NCBI GenBank assembly: GCA_050872785.1
Contig: JBNMHO010000003.1
Span: 12,554-76,553, forward strand
DNA: 64,000 nucleotides
Direction: 5' to 3'
Origin: Clostridia bacterium
GTDB lineage: Bacteria; Bacillota; Clostridia; Christensenellales; UBA1242
Shown here: in pieces, positions 1 through 64,000 of the stretch
Layout of the letters: each line of letters starts with the position of its first letter
Numbering within the stretch: position 1 is the stretch's first letter
Program-made: the position numbers and the translations under genes
The notes under the pieces: model-generated
Database searches by the model: none
Seen by the model: the letters and a program-made list of their open reading frames with translations, nothing else
Told to the model about the DNA's origin: nothing

Positions 1-2592
1 GAAAAAATTGAGGGGCTTTCTCCCGCAATTTCAATCGACCAAAAAACAACTTCGCACAACCCTCGTTCCACTGTTGGAACTGTGACGGAAATTTACGACT
101 ATTTGCGATTGCTTTTTTCAAGACTAGGCACGCCATATTGTCCACATTGCAAAAAGCCAATAACCACAACCACTGTCGACAACATTGTTGACAATGTTAT
201 GGAACACGAAGAAGGCAGCAAAGTGGTTGTTGTGGCACCCATTGTCAGAAGCGAAAAGGGAACATTTGCCAAACTTTTTGAGGAACTAAGAAAAGACGGC
301 TTTGCTCGTGTGGAAGTTGACGGCGAAATTCGTGACTTAAGTGAAGAAATTGAGCTTGAAAAGAATGTAAAACACGAAATTAGTGTTGTTGTGGACAGGC
401 TTAAAGTTAGGGAAGAAAACAGAAGCCGACTTTCGCAAAGTGTGGAAGTGGCACTCAAAAAGTCTTCTGGACTTGTCGCCATTGAAATCAATGATGAAAA
501 ATTGCTCTTCAACAACTCCTACTCTTGTGCTGATTGCGGCTTCTCTTTTGAAGAGATTTCACCACGACTATTCAGTTTTAACAGTCCATTTGGGGCGTGC
601 GAAAAATGTGGCGGACTGGGCTTTGTTTCTGATATTGACGAAAAATTGCTTATTAAAGACCCAAACAAAACACTTCGGGAAGGCGGAATGAGAATTGCAA
701 GTTGGGCAATGGAAATTTCTTCAATTAGCGAAATGTATTTGAATGCTTTGTCGAAGAAATATAATTTTAGTCTTGATGTGCCAATAAAGTCGCTTCCAAA
801 AAGAGTTATGGACATATTGCTTTATGGAAATAACGGCGAAGAACTAGATCTGTCATATGTGAATTCAAAATTTTCGGGCAGTTATAAGGGCAGTTGGGAA
901 GGGGTTGTTCCAATGATTAGACGCCGTTTTGCCGAAAGTAAAAGTGAATATGCAAAACAAGAATATAGCAAACTCATGCGTGATTCACTTTGCAGCGAGT
1001 GTGGCGGCAAAAGGCTGAATGAAAAGGCACTTTCGGTGTATATTGGGCGAAAAAATATAAGCGATTTGACTGAAATGAGTGCAATGGAACTTAGAGATTT
1101 TTGCATGAATCTTAAAATAAAACCACAAGACGAAGCGGTTGCAAAGCCAATTTTGAAAGAAATTATTGCAAGATTATCATTCCTATGTGATGTTGGACTT
1201 GACTATTTGACCCTTGCCAGAATGGCAAAAACCTTAAGCGGTGGCGAAGCACAGCGAATAAGACTTGCAACTCAAATTGGCAGTGGACTTGTGGGCGTTT
1301 TATATATTTTTGACGAACCAAGCATTGGACTTCACCAATATGACAACGAAAAATTACTCAATTCTTTGAAAAAACTTCGTGACCTAGGTAACACTCTCAT
1401 TGTTGTTGAACATGATGAAGATACAATAAGAAGTGCGGACTATGTTGTTGACCTTGGTCCAAAAGCTGGGGAATTTGGGGGTAAAATTGTGGCTTGTGGC
1501 ACGCCAAAGGATATTATGAAGTGCAAAGAGTCACTGACTGGAAAGTATCTTATGGGCGAACTTAAGATTGAAATCCCAGAGAAAAGACGTAAACCACAAG
1601 GATATTTGACCATATCTGGTGTAAGGCAAAACAACCTCAAAAACATAAAAGTTGACATTCCATTAGGTGTCCTAACAGTTGTCACTGGGCTTAGTGGAAG
1701 CGGAAAGTCCAGTCTTGTAAATGAGGTCTTGTTTCCAGCAGTTTCCAATCAAGTTATGCATTCCAGTTTGCAAGAAGGGAAATATAGAAGCATAAAAGGT
1801 GTTGAGCAGATTGACAAAGTTATCAACATTGACCAATCACCAATCGGCAGAACGCCACGAAGCAACCCCGCAACATACATTGGACTATTCACTCTTATTC
1901 GTGACCTTTTTGCCTCCACTCCAGACGCTCAAGAACGTGGATATACAAGCGGCAGATTTAGTTTTAATGTGAAAGGCGGTAGGTGTGAAAATTGTGAAGG
2001 TGACGGCGAGAAAAAAGTTGAAATGTATTTTTTGCCAGATGTTTATGTGCCTTGCCCATATTGCCGTGGCAAAAGATATAATAGGGAAACATTGCAAGTG
2101 AAATATAAGGGCAAGAGTATAAGTGACGTGCTTGAAATGAGTGTTGAAGAAGCCTTGAAATTCTTTGAAAATTTGCCTTCAATAAGAAACAAAGTTCAGA
2201 GTCTTTATGATGTTGGCTTGGGATACATTAAACTCGGGCAAAGTGCCACAACTCTTAGTGGCGGCGAAGCACAAAGGGTTAAACTTGCCAGCGAACTTTG
2301 CAAGCGGGATACTGGCAAAACGCTTTATATTCTTGACGAACCTACAACGGGTCTTCACAGTTATGACATCAACAACCTTGTGAATATCCTTCAAAAACTT
2401 GTTGACAAAAATAATTCGGTTGTTGTTATTGAACACAATCTTGATGTTATAAAAATTGCCGACTACATCATTGACCTTGGTCCAAATGGGGGAGATAGGG
2501 GTGGAGAAGTGGTCGCACACGGAACGCCAGAGCATATTGCAAAAGTTCCAGAGAGCAAAACGGGACTTTTCCTTAAAAAACTTTTGAAATAA
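1..2592 (+). CDS. uvrA: Excinuclease ABC subunit A (5'-truncated by window edge)
   Basis: Open frame from base 1 (EKIEGLSPAISIDQKTTSHNPRSTVGT); CxxC zinc fingers, two LSGGEAQR ABC signatures, Walker A GLSGSGKSS. Confidence 0.98.
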   Translation, partial: EKIEGLSPAISIDQKTTSHNPRSTVGTVTEIYDYLRLLFSRLGTPYCPHCKKPITTTTVDNIVDNVMEHEEGSKVVVVAPIVRSEKGTFAKLFEELRKDGFARVEVDGEIRDLSEEIELEKNVKHEISVVVDRLKVREENRSRLSQSVEVALKKSSGLVAIEINDEKLLFNNSYSCADCGFSFEEISPRLFSFNSPFGACEKCGGLGFVSDIDEKLLIKDPNKTLREGGMRIASWAMEISSISEMYLNALSKKYNFSLDVPIKSLPKRVMDILLYGNNGEELDLSYVNSKFSGSYKGSWEGVVPMIRRRFAESKSEYAKQEYSKLMRDSLCSECGGKRLNEKALSVYIGRKNISDLTEMSAMELRDFCMNLKIKPQDEAVAKPILKEIIARLSFLCDVGLDYLTLARMAKTLSGGEAQRIRLATQIGSGLVGVLYIFDEPSIGLHQYDNEKLLNSLKKLRDLGNTLIVVEHDEDTIRSADYVVDLGPKAGEFGGKIVACGTPKDIMKCKESLTGKYLMGELKIEIPEKRRKPQGYLTISGVRQNNLKNIKVDIPLGVLTVVTGLSGSGKSSLVNEVLFPAVSNQVMHSSLQEGKYRSIKGVEQIDKVINIDQSPIGRTPRSNPATYIGLFTLIRDLFASTPDAQERGYTSGRFSFNVKGGRCENCEGDGEKKVEMYFLPDVYVPCPYCRGKRYNRETLQVKYKGKSISDVLEMSVEEALKFFENLPSIRNKVQSLYDVGLGYIKLGQSATTLSGGEAQRVKLASELCKRDTGKTLYILDEPTTGLHSYDINNLVNILQKLVDKNNSVVVIEHNLDVIKIADYIIDLGPNGGDRGGEVVAHGTPEHIAKVPESKTGLFLKKLLK

Positions 2593-2680
2593 CTTTAGCC
2601 TATTGTTTTTGTGCATTTAACGTTCAAAGTGATTTTTACTCAATAATTTCAGCGTATTTGAATAATAATTTAATGTAAAA

Positions 2681-2717
2681 AAATAAAATCTCAACATTTT
2701 TTGCTGGGATTTTATTT
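2681..2717 (+). terminator. Putative intrinsic terminator after uvrA
   Basis: Imperfect inverted repeat aaataaaatctcaaca / tgctgggattttattt. Confidence 0.5.
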
Positions 2718-2769
2718 ATAAATATAGTTAAAGAATTGCAAAAAAAGAAAAAATGAGTTACAATAAATT

Positions 2770-3240
2770 GTGGAAAATTTTTATGAGATACTACGAATAA
2801 AGCCAAATGCAACGCCAGAGGAAATTAAACGGGCGTTTATTTCGCTTGCGTCAATGTATCACCCAGACCGCTATGTTGGCGACAAAAAGTTTGCAGAAAG
2901 TTACATGGCAAGTATCTCTGAAGCCTATTGCACATTGCGTGACCCCGTCAAAAGAATGGATTATGACATTATCCACAACATAAACAAAACTCCAAGCAAA
3001 TTTGAGCGTAAGCACTCAAAACCGCTGAAAGAGAAGCCAAAAACAGAAAGTTATGCTAAAAAGACTAATGAGAAAATTTACGTCAGACCAATTTCCTCAA
3101 AATATTTCAGAAACTCAAAACGCAAGAAATCAAATCTCTTTGCAAAAATTTTTAAGTCAAAACTTTTCTATTCGATTATGTTTGTGCTTTTGCTTGAAAT
3201 TGTTATTTTGTTTTTAATTTTTGGCGGCGTTTTTGACTAA
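2770..3240 (+). CDS. J-domain (DnaJ-like) protein with C-terminal TM anchor
   Basis: NFYEIL...EIKRAF...YHPDR...EAYCTLRDPVKRMDYD J-domain; hydrophobic C-terminus. Confidence 0.85.
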   Translation: MENFYEILRIKPNATPEEIKRAFISLASMYHPDRYVGDKKFAESYMASISEAYCTLRDPVKRMDYDIIHNINKTPSKFERKHSKPLKEKPKTESYAKKTNEKIYVRPISSKYFRNSKRKKSNLFAKIFKSKLFYSIMFVLLLEIVILFLIFGGVFD

Positions 3241-3244
3241 TTAT

Positions 3245-3637
3245 TTAGAACAAGTTGTTTATATTAAAGCCCATGAAGTAGTGAAGCGACTCGGCTGAGG
3301 CTTTTATGATTGACAAGTTTTCAAGGGCAAGCGACTTGTCGTTGTCATCAAGGGCTTCTTCAAGTTTTATAAAACTTTCGTCAATAGTCCTTATTTTGTC
3401 ATAGTTGGTGAAATAGGTGATATATTTTTTTTGGTTGTCCCAATAGGCTTTTGTTTCGTCAAACTTGCTTACAACTTGTTTGGCATTTAATTCCTCTTTA
3501 TTTTGGGTAAAAAGCACTGTTAATTCGTTTGAGTATCCTTGCAAAGTGGTGTAGGTGGACTTCAAAAGTAGTTCTTCCAATATGCACACGCCAACAAGAA
3601 TTGCAATAAGAATTAAAACGTAAACATTTCTTTTCAT
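3245..3637 (-). CDS. DUF4363-family protein
   Basis: N-terminal TM then helical domain; ATGA overlap with upstream DUF421 gene, the usual pairing. Confidence 0.7.
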   Translation of the reverse strand: MKRNVYVLILIAILVGVCILEELLLKSTYTTLQGYSNELTVLFTQNKEELNAKQVVSKFDETKAYWDNQKKYITYFTNYDKIRTIDESFIKLEEALDDNDKSLALENLSIIKASAESLHYFMGFNINNLF

Positions 3638-4347
3638 TCTTTCACCTCGCACATAAAAGTTTTGCAAGGTTTATTTTTTTCTTGATAATAAACATTTCCG
3701 TTGCTGTTTATTGTCAAAACTAAAATATCATTCACACTCTTAGTTTTTTGAGATTTCATAAGTTTTTGGAGAAAATTCTGTGATAGTTTAAGTTCACTCA
3801 AATTTTCTTTCATAACTTTGCCGTCATTCACTAAAACATAGTTCAATGCACTTTGTTCTGGGGTGAGTTTTAGTTGCTCACTTGTTGCTGGACTGGCTGT
3901 AGATTTCAAAAGCACGCTAATATTTCCGTTTGTTTCTACAATGGCAAATGCCACGTCGGCTAGGTCAAAGCACTCACACCCTCTAAGTCCTTCAGTCAAA
4001 TCGTTTAACGTCATGTTCAGTTGCTTTAGGGCAGGGTAGTTTATGCCATCGCCGTCAATAACGATAATCGGCTTGCCGTTTAGAAGTTTTCTGAAAAAAA
4101 TACTTTTTCTGTTTAGAAGTGTAAACCCGTGGTGCAACACAACAAGTGTCAAAAGTGGAACTATGCCAAAAACAAGTGGGATGGAAACATCACTCATGGG
4201 AATGCATGCCAAGTCGGCAATTATAAGTGTCACTACAAGCTCAAATGGCTGCATATCGCCAATTTGCCTTTTGCCCATAATTCTGACAGCAAAAAGAACA
4301 ATCAAATAGATTATTAAAGACCTTAAAATTAACGTTATCATATGCAC
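3634..4347 (-). CDS. DUF421 / YetF-family membrane protein
   Basis: RIMGKRQIGDMQPFELVV and AIVETNGNISV motifs. Confidence 0.9.
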   Translation of the reverse strand: MHMITLILRSLIIYLIVLFAVRIMGKRQIGDMQPFELVVTLIIADLACIPMSDVSIPLVFGIVPLLTLVVLHHGFTLLNRKSIFFRKLLNGKPIIVIDGDGINYPALKQLNMTLNDLTEGLRGCECFDLADVAFAIVETNGNISVLLKSTASPATSEQLKLTPEQSALNYVLVNDGKVMKENLSELKLSQNFLQKLMKSQKTKSVNDILVLTINSNGNVYYQEKNKPCKTFMCEVKE

Positions 4348-4370
4348 AAATATTTACAATTTTGCAAGTT

Positions 4371-5903
4371 TTATGCGTCTTTTTTGGCTTGTTTGACTGA
4401 ATTCTTTTTGATTGTAATTTTTTTGAAGTCTGCAAAGGAAAATTTGAATAGATTGAAAAGCAGTCCAAAAATGAGATAGAAAATTGTTGCAATTATGCAT
4501 GACATAGCAAGTGACACGAACATTGGAAAGATATTTTTGCAAAGGTTATAGACCCAGCGGGACATCATGACGCTTGCAAGGGAAGATAGAATTGTTAGAA
4601 GCAAATATTTGAGATTGAAAAAGTTGTCGCCCAAAAATTTGTTAAGCATAAGAATGTTAAGAACACTCGCCCCACCAAGGCACAAAGCCATGCCCCAAAC
4701 AAGTGACAAAACCCCAAGTTTTGTTGTAAGAAAGACTATACACAACACAAGCGCCACAGTACCCACAAGATAATTTACAAAACTTTTGACTTCAAGATTA
4801 AGTGCATTTAGGCACGAAACAGTCACACCGCTGAGGCAAATGGGAAGAACTAAAAAACTTGAATAACTTAAGAAATAGCCTGAGTCGGCGTTGTTGTAAA
4901 AAAACATTCCAATAGGCCCGCCAAGTGAGAAAAAGAGCGGGATAAATATAAAAGAAATGAAGATTGCGAACTTTATTGAAAAGTGAATTTTTGACTTAAT
5001 TTCGTCATAATTTTGTGTAAAAACTGCGGAAGACAAGTCTGGAATAAGTGTTGTGGACAATGCCCCAATAACAGTCGATGGCACATATAAAAGAGGAAAA
5101 GTCATGCCCATTGCAACGCCAAAAATTGCAAGTGCTTGGTCGCTTGAGTAGCCAACGCTTACAAGTTTAAGTGGAATGATAACAGAAATAAGTGGCGTAA
5201 GTAGGCTGGACACAACTCGAACTATGGTTATTGGAAGTGACGATTTCATAATGGGTTTTACAAGTCCTTTGGGACTGGCGAACCCGCCGCCACGTTTAAG
5301 ATATAACAGCAAAACAAGCACGCTCGAAGCAACGCAAGAAATTGTGTAAGAAATGCCTGCTAGAAAGACTTTTTCAAGCGAGAAGCTGAGAACTGCAAGG
5401 AACAAAACTGTTAAAACAATGCGAACAATTTGCTCAATGAATTCTGTTAGTGACACCCAGAAATATTGTTTTTTGCCCCACAAACTGCCACGTAAAATGG
5501 AATATACTGTGGAAAAAACAAGCGAAGGTAAGAGAATTAAAAGAATGACTGTGCAGCGGGTGTCGGTGAATATTGTTGAAAGCAGATTTCTGAAAACGAA
5601 CACAATTCCGCAAAGTGCAAGAGCCGTGCAAGTCCCAATTAAAAGTGCTGCAGTAACAGTTTTAAAACTGCCTTTTTTATCATTTTTTGTTTCATATTCC
5701 GATGTTTTTTTGCTGACGACAAGGGGAAGTCCGCTTGAAATAAATGTTTCAAGAACCATAAAAACGGAAAAGGCTATTTGATAAATTCCTAAGCCTTCCG
5801 CTCCCACCATGCGGGAAAGGAATATCCTAAAAAAGAACCCCAGCGCCCGTGTCAGCACTGAAAATGATGTGATAACTGCTAATGCTTTAAAAAGTTTTTT
5901 CAA
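4371..5903 (-). CDS. spoVB: SpoVB/MurJ-like MOP-family flippase
   Basis: LGFFFRIFLSRMVGAEGLGIYQ...SGLP N-terminal motif, ~14 TM segments. Confidence 0.8.
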   Translation of the reverse strand: MKKLFKALAVITSFSVLTRALGFFFRIFLSRMVGAEGLGIYQIAFSVFMVLETFISSGLPLVVSKKTSEYETKNDKKGSFKTVTAALLIGTCTALALCGIVFVFRNLLSTIFTDTRCTVILLILLPSLVFSTVYSILRGSLWGKKQYFWVSLTEFIEQIVRIVLTVLFLAVLSFSLEKVFLAGISYTISCVASSVLVLLLYLKRGGGFASPKGLVKPIMKSSLPITIVRVVSSLLTPLISVIIPLKLVSVGYSSDQALAIFGVAMGMTFPLLYVPSTVIGALSTTLIPDLSSAVFTQNYDEIKSKIHFSIKFAIFISFIFIPLFFSLGGPIGMFFYNNADSGYFLSYSSFLVLPICLSGVTVSCLNALNLEVKSFVNYLVGTVALVLCIVFLTTKLGVLSLVWGMALCLGGASVLNILMLNKFLGDNFFNLKYLLLTILSSLASVMMSRWVYNLCKNIFPMFVSLAMSCIIATIFYLIFGLLFNLFKFSFADFKKITIKKNSVKQAKKDA

Positions 5904-5979
5904 AATTTTCTCCTATTGAATATATATATGTAAATATATTTACGATTTAGATGTTGTTAGAATGAAAAAAGGAGAAAAA

Positions 5980-6261
5980 ATGAGCGAAGTTAAAAAAGTT
6001 GACATTTTGCCGTTTGAAGTGGTGAAAACTGTGGGAAATACGAAGGCTGAAATTTCAAAAGACTTTTGTGTTCCGCAATCGGCGATTTTGGGGGAAGATG
6101 ACGGGTTTGTCATTGTTGATAGGAAAACAAACAGAGTTCATACAGTGCTTCCTGGCGAAACATTAAGTTCGATTGCGCAAAAATTTGGCACAACTGTGCA
6201 AGAAATTAAAGAAAAAAATAACATTTTATTCATTTTTGTTGGACAACAGTTGTTCATATAG
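5980..6261 (+). CDS. LysM-domain protein
   Basis: HTVLPGETLSSIAQKFGTTVQEIKEKNN...VGQQL; ATG after GGAG. Confidence 0.85.
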   Translation: MSEVKKVDILPFEVVKTVGNTKAEISKDFCVPQSAILGEDDGFVIVDRKTNRVHTVLPGETLSSIAQKFGTTVQEIKEKNNILFIFVGQQLFI

Positions 6262-6291
6262 TTGCAAAGTCCGCCCGAAAAATGTTATAAT
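6262..6291 (+). promoter_or_regulatory. sigmaA-type promoter
   Basis: TTGCAA-18-TATAAT with extended TG, upstream of ATG 6313. Confidence 0.5.
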
Positions 6292-6312
6292 AACATCAAG
6301 GTTAGGTTTCAG

Positions 6313-7434
6313 ATGATAACAATAAAAGAAGTTAAATCAAAAAGTGATATAAAAAAGTTTGTAAATTATCCACACAAACTTTATAAAGGCAACAAAAATT
6401 TTGTGCCATTTTTAAACATAGATGAAGTAAATAAATTTGACCCAGACAAAAATGAGTCCTATCATGATTGCGTGGTCAAATGTTTTTTGGCATACAAGGA
6501 CGGTGAGATTGTTGGCAGAATTGCTGGCATTATCCAAAAATTATATAACGAAAAAGTTAATGAAAAACGTGCAAGATTTTCTCGTTTTGACTGCATAAAT
6601 GACGGGGAAGTGGCAAAGGCTTTGTTTGATGCAGTGGAAAGTTGGGCAAAGTCCGAGGGCATGACCACAGTTCATGGTCCAATGGGTTACAACGACCTTG
6701 ACAGAGAGGGATTGCTTATTGAAGGCTTTGACCAAATGTCAACTTTTGAGGAACAATACAACTTTGACTACTATGGCAAACTTATTGAAGACAATGGCTT
6801 TAAGAAAGAGGTTGACTGGGTGGAATATAGAATTTTTGCACCAAAAGAACCAAATGAAAGAGTGGATAGAATTGCAGAAGCAGTAGCAAAGAGATATAAG
6901 CTCAATCTTATTACTCCTCCAAGCATAAAGTGGTTCGTGGACAACTACAAAGACCAATTCTTTGATGTGTTGGACGCGGCATATTCGCCACTTTATGGTG
7001 TTGTGCCATTTTCAGACAAAATGAAAGATTCTCTTATTTCCCAATTTGGACTTATCTTGAACAAAGATTTCTTGGTCGGGATAACAAATGAAGAAGGGAA
7101 ACTTGTTGCATTCGGGCTTGTGTTTCCATCACTTTCAGAATCTGTAAACAAGAGCAAAGGGAAGATTTTGCCATTTGGAATTTTTAGAATGTTGAAGCAA
7201 ATTAAAAAGCCAAAGAGCATTGACCTAGGGCTTATTGCAATTAGACCAGAGTATCAAAACAAAGGCGTCAACGCTATGATTGTGTCATATCTTATTCATG
7301 GAATGATTGAAAAGAATATCGAATATGCCGAAACAAACCTTATGCTTGAAGACAACACAAGAATTCAAGGACAATGGAGCGTATTTGACTACATTCAACA
7401 CAAAAGACGCAGAAGTTATGTTAAAAATATTTAA
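6313..7434 (+). CDS. Tandem GNAT-fold N-acetyltransferase (YghO-like)
   Basis: VGRIAG, GPMG...GLLIEGF, RPEYQNKGV motifs. Confidence 0.8.
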   Translation: MITIKEVKSKSDIKKFVNYPHKLYKGNKNFVPFLNIDEVNKFDPDKNESYHDCVVKCFLAYKDGEIVGRIAGIIQKLYNEKVNEKRARFSRFDCINDGEVAKALFDAVESWAKSEGMTTVHGPMGYNDLDREGLLIEGFDQMSTFEEQYNFDYYGKLIEDNGFKKEVDWVEYRIFAPKEPNERVDRIAEAVAKRYKLNLITPPSIKWFVDNYKDQFFDVLDAAYSPLYGVVPFSDKMKDSLISQFGLILNKDFLVGITNEEGKLVAFGLVFPSLSESVNKSKGKILPFGIFRMLKQIKKPKSIDLGLIAIRPEYQNKGVNAMIVSYLIHGMIEKNIEYAETNLMLEDNTRIQGQWSVFDYIQHKRRRSYVKNI

Positions 7435-7435
7435 T

Positions 7436-7467
7436 AAAAAAATCTCACAGTTTTGTGAGATTTTTTT
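7436..7467. terminator. Bidirectional intrinsic terminator
   Basis: aaaaaaatctcaca-gttt-tgtgagattttttt between convergent genes. Confidence 0.85.
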
Positions 7468-7477
7468 GTATCAGATT

Positions 7478-10400
7478 TTATCTTTTCTTTTTGCCTTGTG
7501 GCTTATCTTCAGTTTTTGTTTCTTTAGGATTTTTCAAAGCGTTAAATTCTTTTTCAACTTGTTTTTTCTTGCTTTTGATTTCTGACCTTTCGCTTGATTT
7601 AATGTTTTGATTGCTTTGAAGATAAGTTACTGCAGATTGCAAATATTCCATTCTATCTTTAACTTTGTTAAGTTTCTTGGCATATTCGCTATAAAGTTTT
7701 CCGTCAACTGCTTCATCACCTGTAGATTTTGAATCATACTCAGCTTTTATGCTGTCATATTCTTCTTGAAGGGAAGCAAGTTGAGCGTTAAGACCTTCAA
7801 GGCTGTTTTCTCTTTTAGATTTAAGTTCTGCTTTAATTTGTTTTTCGTTGATTGCTTTTGGAGATTTCTTGTATTCTGCTTTTTTAGTCTTCTCATGTTT
7901 TTGTTTTTTAGGAACACGTCTTAAAAGATATCCTGCGATTGCAAAGCCAAGTGCTACAACAAGAAGAAGGGAAGAAGCAATAATCCAAATGTTAACATCT
8001 GAGGAATGTGAGTGTTCTGTTGTTGTGTCGTCTGTTGTTGTGTCGTCTGTTTTTTCAACAACTTTGGAAACAATTGTGTAATCGTCAGAAGTTTTGCCAA
8101 CATATTCGCTTGAGTTCACGTCTGTAACAGTGTAACTGTCAATATACATCTTTCCAGTTGCTGGTTCGTCAGAAGTTCCAAGAGAGAATAGGAGTTTTAC
8201 ATTTTGGTCGGCTTCTGCAAGGATATAAATTGTGTAGAGTTTGTAGCCATTTTCTTCGTCATCTTCTTCTACTTCTGGGGTAACAATTTTCTTAAAGACA
8301 TTTGTGTTTTCTTCGTCAACGACAATGTTTCCGTCAGAGTCAAGTGTAACAACTTCCATTCTGCCAGCGCCGTCTGATGAAAGTTCATCAGTTCTTATCC
8401 ATGCACAGAATTTGTAATAACTTCCTTTTTTGAGGGAATAGGTGTAACTTGTTGCAAGGGTCTGATAACTGTTTTCAAATGTGTTATGAAGCGTAAGGAC
8501 TGATGTTGATGACTTTCTTGTTGGAAGGTCTGGGTCGTCAAGTTTGTTGTAAATTTTTGCTGAACATTCATTTTTGTTTGAAATTTCTGTTATGTCAAAG
8601 CCAAGTGCGTCTTGTGACCTTTTGTTTCCGTCCATTCTTGCTGTATCAAACTTGTTTTCATAAAGGTTGACTGAAAGGCTTGTTGAATTTGCAATAACTT
8701 TTTCAGAAGCAAGATAGCCTGCACAATCGAAGAATACACTTTGTGTTTCGCTTGAACTTCCATGAACGCCAACGACCATTTTTACATCTGTTGATGAAAT
8801 GCCATTTGTAAGATAGAAGTAAAGTTGTTTCCAATCGCCATTTGTGTTGATATTGTCGAAGATTGCAATAGTTTTGTTGTTGCTATCCACAAATTTCACA
8901 TATGCTTTTGCGTTTTTATAAGTGCTTACGCCCACAAAGAAGGTGACCTTGCTTTGGCTTGAGTTGCTGTTTGAAGAAACTGTAACTGCACTGCTTGTGT
9001 AGGAAACATCTTCTGCAGTTGAACTTCTGACCATAAGCACATTTTCTGTATCTTCTGCATAGTCGCCTTTGTTAAGATTGTAGAAATCTTTGTAGAAAGC
9101 ATAGTTTGCGCCTGGGTTTGTTATTGTGCTGTATATATCTTGTGGATTTCTTGACCCGTCAGCAAGGAAGTGTCCAATTCTAACAATTCCGCTTGAAAGT
9201 GTTTCGGATGTTGATTTTGAAACTGTCCAACTTGTTGGAACAAGTGGATAATTCATAACCATTGAGCCGTCTGTGCCGATTGTGTAACTGTTTGAAAGGG
9301 AATCAATAGTTGCAAAGTTGAATTGACCATTCTTGATGTTTGAAGTGTCTGTCATGCTGGACAAATCTAATGTGTTTGATGAAGAAGTCTTTGAAGACAA
9401 TTCACTTGAAGTAACAGCCTCAAGAACAATGTTATCTACAACAGCCCAGCCTTTTTCTGTTCCAAGTGACAACTTAAGAGAAACTTTTTCGTCACTTTCA
9501 CTGCTGCCTTTGATGTAGAAACTTACAACAGAGAAGCCGTTTCTTGCGTCTGTGCTTGAAGAACCTTTAAGGGTAGATTGTGAAACTGCTTTTGATGATA
9601 ATTTTTCGTTTGTTGGGGTGAGGGTTGCTGTAAGTCCAGATGTTTCACCGCCAGTTTTCAAAACGAATGACAATCTGTAAAGCCCGTGTTGACAAATTGT
9701 AAGAGTGTTGTCTTTAGCATTGTCTTTGTCGTCTGTAACTGATGAAATTGTTTTTGCCTCTGCAACAGCAGCGCTATTTACAAAGAACAGAGATTTGCTT
9801 GTTGATGTGTTTCCGTCAAAGACGTCTGCATTGTTGCCAGTTGTTTCAAAAATTGAATTTATTTGTGAGTTGATATAATCTTTTGTGTTTACATAAATGT
9901 CACTTGCACCATTGCCGCCTTCAACAGTCCAAAAGTCAAGGTCTTGTTCAAAGTCGGAATTCTTAAAAGAGGTGAGGGTAGTTCTTTGGAAACTCTTTTT
10001 TGCACTTGTGCCAGCGTTTGCTGCGTCAAGATAATCTGCTTCCGCCACTTCCGAAACTACAATGTGGTCATAGAACACAGCACCAGCATCATTGCCTTTT
10101 TTAAATTTTAATTGCAAAGTGAAATTTTTTGCTTCAAATGAGTCTGTTTGAACATAAAGAGTATATTTGCTCCATTCGCTCGTTGTGACATTGAGTGACA
10201 TATCAAGTTCTGGAGAATAAATTGTGCCAGAGCCGTTGCCTTGTGTCATTGCATACACGCTTATTTCATAAAACTTGTCCGCTTCAAGAGTTGCAGAGTC
10301 GCTTGTAACATATCCACTTGTTTGCCCAGTTGCATTGCTTGCACCACGGAACATAAGGATATAGTTATCTGGGTCAGAAATGTTAGTTGATGGCTTTGGC

Positions 10401-10696
10401 TTGTTTGTCAGCCCATAACTATTTGAACTGCTGGTGTCAATGACGCCGCATGAAACATCTTCTGGCACAGAAACTGTCCAGTTGTTGCCGTCAACAGAAG
10501 CAGGGAAGTTCTCGCCCCTATCCGTTTTGGTCTTAAAATCTCCATTTTTAATAATGTCGGTTTTTACAGATTGATAGTATGCTGCTTGCACGCTTGGATG
10601 AGAGTATCTGAGCATTGGCACGCCAGACAGCACACATGTTGCAGAAAGCGCAAGTGCTACAAGTGCTTTTTTAGTTTTTCCGAGATTGTGTTTCAT
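7478..10696 (-). CDS. Large secreted single-pass membrane protein with repeated CBM-like beta-sandwich domains and cytoplasmic coiled coil
   Basis: Signal peptide (MKHNLGK...VQA), repeated IKNGDF/FKNSDFE/IKNGQFN...W starts, TM NIWIIASSLLLVVALGFAIAGYLL, K/E-rich tail; ATG 10696 follows AGAAGG. Confidence 0.7.
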   Translation of the reverse strand: MKHNLGKTKKALVALALSATCVLSGVPMLRYSHPSVQAAYYQSVKTDIIKNGDFKTKTDRGENFPASVDGNNWTVSVPEDVSCGVIDTSSSNSYGLTNKPKPSTNISDPDNYILMFRGASNATGQTSGYVTSDSATLEADKFYEISVYAMTQGNGSGTIYSPELDMSLNVTTSEWSKYTLYVQTDSFEAKNFTLQLKFKKGNDAGAVFYDHIVVSEVAEADYLDAANAGTSAKKSFQRTTLTSFKNSDFEQDLDFWTVEGGNGASDIYVNTKDYINSQINSIFETTGNNADVFDGNTSTSKSLFFVNSAAVAEAKTISSVTDDKDNAKDNTLTICQHGLYRLSFVLKTGGETSGLTATLTPTNEKLSSKAVSQSTLKGSSSTDARNGFSVVSFYIKGSSESDEKVSLKLSLGTEKGWAVVDNIVLEAVTSSELSSKTSSSNTLDLSSMTDTSNIKNGQFNFATIDSLSNSYTIGTDGSMVMNYPLVPTSWTVSKSTSETLSSGIVRIGHFLADGSRNPQDIYSTITNPGANYAFYKDFYNLNKGDYAEDTENVLMVRSSTAEDVSYTSSAVTVSSNSNSSQSKVTFFVGVSTYKNAKAYVKFVDSNNKTIAIFDNINTNGDWKQLYFYLTNGISSTDVKMVVGVHGSSSETQSVFFDCAGYLASEKVIANSTSLSVNLYENKFDTARMDGNKRSQDALGFDITEISNKNECSAKIYNKLDDPDLPTRKSSTSVLTLHNTFENSYQTLATSYTYSLKKGSYYKFCAWIRTDELSSDGAGRMEVVTLDSDGNIVVDEENTNVFKKIVTPEVEEDDEENGYKLYTIYILAEADQNVKLLFSLGTSDEPATGKMYIDSYTVTDVNSSEYVGKTSDDYTIVSKVVEKTDDTTTDDTTTEHSHSSDVNIWIIASSLLLVVALGFAIAGYLLRRVPKKQKHEKTKKAEYKKSPKAINEKQIKAELKSKRENSLEGLNAQLASLQEEYDSIKAEYDSKSTGDEAVDGKLYSEYAKKLNKVKDRMEYLQSAVTYLQSNQNIKSSERSEIKSKKKQVEKEFNALKNPKETKTEDKPQGKKKR

Positions 10697-10870
10697 AAAT
10701 GACCTTCTTATACAATATTGTCGAACCAAAATAGGCTCTTTTTTTGTTTTTTGAGTTGATTTGAAACTCATAACTCTTGCATTATATAATAACTGGGCAA
10801 AAAATGCAATCAATTTTTGTTATTTATTACTATATAAAATATTTTTCTAGTAAATTAACATAATAGAATT

Positions 10871-11233
10871 ATGGACAGGAAGAGAAAAACTATAATTTTT
10901 TTTGTGTTTGCAGGGGTGGTTGGCATAATAAATGGACTTTTTGGGGGTGGAGGGGGTATGTTATGTGTGCCAATTTTCAAAAGCCTACTCAAACTTGAGG
11001 ACAAAGCCTCTCATGCCACGGCAGTTATGGTGATGTCCATTGTTAGTATTCCAACACTTATCATCTATCTATTTTCCTTGCCATTTAAGGCAGATGTTGG
11101 AATTTTTGTCACAATTGGCTCACTTGTTGGCGGACTTGTGGGGAGTTTTATTCTCAAGAAAATTAACAACAGACTTCTAAACTTTCTCTTTGTCCTTGTG
11201 CTTATTGCTTCGGGGCTAAAGATGTTCTTTTAA
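10871..11233 (+). CDS. Half-size TauE/SafE sulfite-exporter-family protein
   Basis: GIINGLFGGGGGML motif, 4 TM. Confidence 0.85.
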   Translation: MDRKRKTIIFFVFAGVVGIINGLFGGGGGMLCVPIFKSLLKLEDKASHATAVMVMSIVSIPTLIIYLFSLPFKADVGIFVTIGSLVGGLVGSFILKKINNRLLNFLFVLVLIASGLKMFF

Positions 11234-11277
11234 GATGTTTTGCAAAAAGTAAAAATTTTAAACTAGAAAGGTGAAAA

Positions 11278-11643
11278 ATGTGGATTGTGATTGTAATTTT
11301 AGGGCTTGTGACGGGGCTTATGGGCGCGCTTGGACTTGGTGGCGGAACAGTGCTTATTCCATTATTATCTCTTATCGGCGTTGGGCAAAAAGAGGCTCAA
11401 CTTATAAATGTTTTTTCCTTTGTCGTCATGGCGTTTATTGTCCTAATTTTCAACATAAAAAACGGGCTTGTTGATGTCTTCCCAGCGGTCATATTTTCGT
11501 GCGTTGCAGTGCCGTTTGCAGTCATTATCGCCTTGTGTGTTAGGGAAATTGATGAACATGTTTTAAAGATAACTTTTGGGGCTTTTTTGCTTATTATGGG
11601 GGCGGTGGAACTGGTGTGTTATCTTAAAAAATATCACTCATAA
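11278..11643 (+). CDS. Half-size TauE/SafE sulfite-exporter-family protein
   Basis: GLMGALGLGGGTVLIP motif, 4 TM; partner of preceding gene. Confidence 0.85.
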   Translation: MWIVIVILGLVTGLMGALGLGGGTVLIPLLSLIGVGQKEAQLINVFSFVVMAFIVLIFNIKNGLVDVFPAVIFSCVAVPFAVIIALCVREIDEHVLKITFGAFLLIMGAVELVCYLKKYHS

Positions 11644-11880
11644 TAGGCTTAGATGTTTCAAAATAAATGTTGTCAAGGAAAATTTTTCTTGACAATTTTT
11701 ATTTGTGTGATATTTTGTAGGGGAAGGCAAAACTTGGGTAATTTTGCTTAAAATAGTTGCCTTCGACCAAAATTTAAAGATTTTTCAATATTTATTGCTA
11801 GAAATTGCCTGCTTTGACGCAAAATTTCTTTACAACTTTCAAAACTTCGTGTAAAATACAATGTGATAAGGAGTAGAAAA

Positions 11881-12048
11881 ATGGTTGACAAAGAAAAATG
11901 TATCGGATGCGGCGCTTGCGAAGGTGTTTGCCCAGTTGGAGCAATAAAAATGGTTGACGGCAAGTCGCATATTGATGACGAAATTTGCATCGGCTGCCAC
12001 ACTTGCGAAGGCATATGTCCAGTGGAAGCAATCAAGATTGAAAAATAA
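11881..12048 (+). CDS. 2x[4Fe-4S] ferredoxin
   Basis: Two CxxCxxCxxxCP motifs. Confidence 0.95.
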   Translation: MVDKEKCIGCGACEGVCPVGAIKMVDGKSHIDDEICIGCHTCEGICPVEAIKIEK

Positions 12049-12075
12049 GCAGTTTTCTGCAAAGGAGTTTTTGTT

Positions 12076-13587
12076 TTGGAAAAATTAGCAGTTATTCATT
12101 TGGGAAGCACAAAAATAAATCTCACATTGTCATATCTCAATCAAGAAGGCAATTATGTTGTGTTTCAAGATATGAGCGAACCTGTCAAAATTGTTGACGA
12201 CTTTGACGGAGAGGGCCTTTTGAGAATGGCACGAAGCAGTGAGGCCTTGGTCGTTCTTAAAATGTTTAGAATGATGTGTGAAGTGAACAAGGTTACAAAT
12301 ATTTATGCCGTTGGCTCGCACTCTCTAAAAACGCTTAAAAACTATCGCAGTTTTTTGGACGAAATATACAACATAACAGGCTTTAAATTTAGAATTCTTG
12401 AAGAAGAAGAGGAACTTTCAAACCTTTATTGTGGGGTTATAAACACCCTTGACATTCCAAAAGGCGTTATTGTAAATGTAAGTGGCGGCTCAACCCGAAT
12501 TGTGCAATATAACAGAAGAAATATCGTAAATCAAGTGGTCATTCCATTTGGCTCTTATGAAGTGGCAAAAAGTTTGGAAGGGTCTGCAAGTGTTGCTGAA
12601 GGTTGCGACCTTATGGTCAAGAAATTTGCCGACAGTATAAGGGAAATTGATTGGCTTAGAGATATTGACCAAGAATTTAGTTTTGTTGGCGTGGGAAATG
12701 CCTTTTTAAACGCTGGCAAACTTTCTCGCAAACTCAGAAAATATCCAGTTGACATTGCCCACAACTATTCAATGACGAATGCTGAATTTGACGATATTTT
12801 CAAACTAATAAAAACACTTGACATTGACAAAACAAAGAAAGTTAAGGGCATATCCTCTGAACGTGCAGACGTTTTTGCTGCGGGAATTTGCATGACAAAG
12901 GCAATTTTTGACGTTTGCAAATTTGAGCAAGTTACAGTGTCAGAACGTGGCATGAACATGGGCTTTTTGCTTGGAAACGTTATGCCAGGGATAATCGAAA
13001 AGCCTCTAAGTGACCTTTTGGGATATAGCCTTGAAAATATCCGCACATTCCACGACGGGGAATTCAGTAACTCAAAGCAAGTCAACGACTTGTCACTTAT
13101 TTTGTTCAGACAACTCAAAGTTCTTCACAAGTTGCCAAGGGGATATATCAAAATTCTAAGAATCGCCTCTGCTATGCACGATTGCGGGCAAAGAATAAAA
13201 TTCTATGAACACGAGAAAAATAGTTTTCATATCATTCTCAATTCAGAATTGTTTGGCGTGACACATAGAGAAATTGTAATGGCATCATTTGTGAGTGCGT
13301 GTCAGAATTTGAGTGATTTTGACCTTGCAGAATGGATTAAATATAAAGACGTCCTAACAGACGAAGATTTGGACGCTATGCGAAAACTTGCACTTATTGT
13401 CCGCCTTGCAGAAGCACTTGACAAGAGTCACAGAAATGTTGTTCAAGACGTCAGTTGCGACATTTTGGGCGACAGTGTTATTATGAAAACAATCGTCACT
13501 ATGGACGCTTCAATAGAAATAAGGGAAACTGCAAAAGTTGGGCAGGATTTCAGAAAAGTTTATAAAAAGACCCTTGAAGTTTTGTAA
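12076..13587 (+). CDS. ppx: Ppx/GppA-family protein with C-terminal HD domain (phosphatase motifs degenerate)
   Basis: ASKHA-type layout, ERADVFAAG, MHDCG HD motif; DLGSN replaced by HLGST and DIGGGS by NVSGGS. Confidence 0.8.
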   Translation: MEKLAVIHLGSTKINLTLSYLNQEGNYVVFQDMSEPVKIVDDFDGEGLLRMARSSEALVVLKMFRMMCEVNKVTNIYAVGSHSLKTLKNYRSFLDEIYNITGFKFRILEEEEELSNLYCGVINTLDIPKGVIVNVSGGSTRIVQYNRRNIVNQVVIPFGSYEVAKSLEGSASVAEGCDLMVKKFADSIREIDWLRDIDQEFSFVGVGNAFLNAGKLSRKLRKYPVDIAHNYSMTNAEFDDIFKLIKTLDIDKTKKVKGISSERADVFAAGICMTKAIFDVCKFEQVTVSERGMNMGFLLGNVMPGIIEKPLSDLLGYSLENIRTFHDGEFSNSKQVNDLSLILFRQLKVLHKLPRGYIKILRIASAMHDCGQRIKFYEHEKNSFHIILNSELFGVTHREIVMASFVSACQNLSDFDLAEWIKYKDVLTDEDLDAMRKLALIVRLAEALDKSHRNVVQDVSCDILGDSVIMKTIVTMDASIEIRETAKVGQDFRKVYKKTLEVL

Positions 13588-13602
13588 AATAGAGAGGTTT
13601 TT

Positions 13603-14613
13603 ATGTTAAGTTATGAATTGTGTATTGACATGGGAAGTTCATACACAACAATTTATAAGAAAAACAGCGGAATTGTTTTGCGTGAGCCAACTTTGGCAAT
13701 TCTTCAAACTTCTGGCAAAAATATGAAAGTTGTTAAAATGGGGCTTGAAGCACAAAGACTTTATGGCAAAACTTCTGACGATGAAGTTTTTGTTAGACCT
13801 ATTGTTGATGACATTGTCAAAAATGTGTCACTTTCGCAAAAGATTTTGGAATATTTCCTAGGAAAAATTGTTAAATATCGCTTTGTTAAGCCTGCGATAA
13901 AAGTTATTGCTTGCCTTCCAGTTGGACTTAAAAAAGAAGAATATGACGACATAAAGAAAATGTATTTTGCCGTTGGCTTTGCCAAAATTGACTTTGTTTA
14001 TGGCAGTGTGTGTGCCAGTTTTGCCGGCAGTCCATATCTTGCTCAAAACAGAGCAAACCTCATTGTTGACATCGGCGGCGGAAGGACAGAAATTTCATGC
14101 ATTACAAATGGGAAGATAATTTCCGCTTGCAGTGTAAATGTTGGTGGAAACTATGTGGATAGGCTTATTGTTTCTGAACTTCAACACAACAAAAATTTTA
14201 TAATAAATCAAAATTTAGCGGGCAAAATTAAGTGTGAAATTGGCTCGCTTTATGAAACAGACACAAGCAGCATTGAGGTTGTTGTGCAAGAAGCGTCTGC
14301 CAATTCACAAATAACGACTGTTGTGCATGCCAGGGATATAACAAAGCCAATTTGCGAAGCATATTTCAAAATTGCACAACTCATTCAAGCATTTCTTGGC
14401 GATTGTTCGCCAGAAGTGGTGGAAGATATTAAAAAGTCTGGCATTGTTGTGTGCGGTGGCGGAGCAAAAATAACTGGGCTTGAAACATTCTTTAAAAAGA
14501 TTTTGGGCTTAAGCGTGTTTGTGCTTGACAACCCAGAAGTTGCAACTGTTTTGGGCAGTGAAAAGTTGCTAAGTGACTATAACATGCTTCAAAAAGTTAA
14601 AGAAGAAAACTAA
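13603..14613 (+). CDS. mreB: MreB/Mbl-like actin homologue (divergent)
   Basis: IDMGS, GIVLREPT, VDIGGGRTE, GGGA motifs. Confidence 0.8.
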   Translation: MLSYELCIDMGSSYTTIYKKNSGIVLREPTLAILQTSGKNMKVVKMGLEAQRLYGKTSDDEVFVRPIVDDIVKNVSLSQKILEYFLGKIVKYRFVKPAIKVIACLPVGLKKEEYDDIKKMYFAVGFAKIDFVYGSVCASFAGSPYLAQNRANLIVDIGGGRTEISCITNGKIISACSVNVGGNYVDRLIVSELQHNKNFIINQNLAGKIKCEIGSLYETDTSSIEVVVQEASANSQITTVVHARDITKPICEAYFKIAQLIQAFLGDCSPEVVEDIKKSGIVVCGGGAKITGLETFFKKILGLSVFVLDNPEVATVLGSEKLLSDYNMLQKVKEEN

Positions 14614-14703
14614 AATTTTGTTTTTTTGTCGAAAATAAAAAGTAAGACCAAATGCGGTTTTACTTTTTTTCTTTTGTTGCTAAAATTTCATTAGGAGAAG
14701 AAA

Positions 14704-15501
14704 ATGGCAAGAAAAATTGTTCTTACAAGTGGAAAGGGCGGCGTTGGCAAAACAACCATTTGCGCCAACCTTGGCGTAGCACTTGCGAAACTTGGAAAGC
14801 GTGTGTGCCTTGTGGATGTGGACATTGGGCTTAACAATCTTGACGTTGTAACTGGGGTGGAAAATAAAATTGTGTTTGACATTGTTGATGTCATTCAAAA
14901 TAGATGTCGCATAAAACAAGCCCTGGTGCAAGACCTAAATCAGCCAAACTTATTTATCATGCCGTCTGCCCATTCCTACAACAAATCACAAGTCACCGCT
15001 GAAAATGTAAGGAAAGTTATCGAAGGACTTAATGACTATTTTGACTTTGTGCTTATTGATTGCCCAGCGGGCATCGATGAACCATTTAAACGTGCAGTGT
15101 GTGGGGCAGATGAAGCGATAGTTGTCGTGACGCCACACTTGTCAAGTTTGAGAGATGCCGACAAAGTCCTTCTTATGCTAGGGAATTTTAACATTAAAGA
15201 TTATTCCATTGTTATAAATCGTGTAAGAGGGGATATGATTTTAGACAAAGAAATGCTTGATTGCAAAAAGATTTCTGAAATCTTAGATGCCAGACTGTCT
15301 GGAATTATACCAGAAGACGATGCAATAACAACTTTTCTTTCTGTGGGCAGAACAGTCAACAGGGCGTGCAATTCCTATGAAGCGTTTTCGCTTCTTGCCA
15401 AAAATATATTGGGCGAAACAACAAAGGTCTTTGACTGCACAGAAAAATATAAAGGCTTTACTGGCTTTTTCAAACGAATGATACTCAAAAAAGTTAAATA
15501 A
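14704..15501 (+). CDS. minD: Septum site-determining ATPase MinD
   Basis: SGKGGVGKTT, DIGLNNLD, IDCPAGI, C-terminal amphipathic helix. Confidence 0.95.
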   Translation: MARKIVLTSGKGGVGKTTICANLGVALAKLGKRVCLVDVDIGLNNLDVVTGVENKIVFDIVDVIQNRCRIKQALVQDLNQPNLFIMPSAHSYNKSQVTAENVRKVIEGLNDYFDFVLIDCPAGIDEPFKRAVCGADEAIVVVTPHLSSLRDADKVLLMLGNFNIKDYSIVINRVRGDMILDKEMLDCKKISEILDARLSGIIPEDDAITTFLSVGRTVNRACNSYEAFSLLAKNILGETTKVFDCTEKYKGFTGFFKRMILKKVK

Positions 15502-15511
15502 AAGGTGAAAT

Positions 15512-15748
15512 ATGAAAATTGCACAAAAATCACTTTTGAGAATAGAAAAAATGTTGAAATATGACAAAGAGCGAGTGTCGCAGCCGCTTCTCAATCTTCT
15601 TAAAAGTGATATTTATTCTGTTTTTGATAGTTATTTTGAAATGAGTCTAGAAGATATTTCCATAAGTTATTTTGTGGGGGAAGACGGCAAATATCACTTC
15701 AACCTTGACGTTGGCGCAAGACGAATGAAACGTCCCACATATTTTTAA
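15512..15748 (+). CDS. minE: MinE topological specificity factor
   Basis: 78 aa directly after minD; RIEKMLKYDK...LKSDIYSVFDSYFE pattern. Confidence 0.7.
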   Translation: MKIAQKSLLRIEKMLKYDKERVSQPLLNLLKSDIYSVFDSYFEMSLEDISISYFVGEDGKYHFNLDVGARRMKRPTYF

Positions 15749-15774
15749 ACTATCATTTTTTTATGCAAAAATGG

Positions 15775-15804
15775 GCATATTTTAAGCAATTTTTTACATA
15801 TTTT
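15775..15804 (+). promoter_or_regulatory. Putative sigmaE sporulation promoter
   Basis: gcATAt...17 nt...CATAtttT upstream of the spoIVFA-like gene. Confidence 0.4.
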
Positions 15805-15830
15805 TGGGACTTTTGGCATAAAAATTTTGT

Positions 15831-16439
15831 ATGAAAAAGATTGTAATTAAAACAGTTTCAACAAAAAAAATGCTCAAAAATACATGGGGATTTTTTAAAA
15901 AATATCTCACATTGTTTATCATTGCTCTCATTTTTCTTGCACTTGTTGTGTGCGACAGAGCGGGAAGCAGTGCGGGTGGAATGATTATGGATAACTTAAA
16001 GTCCATAGCCACCAGTTTTACGCCAACAACCGACCTTTTTGACGACGGAAGTGAAGTGTCTTTTGTGTCTTATTTTTTTGGCATGACTAGACCTCAAAAA
16101 GATGAAGTTGTTAAGTTTACGCTTCCTACAATGCAACAAAACACTTCTTCATCAGACGACTTTTTGTGTTATGATTTTGACGGAGTTTTGTCAAGCGTTG
16201 CAAATGGCACAGTGAGTGCAGTGGGGTGGACTTTGGACAATCAAAAATATATCGAAATTGACCACGCAAAAGGATACAAGTCAAGATATGTAGGCGTTTT
16301 TTCGCTCGGTGTTTCAACGGGGGACAAAGTGGCGGGAGGAAGCCTAATTGCTTCAACAACATCGGGGCAAAAGTGCAAAGTTTATGTCTTTCAAAACAAC
16401 AATATGCTAAAAATAAGTGAAGTGGAATGGACAAAATAA
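15831..16439 (+). CDS. SpoIVFA-like membrane protein with inactive M23/LytM domain
   Basis: TM then SVANGTVSAVG...IEIDH..GYKSRY...VSTGDKV; lacks HxH; overlaps spoIVFB. Confidence 0.7.
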   Translation: MKKIVIKTVSTKKMLKNTWGFFKKYLTLFIIALIFLALVVCDRAGSSAGGMIMDNLKSIATSFTPTTDLFDDGSEVSFVSYFFGMTRPQKDEVVKFTLPTMQQNTSSSDDFLCYDFDGVLSSVANGTVSAVGWTLDNQKYIEIDHAKGYKSRYVGVFSLGVSTGDKVAGGSLIASTTSGQKCKVYVFQNNNMLKISEVEWTK

Positions 16440-17272
16440 AGTTTAAAATTCACCCATTATTTCTTGTCTTTGCAGCGACACTTGTCTATTTTGGGCAAGG
16501 AGTGTTGTTTGTGAATTATCTTGTTGTTATGATTTTTCACGAATATGCCCACGCATATGCTGCAAGAAAATTGGGATACAATCTTCAAAACATAAAACTT
16601 ATTCCATTTGGCATTTGCCTAAATCTAAATTCCACAACTCTTGACCCAGTTGACGAGATAAAAATTGCAATTGCAGGGCCTTTGTGTAATTTTATTTTAG
16701 GAGCAGGAATGATTGCAATTTGGTGGCTTTTTCCAGCGACATACAATGTTACAAACTTGTTTTGTTATGCAAATATTGTGACGGCAATATTTAATCTTTT
16801 GCCCGCATTCCCACTTGACGGAGGAAGGGTTCTTCACGCATGTTCAAGCAAAGTGTTTGGACGGGACAAGGCTTCAAAAGTCTGCAAAATTTCAAGTGCT
16901 ATTTTGTGTGTTATGTTATTTTTGCTGTTTATTTTTAGTTTCTACCTTTCTCATGGCAATTTCACCTATTTGTTTGTTATATTTTGCCTTCTCACTGGCT
17001 TTTCACAAAAAGATGAGAAATTATCCTACAGTTTTTTCAACCTTTCAAAAGTCAAAAAGGATAAAAACGTCTTGAAGGTCAAAACGCTTTATGTGCGAGA
17101 TGATGTGAAACTATTTAAACTTTGCAAATACATTGATTCGGCAAGTTTTCTTAACCTTTATGTCTGCGACAAAAATGGGGAATTTGTGGACAATATCAAC
17201 GAAAAAGACCTAGGAAGACTTTTGGAAAATAATAATTCTACAACAACCCTTCATGACGCAATTTGGGGATAA
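16427..17272 (+). CDS. spoIVFB: SpoIVFB-like M50 site-2 protease
   Basis: HEYAH, AGP, NLLPAFPLDGGR motifs. Confidence 0.85.
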   Translation: MDKIKFKIHPLFLVFAATLVYFGQGVLFVNYLVVMIFHEYAHAYAARKLGYNLQNIKLIPFGICLNLNSTTLDPVDEIKIAIAGPLCNFILGAGMIAIWWLFPATYNVTNLFCYANIVTAIFNLLPAFPLDGGRVLHACSSKVFGRDKASKVCKISSAILCVMLFLLFIFSFYLSHGNFTYLFVIFCLLTGFSQKDEKLSYSFFNLSKVKKDKNVLKVKTLYVRDDVKLFKLCKYIDSASFLNLYVCDKNGEFVDNINEKDLGRLLENNNSTTTLHDAIWG

Positions 17273-17389
17273 AATTTAACTAAAGCCACTTTTTAGTGCA
17301 AAAAATGCCAAATTTTATGAACAAAGCGTGCAAATTCGCTTAACATATTTCTCAAAATATTTTAAAATATCTCTGTAGGGGATAAAAAA

Positions 17390-19756
17390 ATGAAATATGT
17401 TAGAAATGTTGACGATTTGAAAAAATACACCTTTGAATTCTTTGACGCCTTTTTGCCTCAAATGCTTTCCGACCAAATGGTCAATTATTTTTTGCTTAAT
17501 ATGGGTGATGGCGAAGTGCTTGAGAGAAGTGCCATTGCATATATGTCGCAAGGAAAGATTGCTCCCGAAGCAGTGGCGGACTATGGCGAGGCTATCTTGC
17601 AACTGAATGACTATAGAGGACTTCTTAAAAAGTTTGTGGAACTCCTATTAAAAGCCAAAAATTATGAAGGGCTTTGTGCGTTTTTAAATAGAATTTTCTT
17701 GCAACAAGTTGGCGACTGCAAATATAGAAGTGTCAAAAAGGAATATTCAATAAATGAAAGATATTTTGATAGATTTGTAGAGATTGTTACATATTGTGCC
17801 ATTGACAGAAGATTATACACACCTTTCTTCCTAGCAATTTTTGCAAGTGAGGCGGGGTCACGAATGTCTTATTACAAAGAACCATTGAAAGAATATCTTG
17901 ACGTGTTTTTGAAAGACGGCGAAGACGATGAGTTTATATCCCAACTTTTGGGACTTGACAACAAAGAGGGGATAAAGGAATATGCGTCATCAAATATGCA
18001 AAAGACCTTGAAAGCAATTATTATGGAATACATCTCGGGCGAAAATGGCAGCGCCGTGCTTGCAAAGCGTGCAGTTGCCATGCACAAACTTGAGGCGTTA
18101 GCCATTTTGGAAGAAATTTTGGCGGGAAATGAAGAAAACCTAAAACCAAAAGCCGTTCAACTGTTATGTTCTTTGAAAGAAGATAGACGTGTTAAGGAAA
18201 AGTTAAAAACTCTTTATGAAACAACTGAAAATGCAAGAATTGCAACTATTCTTGAAAAAGAATGTGGATTTGAAACGCTTAGAATGTTTGAAACAGAAGG
18301 CGAGTTTTTAAGCGAGGTGGAAAGAACCACCCCTCAAATTCAAGAAAGACTTTATGGCGTTAGGCTCAAAAGGTTTTATGACAAGCATGGGCTTGACAAC
18401 ACTGGCACAAACGGCAGAATTTTGACCTATGTTATGGAAACGTTTAAGTCAAAAGAAATTGACTCCAACTTAAGTGCCTACAAAGAGTATTTTCAATATG
18501 TGGATAAAGTTGTGCTTCAAAGGCTTTGTGATGTCATATGGGAAGTTGCTTTTTTAAAGGGCAAATTCTTGTGTAGCAAATGGGCAATGAGGCTTGTCGC
18601 AGTTTTTGCTTCCATGCCACTTATAAAAGGAATTACAGAAAGTTTGAAACTTTGGTATTTTGACAAAAACATGGCGACAAATGCAAAATATTTTGTGGAT
18701 ATGCTTGCAAGCAGCGGTCATGAGGGAACAATTTATGTGGTGAGGGAAATGCAAAAGGAAAACCTTTCGCCAAAGCAAAAAAAATATTTTGAACAAAAAC
18801 TTGAGAACTTTTCGGATAGGAGCAGCCAAAGCATTGAAGAAGTTAAGGATAAACTTGCAGACACATTTGGCTTTGACAAAGATGGATATTTGGAACTGGA
18901 CATCGGAACAAGAATTTTGCTTGCGAAAATCAACCTCGATTGCACAATTTCAATATATAATAGTGCAACGGGCAAACCAGCAAGGCTCAAAGGCGAAGAA
19001 CAATGCCAAGGCGAAAATGTTAAAAAATATCTCAAACAACTTGAAAAGGAAGTTAAGGAACAACGCAAAAGATTGTGGACAAGTTTTATGGAGTTTAGGG
19101 GATATGAACTCGCCACTTTCCGCAAGTGCATTGTGAACAACTGTCTTCTAAATTTCCTTTCGCAACACCTTTATTGGGGAAAATACAAAAAAGACAAACT
19201 ATGTGAAGTTTGTGTTTTTCATGACGATAGACTTGTGCATGAAGCGGGAAATGTGCTTGACGACCTTGACGACTACACCATTGCCATTTTGCAACCACTT
19301 GACGCAGAACTTTATGCCAGCAGACTAAACGGAAGAATTGAGCCTTTGTTCGACCAAATGAACTTCCCACATTACAGAGCAGACGAAAGTGTTGCAAATT
19401 GCAATTATGTCGATGTTCTGTCGGGTGTGTTCTGCAATGCACAACTGTTTGTTACAAGACTGGAAAAATTGAAATTTAAGGTGGCGGACTTAGATAGCCG
19501 TGGCACCTTTGGAACATTGTTTAAGGCAAACAAAAACTTAAACCTTATTACAACTGTAGAATTTGAGCGAGTACCAATGACAAATCAAAACTGTGGCACA
19601 ACGCTGGGGAAAATAAGATTTTATGACCTTTCCCGCCAAACCAAAAACGGCAAAATCTACGCCCTAAACAAGTCCGAAGCCCTAACCATAAAGGAAATAA
19701 ACGAATATATCCTAAGCAACGAAATCGGACAAATTATCAAAGCCACAAAAGGATAA
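17390..19756 (+). CDS. Large helical-repeat protein with DUF4132-like C-terminal domain
   Basis: DKLADTFGFDKDG...EQRKRL...QHLYWG...PLFDQM resembles DUF4132; HEAT-like middle region. Confidence 0.6.
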   Translation: MKYVRNVDDLKKYTFEFFDAFLPQMLSDQMVNYFLLNMGDGEVLERSAIAYMSQGKIAPEAVADYGEAILQLNDYRGLLKKFVELLLKAKNYEGLCAFLNRIFLQQVGDCKYRSVKKEYSINERYFDRFVEIVTYCAIDRRLYTPFFLAIFASEAGSRMSYYKEPLKEYLDVFLKDGEDDEFISQLLGLDNKEGIKEYASSNMQKTLKAIIMEYISGENGSAVLAKRAVAMHKLEALAILEEILAGNEENLKPKAVQLLCSLKEDRRVKEKLKTLYETTENARIATILEKECGFETLRMFETEGEFLSEVERTTPQIQERLYGVRLKRFYDKHGLDNTGTNGRILTYVMETFKSKEIDSNLSAYKEYFQYVDKVVLQRLCDVIWEVAFLKGKFLCSKWAMRLVAVFASMPLIKGITESLKLWYFDKNMATNAKYFVDMLASSGHEGTIYVVREMQKENLSPKQKKYFEQKLENFSDRSSQSIEEVKDKLADTFGFDKDGYLELDIGTRILLAKINLDCTISIYNSATGKPARLKGEEQCQGENVKKYLKQLEKEVKEQRKRLWTSFMEFRGYELATFRKCIVNNCLLNFLSQHLYWGKYKKDKLCEVCVFHDDRLVHEAGNVLDDLDDYTIAILQPLDAELYASRLNGRIEPLFDQMNFPHYRADESVANCNYVDVLSGVFCNAQLFVTRLEKLKFKVADLDSRGTFGTLFKANKNLNLITTVEFERVPMTNQNCGTTLGKIRFYDLSRQTKNGKIYALNKSEALTIKEINEYILSNEIGQIIKATKG

Positions 19757-19781
19757 AAAGACTCCCAAACGGGAGTTTTTT
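19756..19781. terminator. Bidirectional intrinsic terminator
   Basis: aaaagactccc-aaac-gggagtttttt. Confidence 0.8.
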
Positions 19782-19790
19782 GCTATATTT

Positions 19791-20402
19791 TTATTTGTTT
19801 TTCACTGGCTTCTTTTCGTTGTAAGATTTGTTATGAGGTGCGGTTTTTGTGAGGTCGTGGGTTGGGGAAGATTGCTCGTCTTTGTCGTGGTCATTTTCAA
19901 GTGCGCCAGAAGCCTTGCCGTGTTCTGCAATTTCGCTGCCCGGTTTGTTGTTCTCCACCAAGATATATGGTTTTAGGCGTTCAATATTGCTTTCCTCAAG
20001 TTCCAAAAGTCGCTTGCCAAAGAAGACAAGTTCTGGTTTGCATTTTTGGCAGTCGGAGAGGACGCTCATCAGGTCAATTATGCCCATTGTTGTGCCATAA
20101 ATGTTCACGCTGGCAATCTTTCTGTTTGACTTGTCAAGCATTGTCGCCATGTTCACAGAAAACCACATTTTCGCTTTCTTAAAGAACCCGTTGTTCACAA
20201 GTTCAATGTCCATTGCTTGCGCCAAGTCTTCGCAACTTTCGCTAAACTCGTCATAGTTCTTAAACTGTTTTTTGAGTTCTCTTTTAAGTTTGCTGTCTTG
20301 CACTTTTTCCATAACATTATTTATAGATTGCATTGCAGTTTGAATGTTTTGATGCAACGCAATAAGCAAATTTGTGTTCATTTCCTTTTGACTTTTTGGC
20401 AT
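19791..20402 (-). CDS. Ferritin-like four-helix hypothetical protein (possibly sporulation)
   Basis: Helical, GTTMG...EESNIERLKPYI pattern; disordered tail. Confidence 0.55.
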   Translation of the reverse strand: MPKSQKEMNTNLLIALHQNIQTAMQSINNVMEKVQDSKLKRELKKQFKNYDEFSESCEDLAQAMDIELVNNGFFKKAKMWFSVNMATMLDKSNRKIASVNIYGTTMGIIDLMSVLSDCQKCKPELVFFGKRLLELEESNIERLKPYILVENNKPGSEIAEHGKASGALENDHDKDEQSSPTHDLTKTAPHNKSYNEKKPVKNK

Positions 20403-20476
20403 AATAGCCCCCTTTTTTCATAGTTAGTTTGGCAGGTTTCAAAAATTTTATACATCTTTATGCAAAAATTTGGGTC

Positions 20477-20504
20477 TTGACAAATCTTCAAACAAAAGTA
20501 TAAT
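20477..20504 (+). promoter_or_regulatory. sigmaA promoter
   Basis: TTGACA-16-TATAAT. Confidence 0.7.
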
Positions 20505-20525
20505 TTTTATGTAATGAGGTGAATT

Positions 20526-21107
20526 ATGACAAATTGGTCTTTTAACAACGAAGATGTATCAGAATTTATGCTTGAAAACTCGTTTATAAAATCCGCTAAA
20601 AATTTCCCAACGTTTGAGGGCAAAAAGGGACTTTCTCTTATGGTCGGACGAAATGGCGACACAACAATTTTGTGGAAGATTGAACCATGCAGATTTTGGC
20701 AAGTGGAAAGAAACCTTACAACTGGCGAAGAAAGATTTATTAACGATTGGACATTCCAGTGGATGGACTTTTTGACAAAAAAGCATGGACAAGAATACAT
20801 TGACTATCTAAATAGTTATCTTCCACAACTTCAAAAAGAATACAAACAATTTCAATCAAGAATTATGTCAACAAGAACAGAAAGGGAACTTAGAAGTCTT
20901 CCAGAATGTGTCCTAATCAAAAAAATTGAAAGTTGTCCAAACATCGGCTCCTCTGACGGTGACTTTGACGAGAAGTATGAAGACTTTGAAGGACATAAAC
21001 AACGCTTCGATAACAAAGTCTATCGTTATATGGAAATGAAGTGGAATAAAATCAAATATCTTGAAAAACACTTCTCGCAAAAGCAAACTTCCGAACCAGA
21101 AATGTAA
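20526..21107 (+). CDS. Hypothetical (orphan) protein
   Basis: 193-aa ORF with GAGGTG RBS, own promoter and terminator. Confidence 0.7.
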   Translation: MTNWSFNNEDVSEFMLENSFIKSAKNFPTFEGKKGLSLMVGRNGDTTILWKIEPCRFWQVERNLTTGEERFINDWTFQWMDFLTKKHGQEYIDYLNSYLPQLQKEYKQFQSRIMSTRTERELRSLPECVLIKKIESCPNIGSSDGDFDEKYEDFEGHKQRFDNKVYRYMEMKWNKIKYLEKHFSQKQTSEPEM

Positions 21108-21133
21108 AAAAGACTGGAAATTCCAGTCTTTTT
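21107..21133. terminator. Bidirectional intrinsic terminator
   Basis: aaaaagactggaa-a-ttccagtcttttt. Confidence 0.85.
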
Positions 21134-21161
21134 GCTTGTATATTTTGTTTGCAAGGGTAGG

Positions 21162-22229
<1,068 letters not shown>

Positions 22230-22282
22230 TTATACAACAAAGACTGTCCATCTTCCAACTTTTAAAACAAACTTTTATACAT

Positions 22283-23305
22283 TTATTTCACTTTTTTTGT
22301 GGAAGTGGTCGCTTTTGGTGTCTTTTTTGTGTTACTTTTAACTGTTTTTGCTTTTGTAGAAGTTTCTTTTGTCACTTTTTCTTTTTTAGTGACGGTCTTT
22401 TTGCTAGTTTTAGTTGTTTTTTCTGACATGGTGCTTTTATCTTCAATTTTTTGACTTTTGCTTGCAGATTTTTTCTCAAATGTTGAGTATTCAATCACTT
22501 TGCCAGTGTTTCTTAAGTCAAAAAAGTGCTTGCAAACCATCATAAGGCAAACGGAAAGTGAAACTATCATGAAAAACACTGACACAAGAGTTATTACAAG
22601 TTGATGTGCGGGGAACAAAATGTCAAGAGTTATCATAAGAGCAAGTGCAACTTCAAATATTATGTTAGACACAATAGCACTCCTCAAGGCAGAAGACTTT
22701 TGATGAAAATCTGGCGAATATGTTTCACTTGTGCCGTCAATGAAGATTGTTTTTGACGAGAAACCCACAAGTGAGTTTGAGTTTTTAAGAAGGCAAGATT
22801 TCTCGGGGAGTGATTGCATAATTTCCACCACATCACGAGAATAAAGTCCCAAAGATAAGACATTTCCGCTGTCTTTCTGATTTGCCACAAGGGAAGAAAA
22901 GAGTTTGGAACAATTTGACCAAAGATTTGCAAAAAAACCTTTTGCTTTGCCAAAACTCTTTGCCAAATGCACAATATCCGCTCCATTTTTGTGTTCTTCA
23001 AGGCACATTTCAAACACAGTGTCAATGCCACACAAAGCACAGTCACCAAGAAGCAAAACATCACCGTCAAAGTCTTTTAGGCAAGTTTTGAAGGCGTCGT
23101 TATAACTAAACTTCTTTTCAAAAACATTGAGCGTTACATTTGGAATGGTTTTAAGATAGGACAGATTTTTGTCATCAGAGTTTTCGCACGCAAAGACAAT
23201 TTTCCTATCTATGTGGGTTTTGTAAAATTCGCTTTTTGAAAATTCCTCAAAAAACCTACTTGCGTCAACATCTTTGAATATTGGAAAAAAATAACATATT
23301 TTCAT
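22283..23305 (-). CDS. Degenerate GT2/GtrB-like glycosyltransferase-fold membrane protein with K/T-rich tail
   Basis: YFFPIF, NSDDK, GADIV, YSRDVV layout; two C-terminal TMs; no clear DxD. Confidence 0.5.
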   Translation of the reverse strand: MKICYFFPIFKDVDASRFFEEFSKSEFYKTHIDRKIVFACENSDDKNLSYLKTIPNVTLNVFEKKFSYNDAFKTCLKDFDGDVLLLGDCALCGIDTVFEMCLEEHKNGADIVHLAKSFGKAKGFFANLWSNCSKLFSSLVANQKDSGNVLSLGLYSRDVVEIMQSLPEKSCLLKNSNSLVGFSSKTIFIDGTSETYSPDFHQKSSALRSAIVSNIIFEVALALMITLDILFPAHQLVITLVSVFFMIVSLSVCLMMVCKHFFDLRNTGKVIEYSTFEKKSASKSQKIEDKSTMSEKTTKTSKKTVTKKEKVTKETSTKAKTVKSNTKKTPKATTSTKKVK

Positions 23306-23428
23306 ACCAAAAGTATAACTTATTCTAAAAAAAAAGAAAACAAAATTTAAGAAAATTTGCAAAAATGGGAATATTTATTTAACAATTTCTAAAAAACAAT
23401 GTAAAATATTGGCATAAAGGAGTAAATT

Positions 23429-24355
23429 ATGGAAAAATTTTTGTTGACTGACGCACTTAAAAACGGATACGCCGTTGGTGCTTTTAACTTTGGAACAATG
23501 GAAGTTTTAAAGGCAATTATTCTTGGGGCAGAGAGCAAAAACTCTCCCGTTATTTGCCAAATTTCTGAAAGTGCAATGAACTTTGTGGGGGATGAATATC
23601 TCAAAAATCTCATTAAGGCTGCAAGAAAAACTTGCCACGTGCCAGTTAGTTTTCACCTTGACCATGGCAGGTCTTTTGAAATGGCAAAAAGAGCAATTAA
23701 GGCAGGTTGCGACTCGGTGATGATTGACGCTTCAATGCTTCCTTATGAAGACAATGTTGCAATCACCAAAAAAGTTGTAGATTATGCACACGCAAAGGGT
23801 GTGTTTGTTGAAGGGGAACTTGGCTCCATTGCTGGCATTGAAGACGAACTGAAAGTTGAAGATAAAAACAGTTTTTACACTTCTCCAAAGCAAGCAAAAG
23901 ACTTTGTAAAACGCACTGGTGTCGATAGCCTTGCAATAGCAATCGGCACAAAACATGGGGCATACAAATATTCTGGTGACGCAAAACTTCGCTTTGACAT
24001 TTTGGAGCAAATTCAAAAGGAAATTCCAAATGTTCCACTTGTTTTGCATGGAGCAAGCGGTGTGGAGAAAAATGACGTTGACGCACTTTATGAACTTGGG
24101 GTCGATATTCGTGGAGCAAAGGGAATTCCAGAACCATTTCTTCAAAAAGCATGCGGCATGCACATTTGCAAAGTAAACGGCGACACCGACCTTAGAATTT
24201 CTTATTTGAAGGGAATTTTGGGAGATATTAAAAACAACAACAAAAACATTGACTACAGAAAATATCTCGCCAGCGGAATGAATGAAATTTCAAAAATTGT
24301 TGCCCACAAAATTGATGTTTATGGCAGTGCAAACAAAGCACCTAAACAATCATAG
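23429..24355 (+). CDS. fba: Class II fructose-bisphosphate aldolase
   Basis: GYAVGAFN, HLDHG, SVMIDAS, VEGELG, PLVLHGASG. Confidence 0.96.
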   Translation: MEKFLLTDALKNGYAVGAFNFGTMEVLKAIILGAESKNSPVICQISESAMNFVGDEYLKNLIKAARKTCHVPVSFHLDHGRSFEMAKRAIKAGCDSVMIDASMLPYEDNVAITKKVVDYAHAKGVFVEGELGSIAGIEDELKVEDKNSFYTSPKQAKDFVKRTGVDSLAIAIGTKHGAYKYSGDAKLRFDILEQIQKEIPNVPLVLHGASGVEKNDVDALYELGVDIRGAKGIPEPFLQKACGMHICKVNGDTDLRISYLKGILGDIKNNNKNIDYRKYLASGMNEISKIVAHKIDVYGSANKAPKQS

Positions 24356-24770
24356 CAACAATCAAAAACAGCGAGCATACAACCGCCAAAACGGACAAAA
24401 CTATGCCAATAATTCCAATGGACTTGCGATTGAGCCTGCATTGCATAACGCCAAATACAAAGCCATAAATTGCAAGGATAATTGAAATTACAATTCCACT
24501 GAAAATATATATAACAAGCATCAAAACATATGACATTCCAATTACGTCAAGTTCCATAAGATTTGCAATCAAGCAACAGCCCGACACAAGCAGGGCAATT
24601 ATGGACAGCATAAGTGACAACTTGCCATATTTTTTGATGTTTTTTCTTTCTTCTTCGGGTTTTTCTTTGTCGGCATTGTAGCCGTTTACAATGTTTCTAA
24701 ACAAGAAAAACCCCGTAACCTTTCCCACCGAGTCCTTTTCATCAAGCCCATTTTTGCTCCTTAACTCCAT
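24342..24770 (-). CDS. Hypothetical membrane protein (3 TM)
   Basis: 142-aa ORF with GGAGG RBS and three hydrophobic helices. Confidence 0.7.
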   Translation of the reverse strand: MELRSKNGLDEKDSVGKVTGFFLFRNIVNGYNADKEKPEEERKNIKKYGKLSLMLSIIALLVSGCCLIANLMELDVIGMSYVLMLVIYIFSGIVISIILAIYGFVFGVMQCRLNRKSIGIIGIVLSVLAVVCSLFLIVAMIV

Positions 24771-24872
24771 TTTCTACCTCCCATTTTATCCATATTTTGT
24801 GCAGAAATTGAACAATTAAAACAAAGTCAATATTTTTATTTAAAACATGTGCAAAAAACACATACCAAAAAC

Positions 24873-24901
24873 TTGACAAGCAGGGAAATATATTTTAGAA
24901 T
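24873..24901 (+). promoter_or_regulatory. sigmaA promoter of poly-G surface gene A
   Basis: TTGACA-17-TAGAAT. Confidence 0.65.
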
Positions 24902-24935
24902 TTTGATATAATAAATTTAAAGGGAGAAAACGAAA

Positions 24936-26535
24936 ATGAGATTTTGGGACAAAATGAGAGTTGGCATGTTGTGCGTAAATTACACGCTTGTCATGGCTCT
25001 TTTGTCCATTATCATCTTCGGAGCAACCCAACAAAGAACTTCCTCAAACGTGTCTGTAAGGTATTCTAGACCCTCATACACCGTGACTTTTGACCCAAAC
25101 GGCGGTGAGTTATCCACAATAGGGGGGGGGGGTATCCTCTAAGCAAGTAACCCTTGGTGACGCCTACGGCGACTTACCATTGCCCACAAAAACGGGTTAT
25201 TCATTTGTCGGTTGGAAATATGGCAATGAACTTGTCACTGCTACAACCAAAAACTTGACCCAAGGCGACCATACCTTGACCGCTTCATGGGGACATTCAG
25301 TTAAATTTGACTATAACAACGGAACCCTATCGAACTCACTTTCTCCAACTTATGCTGGGGAAGTCGGCACAACAACTTCACTTCCAAGCACACTTAACCC
25401 AACCTACTCGGGTCACACCTTTGCGGGCTGGCATTATGGAAAAAATTTAATTGAGCCAACGACATTCACTGGCTCCAATTTTATCGCTCTCGGTCGTGAT
25501 TATATGTACACCGACAAAATTACAATCGTAGTCAGAGCATATATGGACGATTGGACGAAATTTGGCACAAAAAAAACCACCCTTATCAGTTGCACTGAAA
25601 GAGGGGGGTGGTCGTTGAGTAATGAGATTGACTATAATGCTGTCAACTATATTTCATTTGCTATTATGAGTGAAAAGACGAATTTATACATACACACACA
25701 TAGTTCTATAACTTTTTCCCAAATGTCTAGTGGTTATCATACATTTATTGGGACTTTTGATGGCTCATATGCACGCTTATATATTGATGGGATTTTGGTT
25801 GGGACAAGTGCAAATGCTTCAACTACAATAAAATATGATTCATCAAATGGAATATTTGTTGGAGCTGAAGCAGAAGCGAATACAGTTTCTCCTTATGGTT
25901 ATTTTTTTACGGGAAAGGTTGATTATGTATCAATAGAAAATAGCACAATAGACGAAGCAAAAAATATAGGAGCTAACTTAATAACAGAAACCAATTTTGA
26001 TGGGTCAAATTATATTTCACTTGGAAAAGCATATAAGTATAAAAGTAAGATAGCTATAACAGTAATGGCTTCAATGAATGACTGGTCAAAATTCTCTTTA
26101 ATGTCAATGATTTCTTGCACCAATGGCGGTGGCTGGACTATTGAGGCAAAGCAAGACGTAATTTTACTTGCTGCATATGATAATAGTAGCAATGATTACA
26201 ATCGGGTCTCTTCTTCTATAAAGACATCTGAACTAAAAAGTGGATATCATAAATTTGTTGGTATATTCAACGGGGAAAATTTGAAATTATATGTAGATGA
26301 TGAGCTTGTGGCAAATGGGACAAAGTTTGGCTCAAAAAACATTAAATATTATTCCGACAATGGTATATTTGTTGGAGCTGAAGCAGGCAATAATACTTCA
26401 ACCCCAGAAGTAGGTTATTGTCAGTATTTTAAGGGAACAATAAGCCATGTTTTCATTGACAATACGTTTGTGGCAGAAAGAGGTATATATATTTATCAAG
26501 ACTTCGATGTTGTTGCAACGGCAATTTGGAACTGA
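24936..26535 (+). CDS. Frameshifted (phase-variable, OFF) surface protein: signal helix + InlB B-repeats + two LamG-like domains
   Basis: ORFs 24936-25142 and 25180-26535 fuse into 532 aa if G11 becomes G10, restoring TVTFDPNGG...GGGVSSKQVTLGDAYGDLPLPTKTGYSFVGW (B-repeat). Confidence 0.85.
25122..25132 (+). repeat. Poly-G (G11) tract in coding sequence, out of frame
   Basis: ata-GGGGGGGGGGG-tatcctct. Confidence 0.95.
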
Positions 26536-26569
26536 AAATATATTTTAGAACAAATATCCCACAAATCTC

Positions 26570-26598
26570 TTGACAAGTGGGACAAAGTGTGGTAAAGT
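26570..26598 (+). promoter_or_regulatory. sigmaA promoter of rplU operon
   Basis: TTGACA-17-TAAAGT with extended TG. Confidence 0.7.
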
Positions 26599-26599
26599 G

Positions 26600-26660
26600 G
26601 CGGTATCCGCATGGAAAAGGTTTAAAAGTGGGCTTTTGGCTTCACCTTAACAGCGAGTTT
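26600..26660 (+). ncRNA. Probable L21 ribosomal-protein leader
   Basis: ccgca...aagg...cctt...gcgagt structured 5' UTR directly upstream of rplU. Confidence 0.55.
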
Positions 26661-26682
26661 GGAGGATAAGGAGGAAAACAAA

Positions 26683-26994
26683 ATGTATGCTATCGTTCTT
26701 TCTGGCGGAAAGCAATATAAGGCAGAAGAAGGCAAGTTTATTGATGTTGAGAAACTTGACGGAAATGTTGGAGATAAAGTAAATCTCGATGTGCTTTGCG
26801 TGTCAGACGAAAAAGGTCTTGAAACAGGCAAACCTGTTTTGAGCAAGGTTAAGTGTGAAGCAGAAATCATTCTTCAAGGAAAACAAGACAAAATCATCGT
26901 TTTCAAATACAAAGCAAAGAAGAATGAAAGAAAGAAACAAGGTCACAGACAACCTTTCACCAGAGTTAAAATATTGTCGATAAAGAGAGTTTAA
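26683..26994 (+). CDS. rplU: 50S ribosomal protein L21
   Basis: MYAIVLSGGKQYK...KQGHRQPFT. Confidence 0.98.
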   Translation: MYAIVLSGGKQYKAEEGKFIDVEKLDGNVGDKVNLDVLCVSDEKGLETGKPVLSKVKCEAEIILQGKQDKIIVFKYKAKKNERKKQGHRQPFTRVKILSIKRV

Positions 26995-26999
26995 TTTTT

Positions 27000-27329
27000 A
27001 TGACAAAAATTACGGTCACTAAAAAAAATGATGAAATCGTGGAACTGGAATGTGACGGACACACCGATTATGGCGTGAACGGCGAAGACATTGTGTGCAG
27101 TGCATTGTCAAGCATTGTCCAAACAGCTGTTTTGGGGCTTATGATGGTCGCTGGCATAAATGTTTCACTGAAAAGGGACGAAAATAGGGGTTATCTTAAA
27201 CTCGTTCTCCCACAAAACATTTCGCAAGAAGCAAGACACGATGCAAATGTAATCTTAAACACAATGATGTGTGGAATAAGTGACCTGAGGGAAGGTTTTT
27301 CAGATTTTATAGAACTGGAGGTTAAGTAA
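27000..27329 (+). CDS. prp: Ribosomal-processing cysteine protease Prp (YsxB)
   Basis: GH...[10 protein letters not shown] motif, between rplU and rpmA. Confidence 0.93.
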
Positions 27330-27330
27330 G

Positions 27331-27624
27331 ATGTTTATTCAGTTGCAATTGTTCGCTCACAAAAAGGGCGGTGGTAGCACAAAGAACGGACGTGACAGTC
27401 AAGCCAAAAGACTTGGCGTTAAATGTGGTGACGGTCAACACGTTCTTGCTGGCAATATTATTGTTCGCCAACGTGGCACAAAATTTTACCCAGGCGACAA
27501 TGTAGGTCTTGGAAAGGACTACACATTGTTTGCACTTCGTGACGGAAAGGTGAAATTTATCACAAAACATGGCGACAAAAAATATGTCACAGTGGTTGAA
27601 GAAACTGCAAAGAAAGCAAAATAA
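27331..27624 (+). CDS. rpmA: 50S ribosomal protein L27 with Prp-cleaved N-terminal extension
   Basis: [23 protein letters not shown]. Confidence 0.98.
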
Positions 27625-27628
27625 ATTG

Positions 27629-27656
27629 AAAATTCCTCGAAATGGGGAATTTTTTT
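27629..27656 (+). terminator. Intrinsic terminator after rpmA
   Basis: aaaattcctc-gaaat-ggggaattttttt. Confidence 0.75.
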
Positions 27657-27657
27657 C

Positions 27658-27686
27658 TTGACAAAATTTATCATATATCCTACACT
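27658..27686 (+). promoter_or_regulatory. sigmaA promoter of poly-G surface gene B
   Basis: TTGACA-17-TACACT. Confidence 0.6.
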
Positions 27687-27721
27687 TTTTGAGAATAATA
27701 AAAATATGGAGGAATTTTAAA

Positions 27722-28610
27722 ATGACTAAAAGGGAACGATTTGTTTTGTGGCTCAATAGGTTTTATCACAAGCAAAATAAGATTACAATTTGTGTCTTAT
27801 ACACCCTCCTTATGGCTATCCTTGGTGTCATTATTTATGGGGCAACTCATCAAAGTTCCTCAAGCAATGTTTCAGTAAAATATACAGTCCCATACTACAC
27901 AATTACCTTCGACCCAAACGGCGGAACCCTCGAAAATGCAGGGGGGGGGGGTATTCTCAAAGCAAGTAAAACTTGGTGACACTTACGGCGATTTGCCACT
28001 GCCAAGCAGACCGGGTTATAGCTTCAACGGTTGGTATGAAGAAGCCCTTGTAACATCAGAATCAGTCCTTTCCACCCCATGCGACAAAACCCTAATCGCC
28101 GAATGGAATGATGGTATACCAGCAGATATGAGAAATTGGGAATTTATAACACCGCCTTATGAAATAGACTTTGCCAATTCGTTTACAAATTGGAATGTCA
28201 GCAATGGGGAAAATAAGTTCGATTTTTGTGGAGTAGGTGGGAGTGAAGTTAAATATACTGCACTTAATCTTGAAAAAAATAAAACATATTCAGTAGTTTT
28301 TGATTATGTTTTGCCAAATTTTACTTATACTGATGCAAACGGGAATTTCCGAGATAAAATGTATTCATATATTGTCAGCATTGATCCTGAAGCAAATTTA
28401 TTATATAATATGACGGATAGGATAGAAACAGTTGTTTCGATTTACACTTTAAATTCAAATACAGACGGGAAAGCCGTCCTATCTTTTACTGCAAGGGAAA
28501 CGGCAAAATATTATCTTGTGGTGAATTTTGGTTATTTGAATGACAATATAACTTATCACTTTGAATTTAATAATTTCACTCTATACACACACCAATGCAC
28601 ATTTGGCTGA
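27722..28610 (+). CDS. Frameshifted (phase-variable, OFF) surface protein: signal helix + InlB B-repeat + CBM-like beta-sandwich
   Basis: ORFs 27722-27979 and 27936-28610 fuse into 295 aa if G11 becomes G10 (TITFDPNGG...GGGVFSKQVKLGDTYGDLPLPSRPGYSFNGWY); paralogous N-terminus to 24936. Confidence 0.85.
27941..27951 (+). repeat. Poly-G (G11) tract in coding sequence, out of frame
   Basis: gca-GGGGGGGGGGG-tattctca. Confidence 0.95.
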
Positions 28611-28699
28611 GTGGTGGGTAGTCTAAATGGTGGGGAAGAAAAATATAAATAATATAATAGGTTTTGGCTTGTTATATTATTTTTTTTGCTGGGGGGATA

Positions 28700-28963
28700 A
28701 TGGTTTCGTTTTTGGAGGAGATTGCAAAGGTTTCGGGGGTTGATCCAAGTGTTGTCGTTGGAAGTAGCAGAGTGTTATATCTTGGTGGCAAGGTTGTTAT
28801 GATAGAAGGCAAGACTAAGTTGGTTGAGATGTCAGACGAACTTGTAAAGGTTAAACTTAAGCGGGGCATGGCGGTTGTTAGTGGCAAAAACTTGAAACTT
28901 AAAAACCTTAATCTTGAAAGTGTTATGATAGTTGGGGACATTGCAGAATTTCAGATTTGTTAA
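28700..28963 (+). CDS. yqfC: YabP/YqfC-family sporulation protein
   Basis: VMIEG...VSGKNLKLKNL...IVGDI pattern, upstream of yqfD. Confidence 0.75.
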   Translation: MVSFLEEIAKVSGVDPSVVVGSSRVLYLGGKVVMIEGKTKLVEMSDELVKVKLKRGMAVVSGKNLKLKNLNLESVMIVGDIAEFQIC

Positions 28964-28996
28964 AGTTGATATGTATAGTTATTAGATTTATGCGAA

Positions 28997-29250
28997 GGCT
29001 CCCCATTGTAAGGGGGAGTGGGTGGGGTCCCCGAAAGTAGCAGCATAGCGAAACTTTTGGGGGAAAAGGAAAGCATGTCCGTAAATTGAGTGGTTGTGTG
29101 AGCAACCTGAATAGAGGACAATGCTTGACGACCCGAGGGGGTAGTCCAGTTTGAGTTATTACTCTATCGTAATATGCTAGTAGAGTAGTTATCCTTGTTG
29201 GACTACCCTTTCGTCAACTTCGTTGACACCTTCCCTTACAAGGGCAGGCA
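28997..29250. repeat. GC-rich multi-hairpin REP/MITE-like element
   Basis: Terminal inverted core TTGTAAGGG (29006-14)/CCCTTACAA (29233-41) plus several internal stems, in an AT-rich intergenic gap. Confidence 0.6.
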
Positions 29251-29327
29251 CACACATTAAATAAATATGCGGTTAATTTTTAGCCTTCAAAAAAAATAAC
29301 ATATTAGTTTATAAAAGTGGGGGATAT

Positions 29328-30245
29328 ATGACGACTTATGAAGTTGTGGGGTTAAATTTTCCAAAGTTTTTAAGCGAGATTGAAAGGCGAAATATATCTT
29401 TAAACAGCCTTGTTAAACTTTCGCATGACAGGTTTTGCGTGGAAGTCGCTTTGGCACAGAAAAAGAAGTTTTTGAACCTTTGCTCGCTTCTTAATATGGA
29501 AGTAACAGAAAAGAAAATTCCCGTTTATGAGCGTGTTTTGCGTGGGATAAAATGCCATGTGCCACTGTCTATTTTTGTAGCAGTTTGCGTGGCTGTTCTT
29601 TTGTTTTCGCAAATGTTTGTGTTCCGAATTGAAGTTTTTGGCGAAACAAGTGTAAGCGAAGATGAGATTGTTTCTGTCTTAAAACAAAACGGCTTTGACA
29701 CGTGGAAAATGCGGGGAAGTTATGACACGCAAGAAGTGGAGCGAGTGCTTACTTCAAACATTCCAAAGATAAGTTTTGCTTCATGCGTTGTGCGTGGCGG
29801 GACACTGGTTGTAAACGTCTATGAAAAAATTGATGCGGAGAAGTCTTTAAGTGCGGGCAAGCCTATTGTTGCACCTTGCGACTTGATAATTGAAGAAATT
29901 TCTTGCACCAGCGGAACAGTGGTCAAACACCAAGGGCAAACGGCAAAGACGGGCGAGAGCATTGTTGAGAATTTTATCATGCTAGGACAAACGAAAATTG
30001 ACATTCCCGCGCATGCAACATTTACTGCAAAAGTGGAGCAGAGTATAAGTCAATTTTTGACACAAAAGACACAAGATGATATGGACATAAAAAAAGTGGT
30101 TGAAGAAAACAAAAGAATGTTGTATAATATGTTATCAGAAGCAAAACTTCTGGACAATATTGAAGAAGAAACAGAACTTTTGGAAACGGAAAACGGGTGC
30201 TTGGTGATAAGCCGTTTTAGAACTAAAATTGAAATTTCTTCATAA
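29328..30245 (+). CDS. yqfD: Sporulation protein YqfD
   Basis: TM then POTRA-like IEVFG..., IVAPCD...G; context yqfC-yqfD-ybeY-era. Confidence 0.8.
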   Translation: MTTYEVVGLNFPKFLSEIERRNISLNSLVKLSHDRFCVEVALAQKKKFLNLCSLLNMEVTEKKIPVYERVLRGIKCHVPLSIFVAVCVAVLLFSQMFVFRIEVFGETSVSEDEIVSVLKQNGFDTWKMRGSYDTQEVERVLTSNIPKISFASCVVRGGTLVVNVYEKIDAEKSLSAGKPIVAPCDLIIEEISCTSGTVVKHQGQTAKTGESIVENFIMLGQTKIDIPAHATFTAKVEQSISQFLTQKTQDDMDIKKVVEENKRMLYNMLSEAKLLDNIEEETELLETENGCLVISRFRTKIEISS

Positions 30246-30258
30246 CAAAGGAAACATT

Positions 30259-30759
30259 ATGAAAGTTGAAATAAACGATTACGCATTGTCAAAAAATTTT
30301 ACAAAACTCATTGGAAAGTTGCTTAAAACTGCAAACAAATATTCAAAATTCAATCAACGAAAAGTGCAAGTGGCAATTAGTTTTGTGGACAAAGACGAAA
30401 TTCAAAAATTGAACAAGGAAACCCGTGGCATAGACAAGCCAACGGACGTTTTGTCATTTCCAACCTTAAACCTTGTCTCACTTCAAAAAATTAACATGAA
30501 AGATCCAGAAATTAGGTGCGACATTGACCCAGAAACCAAACACCTTATGCTTGGCGACATAGTTATTTGCGAAGATGTTGCAAGGAAAAATGCCGAGGAA
30601 TATGGACACAGTTTTGAAAGGGAAATTTGCTATCTTGTTGTGCATGGATTCTTGCACCTTTTGGGTTATGACCACATGGAAGAAGACGACAAAATTGTTA
30701 TGCGTGCGCTAGAGGAAGCAGTGCTTAAAAAATATAACATAACGAGAGATGAAAAGTGA
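30259..30759 (+). CDS. ybeY: rRNA maturation RNase YbeY
   Basis: PTDVLSFP, HGFLHLLGYDH. Confidence 0.96.
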   Translation: MKVEINDYALSKNFTKLIGKLLKTANKYSKFNQRKVQVAISFVDKDEIQKLNKETRGIDKPTDVLSFPTLNLVSLQKINMKDPEIRCDIDPETKHLMLGDIVICEDVARKNAEEYGHSFEREICYLVVHGFLHLLGYDHMEEDDKIVMRALEEAVLKKYNITRDEK

Positions 30760-31658
30760 AAATTAAGTGTGGATTTGTAGCCGTTGTTGGCAAGCCCAAT
30801 GCGGGCAAAAGCAGCCTTGTAAATGCAATTATTAAGGAAAAGGTTTCAATCGTTTCGCCAAAACCACAAACAACGAGAAATAACATTTTGGGGATATATA
30901 ACAGTGACCACAGCCAAATTGTTTTTGTGGACACACCTGGCATAAACAAAACTTCAACGGGCCTTGACAAATTTATGCAAAAGAGCATAAAAGGGGCAGT
31001 GAGTGACGTTAATGCGGTTATTATTGTTTGCGACATAACAAAAGGCGTGGATAGGGTGGAAACTGACCTTGTAGAAAAATATAACAAGGAAAATATCCCA
31101 GTCGTGCTTGTTTTGTCCAAAATTGACCTTGTGAGCGATGAAGTGGTGTTTAAAACATTGCAACAATTATCTCCACTTGCGACACAGTGCGAGATTGTTC
31201 CGCTTTCAAGCATAAAGGACAGAAACGTTGAAACAGTGATTGACGTGGTGGAGAAATTTCTTCCAGAAGTTGACGAAAGAAACAAATATTTTGACGATGA
31301 CGAATACACAGACAAACCCCTAAACTTTTTGGTGGCGGAGATTGTTAGGGAAAAAGCGCTATACTATCTCGATAGGGAAATTCCACATGGCATAGCCGTT
31401 GTAACTCAAAGATTTGAGGAAGACGAAAACTTGATAGATATTGACGTTGACATTGTTTGCGACAAGAATTCACATAAAGCAATTATCCTCGGCAAACAAG
31501 GAACTATGCTCAAAAAAATCGGGCATGACGCTCGTGTTACAATTCAAAAAATTGTCCAAAAAAAGGTTATGCTAAATATTTTTGTTAAAGTTAAACCAAA
31601 TTGGAAAAATAATTTGGAGTTTTTGGATAGTTTGGGTTATAATATAAACGAGTTGTAG
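30756..31658 (+). CDS. era: GTPase Era
   Basis: GKPNAGKSS, PQTTR, DTPG, KH domain. Confidence 0.97.
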   Translation: MKIKCGFVAVVGKPNAGKSSLVNAIIKEKVSIVSPKPQTTRNNILGIYNSDHSQIVFVDTPGINKTSTGLDKFMQKSIKGAVSDVNAVIIVCDITKGVDRVETDLVEKYNKENIPVVLVLSKIDLVSDEVVFKTLQQLSPLATQCEIVPLSSIKDRNVETVIDVVEKFLPEVDERNKYFDDDEYTDKPLNFLVAEIVREKALYYLDREIPHGIAVVTQRFEEDENLIDIDVDIVCDKNSHKAIILGKQGTMLKKIGHDARVTIQKIVQKKVMLNIFVKVKPNWKNNLEFLDSLGYNINEL

Positions 31659-31723
31659 GAATAAATTTTGTTTTTTGAAACATTCTAGTGCTGATGATGC
31701 AACTTGCACGCAAGGGGGACACA

Positions 31724-31981
31724 ATGAACATTGAAAAAGCGTTTGCAAAAGTAAAACTGAATAACTCTAAAAGCAAAGCCTGTGTTGAAACATTAAATTT
31801 CTTAATGGGCAAATACGGCTGGGGTATAACTGTGCTTGCATATCTTACGGGCGAAGACCCAACAACTCATGAGCATTATTGCACAGACGAAGTTTTTGAC
31901 GCCTACGTTGAAGCACTGGAAAATCAAAAATTTGAAACAAATAACAACTTGGAGCAAGAAGAACCTACACTTGAAAGATAA
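31724..31981 (+). CDS. Hypothetical (orphan) protein
   Basis: 85-aa ORF with AGGGGG RBS between era and recO. Confidence 0.6.
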   Translation: MNIEKAFAKVKLNNSKSKACVETLNFLMGKYGWGITVLAYLTGEDPTTHEHYCTDEVFDAYVEALENQKFETNNNLEQEEPTLER

Positions 31982-32000
31982 TTAAAAAAAGAGATTAACA

Positions 32001-32720
32001 ATGGATAAAGCAGTTTCGGGGCTTGTTTTAAAAGCCATTGATTACAAAGAGAACGATAAACTACTCACAATTTTAACTTTGGATATGGGCAAAATTTTAG
32101 TGACCGCTCGTGGTGTCAAAAAACCTACAAGCAAACTAAAATCCTATAGCCAAAGTTTTTGTTTTGGTGAATTTGAATTGCAACAGGGCAAGGCGGGTTG
32201 GGTGCTTGTTGGCGTAAACCCAGTTGACACATTTTTTGAACTTCTATCAGACTTTGAAAAATATAAGGAAGCATGCACTGTCATTGAAATTTGTGACAAA
32301 ATATGTGTTGAAAACCAGTCCTATCCAAAACTTCTTTTGGAAGCCTTGAAAACCATAAAACAAATAAACTACTCGCAAATTTCCCCAAAGTTGCTCCTTA
32401 GCAAGTTTATTATGAATGTTCTAAATTATGAAGGCTTTGGAATGAGTGCAACCCATTGTGCAAACTGCAGAAGTCCATTTATGAAAGAAGTGTATTTTGA
32501 CACCACAACGGGCGAACTTCTTTGCCATGCATGCAGAAATGAAAATTGTGAGCAACTTGACGGCGGCGTGTTTTCCGCACTTAAAATTTTATCCACCACC
32601 GAAGAAAGTAAACTCTCCACCGTCCGCCTGCCAAATGCAGTTGTCGAACGCACATTCACCTTCCTAAACCGAAACCTCTGTAACAAGTTCGAAATCCACC
32701 TCAGTTCGGCTAAATTGTAA
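32001..32720 (+). CDS. recO: DNA repair protein RecO
   Basis: GLVLKAIDYKENDKLLTILT...ARGVKK; CxxC...CxxC. Confidence 0.93.
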   Translation: MDKAVSGLVLKAIDYKENDKLLTILTLDMGKILVTARGVKKPTSKLKSYSQSFCFGEFELQQGKAGWVLVGVNPVDTFFELLSDFEKYKEACTVIEICDKICVENQSYPKLLLEALKTIKQINYSQISPKLLLSKFIMNVLNYEGFGMSATHCANCRSPFMKEVYFDTTTGELLCHACRNENCEQLDGGVFSALKILSTTEESKLSTVRLPNAVVERTFTFLNRNLCNKFEIHLSSAKL

Positions 32721-32738
32721 GAAATTGGGAATAATTTG

Positions 32739-32767
32739 AAAAAATAGGGCTTTAAACCCTATTTTTT
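32739..32767 (+). terminator. Intrinsic terminator after recO
   Basis: aaaaaataggg-ctttaaa-ccctatttttt. Confidence 0.8.
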
Positions 32768-32779
32768 ATGTCATTTTTG

Positions 32780-32808
32780 TTGACAAATTGGGGACAAATA
32801 TATAAAAT
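32780..32808 (+). promoter_or_regulatory. sigmaA promoter of ppdK
   Basis: TTGACA-17-TAAAAT. Confidence 0.65.
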
Positions 32809-32839
32809 TTTCTTTGTGATTTTTAAAGGAGAAAAATAA

Positions 32840-35473
32840 ATGGCAAAAAAATACGTTTATCTATTCAGCGAAGGAAACTCCAAAATGAGAGAAATTTTGG
32901 GCGGGAAAGGTGCTAACTTGGCTGAAATGACCAACCTTGGACTTCCAGTTCCACAAGGCTTTACAATTTCAACAGAAGCCTGCACACAATATTATGAAGA
33001 CGGCCGTCAAATCAATGACCAAATTCAAAAAGAAATTATGGAATACATTGCCAAAATGGAAAAGATTACTGGCAAGAAGTTTGGCGACAAAGAAAACCCA
33101 CTTTTGGTGTCTGTTAGAAGTGGTGCAAGGGCAAGTATGCCTGGCATGATGGACACAATCTTGAACCTTGGACTTAACGAAGAAGTTGTTGAAGTTTTGT
33201 CCAAAAAGTCTGGCAATCCACGTTGGGCTTGGGACTGCTACAGAAGATTTATCCAAATGTATAGCGATGTCGTTATGGAAGTTGGCAAGAAATATTTTGA
33301 ACAACTTATCGACAAAATGAAAAAGGAAAAAGGTGTTAAACTTGACACAGAACTCACAGCAAGTGACCTTGCAGAACTTGCACATGAGTTTAAAGCAGAA
33401 TACAAAGCAAAAATTGGACAAGATTTTCCAAGTGATCCAAAAGAACAACTTATGGGTGCAATTAAGGCTGTGTTTAGGTCATGGGACAACCCAAGAGCAA
33501 ACTACTACAGAATGCAAAATGACATTCCATACAGCTGGGGAACTGCTGTTAATGTTCAAATGATGGTGTTTGGAAACATGGGCGAAACAAGTGGCACAGG
33601 TGTCGCTTTCACTCGTAATCCAGCCACTGGCGAAAAGAAACTTATGGGCGAATTTTTGATGAACGCACAAGGTGAAGACGTTGTTGCTGGTGTCAGAACC
33701 CCAATGCCTATTGCAAAAATGGCAGAAATTATGCCAGAAGTTTATACACAATTCCAAGAAATTTGCAAAACTCTTGAAGGACACTACAAAGATATGCAAG
33801 ATATGGAATTCACAATAGAAGACAAGAAGTTGTATATGCTTCAAACAAGAAACGGCAAGAGAACTGCACGTGCAGCACTCAAAATTGCTTGCGACCTTGT
33901 TGATGAAGGGATGATTACAGAACAAGAAGCTCTTATGCAAATTGACCCAAAGAGTCTTGATAGTCTTCTTCACCCACAATTTGACCCACAAGCTTTGAAA
34001 GACGCAAAACCAGTGGCACAAGCACTTGCTGCTTCTCCTGGGGCAGGGTGCGGGGCTATTGTGTTTACAGCAGAAGATGCAGTTGCTCGTGGCAAAAACA
34101 AAGAAAGAGTTGTGCTTGTCCGTCTTGAAACTTCTCCAGAAGACATTGAAGGCATGCACTATGCTCAAGGCGTTCTCACTGTTCGTGGCGGAATGACATC
34201 TCACGCAGCAGTTGTTGCTCGTGGCATGGGAACTTGCTGTGTTTCTGGCTGTGGCGAAATTGAAATGGACGAAAAGAACAAATGCTTCACCCTTGCTGGA
34301 AGGACTTATCATGAAGGGGACATTATCTCCATTGACGGCTCAACAGGCAAGATTTATGGCGAAGAAATTAAAACTGTGCCAGCAAACACAAATGATGGTG
34401 ATTTCGGCAGAATTATGGCATGGGCTGACAAATATAAAGCACTTGAAATCAGAACAAATGCTGACACTCCAAAAGACGCAAAACAAGCCAAACTCTTTGG
34501 TGCACAAGGCATCGGTCTTTGCAGAACAGAACACATGTTCTTTGACCCAGACAGAATTTCTGCAATAAGGGAAATGATTTGCTCTGACACTCTTGAACAA
34601 CGTGAAAAGGCATTGAGCAAACTTGAACCAATGCAACAAGGTGACTTTGAACAACTTTACGAAGCAATGGAAGGACTTCCAGTTAACATCCGTTATCTTG
34701 ACCCACCTCTACACGAATTTGTGCCAACTGAAGAAGCAGATATTGCTCTTCTTGCCAAATCTCAAGGCAAAACTGTTGCTCAAGTAAAACAAATTATTGC
34801 TTCTCTTCATGAATTTAACCCAATGATGGGACACCGTGGTTGCAGACTTGCCGTTACATTCCCAGAAATTGCCGTTATGCAAACAACTGCAGTCATAAAG
34901 GCCGCTCTTAATGTCAGCAAAAAACACAACTGGAATATTGTTCCAGAAATTATGATTCCACTTGTTGGGGAAGTGAAAGAGCTTGCTTATGTCAAGAAAA
35001 TTGTTTGTGAAACAGCAGACAAACTTATAAAAGAAGCAAAATCTAACATGAAATACAAAGTCGGCACAATGATTGAAATTCCACGTGCTGCACTTATGGC
35101 TGACAAGATTGCTGAAGAAGCAGAATTCTTCTCATTCGGAACAAACGACCTAACACAAATGACCTTTGGCTTCAGCCGTGATGACGCTGGCAAATTCTTG
35201 GGTTCATATTATGAAAAGAAAATTTATGAATCTGACCCATTTGCTCGTCTTGACCAAGAAGGCGTTGGCAAACTTGTTGAAATGGCAGCAAAACTTGGAA
35301 GAAGTACCCGCCCAGACCTTCACCTTGGAATTTGTGGCGAACATGGCGGCGACCCAAGCTCAATCGACTTCTGCCACAGAGTTGGACTTAACTATGTTTC
35401 TTGCTCTCCATTCCGTGTTCCTATTGCACGTCTTGCAGCAGCACAAGCAAACATCAGAAATCCAAGAAAATAA
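32840..35473 (+). CDS. ppdK: Pyruvate, phosphate dikinase
   Basis: GGKGANLAEM, GGMTSHAAVVAR, FSFGTNDLTQ, CGEHGGDP. Confidence 0.98.
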   Translation: MAKKYVYLFSEGNSKMREILGGKGANLAEMTNLGLPVPQGFTISTEACTQYYEDGRQINDQIQKEIMEYIAKMEKITGKKFGDKENPLLVSVRSGARASMPGMMDTILNLGLNEEVVEVLSKKSGNPRWAWDCYRRFIQMYSDVVMEVGKKYFEQLIDKMKKEKGVKLDTELTASDLAELAHEFKAEYKAKIGQDFPSDPKEQLMGAIKAVFRSWDNPRANYYRMQNDIPYSWGTAVNVQMMVFGNMGETSGTGVAFTRNPATGEKKLMGEFLMNAQGEDVVAGVRTPMPIAKMAEIMPEVYTQFQEICKTLEGHYKDMQDMEFTIEDKKLYMLQTRNGKRTARAALKIACDLVDEGMITEQEALMQIDPKSLDSLLHPQFDPQALKDAKPVAQALAASPGAGCGAIVFTAEDAVARGKNKERVVLVRLETSPEDIEGMHYAQGVLTVRGGMTSHAAVVARGMGTCCVSGCGEIEMDEKNKCFTLAGRTYHEGDIISIDGSTGKIYGEEIKTVPANTNDGDFGRIMAWADKYKALEIRTNADTPKDAKQAKLFGAQGIGLCRTEHMFFDPDRISAIREMICSDTLEQREKALSKLEPMQQGDFEQLYEAMEGLPVNIRYLDPPLHEFVPTEEADIALLAKSQGKTVAQVKQIIASLHEFNPMMGHRGCRLAVTFPEIAVMQTTAVIKAALNVSKKHNWNIVPEIMIPLVGEVKELAYVKKIVCETADKLIKEAKSNMKYKVGTMIEIPRAALMADKIAEEAEFFSFGTNDLTQMTFGFSRDDAGKFLGSYYEKKIYESDPFARLDQEGVGKLVEMAAKLGRSTRPDLHLGICGEHGGDPSSIDFCHRVGLNYVSCSPFRVPIARLAAAQANIRNPRK

Positions 35474-35516
35474 TCTCACAACTTGTCTTGGCACAAAAAG
35501 TATATATTCTACAACC

Positions 35517-35545
35517 AAAAACAGCACTTATCTGGTGCTGTTTTT
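35517..35545. terminator. Bidirectional intrinsic terminator
   Basis: aaaaacagcac-ttatctg-gtgctgttttt. Confidence 0.85.
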
Positions 35546-35552
35546 GCTATTA

Positions 35553-36707
35553 TCACTTAAGTTGCGACATTTTGGCAAGTTCTGATATAGCTTTTGCAAG
35601 CACATTTATGTCATGATAAGAATTCTTAAAATCTACTCCCACACGAGTAAGCCCACTTTCCATTGTCCCCAAAAACTTGTGTGCAAGCGGGGCACAATGA
35701 AGCCCACCACGGGAGGCAATGTGATATTTGTCACTCAAAAAATCTGTCACTTCAATGGAGTCAAAGCCCGCAACGGAAAATGCAACAACTCCATATGTGT
35801 TGTCAAGATTTGAATAAATCTTAACTCCTTTAATATCCCGCAATTTGCTTATCATATATTGTGTCAACTTTGCAACTTTTTTGACGTGATTATCAAAGTG
35901 TTTTTCAACATATTTTGCCCCCGCAGACAAACTTGCAATAAGCGGACTGGCAACCGTCCCACTTTCATAACATTCTGGGGGAACAGTTGGCTGCAACAGA
36001 TTTTCACTCTCTGTCCCCGTTCCGCCAAAAATTATTGGGGCGGGGTAGGTCTTGGAATTTATGCACAATGCTCCAATGCCTTGCGGAGTGTGCAACCCTT
36101 TGTGACCAGAGAAGGCAAGAAAGTTTATGTGCGACTTTTTCATATCTATTTTTATGTGTCCAACACCTTGTGCGTCATCAAGCAAAAATAATATGCCATT
36201 TCTGTTGCACAACGCTCCCACATCCTCAAAATTGTTTCTGTTGCCCGTTACATTTGATATTGCCGTCAAACACACAAGAAAAGTGTTTTTCTTTATGACT
36301 GAGGCAATGTCACTTGCGGTGATAAACTTTTTATTTTTCGGGCTGATAACAGTCAGCGTAATTTCACCCAAACTTTCAAGATGATGAAGCGGTCTTAAAA
36401 CGGAATTATGCTCAAAGCAACTGCAAATGACGTGTTTTCCTTTGTTTTTTCTGCAAAGACCTAAAATTGCAATGTTCAACGCTTCAGTTGCGTTTTTTGT
36501 AAAAATTACATCTTCTGGCTCAATATTTCCAAATTGTTTTGCCAAATTTTCACGAGTTTGCCAAATCATAGCAGCATTTTTGACGGCAAGCGGATGACCG
36601 CCACGACCGGGGTTGGCACTTAAGGAAAGATATTTCAAAAAAACCTTTTTTACACATCTTGGCTTGAAGTGGCTGGTTGCTGGGGTGTCAAGATAAATAG
36701 TTTTCAT
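35553..36707 (-). CDS. Cysteine desulfurase-family (class V PLP aminotransferase)
   Basis: IYLDTPATS, NPGRGGH, EHNSV, FSGHKG, RGGLHCAP. Confidence 0.92.
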   Translation of the reverse strand: MKTIYLDTPATSHFKPRCVKKVFLKYLSLSANPGRGGHPLAVKNAAMIWQTRENLAKQFGNIEPEDVIFTKNATEALNIAILGLCRKNKGKHVICSCFEHNSVLRPLHHLESLGEITLTVISPKNKKFITASDIASVIKKNTFLVCLTAISNVTGNRNNFEDVGALCNRNGILFLLDDAQGVGHIKIDMKKSHINFLAFSGHKGLHTPQGIGALCINSKTYPAPIIFGGTGTESENLLQPTVPPECYESGTVASPLIASLSAGAKYVEKHFDNHVKKVAKLTQYMISKLRDIKGVKIYSNLDNTYGVVAFSVAGFDSIEVTDFLSDKYHIASRGGLHCAPLAHKFLGTMESGLTRVGVDFKNSYHDINVLAKAISELAKMSQLK

Positions 36708-36843
36708 ATTCAACCTCAAAACATCTTATGTGTTTTTGAGTTTTGTTGTGTTTATAAACATTATTTTGAAAAAGATAATATAGTGATTTGAGAGAAAGAT
36801 ATTTCATGGGTCTTTCTCAAAAAGTCTGAAAAGAGGGAATAAA

Positions 36844-37086
36844 ATGTATTATCTTGTGGTCTTTAGGGCGAGAAGTGAAACAATGAAGTTTGCCAGCATA
36901 TTGTCGTCTTATGGAGTTAAAAGCACCATTGTAAACACCCCAAGGCAAATTGCTGTGTCGTGCGGAATTTCCGTTAAAGTTGACGCAAACGCGCTTAATA
37001 TTTGCAAACAAATTTTGTCACGAAGGCAATTTTGGACTTTCGGCGGCATTTATCTCATGCAAAATGACTCTTATGTGCAACAATAA
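36844..37086 (+). CDS. DUF3343-family protein
   Basis: TPRQIAVSCGISV motif, adjacent to cysteine desulfurase. Confidence 0.8.
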   Translation: MYYLVVFRARSETMKFASILSSYGVKSTIVNTPRQIAVSCGISVKVDANALNICKQILSRRQFWTFGGIYLMQNDSYVQQ

Positions 37087-37136
37087 GGTTGATTAAACAC
37101 ACATTTTGTGCTAAACTTTGCCAAAGGATAGGGAAA

Positions 37137-37781
37137 ATGCAAGCAAAAGAAGTTTATGAAACACTGCTACAAAGATTTGGTGATAGAAGTTGTGAACTTG
37201 ATTTTCGCAACAATTTTGAACTAATTGTGGCAGTGATTTTATCAGCCAGATGCACGGACAAGCGTGTTAATATTGTAACAAAAGACTTGTTTAAACACTA
37301 TAAAACTCCTCAAGATTTGGCAAACGCAAATGTTGACGAATTATCAAAAGAAATTTACTCTTGTGGCTTTTACAGAAATAAAGCAAAAAATCTTATCCTC
37401 ATGGCAAAAGATTTGTGCGAAAGATTTTCAGGCGAAGTGCCAAATAATTATCAAGACTTAGTAAGTCTTGCTGGGGTGGGCAGAAAGACGGCGAATGTTG
37501 TGTTATATGTGGGCTTTGGTGTGCCAGCCATCGCCGTTGATACTCATGTTTTCAGAGTTTCAAACAGACTAGCACTCGTGCATGCCAAAACACCTCTTGA
37601 ATGTGAACTTTCGCTTCAAAAACAAATAGACAAGTCTTCGTGGGGCAAGTTTCACCACCTTTTGGTGCTTTTTGGAAGATATATTTGTTCCTCTCGCTCG
37701 CCAGCGTGCAGCGATTGTGAATTTAAGACAAAATGCCCATATTTTGCTCAAAAAAAGCGTGGAAAAGTGGCAAAAAAGTGA
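37137..37781 (+). CDS. nth: Endonuclease III
   Basis: GVGRKTANVV HhH, AVDTHV, C-x6-CxxC-x5-C cluster. Confidence 0.96.
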   Translation: MQAKEVYETLLQRFGDRSCELDFRNNFELIVAVILSARCTDKRVNIVTKDLFKHYKTPQDLANANVDELSKEIYSCGFYRNKAKNLILMAKDLCERFSGEVPNNYQDLVSLAGVGRKTANVVLYVGFGVPAIAVDTHVFRVSNRLALVHAKTPLECELSLQKQIDKSSWGKFHHLLVLFGRYICSSRSPACSDCEFKTKCPYFAQKKRGKVAKK

Positions 37782-37908
37782 ATTTTCTAGTTAAATTCTT
37801 AAAAAATAACAAATTTGAGCCAAATAAAAAGTAAATGTGTAAAAATGTTTAGAAAATTGTCAAAATTGTTGTATAATATATGTAGAAAGTTGAATTTTGG
37901 AGGCAGAT

Positions 37909-39177
37909 ATGTTTGTTGACAGAGTTAATATAAAAATTAAAGCGGGCGATGGCGGGAAAGGTGCCATTTCCTTTAGACGTGCAAAGGGAATTCCAAACGG
38001 GGGCCCAGACGGTGGCAACGGTGGACGTGGCGGGAACATTGTTTTTCGTGCGACAAAAGATTTGAACAATCTTGTTGCATTCCGTTTTCAATCGCACTTT
38101 AAGGCACAAAATGGTGAACCGGGTGGCAAAAAAAGTTGCAACGGCAAAAGTGGACAAGACCTTGTTATAAAAGTGCCACAAGGGACAATTATAAAAGACG
38201 CCGAAACGGGCAAGGTTATTGCGGACTTGTTTTATCTTGACAAAGACTATGTAATTTTGCGTGGCGGTGACGGCGGAAAGGGCAATGAGTTCTTTAAATC
38301 ACCAACACGTCAAGCGCCTCATTTTTCGCAAATGGGTGAAGCAACAAAAGAACACACCGTCACCCTTGAACTAAAAGTCCTTGCAGATGTCGGCTTGATT
38401 GGCTTTCCAAATGTTGGCAAAAGCACACTTTTGTCTGTTATTTCAAACGCAAAGCCAAAAATTGCAAACTATCACTTCACAACTCTCAGCCCAAACCTCG
38501 GTGTTGTAAAATATTATGACCACAGTTTTGTTGTGGCAGACATTCCTGGGCTTATTGAAGGAGCAAGCGAAGGACAGGGGCTGGGACATGAATTTTTAAG
38601 ACACATTGAAAGAACTCGTATGCTTGTTCATGTGGTGGATATTTCCGAAGCAGACGGCAGACAGGCATACAACGATTATCTTACAATCAATGAAGAACTT
38701 ACAAAATTTAACAAGGTTTTTGGTGAATTGCCACAAATTGTTGTGCTTAACAAAATTGACCAAATAAGAGATTATTTTGTTGTTGAAGAATTTAAGCATA
38801 GACTAAATAATAACAAAATTAAGGTTATTTGCGTTTCGGCACTGTGCAGAGAAAACATTGAAGAACTTGTGCGTGAAATGTGGAAAACCCTTGAAACTTT
38901 GCCACCTCAAGTGCCAGTTGACGTGGAAGAGTTTGGCTTTGACGAACAAGACAAAACGGCAATTAACATCGAAAAATTGTCGGGCGACACCTATGAACTT
39001 TCGGGCGGATTTATTGAAAATATTTCTCGTGGAATTGTTGTCAACGATTATGAGTCTTTGTCATATTTCTGGAAGCGTCTTAAAAATGACGGCATAATTG
39101 ATATGCTAAAAGAAAAAGGCGTCAAAGACGGTGACACTGTAAAAATTGGCAGTGTAGAATTTGAATTTGTGGAATAA
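37909..39177 (+). CDS. obgE: GTPase ObgE/CgtA
   Basis: Gly-rich Obg fold, GFPNVGKSTL, DIPG, OCT domain. Confidence 0.98.
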   Translation: MFVDRVNIKIKAGDGGKGAISFRRAKGIPNGGPDGGNGGRGGNIVFRATKDLNNLVAFRFQSHFKAQNGEPGGKKSCNGKSGQDLVIKVPQGTIIKDAETGKVIADLFYLDKDYVILRGGDGGKGNEFFKSPTRQAPHFSQMGEATKEHTVTLELKVLADVGLIGFPNVGKSTLLSVISNAKPKIANYHFTTLSPNLGVVKYYDHSFVVADIPGLIEGASEGQGLGHEFLRHIERTRMLVHVVDISEADGRQAYNDYLTINEELTKFNKVFGELPQIVVLNKIDQIRDYFVVEEFKHRLNNNKIKVICVSALCRENIEELVREMWKTLETLPPQVPVDVEEFGFDEQDKTAINIEKLSGDTYELSGGFIENISRGIVVNDYESLSYFWKRLKNDGIIDMLKEKGVKDGDTVKIGSVEFEFVE

Positions 39178-39186
39178 GGAGAGAAT

Positions 39187-39486
39187 ATGTTAACATCAAA
39201 AGATAGAGCAACTTTAAGGGGCATTGCCTCAACTCAAGAGGCAGTTTGCTTTGTAGGGAAGGAAAGTCTTAGCGAAAGTTGCCTTGAAAGCATTGAAGAC
39301 GCACTTGCTGCTCGTGAACTTGTAAAAGTTTCTGTGCTTCAAAATTGCGACAGCGACACAAAGTCCATTGCAAACGAAATTTGCGAAAGACTTGAATGTG
39401 ACTGCGTTGGCATTGTTGGGAGAAAAATTGTTATTTACAAATATAACCCTAACAACAAAAATCATGTTTTATCAATAAAATTTTAA
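39187..39486 (+). CDS. yhbY: CRM-domain RNA-binding protein YhbY
   Basis: MLTSKDRATLRG...ARELVKV. Confidence 0.93.
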   Translation: MLTSKDRATLRGIASTQEAVCFVGKESLSESCLESIEDALAARELVKVSVLQNCDSDTKSIANEICERLECDCVGIVGRKIVIYKYNPNNKNHVLSIKF

Positions 39487-40316
39487 GAGGACTTTTGTAA
39501 AGTCCTTTTTTTTGCCAAACATAAAATTGATAAGAAAAACATCACAGAACTCATCAAAACATAATAAAAATTATATCTAACAACAAGCGAGCAGAAAAAT
39601 ATCAAAAGTCCGCTTAAAAAATACTTCTTTGCTTTTGGCGGGTCAATGGCTTCCTTGGCTAGTTCTTTGAACCTAATTTTGTTTTGTGAAACGCTTACAA
39701 GTTCGATTTCTGGTGGGGTGGAATATTTGCAAAAATATTCATATGCCTTTGAAAAAACATAAACTTCAATCTTAACGTTTTTTATAGATTGCAGAAGAGT
39801 TAAGTCTTCTTTTTGACAAGTTTGGCACAAAATAATAAGCGTATTAACTCCACTTTTTAGGGCAAATTTTGCGTGAGATAGTGCCAAAGATATATCAAGC
39901 GGCTTTTGTTCAAGTGCAACAAATGTAAGAGTGTTGTCGTTCAAATACAAATTGTTTTTCACTCGCTTGCCAAGTGATTCGCCCACAAGCGTTGTCCGTT
40001 CTTTTTGAGAAAGTGACATATAATTTATAAAAAAATCTTTTGTGCTATTTAGCAGTTGTTTTTGAGAAGTTGTGGGGCGTTTTTTGTCACGAAAAAAGTA
40101 TTTTAAAACATTTAGCCCCGCCAAAATTACAAGAGAAATAGCAACCGCTGTGGCAAAAGATTTTGTCACAAATCTTATCCACGCAAGAAGAAATAGAAAA
40201 ATACACAAATTGAAAAATATCCAATCAAAAAGTCTTGCAAGAGAGAAATTTTTGAACAATCTTGCAAGCGTTTCTTTAAAGTTATATGACTTTTTTGTTA
40301 CATTTACATTTTCCAT
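39483..40316 (-). CDS. Hypothetical membrane protein (2 TM + soluble domain + 2 TM)
   Basis: 277-aa ORF with hydrophobic termini. Confidence 0.6.
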   Translation of the reverse strand: MENVNVTKKSYNFKETLARLFKNFSLARLFDWIFFNLCIFLFLLAWIRFVTKSFATAVAISLVILAGLNVLKYFFRDKKRPTTSQKQLLNSTKDFFINYMSLSQKERTTLVGESLGKRVKNNLYLNDNTLTFVALEQKPLDISLALSHAKFALKSGVNTLIILCQTCQKEDLTLLQSIKNVKIEVYVFSKAYEYFCKYSTPPEIELVSVSQNKIRFKELAKEAIDPPKAKKYFLSGLLIFFCSLVVRYNFYYVLMSSVMFFLSILCLAKKRTLQKSS

Positions 40317-40417
40317 ATCTCAATTTTTGACCAAATTATCCACAATATTCTTGTTTTGCTTGTGTTTTTTTTGCTTTTGAGTTATGCTAATAGCATAAAT
40401 GTAATTTTGGAGGACTT

Positions 40418-40834
40418 ATGAGCAAATATCCAGAAAAAGTTGTTGAACTTTGCAAACTTCTTGACGAGAAGAAAGCAAGCGATATTGTCGTGTGTGACGT
40501 TTCAAAAGCAAAGGACTTTGTAAAGTATTTTATTGTAGCAACACTTGATTCCACTGCACACATAAGGGAAGTTGTAGATTTTCTTATGGAAAACACTTCT
40601 GGCGGTGACTTTTCTTTTTGGCAAAGAGAAGGCTTTAATATGAGCGAATGGGTCGTGCTTGATTACTATGACGTCTTTATCCACTTGTTTACAAAAGACG
40701 AGCGAAATCACTATAGTTTTGACAAACTCATGTCGGGCGAAGCCTCTGTGCAATCTTACAAACGAATTTTATCCGACATCCAAAAACAACAAAAACTTCA
40801 AAATGAACAATCAAAGGAAAAGAATAAAAAATGA
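40418..40834 (+). CDS. rsfS: Ribosome silencing factor RsfS
   Basis: DEKKASDI, EWVVLDYYDVFIHLF..ER..Y. Confidence 0.92.
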   Translation: MSKYPEKVVELCKLLDEKKASDIVVCDVSKAKDFVKYFIVATLDSTAHIREVVDFLMENTSGGDFSFWQREGFNMSEWVVLDYYDVFIHLFTKDERNHYSFDKLMSGEASVQSYKRILSDIQKQQKLQNEQSKEKNKK

Positions 40835-41397
40835 GTGCAAGTGAAATATTTTTTTGGGTTCTTATCGGCGTGTTTTGTTTGGCACTCGCTTTCTTGATTG
40901 TGGAGGTTGTGGCATTTCAAATAGTGAAAATGAAGGGGAAAAAACTTCTTCCAGATGTAAATGAAGATAGACTTTTGATGTTTGAAATTTCACTTTCACT
41001 TCGTCAAACAAAAATCATCGCAAAAGAAATTTTGCCATACATAAAAAAAGGCGACATAATAGTTCTGCAAGGTGACTTAGGTGCGGGGAAAAGTGTCCTT
41101 ACAAGGGAAATCTTGGGACAACTTGGCGTAAAGAACAAAATTACAAGCCCAACTTTCACTTTGGTCAACGAATACAAAACGGGAAACGGGCATTATTATC
41201 ATTTTGATATGTATAGACTTGAAGACGAAACAGAAGCGGAAAACATTGGCTTTGAAGAAATGATTGCAGACGGCGAGGCTATAAAATTTGTTGAGTGGGC
41301 AGAAAATGTGAAAAGTTATCTGCCAAAACACTATAAAAAAATCTCAATCGCAAAACTTGGCAAACACAGCAGAGCCATTGCTTTTGAGCAAATTTAA
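40831..41397 (+). CDS. tsaE: tRNA t6A ATPase TsaE with N-terminal TM extension
   Basis: GDLGAGKS, SPTFTL, HFDMYRL, VEW. Confidence 0.92.
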   Translation: MSASEIFFWVLIGVFCLALAFLIVEVVAFQIVKMKGKKLLPDVNEDRLLMFEISLSLRQTKIIAKEILPYIKKGDIIVLQGDLGAGKSVLTREILGQLGVKNKITSPTFTLVNEYKTGNGHYYHFDMYRLEDETEAENIGFEEMIADGEAIKFVEWAENVKSYLPKHYKKISIAKLGKHSRAIAFEQI

Positions 41398-41406
41398 AGA
41401 GGAATT

Positions 41407-42456
41407 ATGGAACTTATTATTGATACAAGTTCAGATGAACTTATTGCTATTTTAAAAGATAAAGAAAAGGTGTTTCAGTCGGAAAAACTTCGTGGAAAAC
41501 ACCAAGAAACACTTTTGCCACAAATTGACTTGCTACTTAAAAACGCTAACAAAACTCCAAAAGATATTGACGTTTTTGGCGTTGTTGTGGGGCCAGGGTC
41601 TTTTACGGGTGTAAGGCTTGCAGTTTCCACAGTCAAAGCCTTTTGTTCCGTTTTTGACGCCAAAGTTGTTGGTATAAATATGCTTGACCTTTTGGGTGAA
41701 AAACTAAAAGACGGGCAAGCAGCCGCAATAAAATGCACCAGTCAAAAAGTTTATCTTGTAAGGAAAGAGCAGGGGGAACTTCATAAGTCCGTTTGCCTAA
41801 ACGAAGAAGTTTTGCCACTTGCAAAAACTCATAATCTTTTTGGCTTCAACATGGACAAAATTGGGGAAGAAACTCTGCCGCAAATTGCTTTAAGCACAGA
41901 CGATTATATTAACTTTGTTGAAAGAGAGATTAAACAAAACAATTTTGTTCCCGCTCAAAGACTTGAACCAGTGTATATGGCTCTTTCTCAAGCGGAAGAA
42001 GAGCTTTTGAAAAAGGAACACACACAAATTGTTTCTTTTGAAGAAAAATATGCAGAAGATATGTTTGAATTGCAAGACGCCGTCATGCCCGAACTTGATA
42101 AAATGTCAAAAAAGAGTTTTATGGCGGAATTTAAGGAAAAAACAAGAACATATTTTGTTGCAAAACGAGGTGACATTGTTGTAGGCTACATTGGGCTTTT
42201 GTCTTGCGACACCGACCAAAATATAGTTAGCATTGCCGTCAGAAAAGAACTTTGGGGACAGGGAATTGGAAGTGAACTTGTCTTGCGAGCAAAAAAATTT
42301 GCTGTGGAAAATGGCTACAAAACTTTATCGCTTGAAGTTGATGAAAAAAATGATAGAGCAGTTACTTTTTACAAAAAAATCGGCTTTGAAGTAACAAATA
42401 TTAGAAAAAAATATTATAAGGATAATGACGCCCTTGTGATGTTTTTAAAAATATGA
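41407..42456 (+). CDS. tsaB: TsaB-RimI fusion protein
   Basis: IDTS...GPGSFTGVR (TsaB), then IAV...GQGIG...LEVDEKN..A..FY...RKKYY..DAL (RimI GNAT). Confidence 0.9.
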   Translation: MELIIDTSSDELIAILKDKEKVFQSEKLRGKHQETLLPQIDLLLKNANKTPKDIDVFGVVVGPGSFTGVRLAVSTVKAFCSVFDAKVVGINMLDLLGEKLKDGQAAAIKCTSQKVYLVRKEQGELHKSVCLNEEVLPLAKTHNLFGFNMDKIGEETLPQIALSTDDYINFVEREIKQNNFVPAQRLEPVYMALSQAEEELLKKEHTQIVSFEEKYAEDMFELQDAVMPELDKMSKKSFMAEFKEKTRTYFVAKRGDIVVGYIGLLSCDTDQNIVSIAVRKELWGQGIGSELVLRAKKFAVENGYKTLSLEVDEKNDRAVTFYKKIGFEVTNIRKKYYKDNDALVMFLKI

Positions 42457-43196
42457 AATGTTATTTTGAGAATGTAGAAATAAACTATGAAATATTAAAA
42501 ACGGGGGAGATAGACACTCCCCTTGTTTTTTTGCATGGCTGGGGTGGCAGCACAAAAAGTTTTGAATATTTTGCAAAAGAAATGAGTGAATTTCGCACAT
42601 GCGTCCTCATTGACTTCCCGCCATTTGGCAAATCTGGAAGTTTTGATACGTCTTGGGATATTGACAAATATACAAATTGTGTTTTGCAAGTTTTAAAAGA
42701 TATTGGGACAAAAAAATGTGACATTGTAGCACATTCCTTTGGCGGCAGGGTTGCCCTTCAAATGGCTGGGAAAACTGACATAGTCAGACGTATGCTTCTC
42801 ACTGGCTGTGCGGGGATAAATCAAAAAAGTTTTAAAACAAAATGTAAAATTAGGATATATAAGTTTAAAAAGTTTTTATGCAAATGCGGGCTTTTATCAA
42901 AGTCAAAACTTTTGGGCAAGGGAAGTGAGGAATACAAAAACCTTTCGCCAATTATGAAGCAAACATTTAGAAATGTTGTAAACTATGATGAAAGATATTT
43001 GTTCAAAAATATTTCTTGCCCAACCCTTCTTGTTTGGGGAAAGAACGACACAGCAACCCCTTTTCGCTGGACAAAAATCTTTAAAAAACATATAAAAGAT
43101 TGTGAAGTTATAAGTCTAGACGGCGACCACTTTGCTTATCTTCAAAATGCGAGCAAATTTCTTAAAATAATGCAATCTTTTTTGGCAAAAATATAA
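42453..43196 (+). CDS. Alpha/beta hydrolase
   Basis: FLHGWG, AHSFGG, WGKND, H near C-terminus. Confidence 0.92.
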   Translation: MKCYFENVEINYEILKTGEIDTPLVFLHGWGGSTKSFEYFAKEMSEFRTCVLIDFPPFGKSGSFDTSWDIDKYTNCVLQVLKDIGTKKCDIVAHSFGGRVALQMAGKTDIVRRMLLTGCAGINQKSFKTKCKIRIYKFKKFLCKCGLLSKSKLLGKGSEEYKNLSPIMKQTFRNVVNYDERYLFKNISCPTLLVWGKNDTATPFRWTKIFKKHIKDCEVISLDGDHFAYLQNASKFLKIMQSFLAKI

Positions 43197-43249
43197 AATC
43201 ATTAACTTTTGGTTTGAATATACAAAAAATAGTGCTAAAATAAAGCGAG

Positions 43250-44881
43250 GTGAAAATGAATTTTCTTGCAGTTGATAACATTCATTTGTATATAACGATT
43301 GTCCTGTCGCTCCTAAACGGAGTGCTTATGTGCTTTGCTTCATACAAATATTTTCAAATTATCCAACTTTCTGGCTATAAACTCAAAGGCTACTTCAGTT
43401 GGCTTAGGGAAACAAAGTGGAGTTACGCTTTAAGAATGGTGCTTTTAAGTTTGCTTAGTGGCTTTTGCGTGCTTGTAACAAATGCACTTTTCAATGTCTA
43501 TCACAAGCAAGCGTTATACTCATATATCGGGCTGATATTTTATTTCTATTTTGCAATCGTATTCATAAAAGCCCTTTACAACGCTCCAAAGAAAATTCCA
43601 CTTAAAAACACCACCCGCATGACAAGACTTAATGTTGCAATGTTCATTTTCGTAAGTTTGTTTTCGTTTGCAGTCGTTTGGGCGTCATTTCAACACCTAA
43701 ATTTTGTAAAGTTCGGTGCCTTGTGTTTTGTGCCAGCGTTTGTTGTGTTTATTGTTCCTATCGTGCATATTATTATGCTTCCACTTGAAAAACTTATTGT
43801 TGCAAGATATCTTCACAGTGCAAAAAGAAAACTTGCCAAACGCCAAGACTTAATTAAAATTGGTGTCACTGGAAGTTATGCAAAAACAAGTGTAAAATAC
43901 ATCTTAAACACAATTTTATCTCAAAAATACAAAGTCTGCATGAGCCCTCAAAGTTTTAACACCCAAACGGGACTTAGCAAAGTGGTGAATAACTATCTTA
44001 CAGACCTAGACCAAGTTCTTATTGCCGAAATGGGAGCAAGGAGCAAGGGAGATATCAAAAAACTTTGCAAACTTATCTCGCCAAAATATGGGATAATAAC
44101 GGGAATTTCACCACAACACCTTTTAACTTTTAAGTCATTGGATAACATAAAGAAAACAAAATTTGAACTGGTGGAAAGTCTGCCAAGTGACGGAACTTGT
44201 GTGTTTAATGGCTTTGACAGCGAAGTCTGCGACATGTATTCATGGACAAATTTAGAGAAAAAATATCTTGTTGGAAAAGACAAAGACCTTGCTGCAAAAG
44301 ACATTACATTCGACCAAGATGGCACAAAATTTACCCTTGTTATGGGTAAAAAAGAGTATAAAGTTTCAACAAAACTTTTGGGCGAACACAATGTCCAAAA
44401 CATATTGCTCTGTGTCAAAATGGCAAAATGCCTCGACCTTGACGACAAACAAATTATTGCTGGAATTGAGTCCTTGCAACCAGTGCCACACCGACTTGAA
44501 ATTATAAAAACTCCAACAAACATTATCCTTGACGACTCATTCAATGCAAATGTCCGTGGCAGCAAAATAGCCCTTGACGTGTTGAGCAAACTTCCGGGCA
44601 GAAAAGTTGTCATAACCCCAGGACTTGTGGAACTGGGAGAAAAAGAATATGAAGAAAACTTCGCCTTTGGTGCAGAAATCGCAAAAATATCTGACTTTGT
44701 AATTATCGTAAACAAAGTGAACTTTGAAGCAATTAAAGCAGGGCTTGACAGCGAGAACTTTAAGGAAGAAAATATCTTCCAAGCCGAAACCCTAGACCAA
44801 GCCAAAATACTTATGAAAGATTTTCTCGCCCCCGGCGACACCATTCTCTTTGAAAACGACCTCCCAGACAACTATATCTAA
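43250..44881 (+). CDS. murF: UDP-MurNAc-tripeptide:D-Ala-D-Ala ligase with N-terminal TM domain
   Basis: GVTGSYAKT, EMGA, DDSFNAN, ENDLPD. Confidence 0.88.
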   Translation: MKMNFLAVDNIHLYITIVLSLLNGVLMCFASYKYFQIIQLSGYKLKGYFSWLRETKWSYALRMVLLSLLSGFCVLVTNALFNVYHKQALYSYIGLIFYFYFAIVFIKALYNAPKKIPLKNTTRMTRLNVAMFIFVSLFSFAVVWASFQHLNFVKFGALCFVPAFVVFIVPIVHIIMLPLEKLIVARYLHSAKRKLAKRQDLIKIGVTGSYAKTSVKYILNTILSQKYKVCMSPQSFNTQTGLSKVVNNYLTDLDQVLIAEMGARSKGDIKKLCKLISPKYGIITGISPQHLLTFKSLDNIKKTKFELVESLPSDGTCVFNGFDSEVCDMYSWTNLEKKYLVGKDKDLAAKDITFDQDGTKFTLVMGKKEYKVSTKLLGEHNVQNILLCVKMAKCLDLDDKQIIAGIESLQPVPHRLEIIKTPTNIILDDSFNANVRGSKIALDVLSKLPGRKVVITPGLVELGEKEYEENFAFGAEIAKISDFVIIVNKVNFEAIKAGLDSENFKEENIFQAETLDQAKILMKDFLAPGDTILFENDLPDNYI

Positions 44882-44884
44882 CCC

Positions 44885-44911
44885 AAAAGACTAGACCTTC
44901 TAGTCTTTTTT
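44885..44911 (+). terminator. Intrinsic terminator after murF
   Basis: aaaagactaga-cct-tctagtctttttt. Confidence 0.75.
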
Positions 44912-44963
44912 CTAAACATTTTGGCGGGCTGTTTCATATATAAAGCCAAAGGACGGGAAAGAT

Positions 44964-46112
44964 ATGAAACAGAATGTTGTGGTGTTGTTTGGCGGGGTGA
45001 GTGTTGAACATGATATTTCAATTATAACTGGTTCGCAAGTGCTTGCAAATTTGGATAGGGAAAGGGACAATATTATTCCAATATACATTTCAAAAGACGG
45101 CAGATTTTTGACGGACGAAAACTTTTGGGATGTTACATATTTTGCAAAAGAACAAAACTTCTCTAAGGCGAAGCAAGTGTTTTTTGCTGCGGGCGGGAAT
45201 TTGTTTTGCATAAAGGGCAAAAAGGCAAAACTTTTATGTAAGGTAGATTTTGCATATCTTGCACTTCATGGCGGAATGGGGGAAAGCGGCTCTGTTCAGG
45301 GACTTCTTGATTGTGCTGGGGTGAAATATTCCAGTTGCGACAGTTTTGCAAGCGGTGTTTGCATGAACAAATTTTGCACCAAAGTTCTAGCAAAAGAGCA
45401 AAAAATACCTGTAGCAAAGGGCATTTTGTTATCTTCAGATGACAAAAATATTTCTGTAAGCGACCTATCTGAGCGGGTTAAGGGGCTTAATTATCCAATA
45501 GTTGTAAAGCCAAACAATCTTGGCAGCAGCATCGGCATAACCTTTTGCAAAGACGAGGAAATGTTGCATGGGGCGGTGACTTTCGCTTTCTTATTTGACA
45601 CAGAAGTTCTGTGCGAGGAAGCAGTCTGCAACTTGAGAGAACTCAACATTGCTTGTCTGGGCTCGGGTGAGATGTGCGAATGTTCTCTTGTTGAAGAAGT
45701 GACACCGAACAAAGATTTCTTAACTTTTGAAAACAAATATCTTGGTGGCGGCAAGGGCATGGAATCGCAAAAGCGAATTGTGCCAGCAAGCGTTTCAAAA
45801 AAGATATTGAATAGGATAGAAATTTATGCAAAGAGAATGTTTAAGGTGGTCAAAATGAAGGGCTGCGTGCGAATGGACTTTTTGATGGATGAAAAGACAG
45901 AAACAGTCTATCTTAATGAGGTCAATCCAATCCCTGGCTCGCTGGCGAATTATCTTTGGGGGAATAAGGGCTATTCTTTCCAAAATTTGCTCGAAAAAAT
46001 GAAGGACTACGCCGACATGGACTATGAGGAAAAGGAGAAAAAGATAACTCAATTTTCTTCTTCCGTTTTGAAAAACTTTTCTGGGTGCGATGGGGACAAA
46101 TTCGGGAAATAA
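44964..46112 (+). CDS. ddl: D-alanine--D-alanine ligase
   Basis: FGGVSVEHDIS, HGGMGE.G, GSSIG, NEVNPIPG. Confidence 0.93.
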   Translation: MKQNVVVLFGGVSVEHDISIITGSQVLANLDRERDNIIPIYISKDGRFLTDENFWDVTYFAKEQNFSKAKQVFFAAGGNLFCIKGKKAKLLCKVDFAYLALHGGMGESGSVQGLLDCAGVKYSSCDSFASGVCMNKFCTKVLAKEQKIPVAKGILLSSDDKNISVSDLSERVKGLNYPIVVKPNNLGSSIGITFCKDEEMLHGAVTFAFLFDTEVLCEEAVCNLRELNIACLGSGEMCECSLVEEVTPNKDFLTFENKYLGGGKGMESQKRIVPASVSKKILNRIEIYAKRMFKVVKMKGCVRMDFLMDEKTETVYLNEVNPIPGSLANYLWGNKGYSFQNLLEKMKDYADMDYEEKEKKITQFSSSVLKNFSGCDGDKFGK

Positions 46113-46203
46113 CACTTAATACAAAAATTGGGAAACATGATTTTCGTTGATTTTTGTTGTAAATTTGTGCAATTTATTGTATCATTTTACAAAAGGAAAA
46201 AAA

Positions 46204-47049
46204 ATGAGAGTTTTGCAAGAGAAAAACAGAATTATTGTTGAAAGCGAAGACGATTTTGACATAAAGCAAATTTTGGAATGTGGGCAAGTCTTTAGTTTTT
46301 ACAAAAGGGACAACGGATACATAGTCACAAGCATGGATAAGGTGGCACGCATAACTCTTTGTGGAGATAAGACAATTATTGATACAAGTGACATTGACTA
46401 TTTTTACAACTATTTTGACCTCGGCACAGATTATGGCAAAATTAGGTCTAAAATTAAGGAATATTATCCCAATTTTGACAAATATTTTGCTGGCGGAAGG
46501 GATATTCGCATTTTGCACCAAAACCCATTTCAAACAATTATTAGTTTTATCGTTTCGGCAAATAACAACATTGCAAGAATTAAGAAAATATTAAACAACA
46601 TATCTTTTAAGTTTGGCAAAAAACTTGAAGATGAAATTTATTCATTCCCAACATTGCAAGCACTAAAAAGTGCTAGAGAAGAAGACTTTGCGGCTGCTGG
46701 GGCGGGTTATAGAAGTGAATATCTTGTTAAAACTATAGAAATGTTGCAAGAAGATAGATATAGCATAAAAAATATGGAAAAATTGCCAACAAATGATCTT
46801 AGAGAACGGCTTATGGAACTTAAAGGGGTTGGCGGAAAAGTGGCAGATTGCATACTATTTTTTGGCTTTGGGCGAAGTGACAGTTTTCCAGTGGATACGT
46901 GGATAAGAAGGGCTTATCTTCTTTTTTGCAGCAAGCCTAGGACGGATAAGGAAATTTCAAAATATTTCTTGCAGATTTTTAGAGAAGTTTCGGGCTATGC
47001 ACAACAATATATCTTCAACTACATGATAAATTACAAACAAGCGGCATAA
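46204..47049 (+). CDS. 8-oxoguanine DNA glycosylase (Ogg)
   Basis: ECGQVF, SANNNI, GVGGKVADC, FPVDTW, GYAQQY. Confidence 0.92.
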   Translation: MRVLQEKNRIIVESEDDFDIKQILECGQVFSFYKRDNGYIVTSMDKVARITLCGDKTIIDTSDIDYFYNYFDLGTDYGKIRSKIKEYYPNFDKYFAGGRDIRILHQNPFQTIISFIVSANNNIARIKKILNNISFKFGKKLEDEIYSFPTLQALKSAREEDFAAAGAGYRSEYLVKTIEMLQEDRYSIKNMEKLPTNDLRERLMELKGVGGKVADCILFFGFGRSDSFPVDTWIRRAYLLFCSKPRTDKEISKYFLQIFREVSGYAQQYIFNYMINYKQAA

Positions 47050-47225
47050 CAAAGTGCGAAGAATGTCGAAAAAAAGTGGAGAAAAATCAATCAATTTATT
47101 TTTTTATTGACCTTTTGTGTGATAAACTAAAGTGTCGAAAGTCAAAATAGGGAAATTTATCTTAAATGACTTTTGGCAAAAACTTATGAAAAAAATTTCT
47201 TGAAACACACAAAGGAGGTTTCAAC

Positions 47226-47729
47226 TTGAAAACAAATATTGTCCTTGTTGGACTTTATGACAAGATGACAAAATCTGTTGCAAAACGGCTGGCTGACGAT
47301 TTTGATATGTATCTTGCCGATTTGGTGGAAATTGTAAAATATAACTTAATGAATGAAGAAGAAATTGAGAAAATTTGTGGCGTGCAATATCTAAACAAGC
47401 AAAAAGCAAAAGTTGTGGGTGATGTTGCAAGTTATGAAAACTCTGTTATCCATTTGCCATATTCCATTTTTTCTGAAGGGGAAAACTCGGACAAGTTTAA
47501 AAAAAATGGCACAACAATTTTTTTAAAACTATCTCTTTCTGCTTTCAAAAAACTTCTTGACAAGGACAAAACAATGTCAAGTGACGAAAAGAAACTTGCA
47601 TTGATTGTTTTTGAAGATAGGACAGTTTTGGGGAAGAAAATGTGCGATTTGACGGTGGAAGTTGACTCGCCAGACTATTTGACGGCTTACAAAAGGACGA
47701 GAAAAGCCTTGGACAACTTTCTTTTGTAA
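47226..47729 (+). CDS. Shikimate-kinase-like protein with degenerate P-loop
   Basis: MKTNIVLVG...AKRLA...D, GTTIFL, R...CDLTV layout but no GxxxxGK[ST]. Confidence 0.55.
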   Translation: MKTNIVLVGLYDKMTKSVAKRLADDFDMYLADLVEIVKYNLMNEEEIEKICGVQYLNKQKAKVVGDVASYENSVIHLPYSIFSEGENSDKFKKNGTTIFLKLSLSAFKKLLDKDKTMSSDEKKLALIVFEDRTVLGKKMCDLTVEVDSPDYLTAYKRTRKALDNFLL

Positions 47730-47812
47730 AAATTTGATTTTTGCAAAAACTAATAGTAAAATTATGTGTAAATATGCGAAAAATGTAGAAAAATGTAAAA
47801 TGTGAGGAAAAA

Positions 47813-49750
47813 ATGAACGAAACATTGGTTAATTATTTAAGAGTTACATCTTGCCTTGAAATTGAAAAAGCGGGTTCTGGACACCCAGGGGTTTGCCTTG
47901 ACGGGGCTCCCATTGCCTTTTCCATTTTTAAAAATGCCAAAAGAGATTGCAAAAACCCTAGGTGGGGAAATAGGGATAGAATTGTCTTTTCCGCAGGGCA
48001 TGCAAGCGCACTTGTGTATGCGTGTCTAAATCTTTTTGGCTATGACATGACTATTTCAGACTTGCAAAGTTTTAGGCAACTTGGCTCAAAGTGTAAGGGT
48101 CACCCAGAGGTGGACATTCCAGGTGTTGACGCCACAACGGGACCGCTTGGACAAGGTGTTGGCATGGCAGTTGGCATGGCGGTTGCAGAAGAATATTTAA
48201 GGGGCAAATTCGCCCATGGGAATTTAAGCCCTATTGACCACTACACCTATTGCTTTGTTGGTGACGGCGACCTTATGGAAGGTGTGGCACAAGAGGCAAT
48301 AAGTTTCGCTGGCACACAAAAGTTATCTAGACTTATCCTTTTGTATGACAAAAACGACATCACAATCGAGGGTTCAACCAACTTTTCAAATAGGGAAAAT
48401 GTAAAACAAAAGTTTATTTCTATGGGTTGGAATGTTTTTGAAGTGGAAAACGGCAACAGTGTGGAAGAAATAGACAGTGCTATTTTGCAAGCCAAAAAAA
48501 GTGACAGACCAAACATCATAATTGTCAAAACAAGAATTGGCTTTGGCAGTGAACTTGAAGGGACAGCAGCAGTTCATGGAAAACCATTAAACAAAGAACA
48601 AATTGAGCATTTACGCCAAAATCTTGGATATTTTGTGCCAGATTGGACTTTAAGTGACGCACAAAAAGAAGAAATGGAAAGAATCCTCTTGCAAAAGCAA
48701 CAAGAAGTGAAATTGTATAACGAAAACATGGACGAATACAAAAGAAAATTCCCAAAAGATTATGCCGAGTATCAAAATATGATAAGTTCGCCTGTGGTGG
48801 AACTTTCAACCTTAATAGAAAAAACGGGGGATAAATTTGACGGCAGAAAGGTGCTGGGGAATGTGCTTAACAAGGTTTATGGCATTGTCCCTATGCTAAG
48901 TTTATGTGCCGACCTCACTCCTTCAACTAAAACAAATGTCGTGGACGGTGGCAACTTTTGTGTGGATAACAGAACAGGCAGAAACGTTATGCTAGGGATA
49001 AGGGAACACGCCATGGGCGCTGTGTGCAATGGAATTGTTTTGAGTGAGCTACCCGCACTTTGCTCAACTTTTATGTCTTTTGCAAACTACATGACTCCAG
49101 CAATAAGACTTAGTACAATGATGTCTGTTCCAACACTATATGTCTTTACGCACGACTCAATATTGGTGGGCGAGGACGGACCAACTCACGAGCCTATTGA
49201 ACAAATTGCAACACTCAGAGCAATGCCAAATATAAATGTTTTCCGCCCATGCGGTGAGGAAGAACTTTTGGCAAGTTTGCAGTGTCATTTTGAAGGAAGA
49301 AAGCCTAGCGCAATCTTAATTTCCCGCAGTGCAGTTTGTGGGGTGAAAGACAACTTTTCAAAGGCACTTTACGGCGGTTACATTTTAAGTGACGCAAAAG
49401 ACTATGTCGCAACTTTAGTTTCTACGGGGACAGAAGTCAGTTTGTGCGAAAAGGTTAAAGAAAACCTTGCAAAAAAGGGAATAAACGTCAGAGTTGTCAG
49501 CATGCCTTGCGTGGAAGTTTTTGACAAACAAAGAAAGAGTTATAAAGATAAAGTTTTGGACGGGACAAAGCCTATTATCTGCGTGGAAGCAAGCAGTGAT
49601 AACGTGTGGCACAAGTTCGCTCAAAAGGAAGAATATGTCTTTACGTTAAAAACTTTTGGCGAAAGCGGAAAACTTGAAGATGTTTGCAAACATTTTGGGT
49701 TAGAAGAAAACTACTTAACAAAATATGTCGAAAAAGTAATTTTTAGTTGA
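47813..49750 (+). CDS. tkt: Transketolase
   Basis: SGHPG, TTGPLGQG, GDGDLMEG, GIREHAMG, GEDGPTH. Confidence 0.97.
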   Translation: MNETLVNYLRVTSCLEIEKAGSGHPGVCLDGAPIAFSIFKNAKRDCKNPRWGNRDRIVFSAGHASALVYACLNLFGYDMTISDLQSFRQLGSKCKGHPEVDIPGVDATTGPLGQGVGMAVGMAVAEEYLRGKFAHGNLSPIDHYTYCFVGDGDLMEGVAQEAISFAGTQKLSRLILLYDKNDITIEGSTNFSNRENVKQKFISMGWNVFEVENGNSVEEIDSAILQAKKSDRPNIIIVKTRIGFGSELEGTAAVHGKPLNKEQIEHLRQNLGYFVPDWTLSDAQKEEMERILLQKQQEVKLYNENMDEYKRKFPKDYAEYQNMISSPVVELSTLIEKTGDKFDGRKVLGNVLNKVYGIVPMLSLCADLTPSTKTNVVDGGNFCVDNRTGRNVMLGIREHAMGAVCNGIVLSELPALCSTFMSFANYMTPAIRLSTMMSVPTLYVFTHDSILVGEDGPTHEPIEQIATLRAMPNINVFRPCGEEELLASLQCHFEGRKPSAILISRSAVCGVKDNFSKALYGGYILSDAKDYVATLVSTGTEVSLCEKVKENLAKKGINVRVVSMPCVEVFDKQRKSYKDKVLDGTKPIICVEASSDNVWHKFAQKEEYVFTLKTFGESGKLEDVCKHFGLEENYLTKYVEKVIFS

Positions 49751-49830
49751 TTAAATTTTATTTTAATGCTAAAATGCCTATGTAAGTCGAATAATGTAAA
49801 ATTTAAACTTTAGTTTTTGAAGGAGGGAAA

Positions 49831-50451
49831 ATGGCAGTCACAAATTCAAAAAAGAAATTGATAATTGCAGTATTTATGCTTTGCACGGCAATCGTTGGCT
49901 TTGTGGCAATGACTTTTTCTATCCTTGCTGCAACAACTCAACAAGTGCAGTCAGTTTTTTCTGTAACATACGCTGGCGACAACGTCTATGCAACTGTTTC
50001 TGGAACATATAGCATAAACGGCGGCACAGCAAGCAACCTAACTGCCACAGACGGCTCCACAAGCCTTGTTTTTACACCAGGAATGGGGCAAACTTCAAAA
50101 ACTCTTTCTTGCCCAGAAGTTGACCTGTCACCAGAAAATAGCTGCTTGTTCTTTGTGTATAAGTTTGAAAACAAAAACCCAAGCGGTGGATATGCAATGC
50201 AAGTTGCTTTTTCAGACGGCTCCACTTCCACAAACATGACAATTACATACTACGCCTCAACGACTTCCGTGCCAACATTGGCTCAAACAGAGGCTTCCAC
50301 CACGGGCAAAAACATAAGTCTTACAGTAAATGCACAATCAACTGGCTACATCGCCGTGTGCGTTAAGATAACGTCAGTTTACCTTGACGCAAGTTACCTC
50401 AGCACCGCTGCAAATGGTGTTTGTGCAACAATTTCAAGTTTAGCGTCATAA
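49831..50451 (+). CDS. Secreted S/T-rich beta protein; stand-alone paralogue of the N-terminal domain of 50546
   Basis: Signal helix + ATTQQVQSVFSVTY; shares NV..S.TY, QT.KTL, F.NKN, NMT..YY, ANG with 50546. Confidence 0.8.
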   Translation: MAVTNSKKKLIIAVFMLCTAIVGFVAMTFSILAATTQQVQSVFSVTYAGDNVYATVSGTYSINGGTASNLTATDGSTSLVFTPGMGQTSKTLSCPEVDLSPENSCLFFVYKFENKNPSGGYAMQVAFSDGSTSTNMTITYYASTTSVPTLAQTEASTTGKNISLTVNAQSTGYIAVCVKITSVYLDASYLSTAANGVCATISSLAS

Positions 50452-50466
50452 ATAACATTCAATCGC

Positions 50467-50493
50467 TTGACAATTCGACATAAATCTTATAAT
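50467..50493 (+). promoter_or_regulatory. Possible sigmaA promoter of gene 50546
   Basis: TTGACA followed by TATAAT (15-nt spacer, suboptimal). Confidence 0.4.
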
Positions 50494-50545
50494 CTATTGT
50501 ATATTTCAATGTGTAAATCAAAAGACTAAGGATAGGAGAGAAAGG

Positions 50546-52096
50546 TTGAAAAAGAAGATTTTTTCGTTGATACTCACAGCAGTTCTTATTGTGACAGCCT
50601 CTGTCGCAATGGTCTTTTATGCTTTGGCTGCAACCCAAATCAACCTAAAATCTACCATTGAAGTTGGTTATACTGCAGCACCAAATGTCGTCTGCGAAGC
50701 CAGTGCAACCTATCAACTGGAAAAAGATGCCTCGGCAACTGCCTTTACTTCTGGTGGACAAAGTTTCGCTTACATAGACTCTCAAACAACAAAAACACTC
50801 ACCGCCAGCAACTCTGCCTTGGTGCTTAATGACATGACCAGTTCATATGTCATATTCACATTCACATTTAAGAACAAAAACTTAATGTCAACTTTCAATC
50901 TTAACATCAAACTTACAGACAATTCACTCTGCTCAAATATGACAAGAAAATATTATTTTGGCTCACTTTCTTCATCAAACCTTGCCAATCTCGCCAGCCA
51001 AATAAAATCTAACGGCGTTGACTACTCCGCACTTTCAAGCCAAACCTTAACTCTGGGCTATCAAGAAACTGGCAAAGTCTATATGCTTGTGGAAATCATT
51101 TCTGGCCTTAAGGGAAGTTACACCGCAAACACCGCAAATGGCTTCAAATTTACGCTTACAACCACCACGGGGGGGGGGGTAGCCTTTCTTAGCAGTGACT
51201 GGAAAGACCGCCTTAACATAGGTATAGAAAATATAGAAGACAACAATGTAACAACCCTTATTTTTACAAAAGACTCAGCCCAAACAAGCGGACTTTCAAA
51301 TAGCAAGTCAGTTGGCACAAACAGTGCAACAAGCACTTCTGCCTACACAACAGCCCCAGGAATTTCTGATGTTACAGCCTACTGGAATAGCAACAAGTCA
51401 AAAATTGTTATTTATTCACCAAACACCATTTATGCCCCACAGAGCTGCTATCAATTGTTTGATCTTTGTGAAAAAATGACAACCATAGATTTATCCAACT
51501 TTAATACTAGCATTGTGACCGATATGTTTTGTATGTTTTCTGGCTGTAAATCTCTAATAAACCTAGATTTAAGCAATTTTAACACCAGCAATGTGACGAA
51601 TATGTGTGAAATGTTCTTGCGTTGTTCTGGACTAACCAGTCTAAACTTAAGCAATATTGATACAAGCAAAGTGACGGATATGGAGGGTATGTTCTATAAT
51701 TGTTCTGGGTTAACCAGTCTAAACCTAAGCAATATTGATACAAGCAAAGTGACGGATATGGGGATTATGTTCAGCGGTTGTTCTGGGCTAACTAGTCTAA
51801 ACCTTGGCAACTTTAACATGCAGGCCTGCACTAATTTTTATTACATGTTTGATGATTGCTCCGCCCTTAATTCAATAACTCTGCCATACAACTTGCAAAG
51901 CGGAAAGACAATAGACCTGCCAAGTCTAGATAGTGGATATTATTACACTGCCGATACTTCTGACATTTCCGTAGGTGCTTATTCTTTTACAAAAATTGGA
52001 ACGGAAACTAATCTCGCAAATAATGTTATAGCTTGTTCAACAGCAAGCAAAAAAGTAGAGGTGTGGAAAAACTCTGGTACTCCTGATATAACCTAA
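50546..52096 (+). CDS. Surface protein: ~210-aa N-domain + in-frame poly-G hinge + BspA/DUF285-like LRR repeats (phase ON)
   Basis: Signal helix; TTTGGGV encoded by G11; 26-aa repeats LxxLNLSNxxTSxVTxMxxMFxxC. Confidence 0.85.
   Translation: MKKKIFSLILTAVLIVTASVAMVFYALAATQINLKSTIEVGYTAAPNVVCEASATYQLEKDASATAFTSGGQSFAYIDSQTTKTLTASNSALVLNDMTSSYVIFTFTFKNKNLMSTFNLNIKLTDNSLCSNMTRKYYFGSLSSSNLANLASQIKSNGVDYSALSSQTLTLGYQETGKVYMLVEIISGLKGSYTANTANGFKFTLTTTTGGGVAFLSSDWKDRLNIGIENIEDNNVTTLIFTKDSAQTSGLSNSKSVGTNSATSTSAYTTAPGISDVTAYWNSNKSKIVIYSPNTIYAPQSCYQLFDLCEKMTTIDLSNFNTSIVTDMFCMFSGCKSLINLDLSNFNTSNVTNMCEMFLRCSGLTSLNLSNIDTSKVTDMEGMFYNCSGLTSLNLSNIDTSKVTDMGIMFSGCSGLTSLNLGNFNMQACTNFYYMFDDCSALNSITLPYNLQSGKTIDLPSLDSGYYYTADTSDISVGAYSFTKIGTETNLANNVIACSTASKKVEVWKNSGTPDIT
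51169..51179 (+). repeat. Poly-G (G11) tract in coding sequence, in frame
   Basis: accaccac-GGGGGGGGGGG-tagcc. Confidence 0.95.
51467..51880 (+). repeat. 78-bp tandem coding repeats (about 5 LRR units)
   Basis: tgttctgg units at 51623, 51701, 51779 exactly 78 bp apart with near-identical framework. Confidence 0.85.
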
Positions 52097-52106
52097 TGAG
52101 ATTAAC

Positions 52107-52167
52107 AAAAAAGACCTTTTGATTGTCGCTTCTTCCCGTGGGAAGGGTGGGACTGAAAGGTCTTTTT
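52107..52167. terminator. Long bidirectional hairpin/terminator between convergent genes
   Basis: aaaaagaccttt...aaaggtcttttt enclosing cttccc/gggaag. Confidence 0.6.
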
Positions 52168-52185
52168 CTTTGCAAGAGATATGAC

Positions 52186-52341
52186 TTACTTGCTTTTTGC
52201 TTTTTGGATGATGTTTTGGGTTTCTTCTTTCAAGGTTTCTGCTGTTTTCTTCACTGCATTTTGCGCTGGTTTGCAAAGTGCCACAACAGTTGCCCCTGCA
52301 ATGCCCCCAAGCATTATTCCAAGCAACATATCACAGTTCAT
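52186..52341 (-). CDS. Small YtxH-like protein (51 aa; absent from ORF track)
   Basis: GGAGGT RBS; MNCDMLLGIMLGGIAGATVVALCKPAQNAVKKTAETLKEETQNIIQKAKSK*. Confidence 0.75.
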   Translation of the reverse strand: MNCDMLLGIMLGGIAGATVVALCKPAQNAVKKTAETLKEETQNIIQKAKSK

Positions 52342-52518
52342 ATTTTACCTCCTTGCAAAACTATTTTGTGCAAATTGGCTTTACTGTTGCATGGCAATTT
52401 TTGGCAAAGGCTTTTATTCGATATTTTTTGCAAAAATATTTTTTTTCTCTATTCATTTTGTTTGCCAGTTTTCAAAATTTGTTGTAAGATATATTGTATC
52501 AAATAAAGGTAGGTATTT

Positions 52519-53085
52519 ATGTTAGAAGATTTTGACATTAACTTTTTGGAATTTGAAGAAAATCTTTCCAAAAGAATTGACCGCATGAAATATGACTATT
52601 CCATTATCCGTGCGGGTAGGGCAAACCCAAGAATGTTAGACAAGGTTTGTGCCAATTATTATGGTGTTATGACCCCAATTTCACAAATGGCAAATATCTC
52701 TGTGCCAGAAGCCAGGATGATTGTTATTTCGCCATGGGACATTTCCACAGTTAAGGAAATTAACAAAGCAATTATGTCCAGCGACATTGGCGTAACCCCA
52801 ACAGATGATGGCAGACTTATTCGCCTTGTGTTCCCAAGTTTGACCGAAGACAGACGCAAGGAAATTGCAAAAGAAGTTCGCAGTCTTGCAGAAGAAGCTC
52901 GTATTTCTGTTCGTGGGCTGAGAAAGGATATTTTGGAAGTTTTCAAAACCGCTGAAAAAGACAAAAAACTGACCAAAGACGAACTTGAAACAGCCAATGA
53001 GAAAGTTCAAAAAATGGTTGACAAATATAACGGCATAATTGACGACCTTTGCACTTCAAAAGAAAAAGAAATTATGGAAGTGTAA
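52519..53085 (+). CDS. frr: Ribosome recycling factor
   Basis: IRAGRANP, LTEDRRKE, KEKEIMEV. Confidence 0.97.
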   Translation: MLEDFDINFLEFEENLSKRIDRMKYDYSIIRAGRANPRMLDKVCANYYGVMTPISQMANISVPEARMIVISPWDISTVKEINKAIMSSDIGVTPTDDGRLIRLVFPSLTEDRRKEIAKEVRSLAEEARISVRGLRKDILEVFKTAEKDKKLTKDELETANEKVQKMVDKYNGIIDDLCTSKEKEIMEV

Positions 53086-53095
53086 GAGGAATAAC

Positions 53096-53836
53096 ATGTT
53101 TTTTAAAAAGAAAAAAGAAAAAATAGATATGACACGTATGCCAAAGCACGTGGCGTTTATTATGGACGGCAACGGACGCTGGGCAAAAAAACGTGGCATG
53201 CCTCGTACCTATGGTCACAAAATTGGCGTTGACTCGCTGTCTTGCGTTGTTCGTCACGCAAGGGAACTGGGGATAAAAGTTGTGTCATTCTTTGCCTTTT
53301 CCACTGAAAACTGGAACAGGTCACAAGAAGAAGTCACCGAGATTTTCCGTCTTTGCCTTGAACTTTTGAAAAAGAAAAAGCAAGAATATCTTGACTCTGA
53401 CTTAAGATTTTGCGTGATTGGTGACTATTCAAAAATTGCCAAAGTAAACAAGGAATTGGTTGACGAAATTTCAGACCTTATCTCAAAAACAAAAAAACAC
53501 ACTGGCATGATTGTAAACATTGCCCTAAACTATGGCGGGCGAGCAGAAATCGTGCGTGCATGCAACAAAATTTTGGCAAATGGACTTAGCGAAGTTGACG
53601 AAAAAACTTTTGCAAAATATCTTGACGAACCAGAACTCCCAGACCCAGACCTTGTGATAAGAACCAGCGGGGAAATGCGAGTTAGCAACTTTATGATGTG
53701 GCAAATGGCTTATGCCGAACTCTACTTCCCAAAGACCCACTGGCCAGACTTTAGGGAAAGGGAACTTGACGAAGCCATTGTGGCTTATCAAAAACGAGAT
53801 AGACGTTTTGGCAAAATAAAAGAGCAAAAGGCTTGA
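53096..53836 (+). CDS. uppS: Undecaprenyl diphosphate synthase
   Basis: HVAFIMDGNGRWA, FSTENW, IRTSGE.R.SNF, RRFG. Confidence 0.97.
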   Translation: MFFKKKKEKIDMTRMPKHVAFIMDGNGRWAKKRGMPRTYGHKIGVDSLSCVVRHARELGIKVVSFFAFSTENWNRSQEEVTEIFRLCLELLKKKKQEYLDSDLRFCVIGDYSKIAKVNKELVDEISDLISKTKKHTGMIVNIALNYGGRAEIVRACNKILANGLSEVDEKTFAKYLDEPELPDPDLVIRTSGEMRVSNFMMWQMAYAELYFPKTHWPDFRERELDEAIVAYQKRDRRFGKIKEQKA

Positions 53837-53998
53837 AATTTTGCTCAAAATGTGATAAATTTGTGCATAAGTTGATGTTTTAAAATACATCTAAACCACC
53901 AAAATTACATTTTTCAACATATTTTGACAATTTTCTTCAAAAAATATGTGAATTTTGGTGGATAACTTATGACGACAACATGAAAGAAGGATAAAAAA

Positions 53999-54940
53999 AT
54001 GAAAGATAAAGTTAAAATTGGGCTTTTGCTTACGCTTGTTCTATGCGCAATGCTTGTGGTTGATTATTTCTCGGCCTATGTGTTTGACGCAATCATTTTG
54101 ACTTTTGCACTTTTTGCAACAGTTGAATTTGCACGTTTGCAACTAAAGTCCGGCATGCCATGCTTCAAATGGGTGCCAGAAATTGCCACCACTTTAATAT
54201 TCTTAACCGCAGTGGTGGGGTATCTTTGCTCACTCAGTGCAATCTTAATCTTTGTGTGCGAAGCAGTGGTTATTGGGCTTGTGTATCTCACAGTTTTCTT
54301 GGGTTCTGCCTTTGTTTTTAAAGCAGACACAGAACAGGACGAATTCCGCCAAGCGGTGGGAATGTCCACAACAAGATTTGCTTTTTTCAAATCTAACAAC
54401 ACACTTTTTGCAATATTGTATCCAAGTGTAATGCTCCTATTTATGTCCATGCTCAATCACTGCCAAGAATTGGGGCTTGTGGGCTTTACAGCCAACACAG
54501 AAGGCTCAAAAATGGGACTTGTTGGCATAATTCTTATATTTGCAATTTGCTGCCTTGAAGACACTTTTGCAATGCTATTTGGCACATGGATTGGTGGCAA
54601 AAAACTTTGTCCAAAAATCAGCCCAAAAAAGACAATTTCTGGTGCATTATTTGGACTTTTAGGTGGTATTTTAGGTGCAATTTTGGTCTATTTTGTGGCG
54701 GGAGCAATTTATAAAGATGTGTTCTCTCAAGTCGCATTTTGGGAGTTTGCAATAGTTGGACTTGTAGGTGCAGTGGTTGCCGAAGTTGGTGACATTTTTG
54801 AATCTGCCGTCAAACGCAAAGCGGGTGTTAAAGACGCTGGCGACTTGTTCAGAAGCCACGGCGGCGTTCTTGACAGACTTGACAGCATAATTTATGCCAC
54901 TCCATATGTCTTTGTTTGCTTGCTTTTCTTGTTTGGCTAA
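53999..54940 (+). CDS. cdsA: Phosphatidate cytidylyltransferase
   Basis: SPKKT..G, GDIFES.VKR..GVKD.G....HGGVLDRLDS. Confidence 0.95.
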   Translation: MKDKVKIGLLLTLVLCAMLVVDYFSAYVFDAIILTFALFATVEFARLQLKSGMPCFKWVPEIATTLIFLTAVVGYLCSLSAILIFVCEAVVIGLVYLTVFLGSAFVFKADTEQDEFRQAVGMSTTRFAFFKSNNTLFAILYPSVMLLFMSMLNHCQELGLVGFTANTEGSKMGLVGIILIFAICCLEDTFAMLFGTWIGGKKLCPKISPKKTISGALFGLLGGILGAILVYFVAGAIYKDVFSQVAFWEFAIVGLVGAVVAEVGDIFESAVKRKAGVKDAGDLFRSHGGVLDRLDSIIYATPYVFVCLLFLFG

Positions 54941-55051
54941 TAAATTTTGATTTTCTGTAAAAAATTAACTTGATAAGACTTTGAAACACGATGGTTTGTG
55001 TTAAATTGTTTGTTGTGTAATAGAAATATTATATAGGCAAAAGGGGAAAGA

Positions 55052-56347
55052 ATGAGTTTTTTTAGTTGGGTTTTGTATATCGCCATAGCCATTCTTGTGC
55101 TTATGGTTATGATAACTGTGCATGAGTTTGGGCATTTCACCGCAGGGAAATTATTGAAGTTTAAGATTAACGAATTTTCCATTGGCTTTGGCAAAGCATT
55201 GTTTCAAAAAAACATGAAAGACGGAACAAAGTTTGCAATAAGACTTGTTCCTCTTGGCGGATATTGTGCTTTTGACGGCGAAGACGAAGAAGGCGAAAAA
55301 GAAGGCTCTTTCAACTCTCAACCAGTTTGGAAGCGACTTATCGTGCTTTTCATGGGACCTTTTTTCAACTTTTTGTCCGCACTTCTTGTGTCAGTCATTT
55401 TTCTTATGTGCTTTGGCTATGCAGACAATGTTGTTGTTGCAAAAGTCAATCTTCCAGCATCAGCCACTGCTGAAACATGGCTTATGGAAGGGGATAGAAT
55501 AACTGCAGTAAATGGCACTACAACCGATTTTGTTTATGACAATTATTTTCACACACTCATCACCCAATATGACTATGACGAAGACTTTACAATAACAGTG
55601 GAACGAAATGGGGAATACAAAGACATTGTTGTTTCAAAGAAGATGTGGGACAATGTTCCAAGTCAAGTTGTAAACAATTTTACTTATGCGAAAAAATATT
55701 CTCTTGATGGCGAAAACTACAACTATACAATCATTTACAACTCAGAACTTGCAGGCAAGTATCAACTTGCAAAATTGGACGGGAATGGTGTGCCAGTTGC
55801 ATACTTTAATGCCGAGCAAACTCCAAACGGCTATCTTGTAAAAGAACCCGAACTTGGAAAAACATTCCTTATCGAATCAACTTCAGAATCGGCAGAAAAT
55901 TACAGTGATTTGACACTAAAATCTGCCATTATTGGAATTAACACTGCAAACTACAAATATGGCTTCTTTGAGGCCCTTGGTGGGTCGTTTGTGTTCTGCT
56001 TTAAATGGGCGTGGAAAATTCTTATAATCTTGTGGCAACTTATAACTTGTCAACTTGCCATCTCAAACATAGGTGGAACAGTTACAACAGTTGTTACAAT
56101 GGCTCAGGTTGCCCACACAAATATGGCAAATCTTCTGCTTTTATTCCCACTAATTTCAATAAACCTTGCCGTGTTCAATCTTCTTCCTTTCCCAGCACTT
56201 GACGGGGCAAGAATGGTGTTTGTGGGCATAGAAGGTGTGCGTGGCAAGCCAATAAATAGAAAAATTGAAGCAAATATTCACTTCTTTGGACTTGTTTTCT
56301 TGTTAGCCTTCGTTTTGATAGTTGACATATTACACTTTGTGCTTTAA
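55052..56347 (+). CDS. rseP: RIP metalloprotease RseP/RasP
   Basis: HEFGH, PLGGYC, PDZ-like GDRITAVNG, NLLPFPALDG. Confidence 0.93.
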   Translation: MSFFSWVLYIAIAILVLMVMITVHEFGHFTAGKLLKFKINEFSIGFGKALFQKNMKDGTKFAIRLVPLGGYCAFDGEDEEGEKEGSFNSQPVWKRLIVLFMGPFFNFLSALLVSVIFLMCFGYADNVVVAKVNLPASATAETWLMEGDRITAVNGTTTDFVYDNYFHTLITQYDYDEDFTITVERNGEYKDIVVSKKMWDNVPSQVVNNFTYAKKYSLDGENYNYTIIYNSELAGKYQLAKLDGNGVPVAYFNAEQTPNGYLVKEPELGKTFLIESTSESAENYSDLTLKSAIIGINTANYKYGFFEALGGSFVFCFKWAWKILIILWQLITCQLAISNIGGTVTTVVTMAQVAHTNMANLLLLFPLISINLAVFNLLPFPALDGARMVFVGIEGVRGKPINRKIEANIHFFGLVFLLAFVLIVDILHFVL

Positions 56348-56356
56348 AATATATAC

Positions 56357-57934
56357 ATGGCAACAAAACAAGAATTTTTAAATTATATAAACAAAAAAAC
56401 TTGCGACAAATTCAGTTTTATCAGACTGAAGCAAGTTTTTTTTGATGCTACAAAGAATTGTTGTAATATCCAGTTTATTTATCCCGCCGAAAAGACCTTG
56501 ACCGATGACGATAAATTGGAAATTGAACGAGTAGTGAGGGAATACATCTGTGCCCCTTGCAGTGTGAATATTAGAATAAATAAAAGTTTTATTGAAGCGC
56601 CACTTATCTTGGAGCAAACACAAAAATTTCTTGCAAAAAACAATCCCATTGTGTCGCAAGCCTTGACAAAAGAGGATATTGTAATAAATCTAACTTTTCC
56701 AGTTGAGATAACCTTAAAAATGGAGCAATCGTTGGTTGACTATTTTGAAAAAAACAGTGTTGCTAGAAATCTTGAGAACGACCTAAAACAAAACTTTTGC
56801 ACAGAGTTTGACATAAAAACTGAGTGTGTGGAAAAGCAGATAAATAGCGACCAAATGCTTGAAGATAGACTGCGAGAAATTAGACTTAAAAGCGACTTAG
56901 ACAGCCTTGTTGCTCAAAGTCACGACAAATATTTTGTGCAAAATAAAAGAGTTATTTTAGGCAAGGAAATTACGCTTTCTCCACGTTACATAAAGAGCGT
57001 AAATAGGGAATACGACACTTGTGTTTTGGGCGGAATGATTTGTTTCCTTACAGAAAAATCTTTTAAAAGCAAACGAACAAAAGTCAATGAAAATGGCGAA
57101 GAGGAGCCAATTCAGAAGCCATATTTTTCCTTGCAACTTAAAGACGAAACGGGAAAGATAAATTGTGTCGTATTTCCAAGCAAAGAAGGTTATCACAAAA
57201 TGCACTTACTATCAAACGGCAATACAGTCGTTGTTGAAGGGAAAATTACAAAATTTAATGGCGGGTTCGATATGACGGTTAAAAAAATCTCTCTTTGCGA
57301 CTTGCCAGACAAAAATGAAGTTGTAACGGTGGAAAATCAAGACGAAATTACAGATTATCGCTTTGTCAGACCACAAAAATACACAAGTGAACGACAAACA
57401 AGCCTATTTTTTGAAAGAAAGTTGTCTGAACAGGTGGAAAGAGGGAAATTTGTTGTTTATGACCTTGAAACAACGGGCGTTGACCCCGCACGTGATGAAA
57501 TTATTGAAATTGGTGCTTTGAAAATTGAAAATGGCGAGTTTAGCGAGTTTTGGACAACGCTTGTCAGACCTTCAAGACCAATTCCACCAGATGCAACAAA
57601 AGTTAACAGAATTACAAACGAAATGGTCGCTCATTGCTTTAATATCAGTCAACTTATCTCCGATTTTTATCTTTTCTGCAAAGATTGCACCATTGTTGGA
57701 TACAACAGCATTGCTTTTGACAACTTATTCTTGCAAAAAGCGGGCAATAATAGCAAAATCACTTTTGACAACCCCGTTTTGGACGTTTTCCTTATGGCAA
57801 AGCAAAAATTGAGGGGACTTAAGAACTATAAACTTGGGACTGTTGCAAAATTCCTTGACATTAACCTTGTTGACGCTCACAGAGCCTTAAATGACGTTAT
57901 TGCCACTGCCGAAGTGTTCTTAAAATTGTATTGA
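56357..57934 (+). CDS. PolC-derived protein: N-terminal domain + OB fold + DEDDh 3'-5' exonuclease; no PHP/polymerase
   Basis: LKDETGKINCVVF OB fold; YDLETTG, GYN..FD, HRALND exonuclease motifs; stop right after exonuclease; sits at the polC position (rseP...rimP). Confidence 0.8.
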   Translation: MATKQEFLNYINKKTCDKFSFIRLKQVFFDATKNCCNIQFIYPAEKTLTDDDKLEIERVVREYICAPCSVNIRINKSFIEAPLILEQTQKFLAKNNPIVSQALTKEDIVINLTFPVEITLKMEQSLVDYFEKNSVARNLENDLKQNFCTEFDIKTECVEKQINSDQMLEDRLREIRLKSDLDSLVAQSHDKYFVQNKRVILGKEITLSPRYIKSVNREYDTCVLGGMICFLTEKSFKSKRTKVNENGEEEPIQKPYFSLQLKDETGKINCVVFPSKEGYHKMHLLSNGNTVVVEGKITKFNGGFDMTVKKISLCDLPDKNEVVTVENQDEITDYRFVRPQKYTSERQTSLFFERKLSEQVERGKFVVYDLETTGVDPARDEIIEIGALKIENGEFSEFWTTLVRPSRPIPPDATKVNRITNEMVAHCFNISQLISDFYLFCKDCTIVGYNSIAFDNLFLQKAGNNSKITFDNPVLDVFLMAKQKLRGLKNYKLGTVAKFLDINLVDAHRALNDVIATAEVFLKLY

Positions 57935-58144
57935 TTTCTTTGGAATGGAAAAGTTGCAATTATGTGGCATATTTAAAAGAGTTTTAAGACAATAAAATGA
58001 CATTTTTGGGCAAAAAATGAGTTTTCGCAGCAAAAAGGCGAAAAATAGAGATAAATTTTTGAAAAAATGTGAAAAAAAGTGACACTGGGGCTTGATATTT
58101 GTAAATTGTTGTGTTAAAATAATTATGCTTTAAAATGTGTAGTT

Positions 58145-58169
58145 TTAAGAGTGGCTTGACCGCTCTTAA
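58145..58169 (+). promoter_or_regulatory. rimP-leader hairpin
   Basis: ttaagagtgg-cttga-ccgctcttaa, resembling the conserved AAGAGTGG stem upstream of Firmicute rimP. Confidence 0.6.
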
Positions 58170-58196
58170 TTGCTATTTATAGAATGGAGGGAAAAG

Positions 58197-58661
58197 TTGA
58201 AGCAAACTATTGCATCTATTGTTGAAGAAAACTTGAAAGATGTTGTCGCAAAATGCGGGTGTGAACTTTATGAAGTTGAATATGCAAAAAAGCAAAATGG
58301 CATGAATTTAACTTTGTTCATTGTGAAAAGGTCGGGCATCGTGAATATTGACGATTGCGAGGCCGTCCACAGAGCGGTTGACCCAATTTTGGACGAGATA
58401 AACCCAACGGGCGACACGCCATACACGCTTAATGTTTCATCACTTGGACTGGATAGACCAATAAAGTCGGACAAAGATTTTGAGTGGAACATTGGAAAAG
58501 ACGTTGATGTCAAGTTGTTTGAAAAAATGCAAAACAAAAAAGAGTTTGAAGGCAAAATTTTAAGTTTTGACGGAAAGATAGTCGCTTTTGATGTGGCAGG
58601 GGAAAAAATTGAAGTTCCAAAGACAATGATTGCTGGGTGCAAACTTCATTTGGACTTCTAA
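58197..58661 (+). CDS. rimP: Ribosome maturation factor RimP
   Basis: IDDCE, YTLNVSSLGLDRP; TTG start after GGAGG. Confidence 0.95.
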   Translation: MKQTIASIVEENLKDVVAKCGCELYEVEYAKKQNGMNLTLFIVKRSGIVNIDDCEAVHRAVDPILDEINPTGDTPYTLNVSSLGLDRPIKSDKDFEWNIGKDVDVKLFEKMQNKKEFEGKILSFDGKIVAFDVAGEKIEVPKTMIAGCKLHLDF

Positions 58662-58695
58662 TATGAAAGATTAAATTTAAGGAGAAAATATTAAA

Positions 58696-59829
58696 ATGGT
58701 AAACAAGGATTTTTTTGCAGCACTTGAAGATTTGGAAAAGGAAAGGGGGATAAACAAAGAGGTTTTTGTGAATGCACTTGAAACAGCACTTACATCTGCA
58801 TACAAAAAGAACTTTGGCGAGGCTATGAGTGCCAGCGTAAAACTTAACCCAGAAAACAACTCCATAAGAGTTTACAGTTACAAAACAGTTGTTGCAGAAG
58901 TGACAGACCCAGACAAGGAAATTTCACTTGAAGACGCAAAGGCAATCAAAAAGTCTTATGCACTTGACGATGTAATTTCGCAAGAAGTTACGCCAAAGAA
59001 TTTCGGCAGAATTGCCGCACAAATTGCAAAGCAAGTCGTTCTTCAAAAACTTCGTGAAGTGGAACAAGAAAACGCTATGAACGAACTTTCTGAAAAGCAA
59101 AACGAACTTGTAACTGGTCTTGTTAAGAGAATTGAAAATAACATTGTTTATGTTGAAATTCCAGGCAGTTCACTTGAATGTGTTATGCAAGAGAAGGACC
59201 AAATTCCAGGCGAAAACTATGCAATAGGTGAAAGAATTAAAGTCTATGTCAAAAACTTGAGAGATTTTAAGGAATATTCAAAGTCTTTTGTGCAAGTTTC
59301 AAGAAGTCACCCAGGGTTTGTGAAAAAACTTTTTGAACTTGAGGTGCCAGAAATTAAATCGGGAGATATTGAAATTAAAAATATCGCAAGAGATGCTGGA
59401 TATAGGTCAAAAGTCGCTATCGTTTGTCACAATCCAAATCTTGACGCACTTGGTGCTTGTGTTGGCAACAAGGGAATGAGAATTAACAACATTATCAGCG
59501 AACTTAATGGCGAAAAGATTGATATTGTGGAATATTCTGACAACCCACTTGAATATATCGCTCGTGCCCTAAGCCCAGCAAAAGTTTTGACGGTTTATGC
59601 CCTTGAAGGACAAAACTATGCAAGAGCCGTTGTTCCAGATGACAAACTTTCACTTGCCATTGGTCGTGGCGGACAAAATGTTAGACTTGCGGTCAAACTT
59701 ACTGGTTGGAAAATTGACGTTAAGAGTGAGTCGGTTGCAAAACAACTTGACGGGGAATTGCTTTTTAACCTAGAAAACGGACTTGAAGCAGAAAACACTG
59801 TGGACGAAGAAACAACAGACGAAGAATAA
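58696..59829 (+). CDS. nusA: Transcription factor NusA
   Basis: FGRIAAQ.AKQ, S1 and KH domains, AIGRGGQNVRLA. Confidence 0.98.
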   Translation: MVNKDFFAALEDLEKERGINKEVFVNALETALTSAYKKNFGEAMSASVKLNPENNSIRVYSYKTVVAEVTDPDKEISLEDAKAIKKSYALDDVISQEVTPKNFGRIAAQIAKQVVLQKLREVEQENAMNELSEKQNELVTGLVKRIENNIVYVEIPGSSLECVMQEKDQIPGENYAIGERIKVYVKNLRDFKEYSKSFVQVSRSHPGFVKKLFELEVPEIKSGDIEIKNIARDAGYRSKVAIVCHNPNLDALGACVGNKGMRINNIISELNGEKIDIVEYSDNPLEYIARALSPAKVLTVYALEGQNYARAVVPDDKLSLAIGRGGQNVRLAVKLTGWKIDVKSESVAKQLDGELLFNLENGLEAENTVDEETTDEE

Positions 59830-59846
59830 TTTGTGTGAGGTAGAAA

Positions 59847-60116
59847 ATGCCAAAAAAACAGCCACTTAGAATGTGCGTGGCATGTAGGGAAATGAAAGAA
59901 AAGGACGACCTTTTGCGAATTGTGAAAAATAGTCAAGGCGAAATATTTGTTGACGAAACATTCAAAGCAAACGGTCGTGGTGCATATATTTGCAAATGCG
60001 AAGATTGTCTTGCAAAAGCACAAAAGTCCAAAGCCTTGCAAAGAGCATTTAAGCAAAATGTTGGACAAGAGATTTATGAAGAGATAGGGAGATTTATTTT
60101 AGCGAATGAGCAATGA
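59847..60116 (+). CDS. ylxR: YlxR/RnpM RNA-binding protein
   Basis: PLRMCVAC...GRGAYIC. Confidence 0.93.
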   Translation: MPKKQPLRMCVACREMKEKDDLLRIVKNSQGEIFVDETFKANGRGAYICKCEDCLAKAQKSKALQRAFKQNVGQEIYEEIGRFILANEQ

Positions 60117-62802
60117 AGAAAAACAACAAAATGTAAACAACATAAAGTCGCTTAGCAAGTTAAGCTTGGAAGGTTCTGTGCCTTCACTTTTTCGTGAAGT
60201 GAAAAGGGCAAAACAGCAAGCAATCACCATGCTTAATGCTTTAAGAGATAGGGCAAATGTCGTTCGCCGAGAGGAAGAAGACAAGGCAAGGGCAGAGGCA
60301 CTTCGTGCGCAAGCACAAAAAAGACTTTCTTCTGTGCAACAAAAAGACTCCGAGCAATCTTTTGCCGAACTTTTTGAAAAATCAACTGGTGGCGTGGTGG
60401 ATGAAAAAGAAGCACCAAAGCCAGTTGAAGAAAAGAAATCTGTTGTGGAAGAAAAACCTGCTTCAAAAGTTGAAGTTAAGGTTGAAACCCCTGCTCCAAA
60501 GCCAGCACCAGCCGCACCAAAGCCTGTTATGCAAAATAGACCAGCTGCAAGTCAAGACAGATTTGCAAGCAAGCCAAAAATGCAAAATCAAGCACCAAGG
60601 CAAAATGGTGGCGGGCTTAGACCATTTAATAATTATGCAATGCGTAACGACAAGCCAAGACAATTTGGACAAAATAACAGACCATTTGGTCAAAACGCAG
60701 GGCAAAGACCATTTGACAGACCTTTTGGGCAAAATCAAAACGGCAATCGTTTTGCAAAACCTCAAATGGGCCCAAACGGGCAAGTTAGAGCACAAAATAA
60801 GGCTTTGACAAGCATTATCCCAAGAAAAAATGCACAACTTGAATCTGCAACCGCAGCCTTTGCAACAAAGGAAAGAGCGTTTGGGAATAAGAAGAAATCA
60901 AATGAAAGAGTGGACAACGAAAAGAGAATTAACAAGAAATCTCTTCTTCGCCGTGGACTTATTGAAGAGGCAAACATTGAAGAGAGAATGGTCACTCGAA
61001 AACTTAAACTCAAAAAGCAAAAAGTTGACGTTGCTCCAATTATCGCTGCTCCTATTACAAATGCAGTTATCACAACAAACAACCTAACTGTCAAAATGCT
61101 TTCTGAAAAAATCGGCAAGCCTGTTACGGAAATCATAAAACAACTTATGGTCCTTGGAATTATGACCACAATCAACAGCCCAATCGACTTTGCAACAGCC
61201 GAACTTGTGGCAAGTGAACTGGGCGTAACCCTTGAACTTAAACTTGAAAAAACATATGAAGAAAAATTGAAAGAAAACGCTATTGATGACGGCACAAACA
61301 CAGAAAAACGTGCACCAATCGTCACCATTGTTGGTCACGTTGACCACGGCAAAACTTCACTTTTGGACTACATCAGAAAAACACACGTTACAACAAGCGA
61401 AGCGGGCGGTATTACTCAATCTATCGGTGCATATTCAATAAATTGGAATGGCGAAGACATAACATTTATCGACACCCCAGGACACGAAGCCTTTATAAAT
61501 ATGCGTAAGCGTGGCACAGAAATAACTGATGTGGCAGTGCTTATTGTTGCTGGTGATGACGGCGTTAAACCTCAAACCATTGAGGCAATTAAGCATATTA
61601 AAGAAGCCAAAGCACCAATGATTGTTGCAATTACAAAAATTGATAAGCAAAATGTTGATATTGACAGAATTAAACAACAACTTGCCGAACAAGAAGTGCT
61701 TCCAGAAGATTGGGGCGGCGATGCAATCATTGTTCCAGTGTCATCTGTCACAGGGCAAGGCATTGACAAACTTCTTGAAACAATTTTGCTTGTTGCAGAA
61801 ATGCAAGAACTAAAATGCAACAGGGATAGAAACGCAGTCGGGACTGTCATTGAAGCAACGCTTGACAAAAACAGAGGACCTATTGCAAACATTATTGTTC
61901 AAAACGGAACGCTTAAAATCGGCGACAGCATCGTGTCGGGCTTTGCACTTGGCAAGGTTAGAGCATTGGTCGATAGCCGTGGCAAAAATGTTCAAAAAGC
62001 AGAACCTTCAACTCCAGTTTCAGTTTTGGGCTTTGACAGCGTGCCAAAAGCGGGCGACACAATTCAAGCAGTTGACGAAAAGTTGATTAAAAATGTTATT
62101 GAAGAACGCCGAATTAAAATGGCACAAGAAAAAATTGAACATGGCGCTGGCGTTAGCCTTGACGAATTCTTGGCAACTCCAGTTAAGGAAGATATGAAGA
62201 CACTAAATCTTCTTATAAAAGCAGACAGCCAAGGTTCAGCAGAAGCCTTAAAGCAAAGTTTGGGCGAAATTAAAAACGAAGAAGTCAAAGTGGAAATTGT
62301 TTCTTGCGGCGTTGGAAATATCAACGAAAATGATATTCAACTTGCAAAAGTTTCAAACGCAATTATCATTTCCTTCGACACAAAAGTTTTGGGCAAAATT
62401 TCAACCTATGCAAAGCAAAATAAAGTTGAAATTAGAGAATATGACATCATTTACAAGGCAATCGAAGACATTGAAAAACTTGCAAAATCTATGATGGCTC
62501 CAAAATTTGAAGAAAAAGTTGTGGGACATGCAGAAGTAAGGGCATTGTTCAAAATTAGCAGTGTTGGAACTATTGCAGGAAGTTATGTCACAGACGGTAA
62601 AATTGTCAGAAATTCCTCTGTCAAAGTTTCCCGTGGCGGAAAAGAAATTTTTGCGGGCAAAATTGCAACCTTAAAGCGTGGCAAGGATGACGCAAAAGAA
62701 GTGGCTGCTGGATATGAATGTGGCATAAAAATTGATGGCTTTAATGATGTTCAAGAAGGCGATATTATTGAATGTATTGTCAAAGAACAACTATTTTCGT
62801 GA
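60106..62802 (+). CDS. infB: Translation initiation factor IF-2
   Basis: GHVDHGKT, GGITQ, DTPGH, ECGI. Confidence 0.98.
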   Translation: MSNEEKQQNVNNIKSLSKLSLEGSVPSLFREVKRAKQQAITMLNALRDRANVVRREEEDKARAEALRAQAQKRLSSVQQKDSEQSFAELFEKSTGGVVDEKEAPKPVEEKKSVVEEKPASKVEVKVETPAPKPAPAAPKPVMQNRPAASQDRFASKPKMQNQAPRQNGGGLRPFNNYAMRNDKPRQFGQNNRPFGQNAGQRPFDRPFGQNQNGNRFAKPQMGPNGQVRAQNKALTSIIPRKNAQLESATAAFATKERAFGNKKKSNERVDNEKRINKKSLLRRGLIEEANIEERMVTRKLKLKKQKVDVAPIIAAPITNAVITTNNLTVKMLSEKIGKPVTEIIKQLMVLGIMTTINSPIDFATAELVASELGVTLELKLEKTYEEKLKENAIDDGTNTEKRAPIVTIVGHVDHGKTSLLDYIRKTHVTTSEAGGITQSIGAYSINWNGEDITFIDTPGHEAFINMRKRGTEITDVAVLIVAGDDGVKPQTIEAIKHIKEAKAPMIVAITKIDKQNVDIDRIKQQLAEQEVLPEDWGGDAIIVPVSSVTGQGIDKLLETILLVAEMQELKCNRDRNAVGTVIEATLDKNRGPIANIIVQNGTLKIGDSIVSGFALGKVRALVDSRGKNVQKAEPSTPVSVLGFDSVPKAGDTIQAVDEKLIKNVIEERRIKMAQEKIEHGAGVSLDEFLATPVKEDMKTLNLLIKADSQGSAEALKQSLGEIKNEEVKVEIVSCGVGNINENDIQLAKVSNAIIISFDTKVLGKISTYAKQNKVEIREYDIIYKAIEDIEKLAKSMMAPKFEEKVVGHAEVRALFKISSVGTIAGSYVTDGKIVRNSSVKVSRGGKEIFAGKIATLKRGKDDAKEVAAGYECGIKIDGFNDVQEGDIIECIVKEQLFS

Positions 62803-62810
62803 GGTGAAAA

Positions 62811-63182
62811 ATGAACAGTAGGATTGAAAGGGGAAACTCTCAACTAAAGAAAAAACTTTCCGAAATAATATCATTCGACCTCAGCGACCCAAGAATTCTT
62901 GAAAATATGGTCACCGTCACCAAAGTGTCACTTTCAAGTGACCTAAAATATGCAAAAGTTTTTGTCAGCGTGTATGGCTCGGGCGACCCAAAAGATGTGC
63001 TTGTCGCACTTAAAAAGGCAGAAGGACATATTAAAAAGTTGCTTGCTGGCAAACTCGAGTTTAGAATGATGCCTACATTTGATTTTGTTCTTGATACAAG
63101 CGAAGACTACAGTGACAAGATTAACAAAATTCTTAAAAATATAACATATAGCAACCAACCTGACGATAGTCAGAGCGAGTGA
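62811..63182 (+). CDS. rbfA: Ribosome-binding factor A
   Basis: DPRI...SSDLKYAKVFVS...R.MP.F.F..D.S. Confidence 0.95.
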   Translation: MNSRIERGNSQLKKKLSEIISFDLSDPRILENMVTVTKVSLSSDLKYAKVFVSVYGSGDPKDVLVALKKAEGHIKKLLAGKLEFRMMPTFDFVLDTSEDYSDKINKILKNITYSNQPDDSQSE

Positions 63183-63252
63183 ATTTGTGCCAAGATTTTC
63201 TTGGCATTAAATTTTTATAAATATATCATTCATTTTTACAATAGGAGATAAA

Positions 63253-64000
63253 ATGGCAATCGACAAACAAAAACTAAACGAAGTTGCAAAGAAACTTTTG
63301 GCGGCGAAATCTGTTGCACTGTTTTGTCATCAAAACCCAGACGAAGACGCACTGGGTTCTTGCGGAGCGTTGAAGCTTGCTCTTGAAAAACTGGGCAAAC
63401 GTGCAGAAATTTTTTGCGAAGACAAAGTGCCAAAAAGACTTGAATTTCTTGAAGTCAATTTGTGTGACGACAAAAACGAACTTGAAAACTATGAAGTTTT
63501 TTGCCTTGTTGACGGCTGTGCTGCGTATAGAACTGGCTCTTTTGAAAAATATTTTGACAATGCAAAAATACGACTTTGCCTTGACCACCACCAAATTGAA
63601 GAATATACTTTTGACTGTGCCTATCAAGACCCAACTTGTGCCAGTGCAAGCGATATTGTGACAGAACTTATCCCACTTTTGGACGTTCAAATTAACGGCG
63701 CAATGGCAACGCTTTTGTATGCAGGCATAACGGCTGACACGGGCAGATTCCTTTTCCCATCGCCAACAGCAAGCAACAGCCTAAACCATGCAAGCACTCT
63801 TTTGACTCTTGGGGCAGATATGGACAAAGTGAACTTCAATTCGTTTAGAAAAAAGCGAAAAGATTATCCAATGTTCCTTAAAAAATTCTTAAAAAACACA
63901 AAACCTTTCTTTGACGGCAAAATATTTTTGACCACTATAAAGCAAAAAGAGTATGAAAAATACAAAGAAATGTGGGACGAAAACGACTGCCCAAAAACAC
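63253..64000 (+). CDS. nrnA: DHH-family phosphoesterase NrnA-like (3'-truncated by window edge)
   Basis: HQNPDEDALGS, CLDHH, AGITADTGRF; follows rbfA; open to end of window. Confidence 0.88.
   Translation, partial: MAIDKQKLNEVAKKLLAAKSVALFCHQNPDEDALGSCGALKLALEKLGKRAEIFCEDKVPKRLEFLEVNLCDDKNELENYEVFCLVDGCAAYRTGSFEKYFDNAKIRLCLDHHQIEEYTFDCAYQDPTCASASDIVTELIPLLDVQINGAMATLLYAGITADTGRFLFPSPTASNSLNHASTLLTLGADMDKVNFNSFRKKRKDYPMFLKKFLKNTKPFFDGKIFLTTIKQKEYEKYKEMWDENDCPKT

Follow-up and report, generated by a model that had tools for sequence, protein, structure and literature searches.

A PolC derivative at the polC locus

The window (the whole stretch of 64,000 nucleotides that was analysed) carries a gene of only 525 codons at the site of polC, between rseP and rimP, which raises the question of what became of PolC in this bacterium and what the remaining protein does. 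An earlier note on this DNA had proposed that a clean domain deletion turned PolC into an epsilon-like proofreader acting in trans for a DnaE-only replisome. The features of the locus and of the protein, referred to in the following as the short form, are collected in Table 1.

Table 1. Features of the short polC-derived gene and its surroundings (positions in the window)
Feature	Position	Strand	Basis or remark
rseP-like gene, upstream context	55052..56347	+	name read from the ORF translation alone
Short polC-derived gene, 525 aa plus stop	56357..57934	+	ATG start, ORF list
N-terminal domain (NTD), residues 1–190	56357..56926	+	homologous to the PolC-specific NTD, hhalign
OB-fold domain, residues about 191–315	56927..57301	+	Pfam, hhalign, VIA-align
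Linker, residues 316–362	57302..57442	+	occupies the place of PolC's first PHP half; no metal-binding motifs
QTSLF (Q347–F351), candidate beta-clamp-binding pentapeptide	57395..57409	+	conservation
DEDDh 3'-5' exonuclease domain, residues 363–525	57443..57931	+	Pfam RNase_T, PDB profile match
Intergenic stretch ahead of rimP	57935..58169		no trace of the lost PolC part
rimP, downstream context; then nusA, ylxR-like, infB, rbfA	58170..58661	+	ORF list

According to the ORF list, the short gene starts 9 nt past the end of rseP, and 235 nt separate its end from the first in-frame rimP start listed (58170). The gap is thus short, as the earlier note had said, though its figure of about 260 bp was not exact. 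No PolC debris was detected in the intergenic stretch: when 18 full-length PolCs were compared by tblastn with window positions 57800–58300, every match with E < 0.1 fell within the coding end of the gene. Among 22 loci of relatives, 18 have a RimP homologue immediately 3' of the short gene, and full-length polC is followed by one in 10 of 18 loci. Near the short gene, neither promoter-like nor terminator-like sites showed an excess over shuffled controls. Proteins of this kind are currently labelled as hypothetical, exoribonuclease or epsilon-family proteins.

When the short form was aligned by hhalign with a profile of 26 PolCs, positions 7–526 matched PolC 12–583 collinearly over 501 columns (probability 100, E 3.5e-70). 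The best Foldseek match was also a PolC, 9qpc_A (394 columns, E 1.7e-17), and the best NCBIfam match was the PolC model NF001688, covering model positions 411–584 of 1445. The PolC family cut-offs were missed by a wide margin (139.8 vs 873 bits for NF001688; 119.2 vs 1043 bits for TIGR01405).

The individual domains matched their own regions of PolC. The NTD, which was detectable by profile comparison only, aligned through residues 20–160 with PolC 22–164 (136 columns, probability 86.1, E 5e-6); it was predicted by AF2 with pLDDT mostly between 85 and 95. The OB part alone matched PolC 222–327 (probability 97.2, E 3.6e-11), and Pfam PF01336 (OB tRNA_anti-codon) was found at residues 254–312 (E 7e-11). 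In structural comparison by VIA-align, the best matches to the OB domain were those of PolC, 3f2b_A (Z 14.4, rmsd 1.5, 93 residues aligned) and 9qpc_A (Z 13.6); a VIA-align search with the NTD and OB model together was filled by OB-fold matches to model residues 198–315. Outside the exonuclease, a profile search of PDB sequences gave nothing significant except an OB-region match to YhaM (E 2.6e-6).

Compared with PolC, two parts have been lost: about 45–50 residues of PHP-N, the first PHP half, and everything past the exonuclease. When the protein was aligned by MAFFT with 18 full-length PolCs from its order, the PHP-N motifs (HxH, D, DH, E) proved to be missing from the 47-residue linker, and a Pfam scan of the 525-aa protein found no PHP domain, no PF07733 polymerase core and no HhH. 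The protein stops at the last exonuclease helix, where PolC enters its second PHP half; in other short forms, the chain may run on beyond this helix for up to about 10 residues. The protein cannot polymerise. The collinear profile, the NTD and OB matches, the PolC-like exonuclease, the structural matches and the position before rimP–nusA together show that it is a descendant of PolC, as the earlier note had read from its NTD, its OB fold, a linker devoid of the PHP HxH motif and its site at the native polC locus.

The exonuclease is intact

Pfam RNase_T (PF00929) covers residues 366–521 (E 2.6e-28), and the motifs of a DEDDh exonuclease are present, as the earlier note had described, as D369-L-E371, F454-D455 and H508-RALN-D513. 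The five catalytic residues D369, E371, D455, H508 and D513 are invariant in all 51 aligned short forms. The best profile match in the PDB was the Thermotoga maritima PolC exonuclease, 2p1j (E 5e-58), followed by PolC 9qpc (E 4e-42). The nearest exonucleases in this search were the DNA enzymes PolC, DinG and DnaQ, with RNase T far weaker (E about 1e-6). The protein also passed the cut-off of TIGR00573, the 'dnaq' subfamily-domain model (85.6 vs 71.5 bits), and structural matches to DnaQ and epsilon had rmsd values of 1.9–2.5. A scan of the genome revealed no second gene for an RNase_T-type exonuclease.

DnaE1 is the only Pol III alpha

The genome is a metagenome-type assembly of 1.11 Mb in 37 contigs, 98.5% complete. 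It contains one PF07733 match, a 1205-aa DnaE on another contig that scores as NF005298, NF004226 and TIGR00594. Neither a full-length polC nor a separate PolC polymerase half was found in the assembly, and, DnaE aside, the one frame with a PHP domain is 297 aa long. We considered a split PolC with its polymerase half encoded elsewhere and rejected it, since the sole PF07733 match is DnaE and the C-terminal parts of full-length PolCs (6 of 18) matched only the DnaE gene. The only Pol III alpha in this genome is thus of the DnaE1 type.

The search for full-length polC and dnaE that the earlier note had suggested therefore ended with a single DnaE and no polC. A DnaE-only replisome is not new for the phylum, however: Timinskas et al. 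2014 had already remarked on Clostridia with DnaE1 alone (PMC3919608). When the N-terminus of this DnaE1 was aligned with Taq DnaE 2hpi, all nine metal ligands of the PHP domain (H, H, D, H, E, H, C, D, H) agreed between the two, at positions taken from a list in PMC12926913. Because the PHP metal site is complete, the short form would work as an additional proofreader and not, in the manner of epsilon, as the sole one.

A candidate clamp-binding motif in the linker

Aligned alone with PolC by hhalign, the linker gave no match. It may be a remnant of PHP-N, to judge by its position and by a V-x-P-E-x-Y stretch that aligns with AFPE-AY of PolC. Its P339 is nearly invariant, and Q347 and F351 of QTSLF are conserved in at least 90% of a 51-sequence alignment. 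The pentapeptide had been singled out in the earlier note as resembling a beta-clamp motif, for which the consensus is given as QL[S/D]LF or QxxLF in PMC12309361. This lead was strengthened by conservation across the family: of 139 short forms, 131 have Qxx[LMIF]F within the 45 aa that precede Exo motif I, compared with 19 of 1396 windows of 45 aa taken elsewhere in these proteins. It was not seen just upstream of the exonuclease in any of 122 PolCs. Conversely, the last 12 residues contain the motif in 115 of 122 PolCs vs 0 of 143 short forms. The linker motif would thus stand in for the clamp motif that was lost with the C-terminus of PolC.

Residues 346–352 have pLDDT < 50, placing the motif in a low-confidence and probably disordered stretch. 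A complex model of DnaN (28-row alignment) with the full 525-aa protein (51 rows), run without controls, reached a best score of 0.17 vs a mark of 0.32, which counts neither for nor against binding. Clamp binding by the short form through the predicted Qxx[LMIF]F motif is suggested by the conservation pattern.

The short form is old and under purifying selection

In all 24 other genomes sampled from the same genus, an equivalent frame was present at 47–98% identity, complete with 527–541 aa except in three cases where a contig end interrupts it. Among 301 sampled genomes of the order, the short form characterises 16 families (140 genomes), the assignment of some genomes being by family membership and E-value, with frame lengths from 150 of the 355 matches listed. 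Exactly one PF07733 match was found in 127 of these 140 genomes, and two or more in all 146 genomes of PolC families. When 11 genomes with two hits (from the short-form families plus family f25) were re-examined, 10 had no second Pol III alpha of PolC length. The short form was seen on contigs of hundreds of kb and in the one-contig genome G256. A profile of NTD and OB alone retrieved at least 351 clusters (50% identity) at E <= 1e-30, the best 150 of the 351 all being 294–577 aa long.

In a careful tree, 23 short forms made up one clade (support 100/100), and in a DnaN tree one branch (SH-aLRT 100) parts 15 DnaE-only species from 13 PolC species. In a quick tree, the short clade grouped with the PolCs found in the order itself (SH-aLRT 93), but the careful tree did not settle this sister relation (63/83 for the long clade, 84/77 for the outgroup). 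Whole-gene dN/dS was 0.041 for the pair G000–G008 and 0.040 for G019–G006, and was low across NTD, OB and exonuclease (0.05–0.09 for the NTD in close pairs, 0.01–0.05 for the exonuclease). Over longer distances, the exonuclease was the most conserved part, with dN of 0.03–0.04 vs 0.13–0.19 for NTD and OB.

These results show that the short form has a single origin and is an old, clade-wide state under strong purifying selection. The domain loss envisaged in the earlier note is real; what the survey of relatives does not bear out is a single private event, since the same architecture, with two losses, recurs throughout the 24 genomes and the 16 families. A full-length polC elsewhere or an assembly error, which the note had named as outcomes that would speak against it, was found neither in this genome nor in the relatives searched.

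Family f25 belongs to the same DnaE-only clade. In three of the five genomes examined, a homologue of 485–500 aa upstream of rimP retains an alignable NTD and OB fold but has lost Exo motifs I–III; the other two carry other genes upstream of rimP. Because the motifs are destroyed or the gene replaced, the exonuclease must be dispensable in some lineages, and NTD–OB may carry the main function.

What the short form may do

The best reading of these observations, and in our judgement a fairly probable one, is that the PolC stump has been retained by selection as a clamp-tethered proofreader that acts in trans for DnaE1. PolC would have been cut down in the common ancestor of a large group of gut Clostridia with small genomes, losing most of its first PHP half and, past the exonuclease, its second PHP half, polymerase core and C-terminal clamp motif, so that replication was left to DnaE1 alone. 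In the linker, a new Qxx[LMIF]F would then have arisen to replace the lost motif. The protein might sit through this motif on one protomer of the beta-clamp, with DnaE1 on the other, while the OB fold, and perhaps the NTD too, would keep it at the primer–template or the clamp loader. Its exonuclease could then remove 3' mismatches left by DnaE1, alongside the PHP site of DnaE1 itself. Both the exonuclease activity on DNA and the action on DnaE1 errors are what we infer. With nine PHP ligands in place, DnaE1 may proofread for itself, and a second proofreader would therefore be non-essential.

A more far-reaching proposal, which we put forward tentatively and consider rather doubtful, is that the short form is an obligatory PolC-derived subunit of a hybrid replisome, in which the NTD (for which a relation to tau domain V has been reported) and the OB fold would attach it to the clamp loader, to DnaE1 or to the template strand, the motif would sit on the clamp and the exonuclease would proofread for DnaE1. 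If true, one of two replicative polymerases would have become the epsilon-like subunit of the other, re-inventing the alpha–epsilon arrangement independently; f25 would retain the docking module only; and the long-unexplained function of PolC NTD–OB would be isolated in nature from polymerase activity.

Selection might instead act mainly on NTD and OB, making the protein a structural replisome subunit whose exonuclease is an accessory decaying in some lineages. NTD and OB may bind the clamp loader, DnaE1 or the single-stranded template, much as they perhaps do within PolC. The f25 homologues, which keep NTD and OB without Exo motifs I–III, fit this account, as do the dN/dS of NTD and OB, as low as that of the exonuclease in the closest pairs, and the at least 351 clusters found with the NTD–OB profile, the best 150 all within 294–577 aa. 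The PolC NTD has also been proposed to contact the clamp loader, in work cited by Timinskas 2014 (PMC3919608). We nevertheless find such a role unlikely as the main one, as none of the 51 aligned short forms, the window's lineage included, deviates at any of the five catalytic positions, and the exonuclease is the most conserved part over longer distances, unlike a decaying accessory. The structural and proofreading roles are compatible, and both can be true.

The exonuclease could also serve clamp-associated DNA repair or end processing, uncoupled from DnaE1 synthesis. QxxLF-type clamp motifs are common in repair proteins (PMC12309361), the sole DEDDh exonuclease of a reduced genome may have taken on several tasks, and contact with DnaE1 is putative. 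Set against this, the ancestor was a replicative proofreader, the B. subtilis PolC exonuclease already works on DnaE products in trans (PMC5627055) and the PolC-specific NTD and OB that were kept suit the replisome better. We regard a repair role as quite unlikely, and the same applies to its particular forms, such as the excision step of mismatch repair or 3'-end trimming at stalled forks. Re-use as an RNA exonuclease seems highly improbable. Some sources do name the protein "3'-5' exoribonuclease", DEDDh enzymes include RNases (with RNase T among the PDB matches), and the neighbours rimP–nusA–infB serve ribosome maturation and transcription. This neighbourhood was inherited from polC, however; the nearest exonucleases are DNA enzymes, and the conserved clamp-type motif would have no evident use in an RNase. 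The gene could also be an artefact or a pseudogene, or a minor paralogue in a genome that has a full-length polC as well, but all of this is barely credible: a missing gene is conceivable in a metagenome-type assembly of 37 contigs, but the architecture recurs in 24 of 24 same-genus genomes and in 16 families, including one-contig G256, with dN/dS of about 0.04 and no PolC-length second alpha in 10 of the 11 two-hit genomes.

The clade amounts to a natural experiment, in which DnaE1 alone replicates, yet the non-polymerase half of PolC has long been retained. This suggests that the exonuclease, NTD and OB of PolC are of value independently of PolC synthesis, and the compact 525-aa protein offers a system in which the roles of NTD and OB can be probed. 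Antibiotics that target PolC would be expected to find no target in these gut bacteria. The present labels of the short forms make the finding matter for annotation as well.

Comparison with known systems

The full-text literature searched held no description of a polymerase-less PolC remnant. Two surveys call the division of labour between PolC and DnaE1 in Clostridia experimentally uncharacterised (PMC3919608, PMC12926913). The former discards fragments without a polymerase active site and the latter uses complete genomes only, and for these reasons such surveys would miss short forms.

Like PolC (NF001688 / TIGR01405), the short form is collinear over the first ~583 residues, comprising NTD, OB fold and DEDDh exonuclease, and occupies the same site before rimP–nusA. 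It differs in having no PHP metal motifs, second PHP half, PF07733 core or HhH, and in carrying Qxx[LMIF]F in the linker instead of the C-terminal QLSLF. In B. subtilis, errors made by DnaE are proofread in trans by the exonuclease of PolC (PMC5627055). The short form belongs to the same exonuclease lineage and would act on DnaE similarly, but the B. subtilis exonuclease resides in a full, active PolC that is recruited by DnaE, whereas the short form has no polymerase part.

The short form resembles E. coli epsilon (DnaQ) in that its DEDDh exonuclease is a polypeptide of its own, accompanied by an alpha of the DnaE1 type, and in that a clamp-type motif adjoins the catalytic domain. Its origin from PolC is independent, the motif precedes the catalytic domain rather than following it, and an NTD and OB fold add about 315 residues. 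The short form also ends at the last exonuclease helix and has no C-terminal alpha-binding tail, so that only a newly evolved interface could bring it into contact with DnaE1. The PHP site of the partner DnaE1 is intact, unlike that of E. coli alpha (PMC12926913).

The non-canonical DnaQ of mycobacteria, described as an 'additional proofreader', is likewise a stand-alone DEDDh exonuclease with a clamp motif beside a DnaE1 with a complete PHP site. It binds the clamp via its clamp-binding motif and co-proofreads in synergy with the PHP domain of DnaE1, and no stable complex with alpha is reported (PMC11348249); the short form is proposed to work in the same way. The function of mycobacterial DnaQ was shown experimentally, whereas that of the short form is predicted; the short form also differs in ancestry and in having the NTD and OB fold of PolC. 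If it acts as proposed, it would provide, independently of mycobacterial DnaQ, a second case of a stand-alone proofreader that is tethered to the clamp and accompanies a PHP-active DnaE1.

The remnant gene and its descent from PolC

The ORF for the 525-aa PolC-derived protein (the remnant) begins 9 nt past the end of an rseP-like gene and is followed in the ORF list by rimP, nusA, a ylxR-like gene, infB and rbfA. The polC gene of Firmicutes usually sits in the same rseP/rimP–nusA-type neighborhood. Elsewhere in the window, a 516-aa ORF at 50546–52096 (+) resembles, judged from its translation, a surface leucine-rich-repeat protein, with a signal-like N-terminus and repeats of about 22 residues in tandem (DLSNFNTSxVTxMxxMFxxCSxLTSLNLSN). 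The top NCBIfam model was PolC NF001688, matched over model positions 411–584 with 139.8 bits (cut-off 873). The exonuclease motifs and the QTSLF sequence that the earlier note had picked out were all located in the protein (see table), and the five DEDDh residues were invariant across A1, an alignment of 51 short-form sequences.

Features of the remnant and of related loci
Feature	Position	Strand	Remark
PolC-derived remnant, 525 aa	window 56357–57934	+	ORF, ATG start
OB fold	remnant residues 254–312		Pfam
QTSLF	remnant residues 347–351
RNase_T exonuclease	remnant residues 366–521		Pfam
DLE	remnant residues 369–371
FD	remnant residues 454–455
HRALND	remnant residues 508–513
f25 homologue, 485 aa	L100 (G080)	−	directly upstream of rimP
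f25 homologue, 487 aa	L101 (G147)	−	directly upstream of rimP
f25 homologue, 500 aa	L102 (G107)	−	directly upstream of rimP
dnaX, 366 aa, gamma-like	L185 1468–2568, contig C1 (G000)	−
Separate ORF, 189 aa	L185 875–1444	−	23-nt gap after dnaX
Weak PF07733 short frames	G324:C42, G256:C1:1098678, G264:C18, G278:C18, G323:C10, G309:C14

The remnant gene descends from PolC. When A1 was compared by hhalign with A2, an alignment of 26 full-length PolCs, a single collinear match of 501 columns placed residues 7–526 on PolC 12–583 (probability 100, E 3.5e-70). The N-terminal 190 residues alone matched PolC 22–164 (probability 86.1, E 5e-6) and the OB part alone PolC 222–327 (probability 97.2, E 3.6e-11); for the linker by itself, hhalign found no counterpart in the PolC alignment. 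The nearest solved relative of the family profile was 2p1j, the exonuclease domain of Thermotoga PolC (E 5e-58), followed by full-length PolC 9qpc. An AlphaFold model of the remnant (pLDDT 84.3, pTM 0.44) had PolC 9qpc_A as its top Foldseek match (394 columns, E 1.7e-17), and in a second model the OB domain was nearest to PolC 3f2b (Z 14.4, rmsd 1.5, 93 residues), then to 9qpc (Z 13.6). Nearly all best relatives longer than 919 aa were PolCs, a few of which covered 95–96% of the query.

Short forms (23, drawn from 16 families) were aligned with 18 full-length PolCs belonging to the same order. The short forms had none of the HxH, D, DH and E motifs that mark the first half of PHP, being some 45–50 residues shorter there, and ended 0–10 residues past the last exonuclease helix, where PolC continues with the second half of PHP. 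In the 235-nt spacer ahead of rimP no PolC debris was found.

The short forms share one origin and are under selection. In a careful IQ-TREE analysis (50 rows × 502 columns; 23 short forms, the order's PolCs and nine outgroup PolCs) they formed one clade with 100/100 support on a long stem and no firm sister group (order's PolCs 63/83, nine outgroup PolCs 84/77). In the DnaN tree, one branch parted 15 DnaE-only species from 13 PolC species (SH-aLRT 100). Nei–Gojobori dN/dS of the short form was 0.041 between the window's own genome (G000) and G008 and 0.040 between G019 and G006, alike low in the NTD, OB and Exo.

Polymerases of the genome

No full-length polC or PolC polymerase was found in the assembly of G000 (1.11 Mb, 37 contigs, 98.5% complete), in keeping with the DnaE-only replisome proposed in the earlier note. 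Its sole PF07733 match was a 1205-aa protein adjoining whiA, which scored as DnaE (1208.7 bits with NF005298, some 1100 with NF004226 and with TIGR00594) and only weakly as PolC. This DnaE has an internal QFSLF, and the nine metal ligands of its PHP domain are all the same as in Taq DnaE. Sequence lying beyond the exonuclease in 6 of the 18 fetched PolCs matched the DnaE gene alone; PHP domains occurred in DnaE and one 297-aa frame, nowhere else, and the remnant was the sole RNase_T-family gene. Both dnaN (368 aa) and dnaX were found.

The short dnaX is followed by a separate ORF and then a ybaB-like gene. Frames of 377–410 aa also occurred in G055, G112, G073, G100 and G099, most genomes of the order having 500–700 aa. 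The short dnaX and 189-aa ORF could represent a tau gene in two pieces, a frameshift site or a misassembly.

Distribution among relatives

An equivalent frame was found in all 24 other same-genus genomes sampled (47–98% identity), complete at 527–541 aa or, in three, cut by a contig end. Across the order we sampled 301 genomes, each at least 90% complete, with short-form frame lengths taken among the matches listed (150 of 355). The short-form families (f1, f8, f11, f13, f16, f17, f19, f20, f22, f23, f28, f30, f33, f34, f37 and f39) comprised 140 genomes, with one PF07733 match in 127, two in 11 and none in 2. All 146 genomes of the 21 families with full-length PolC had at least two, and mostly three since PolC alone gives two. 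A second, PolC-length Pol III alpha was sought in 8 of the 11 two-match short-form genomes (all except G099, G144 and G224) and two from f25, and none was found; the second matches re-examined were split matches, 170–408-aa frames, or longer frames resembling DnaE (G143, 1078 aa; G165, 802 aa). In several short-form genomes, short frames of 170–368 aa gave PF07733 matches that were weak and incomplete (E 1e-4 to 4e-14).

Run against 1.84 billion representatives, an NTD-OB profile yielded 351 clusters at the 50% identity level (E ≤ 1e-30), and the best 150 of the 351 were all 294–577 aa long. Species genomes with full-length matches are named as gut MAGs of Clostridia or of Christensenellaceae-like type (Ca. 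Onthoplasma, Ca. Scatosoma, Ca. Coproplasma, Ca. Neoclostridium); the order is probably GTDB Christensenellales.

A relocated candidate clamp-binding motif

Q347 and F351 were at least 90% conserved in A1. The common clamp-binding consensus is given as QL[S/D]LF, more generally QxxLF, and the clamp motif of PolC as C-terminal (PMC12309361). Judged by its occurrence, the motif has in effect moved from the C-terminus to a site upstream of the exonuclease, an argument for continued selection on the predicted clamp binding once the C-terminus had gone. The stretch bearing QTSLF had pLDDT < 50 in the AlphaFold model, as would be expected of a linear motif.

Occurrence of Qxx[LMIF]F
Region	Short forms	Full-length PolC
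≤45 residues N-terminal of Exo motif I	131/139	0/122
Last 12 residues	0/143	115/122
Other 45-residue windows (background)	19/1396

Loss of exonuclease motifs in f25 and possible cases elsewhere

Family f25 was placed within the DnaE-only clade of the DnaN tree, and 13 of its 15 genomes had one PF07733 match; against the query it gave weak or no matches among the matches listed. The gene upstream of rimP was a remnant homologue of 485–500 aa in three of five f25 genomes examined and unrelated in the other two (G048, G213). In the homologues the NTD and OB were alignable, Exo motifs I–III were destroyed and the canonical motif was altered. This loss weakens any case for an essential exonuclease, and the pattern suggests that NTD-OB has a role of its own.

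The full-length PolC L050 (G027, family f4) aligned without DxE, FD or HxxxxD, and its proofreader may be dead; genus g4 genomes matched the query at E 1e-7 to 1e-21 at best among the matches listed. Seven of 16 f21 genomes (G044, G126, G145, G163, G211, G257, G302) had three PF07733 matches, and therefore a PolC, with no query match among the matches listed. These may be the exonuclease-less Clostridia PolCs reported by Timinskas et al. (2014).

Proposed function

The best-supported reading is that the remnant is a clamp-tethered DEDDh exonuclease, a second proofreader for DnaE1 in trans. Held at the clamp, it would strip DnaE1 errors alongside DnaE1's own PHP site; we infer that it binds the clamp, degrades DNA and is coupled to DnaE1. 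A mainly structural part, played through the NTD-OB kept in f25 homologues, is less likely given the invariant catalytic residues in A1, and is compatible with proofreading. A repair exonuclease we find rather improbable, and an RNase very improbable. With the frame recurring in all 24 same-genus genomes sampled, an artefact is hardly credible.

DnaE1-only Clostridia and exonuclease-less PolCs were already noted by Timinskas et al. (2014; PMC3919608). A 2026 survey of complete genomes lists Christensenella minuta, and no 'truncated' or 'fragment' entry turned up in a term search of it (PMC12926913). A polymerase-less PolC remnant, here a proposed stand-alone exonuclease subunit, was not met with in the openly available full texts that were searched. 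Two published systems work as proposed here: in B. subtilis, DnaE errors are reported to be corrected in trans by the PolC exonuclease (PMC5627055), and mycobacterial DnaQ is described as binding the clamp and sharing proofreading with the PHP site of DnaE1, no stable complex with alpha being formed (PMC11348249).
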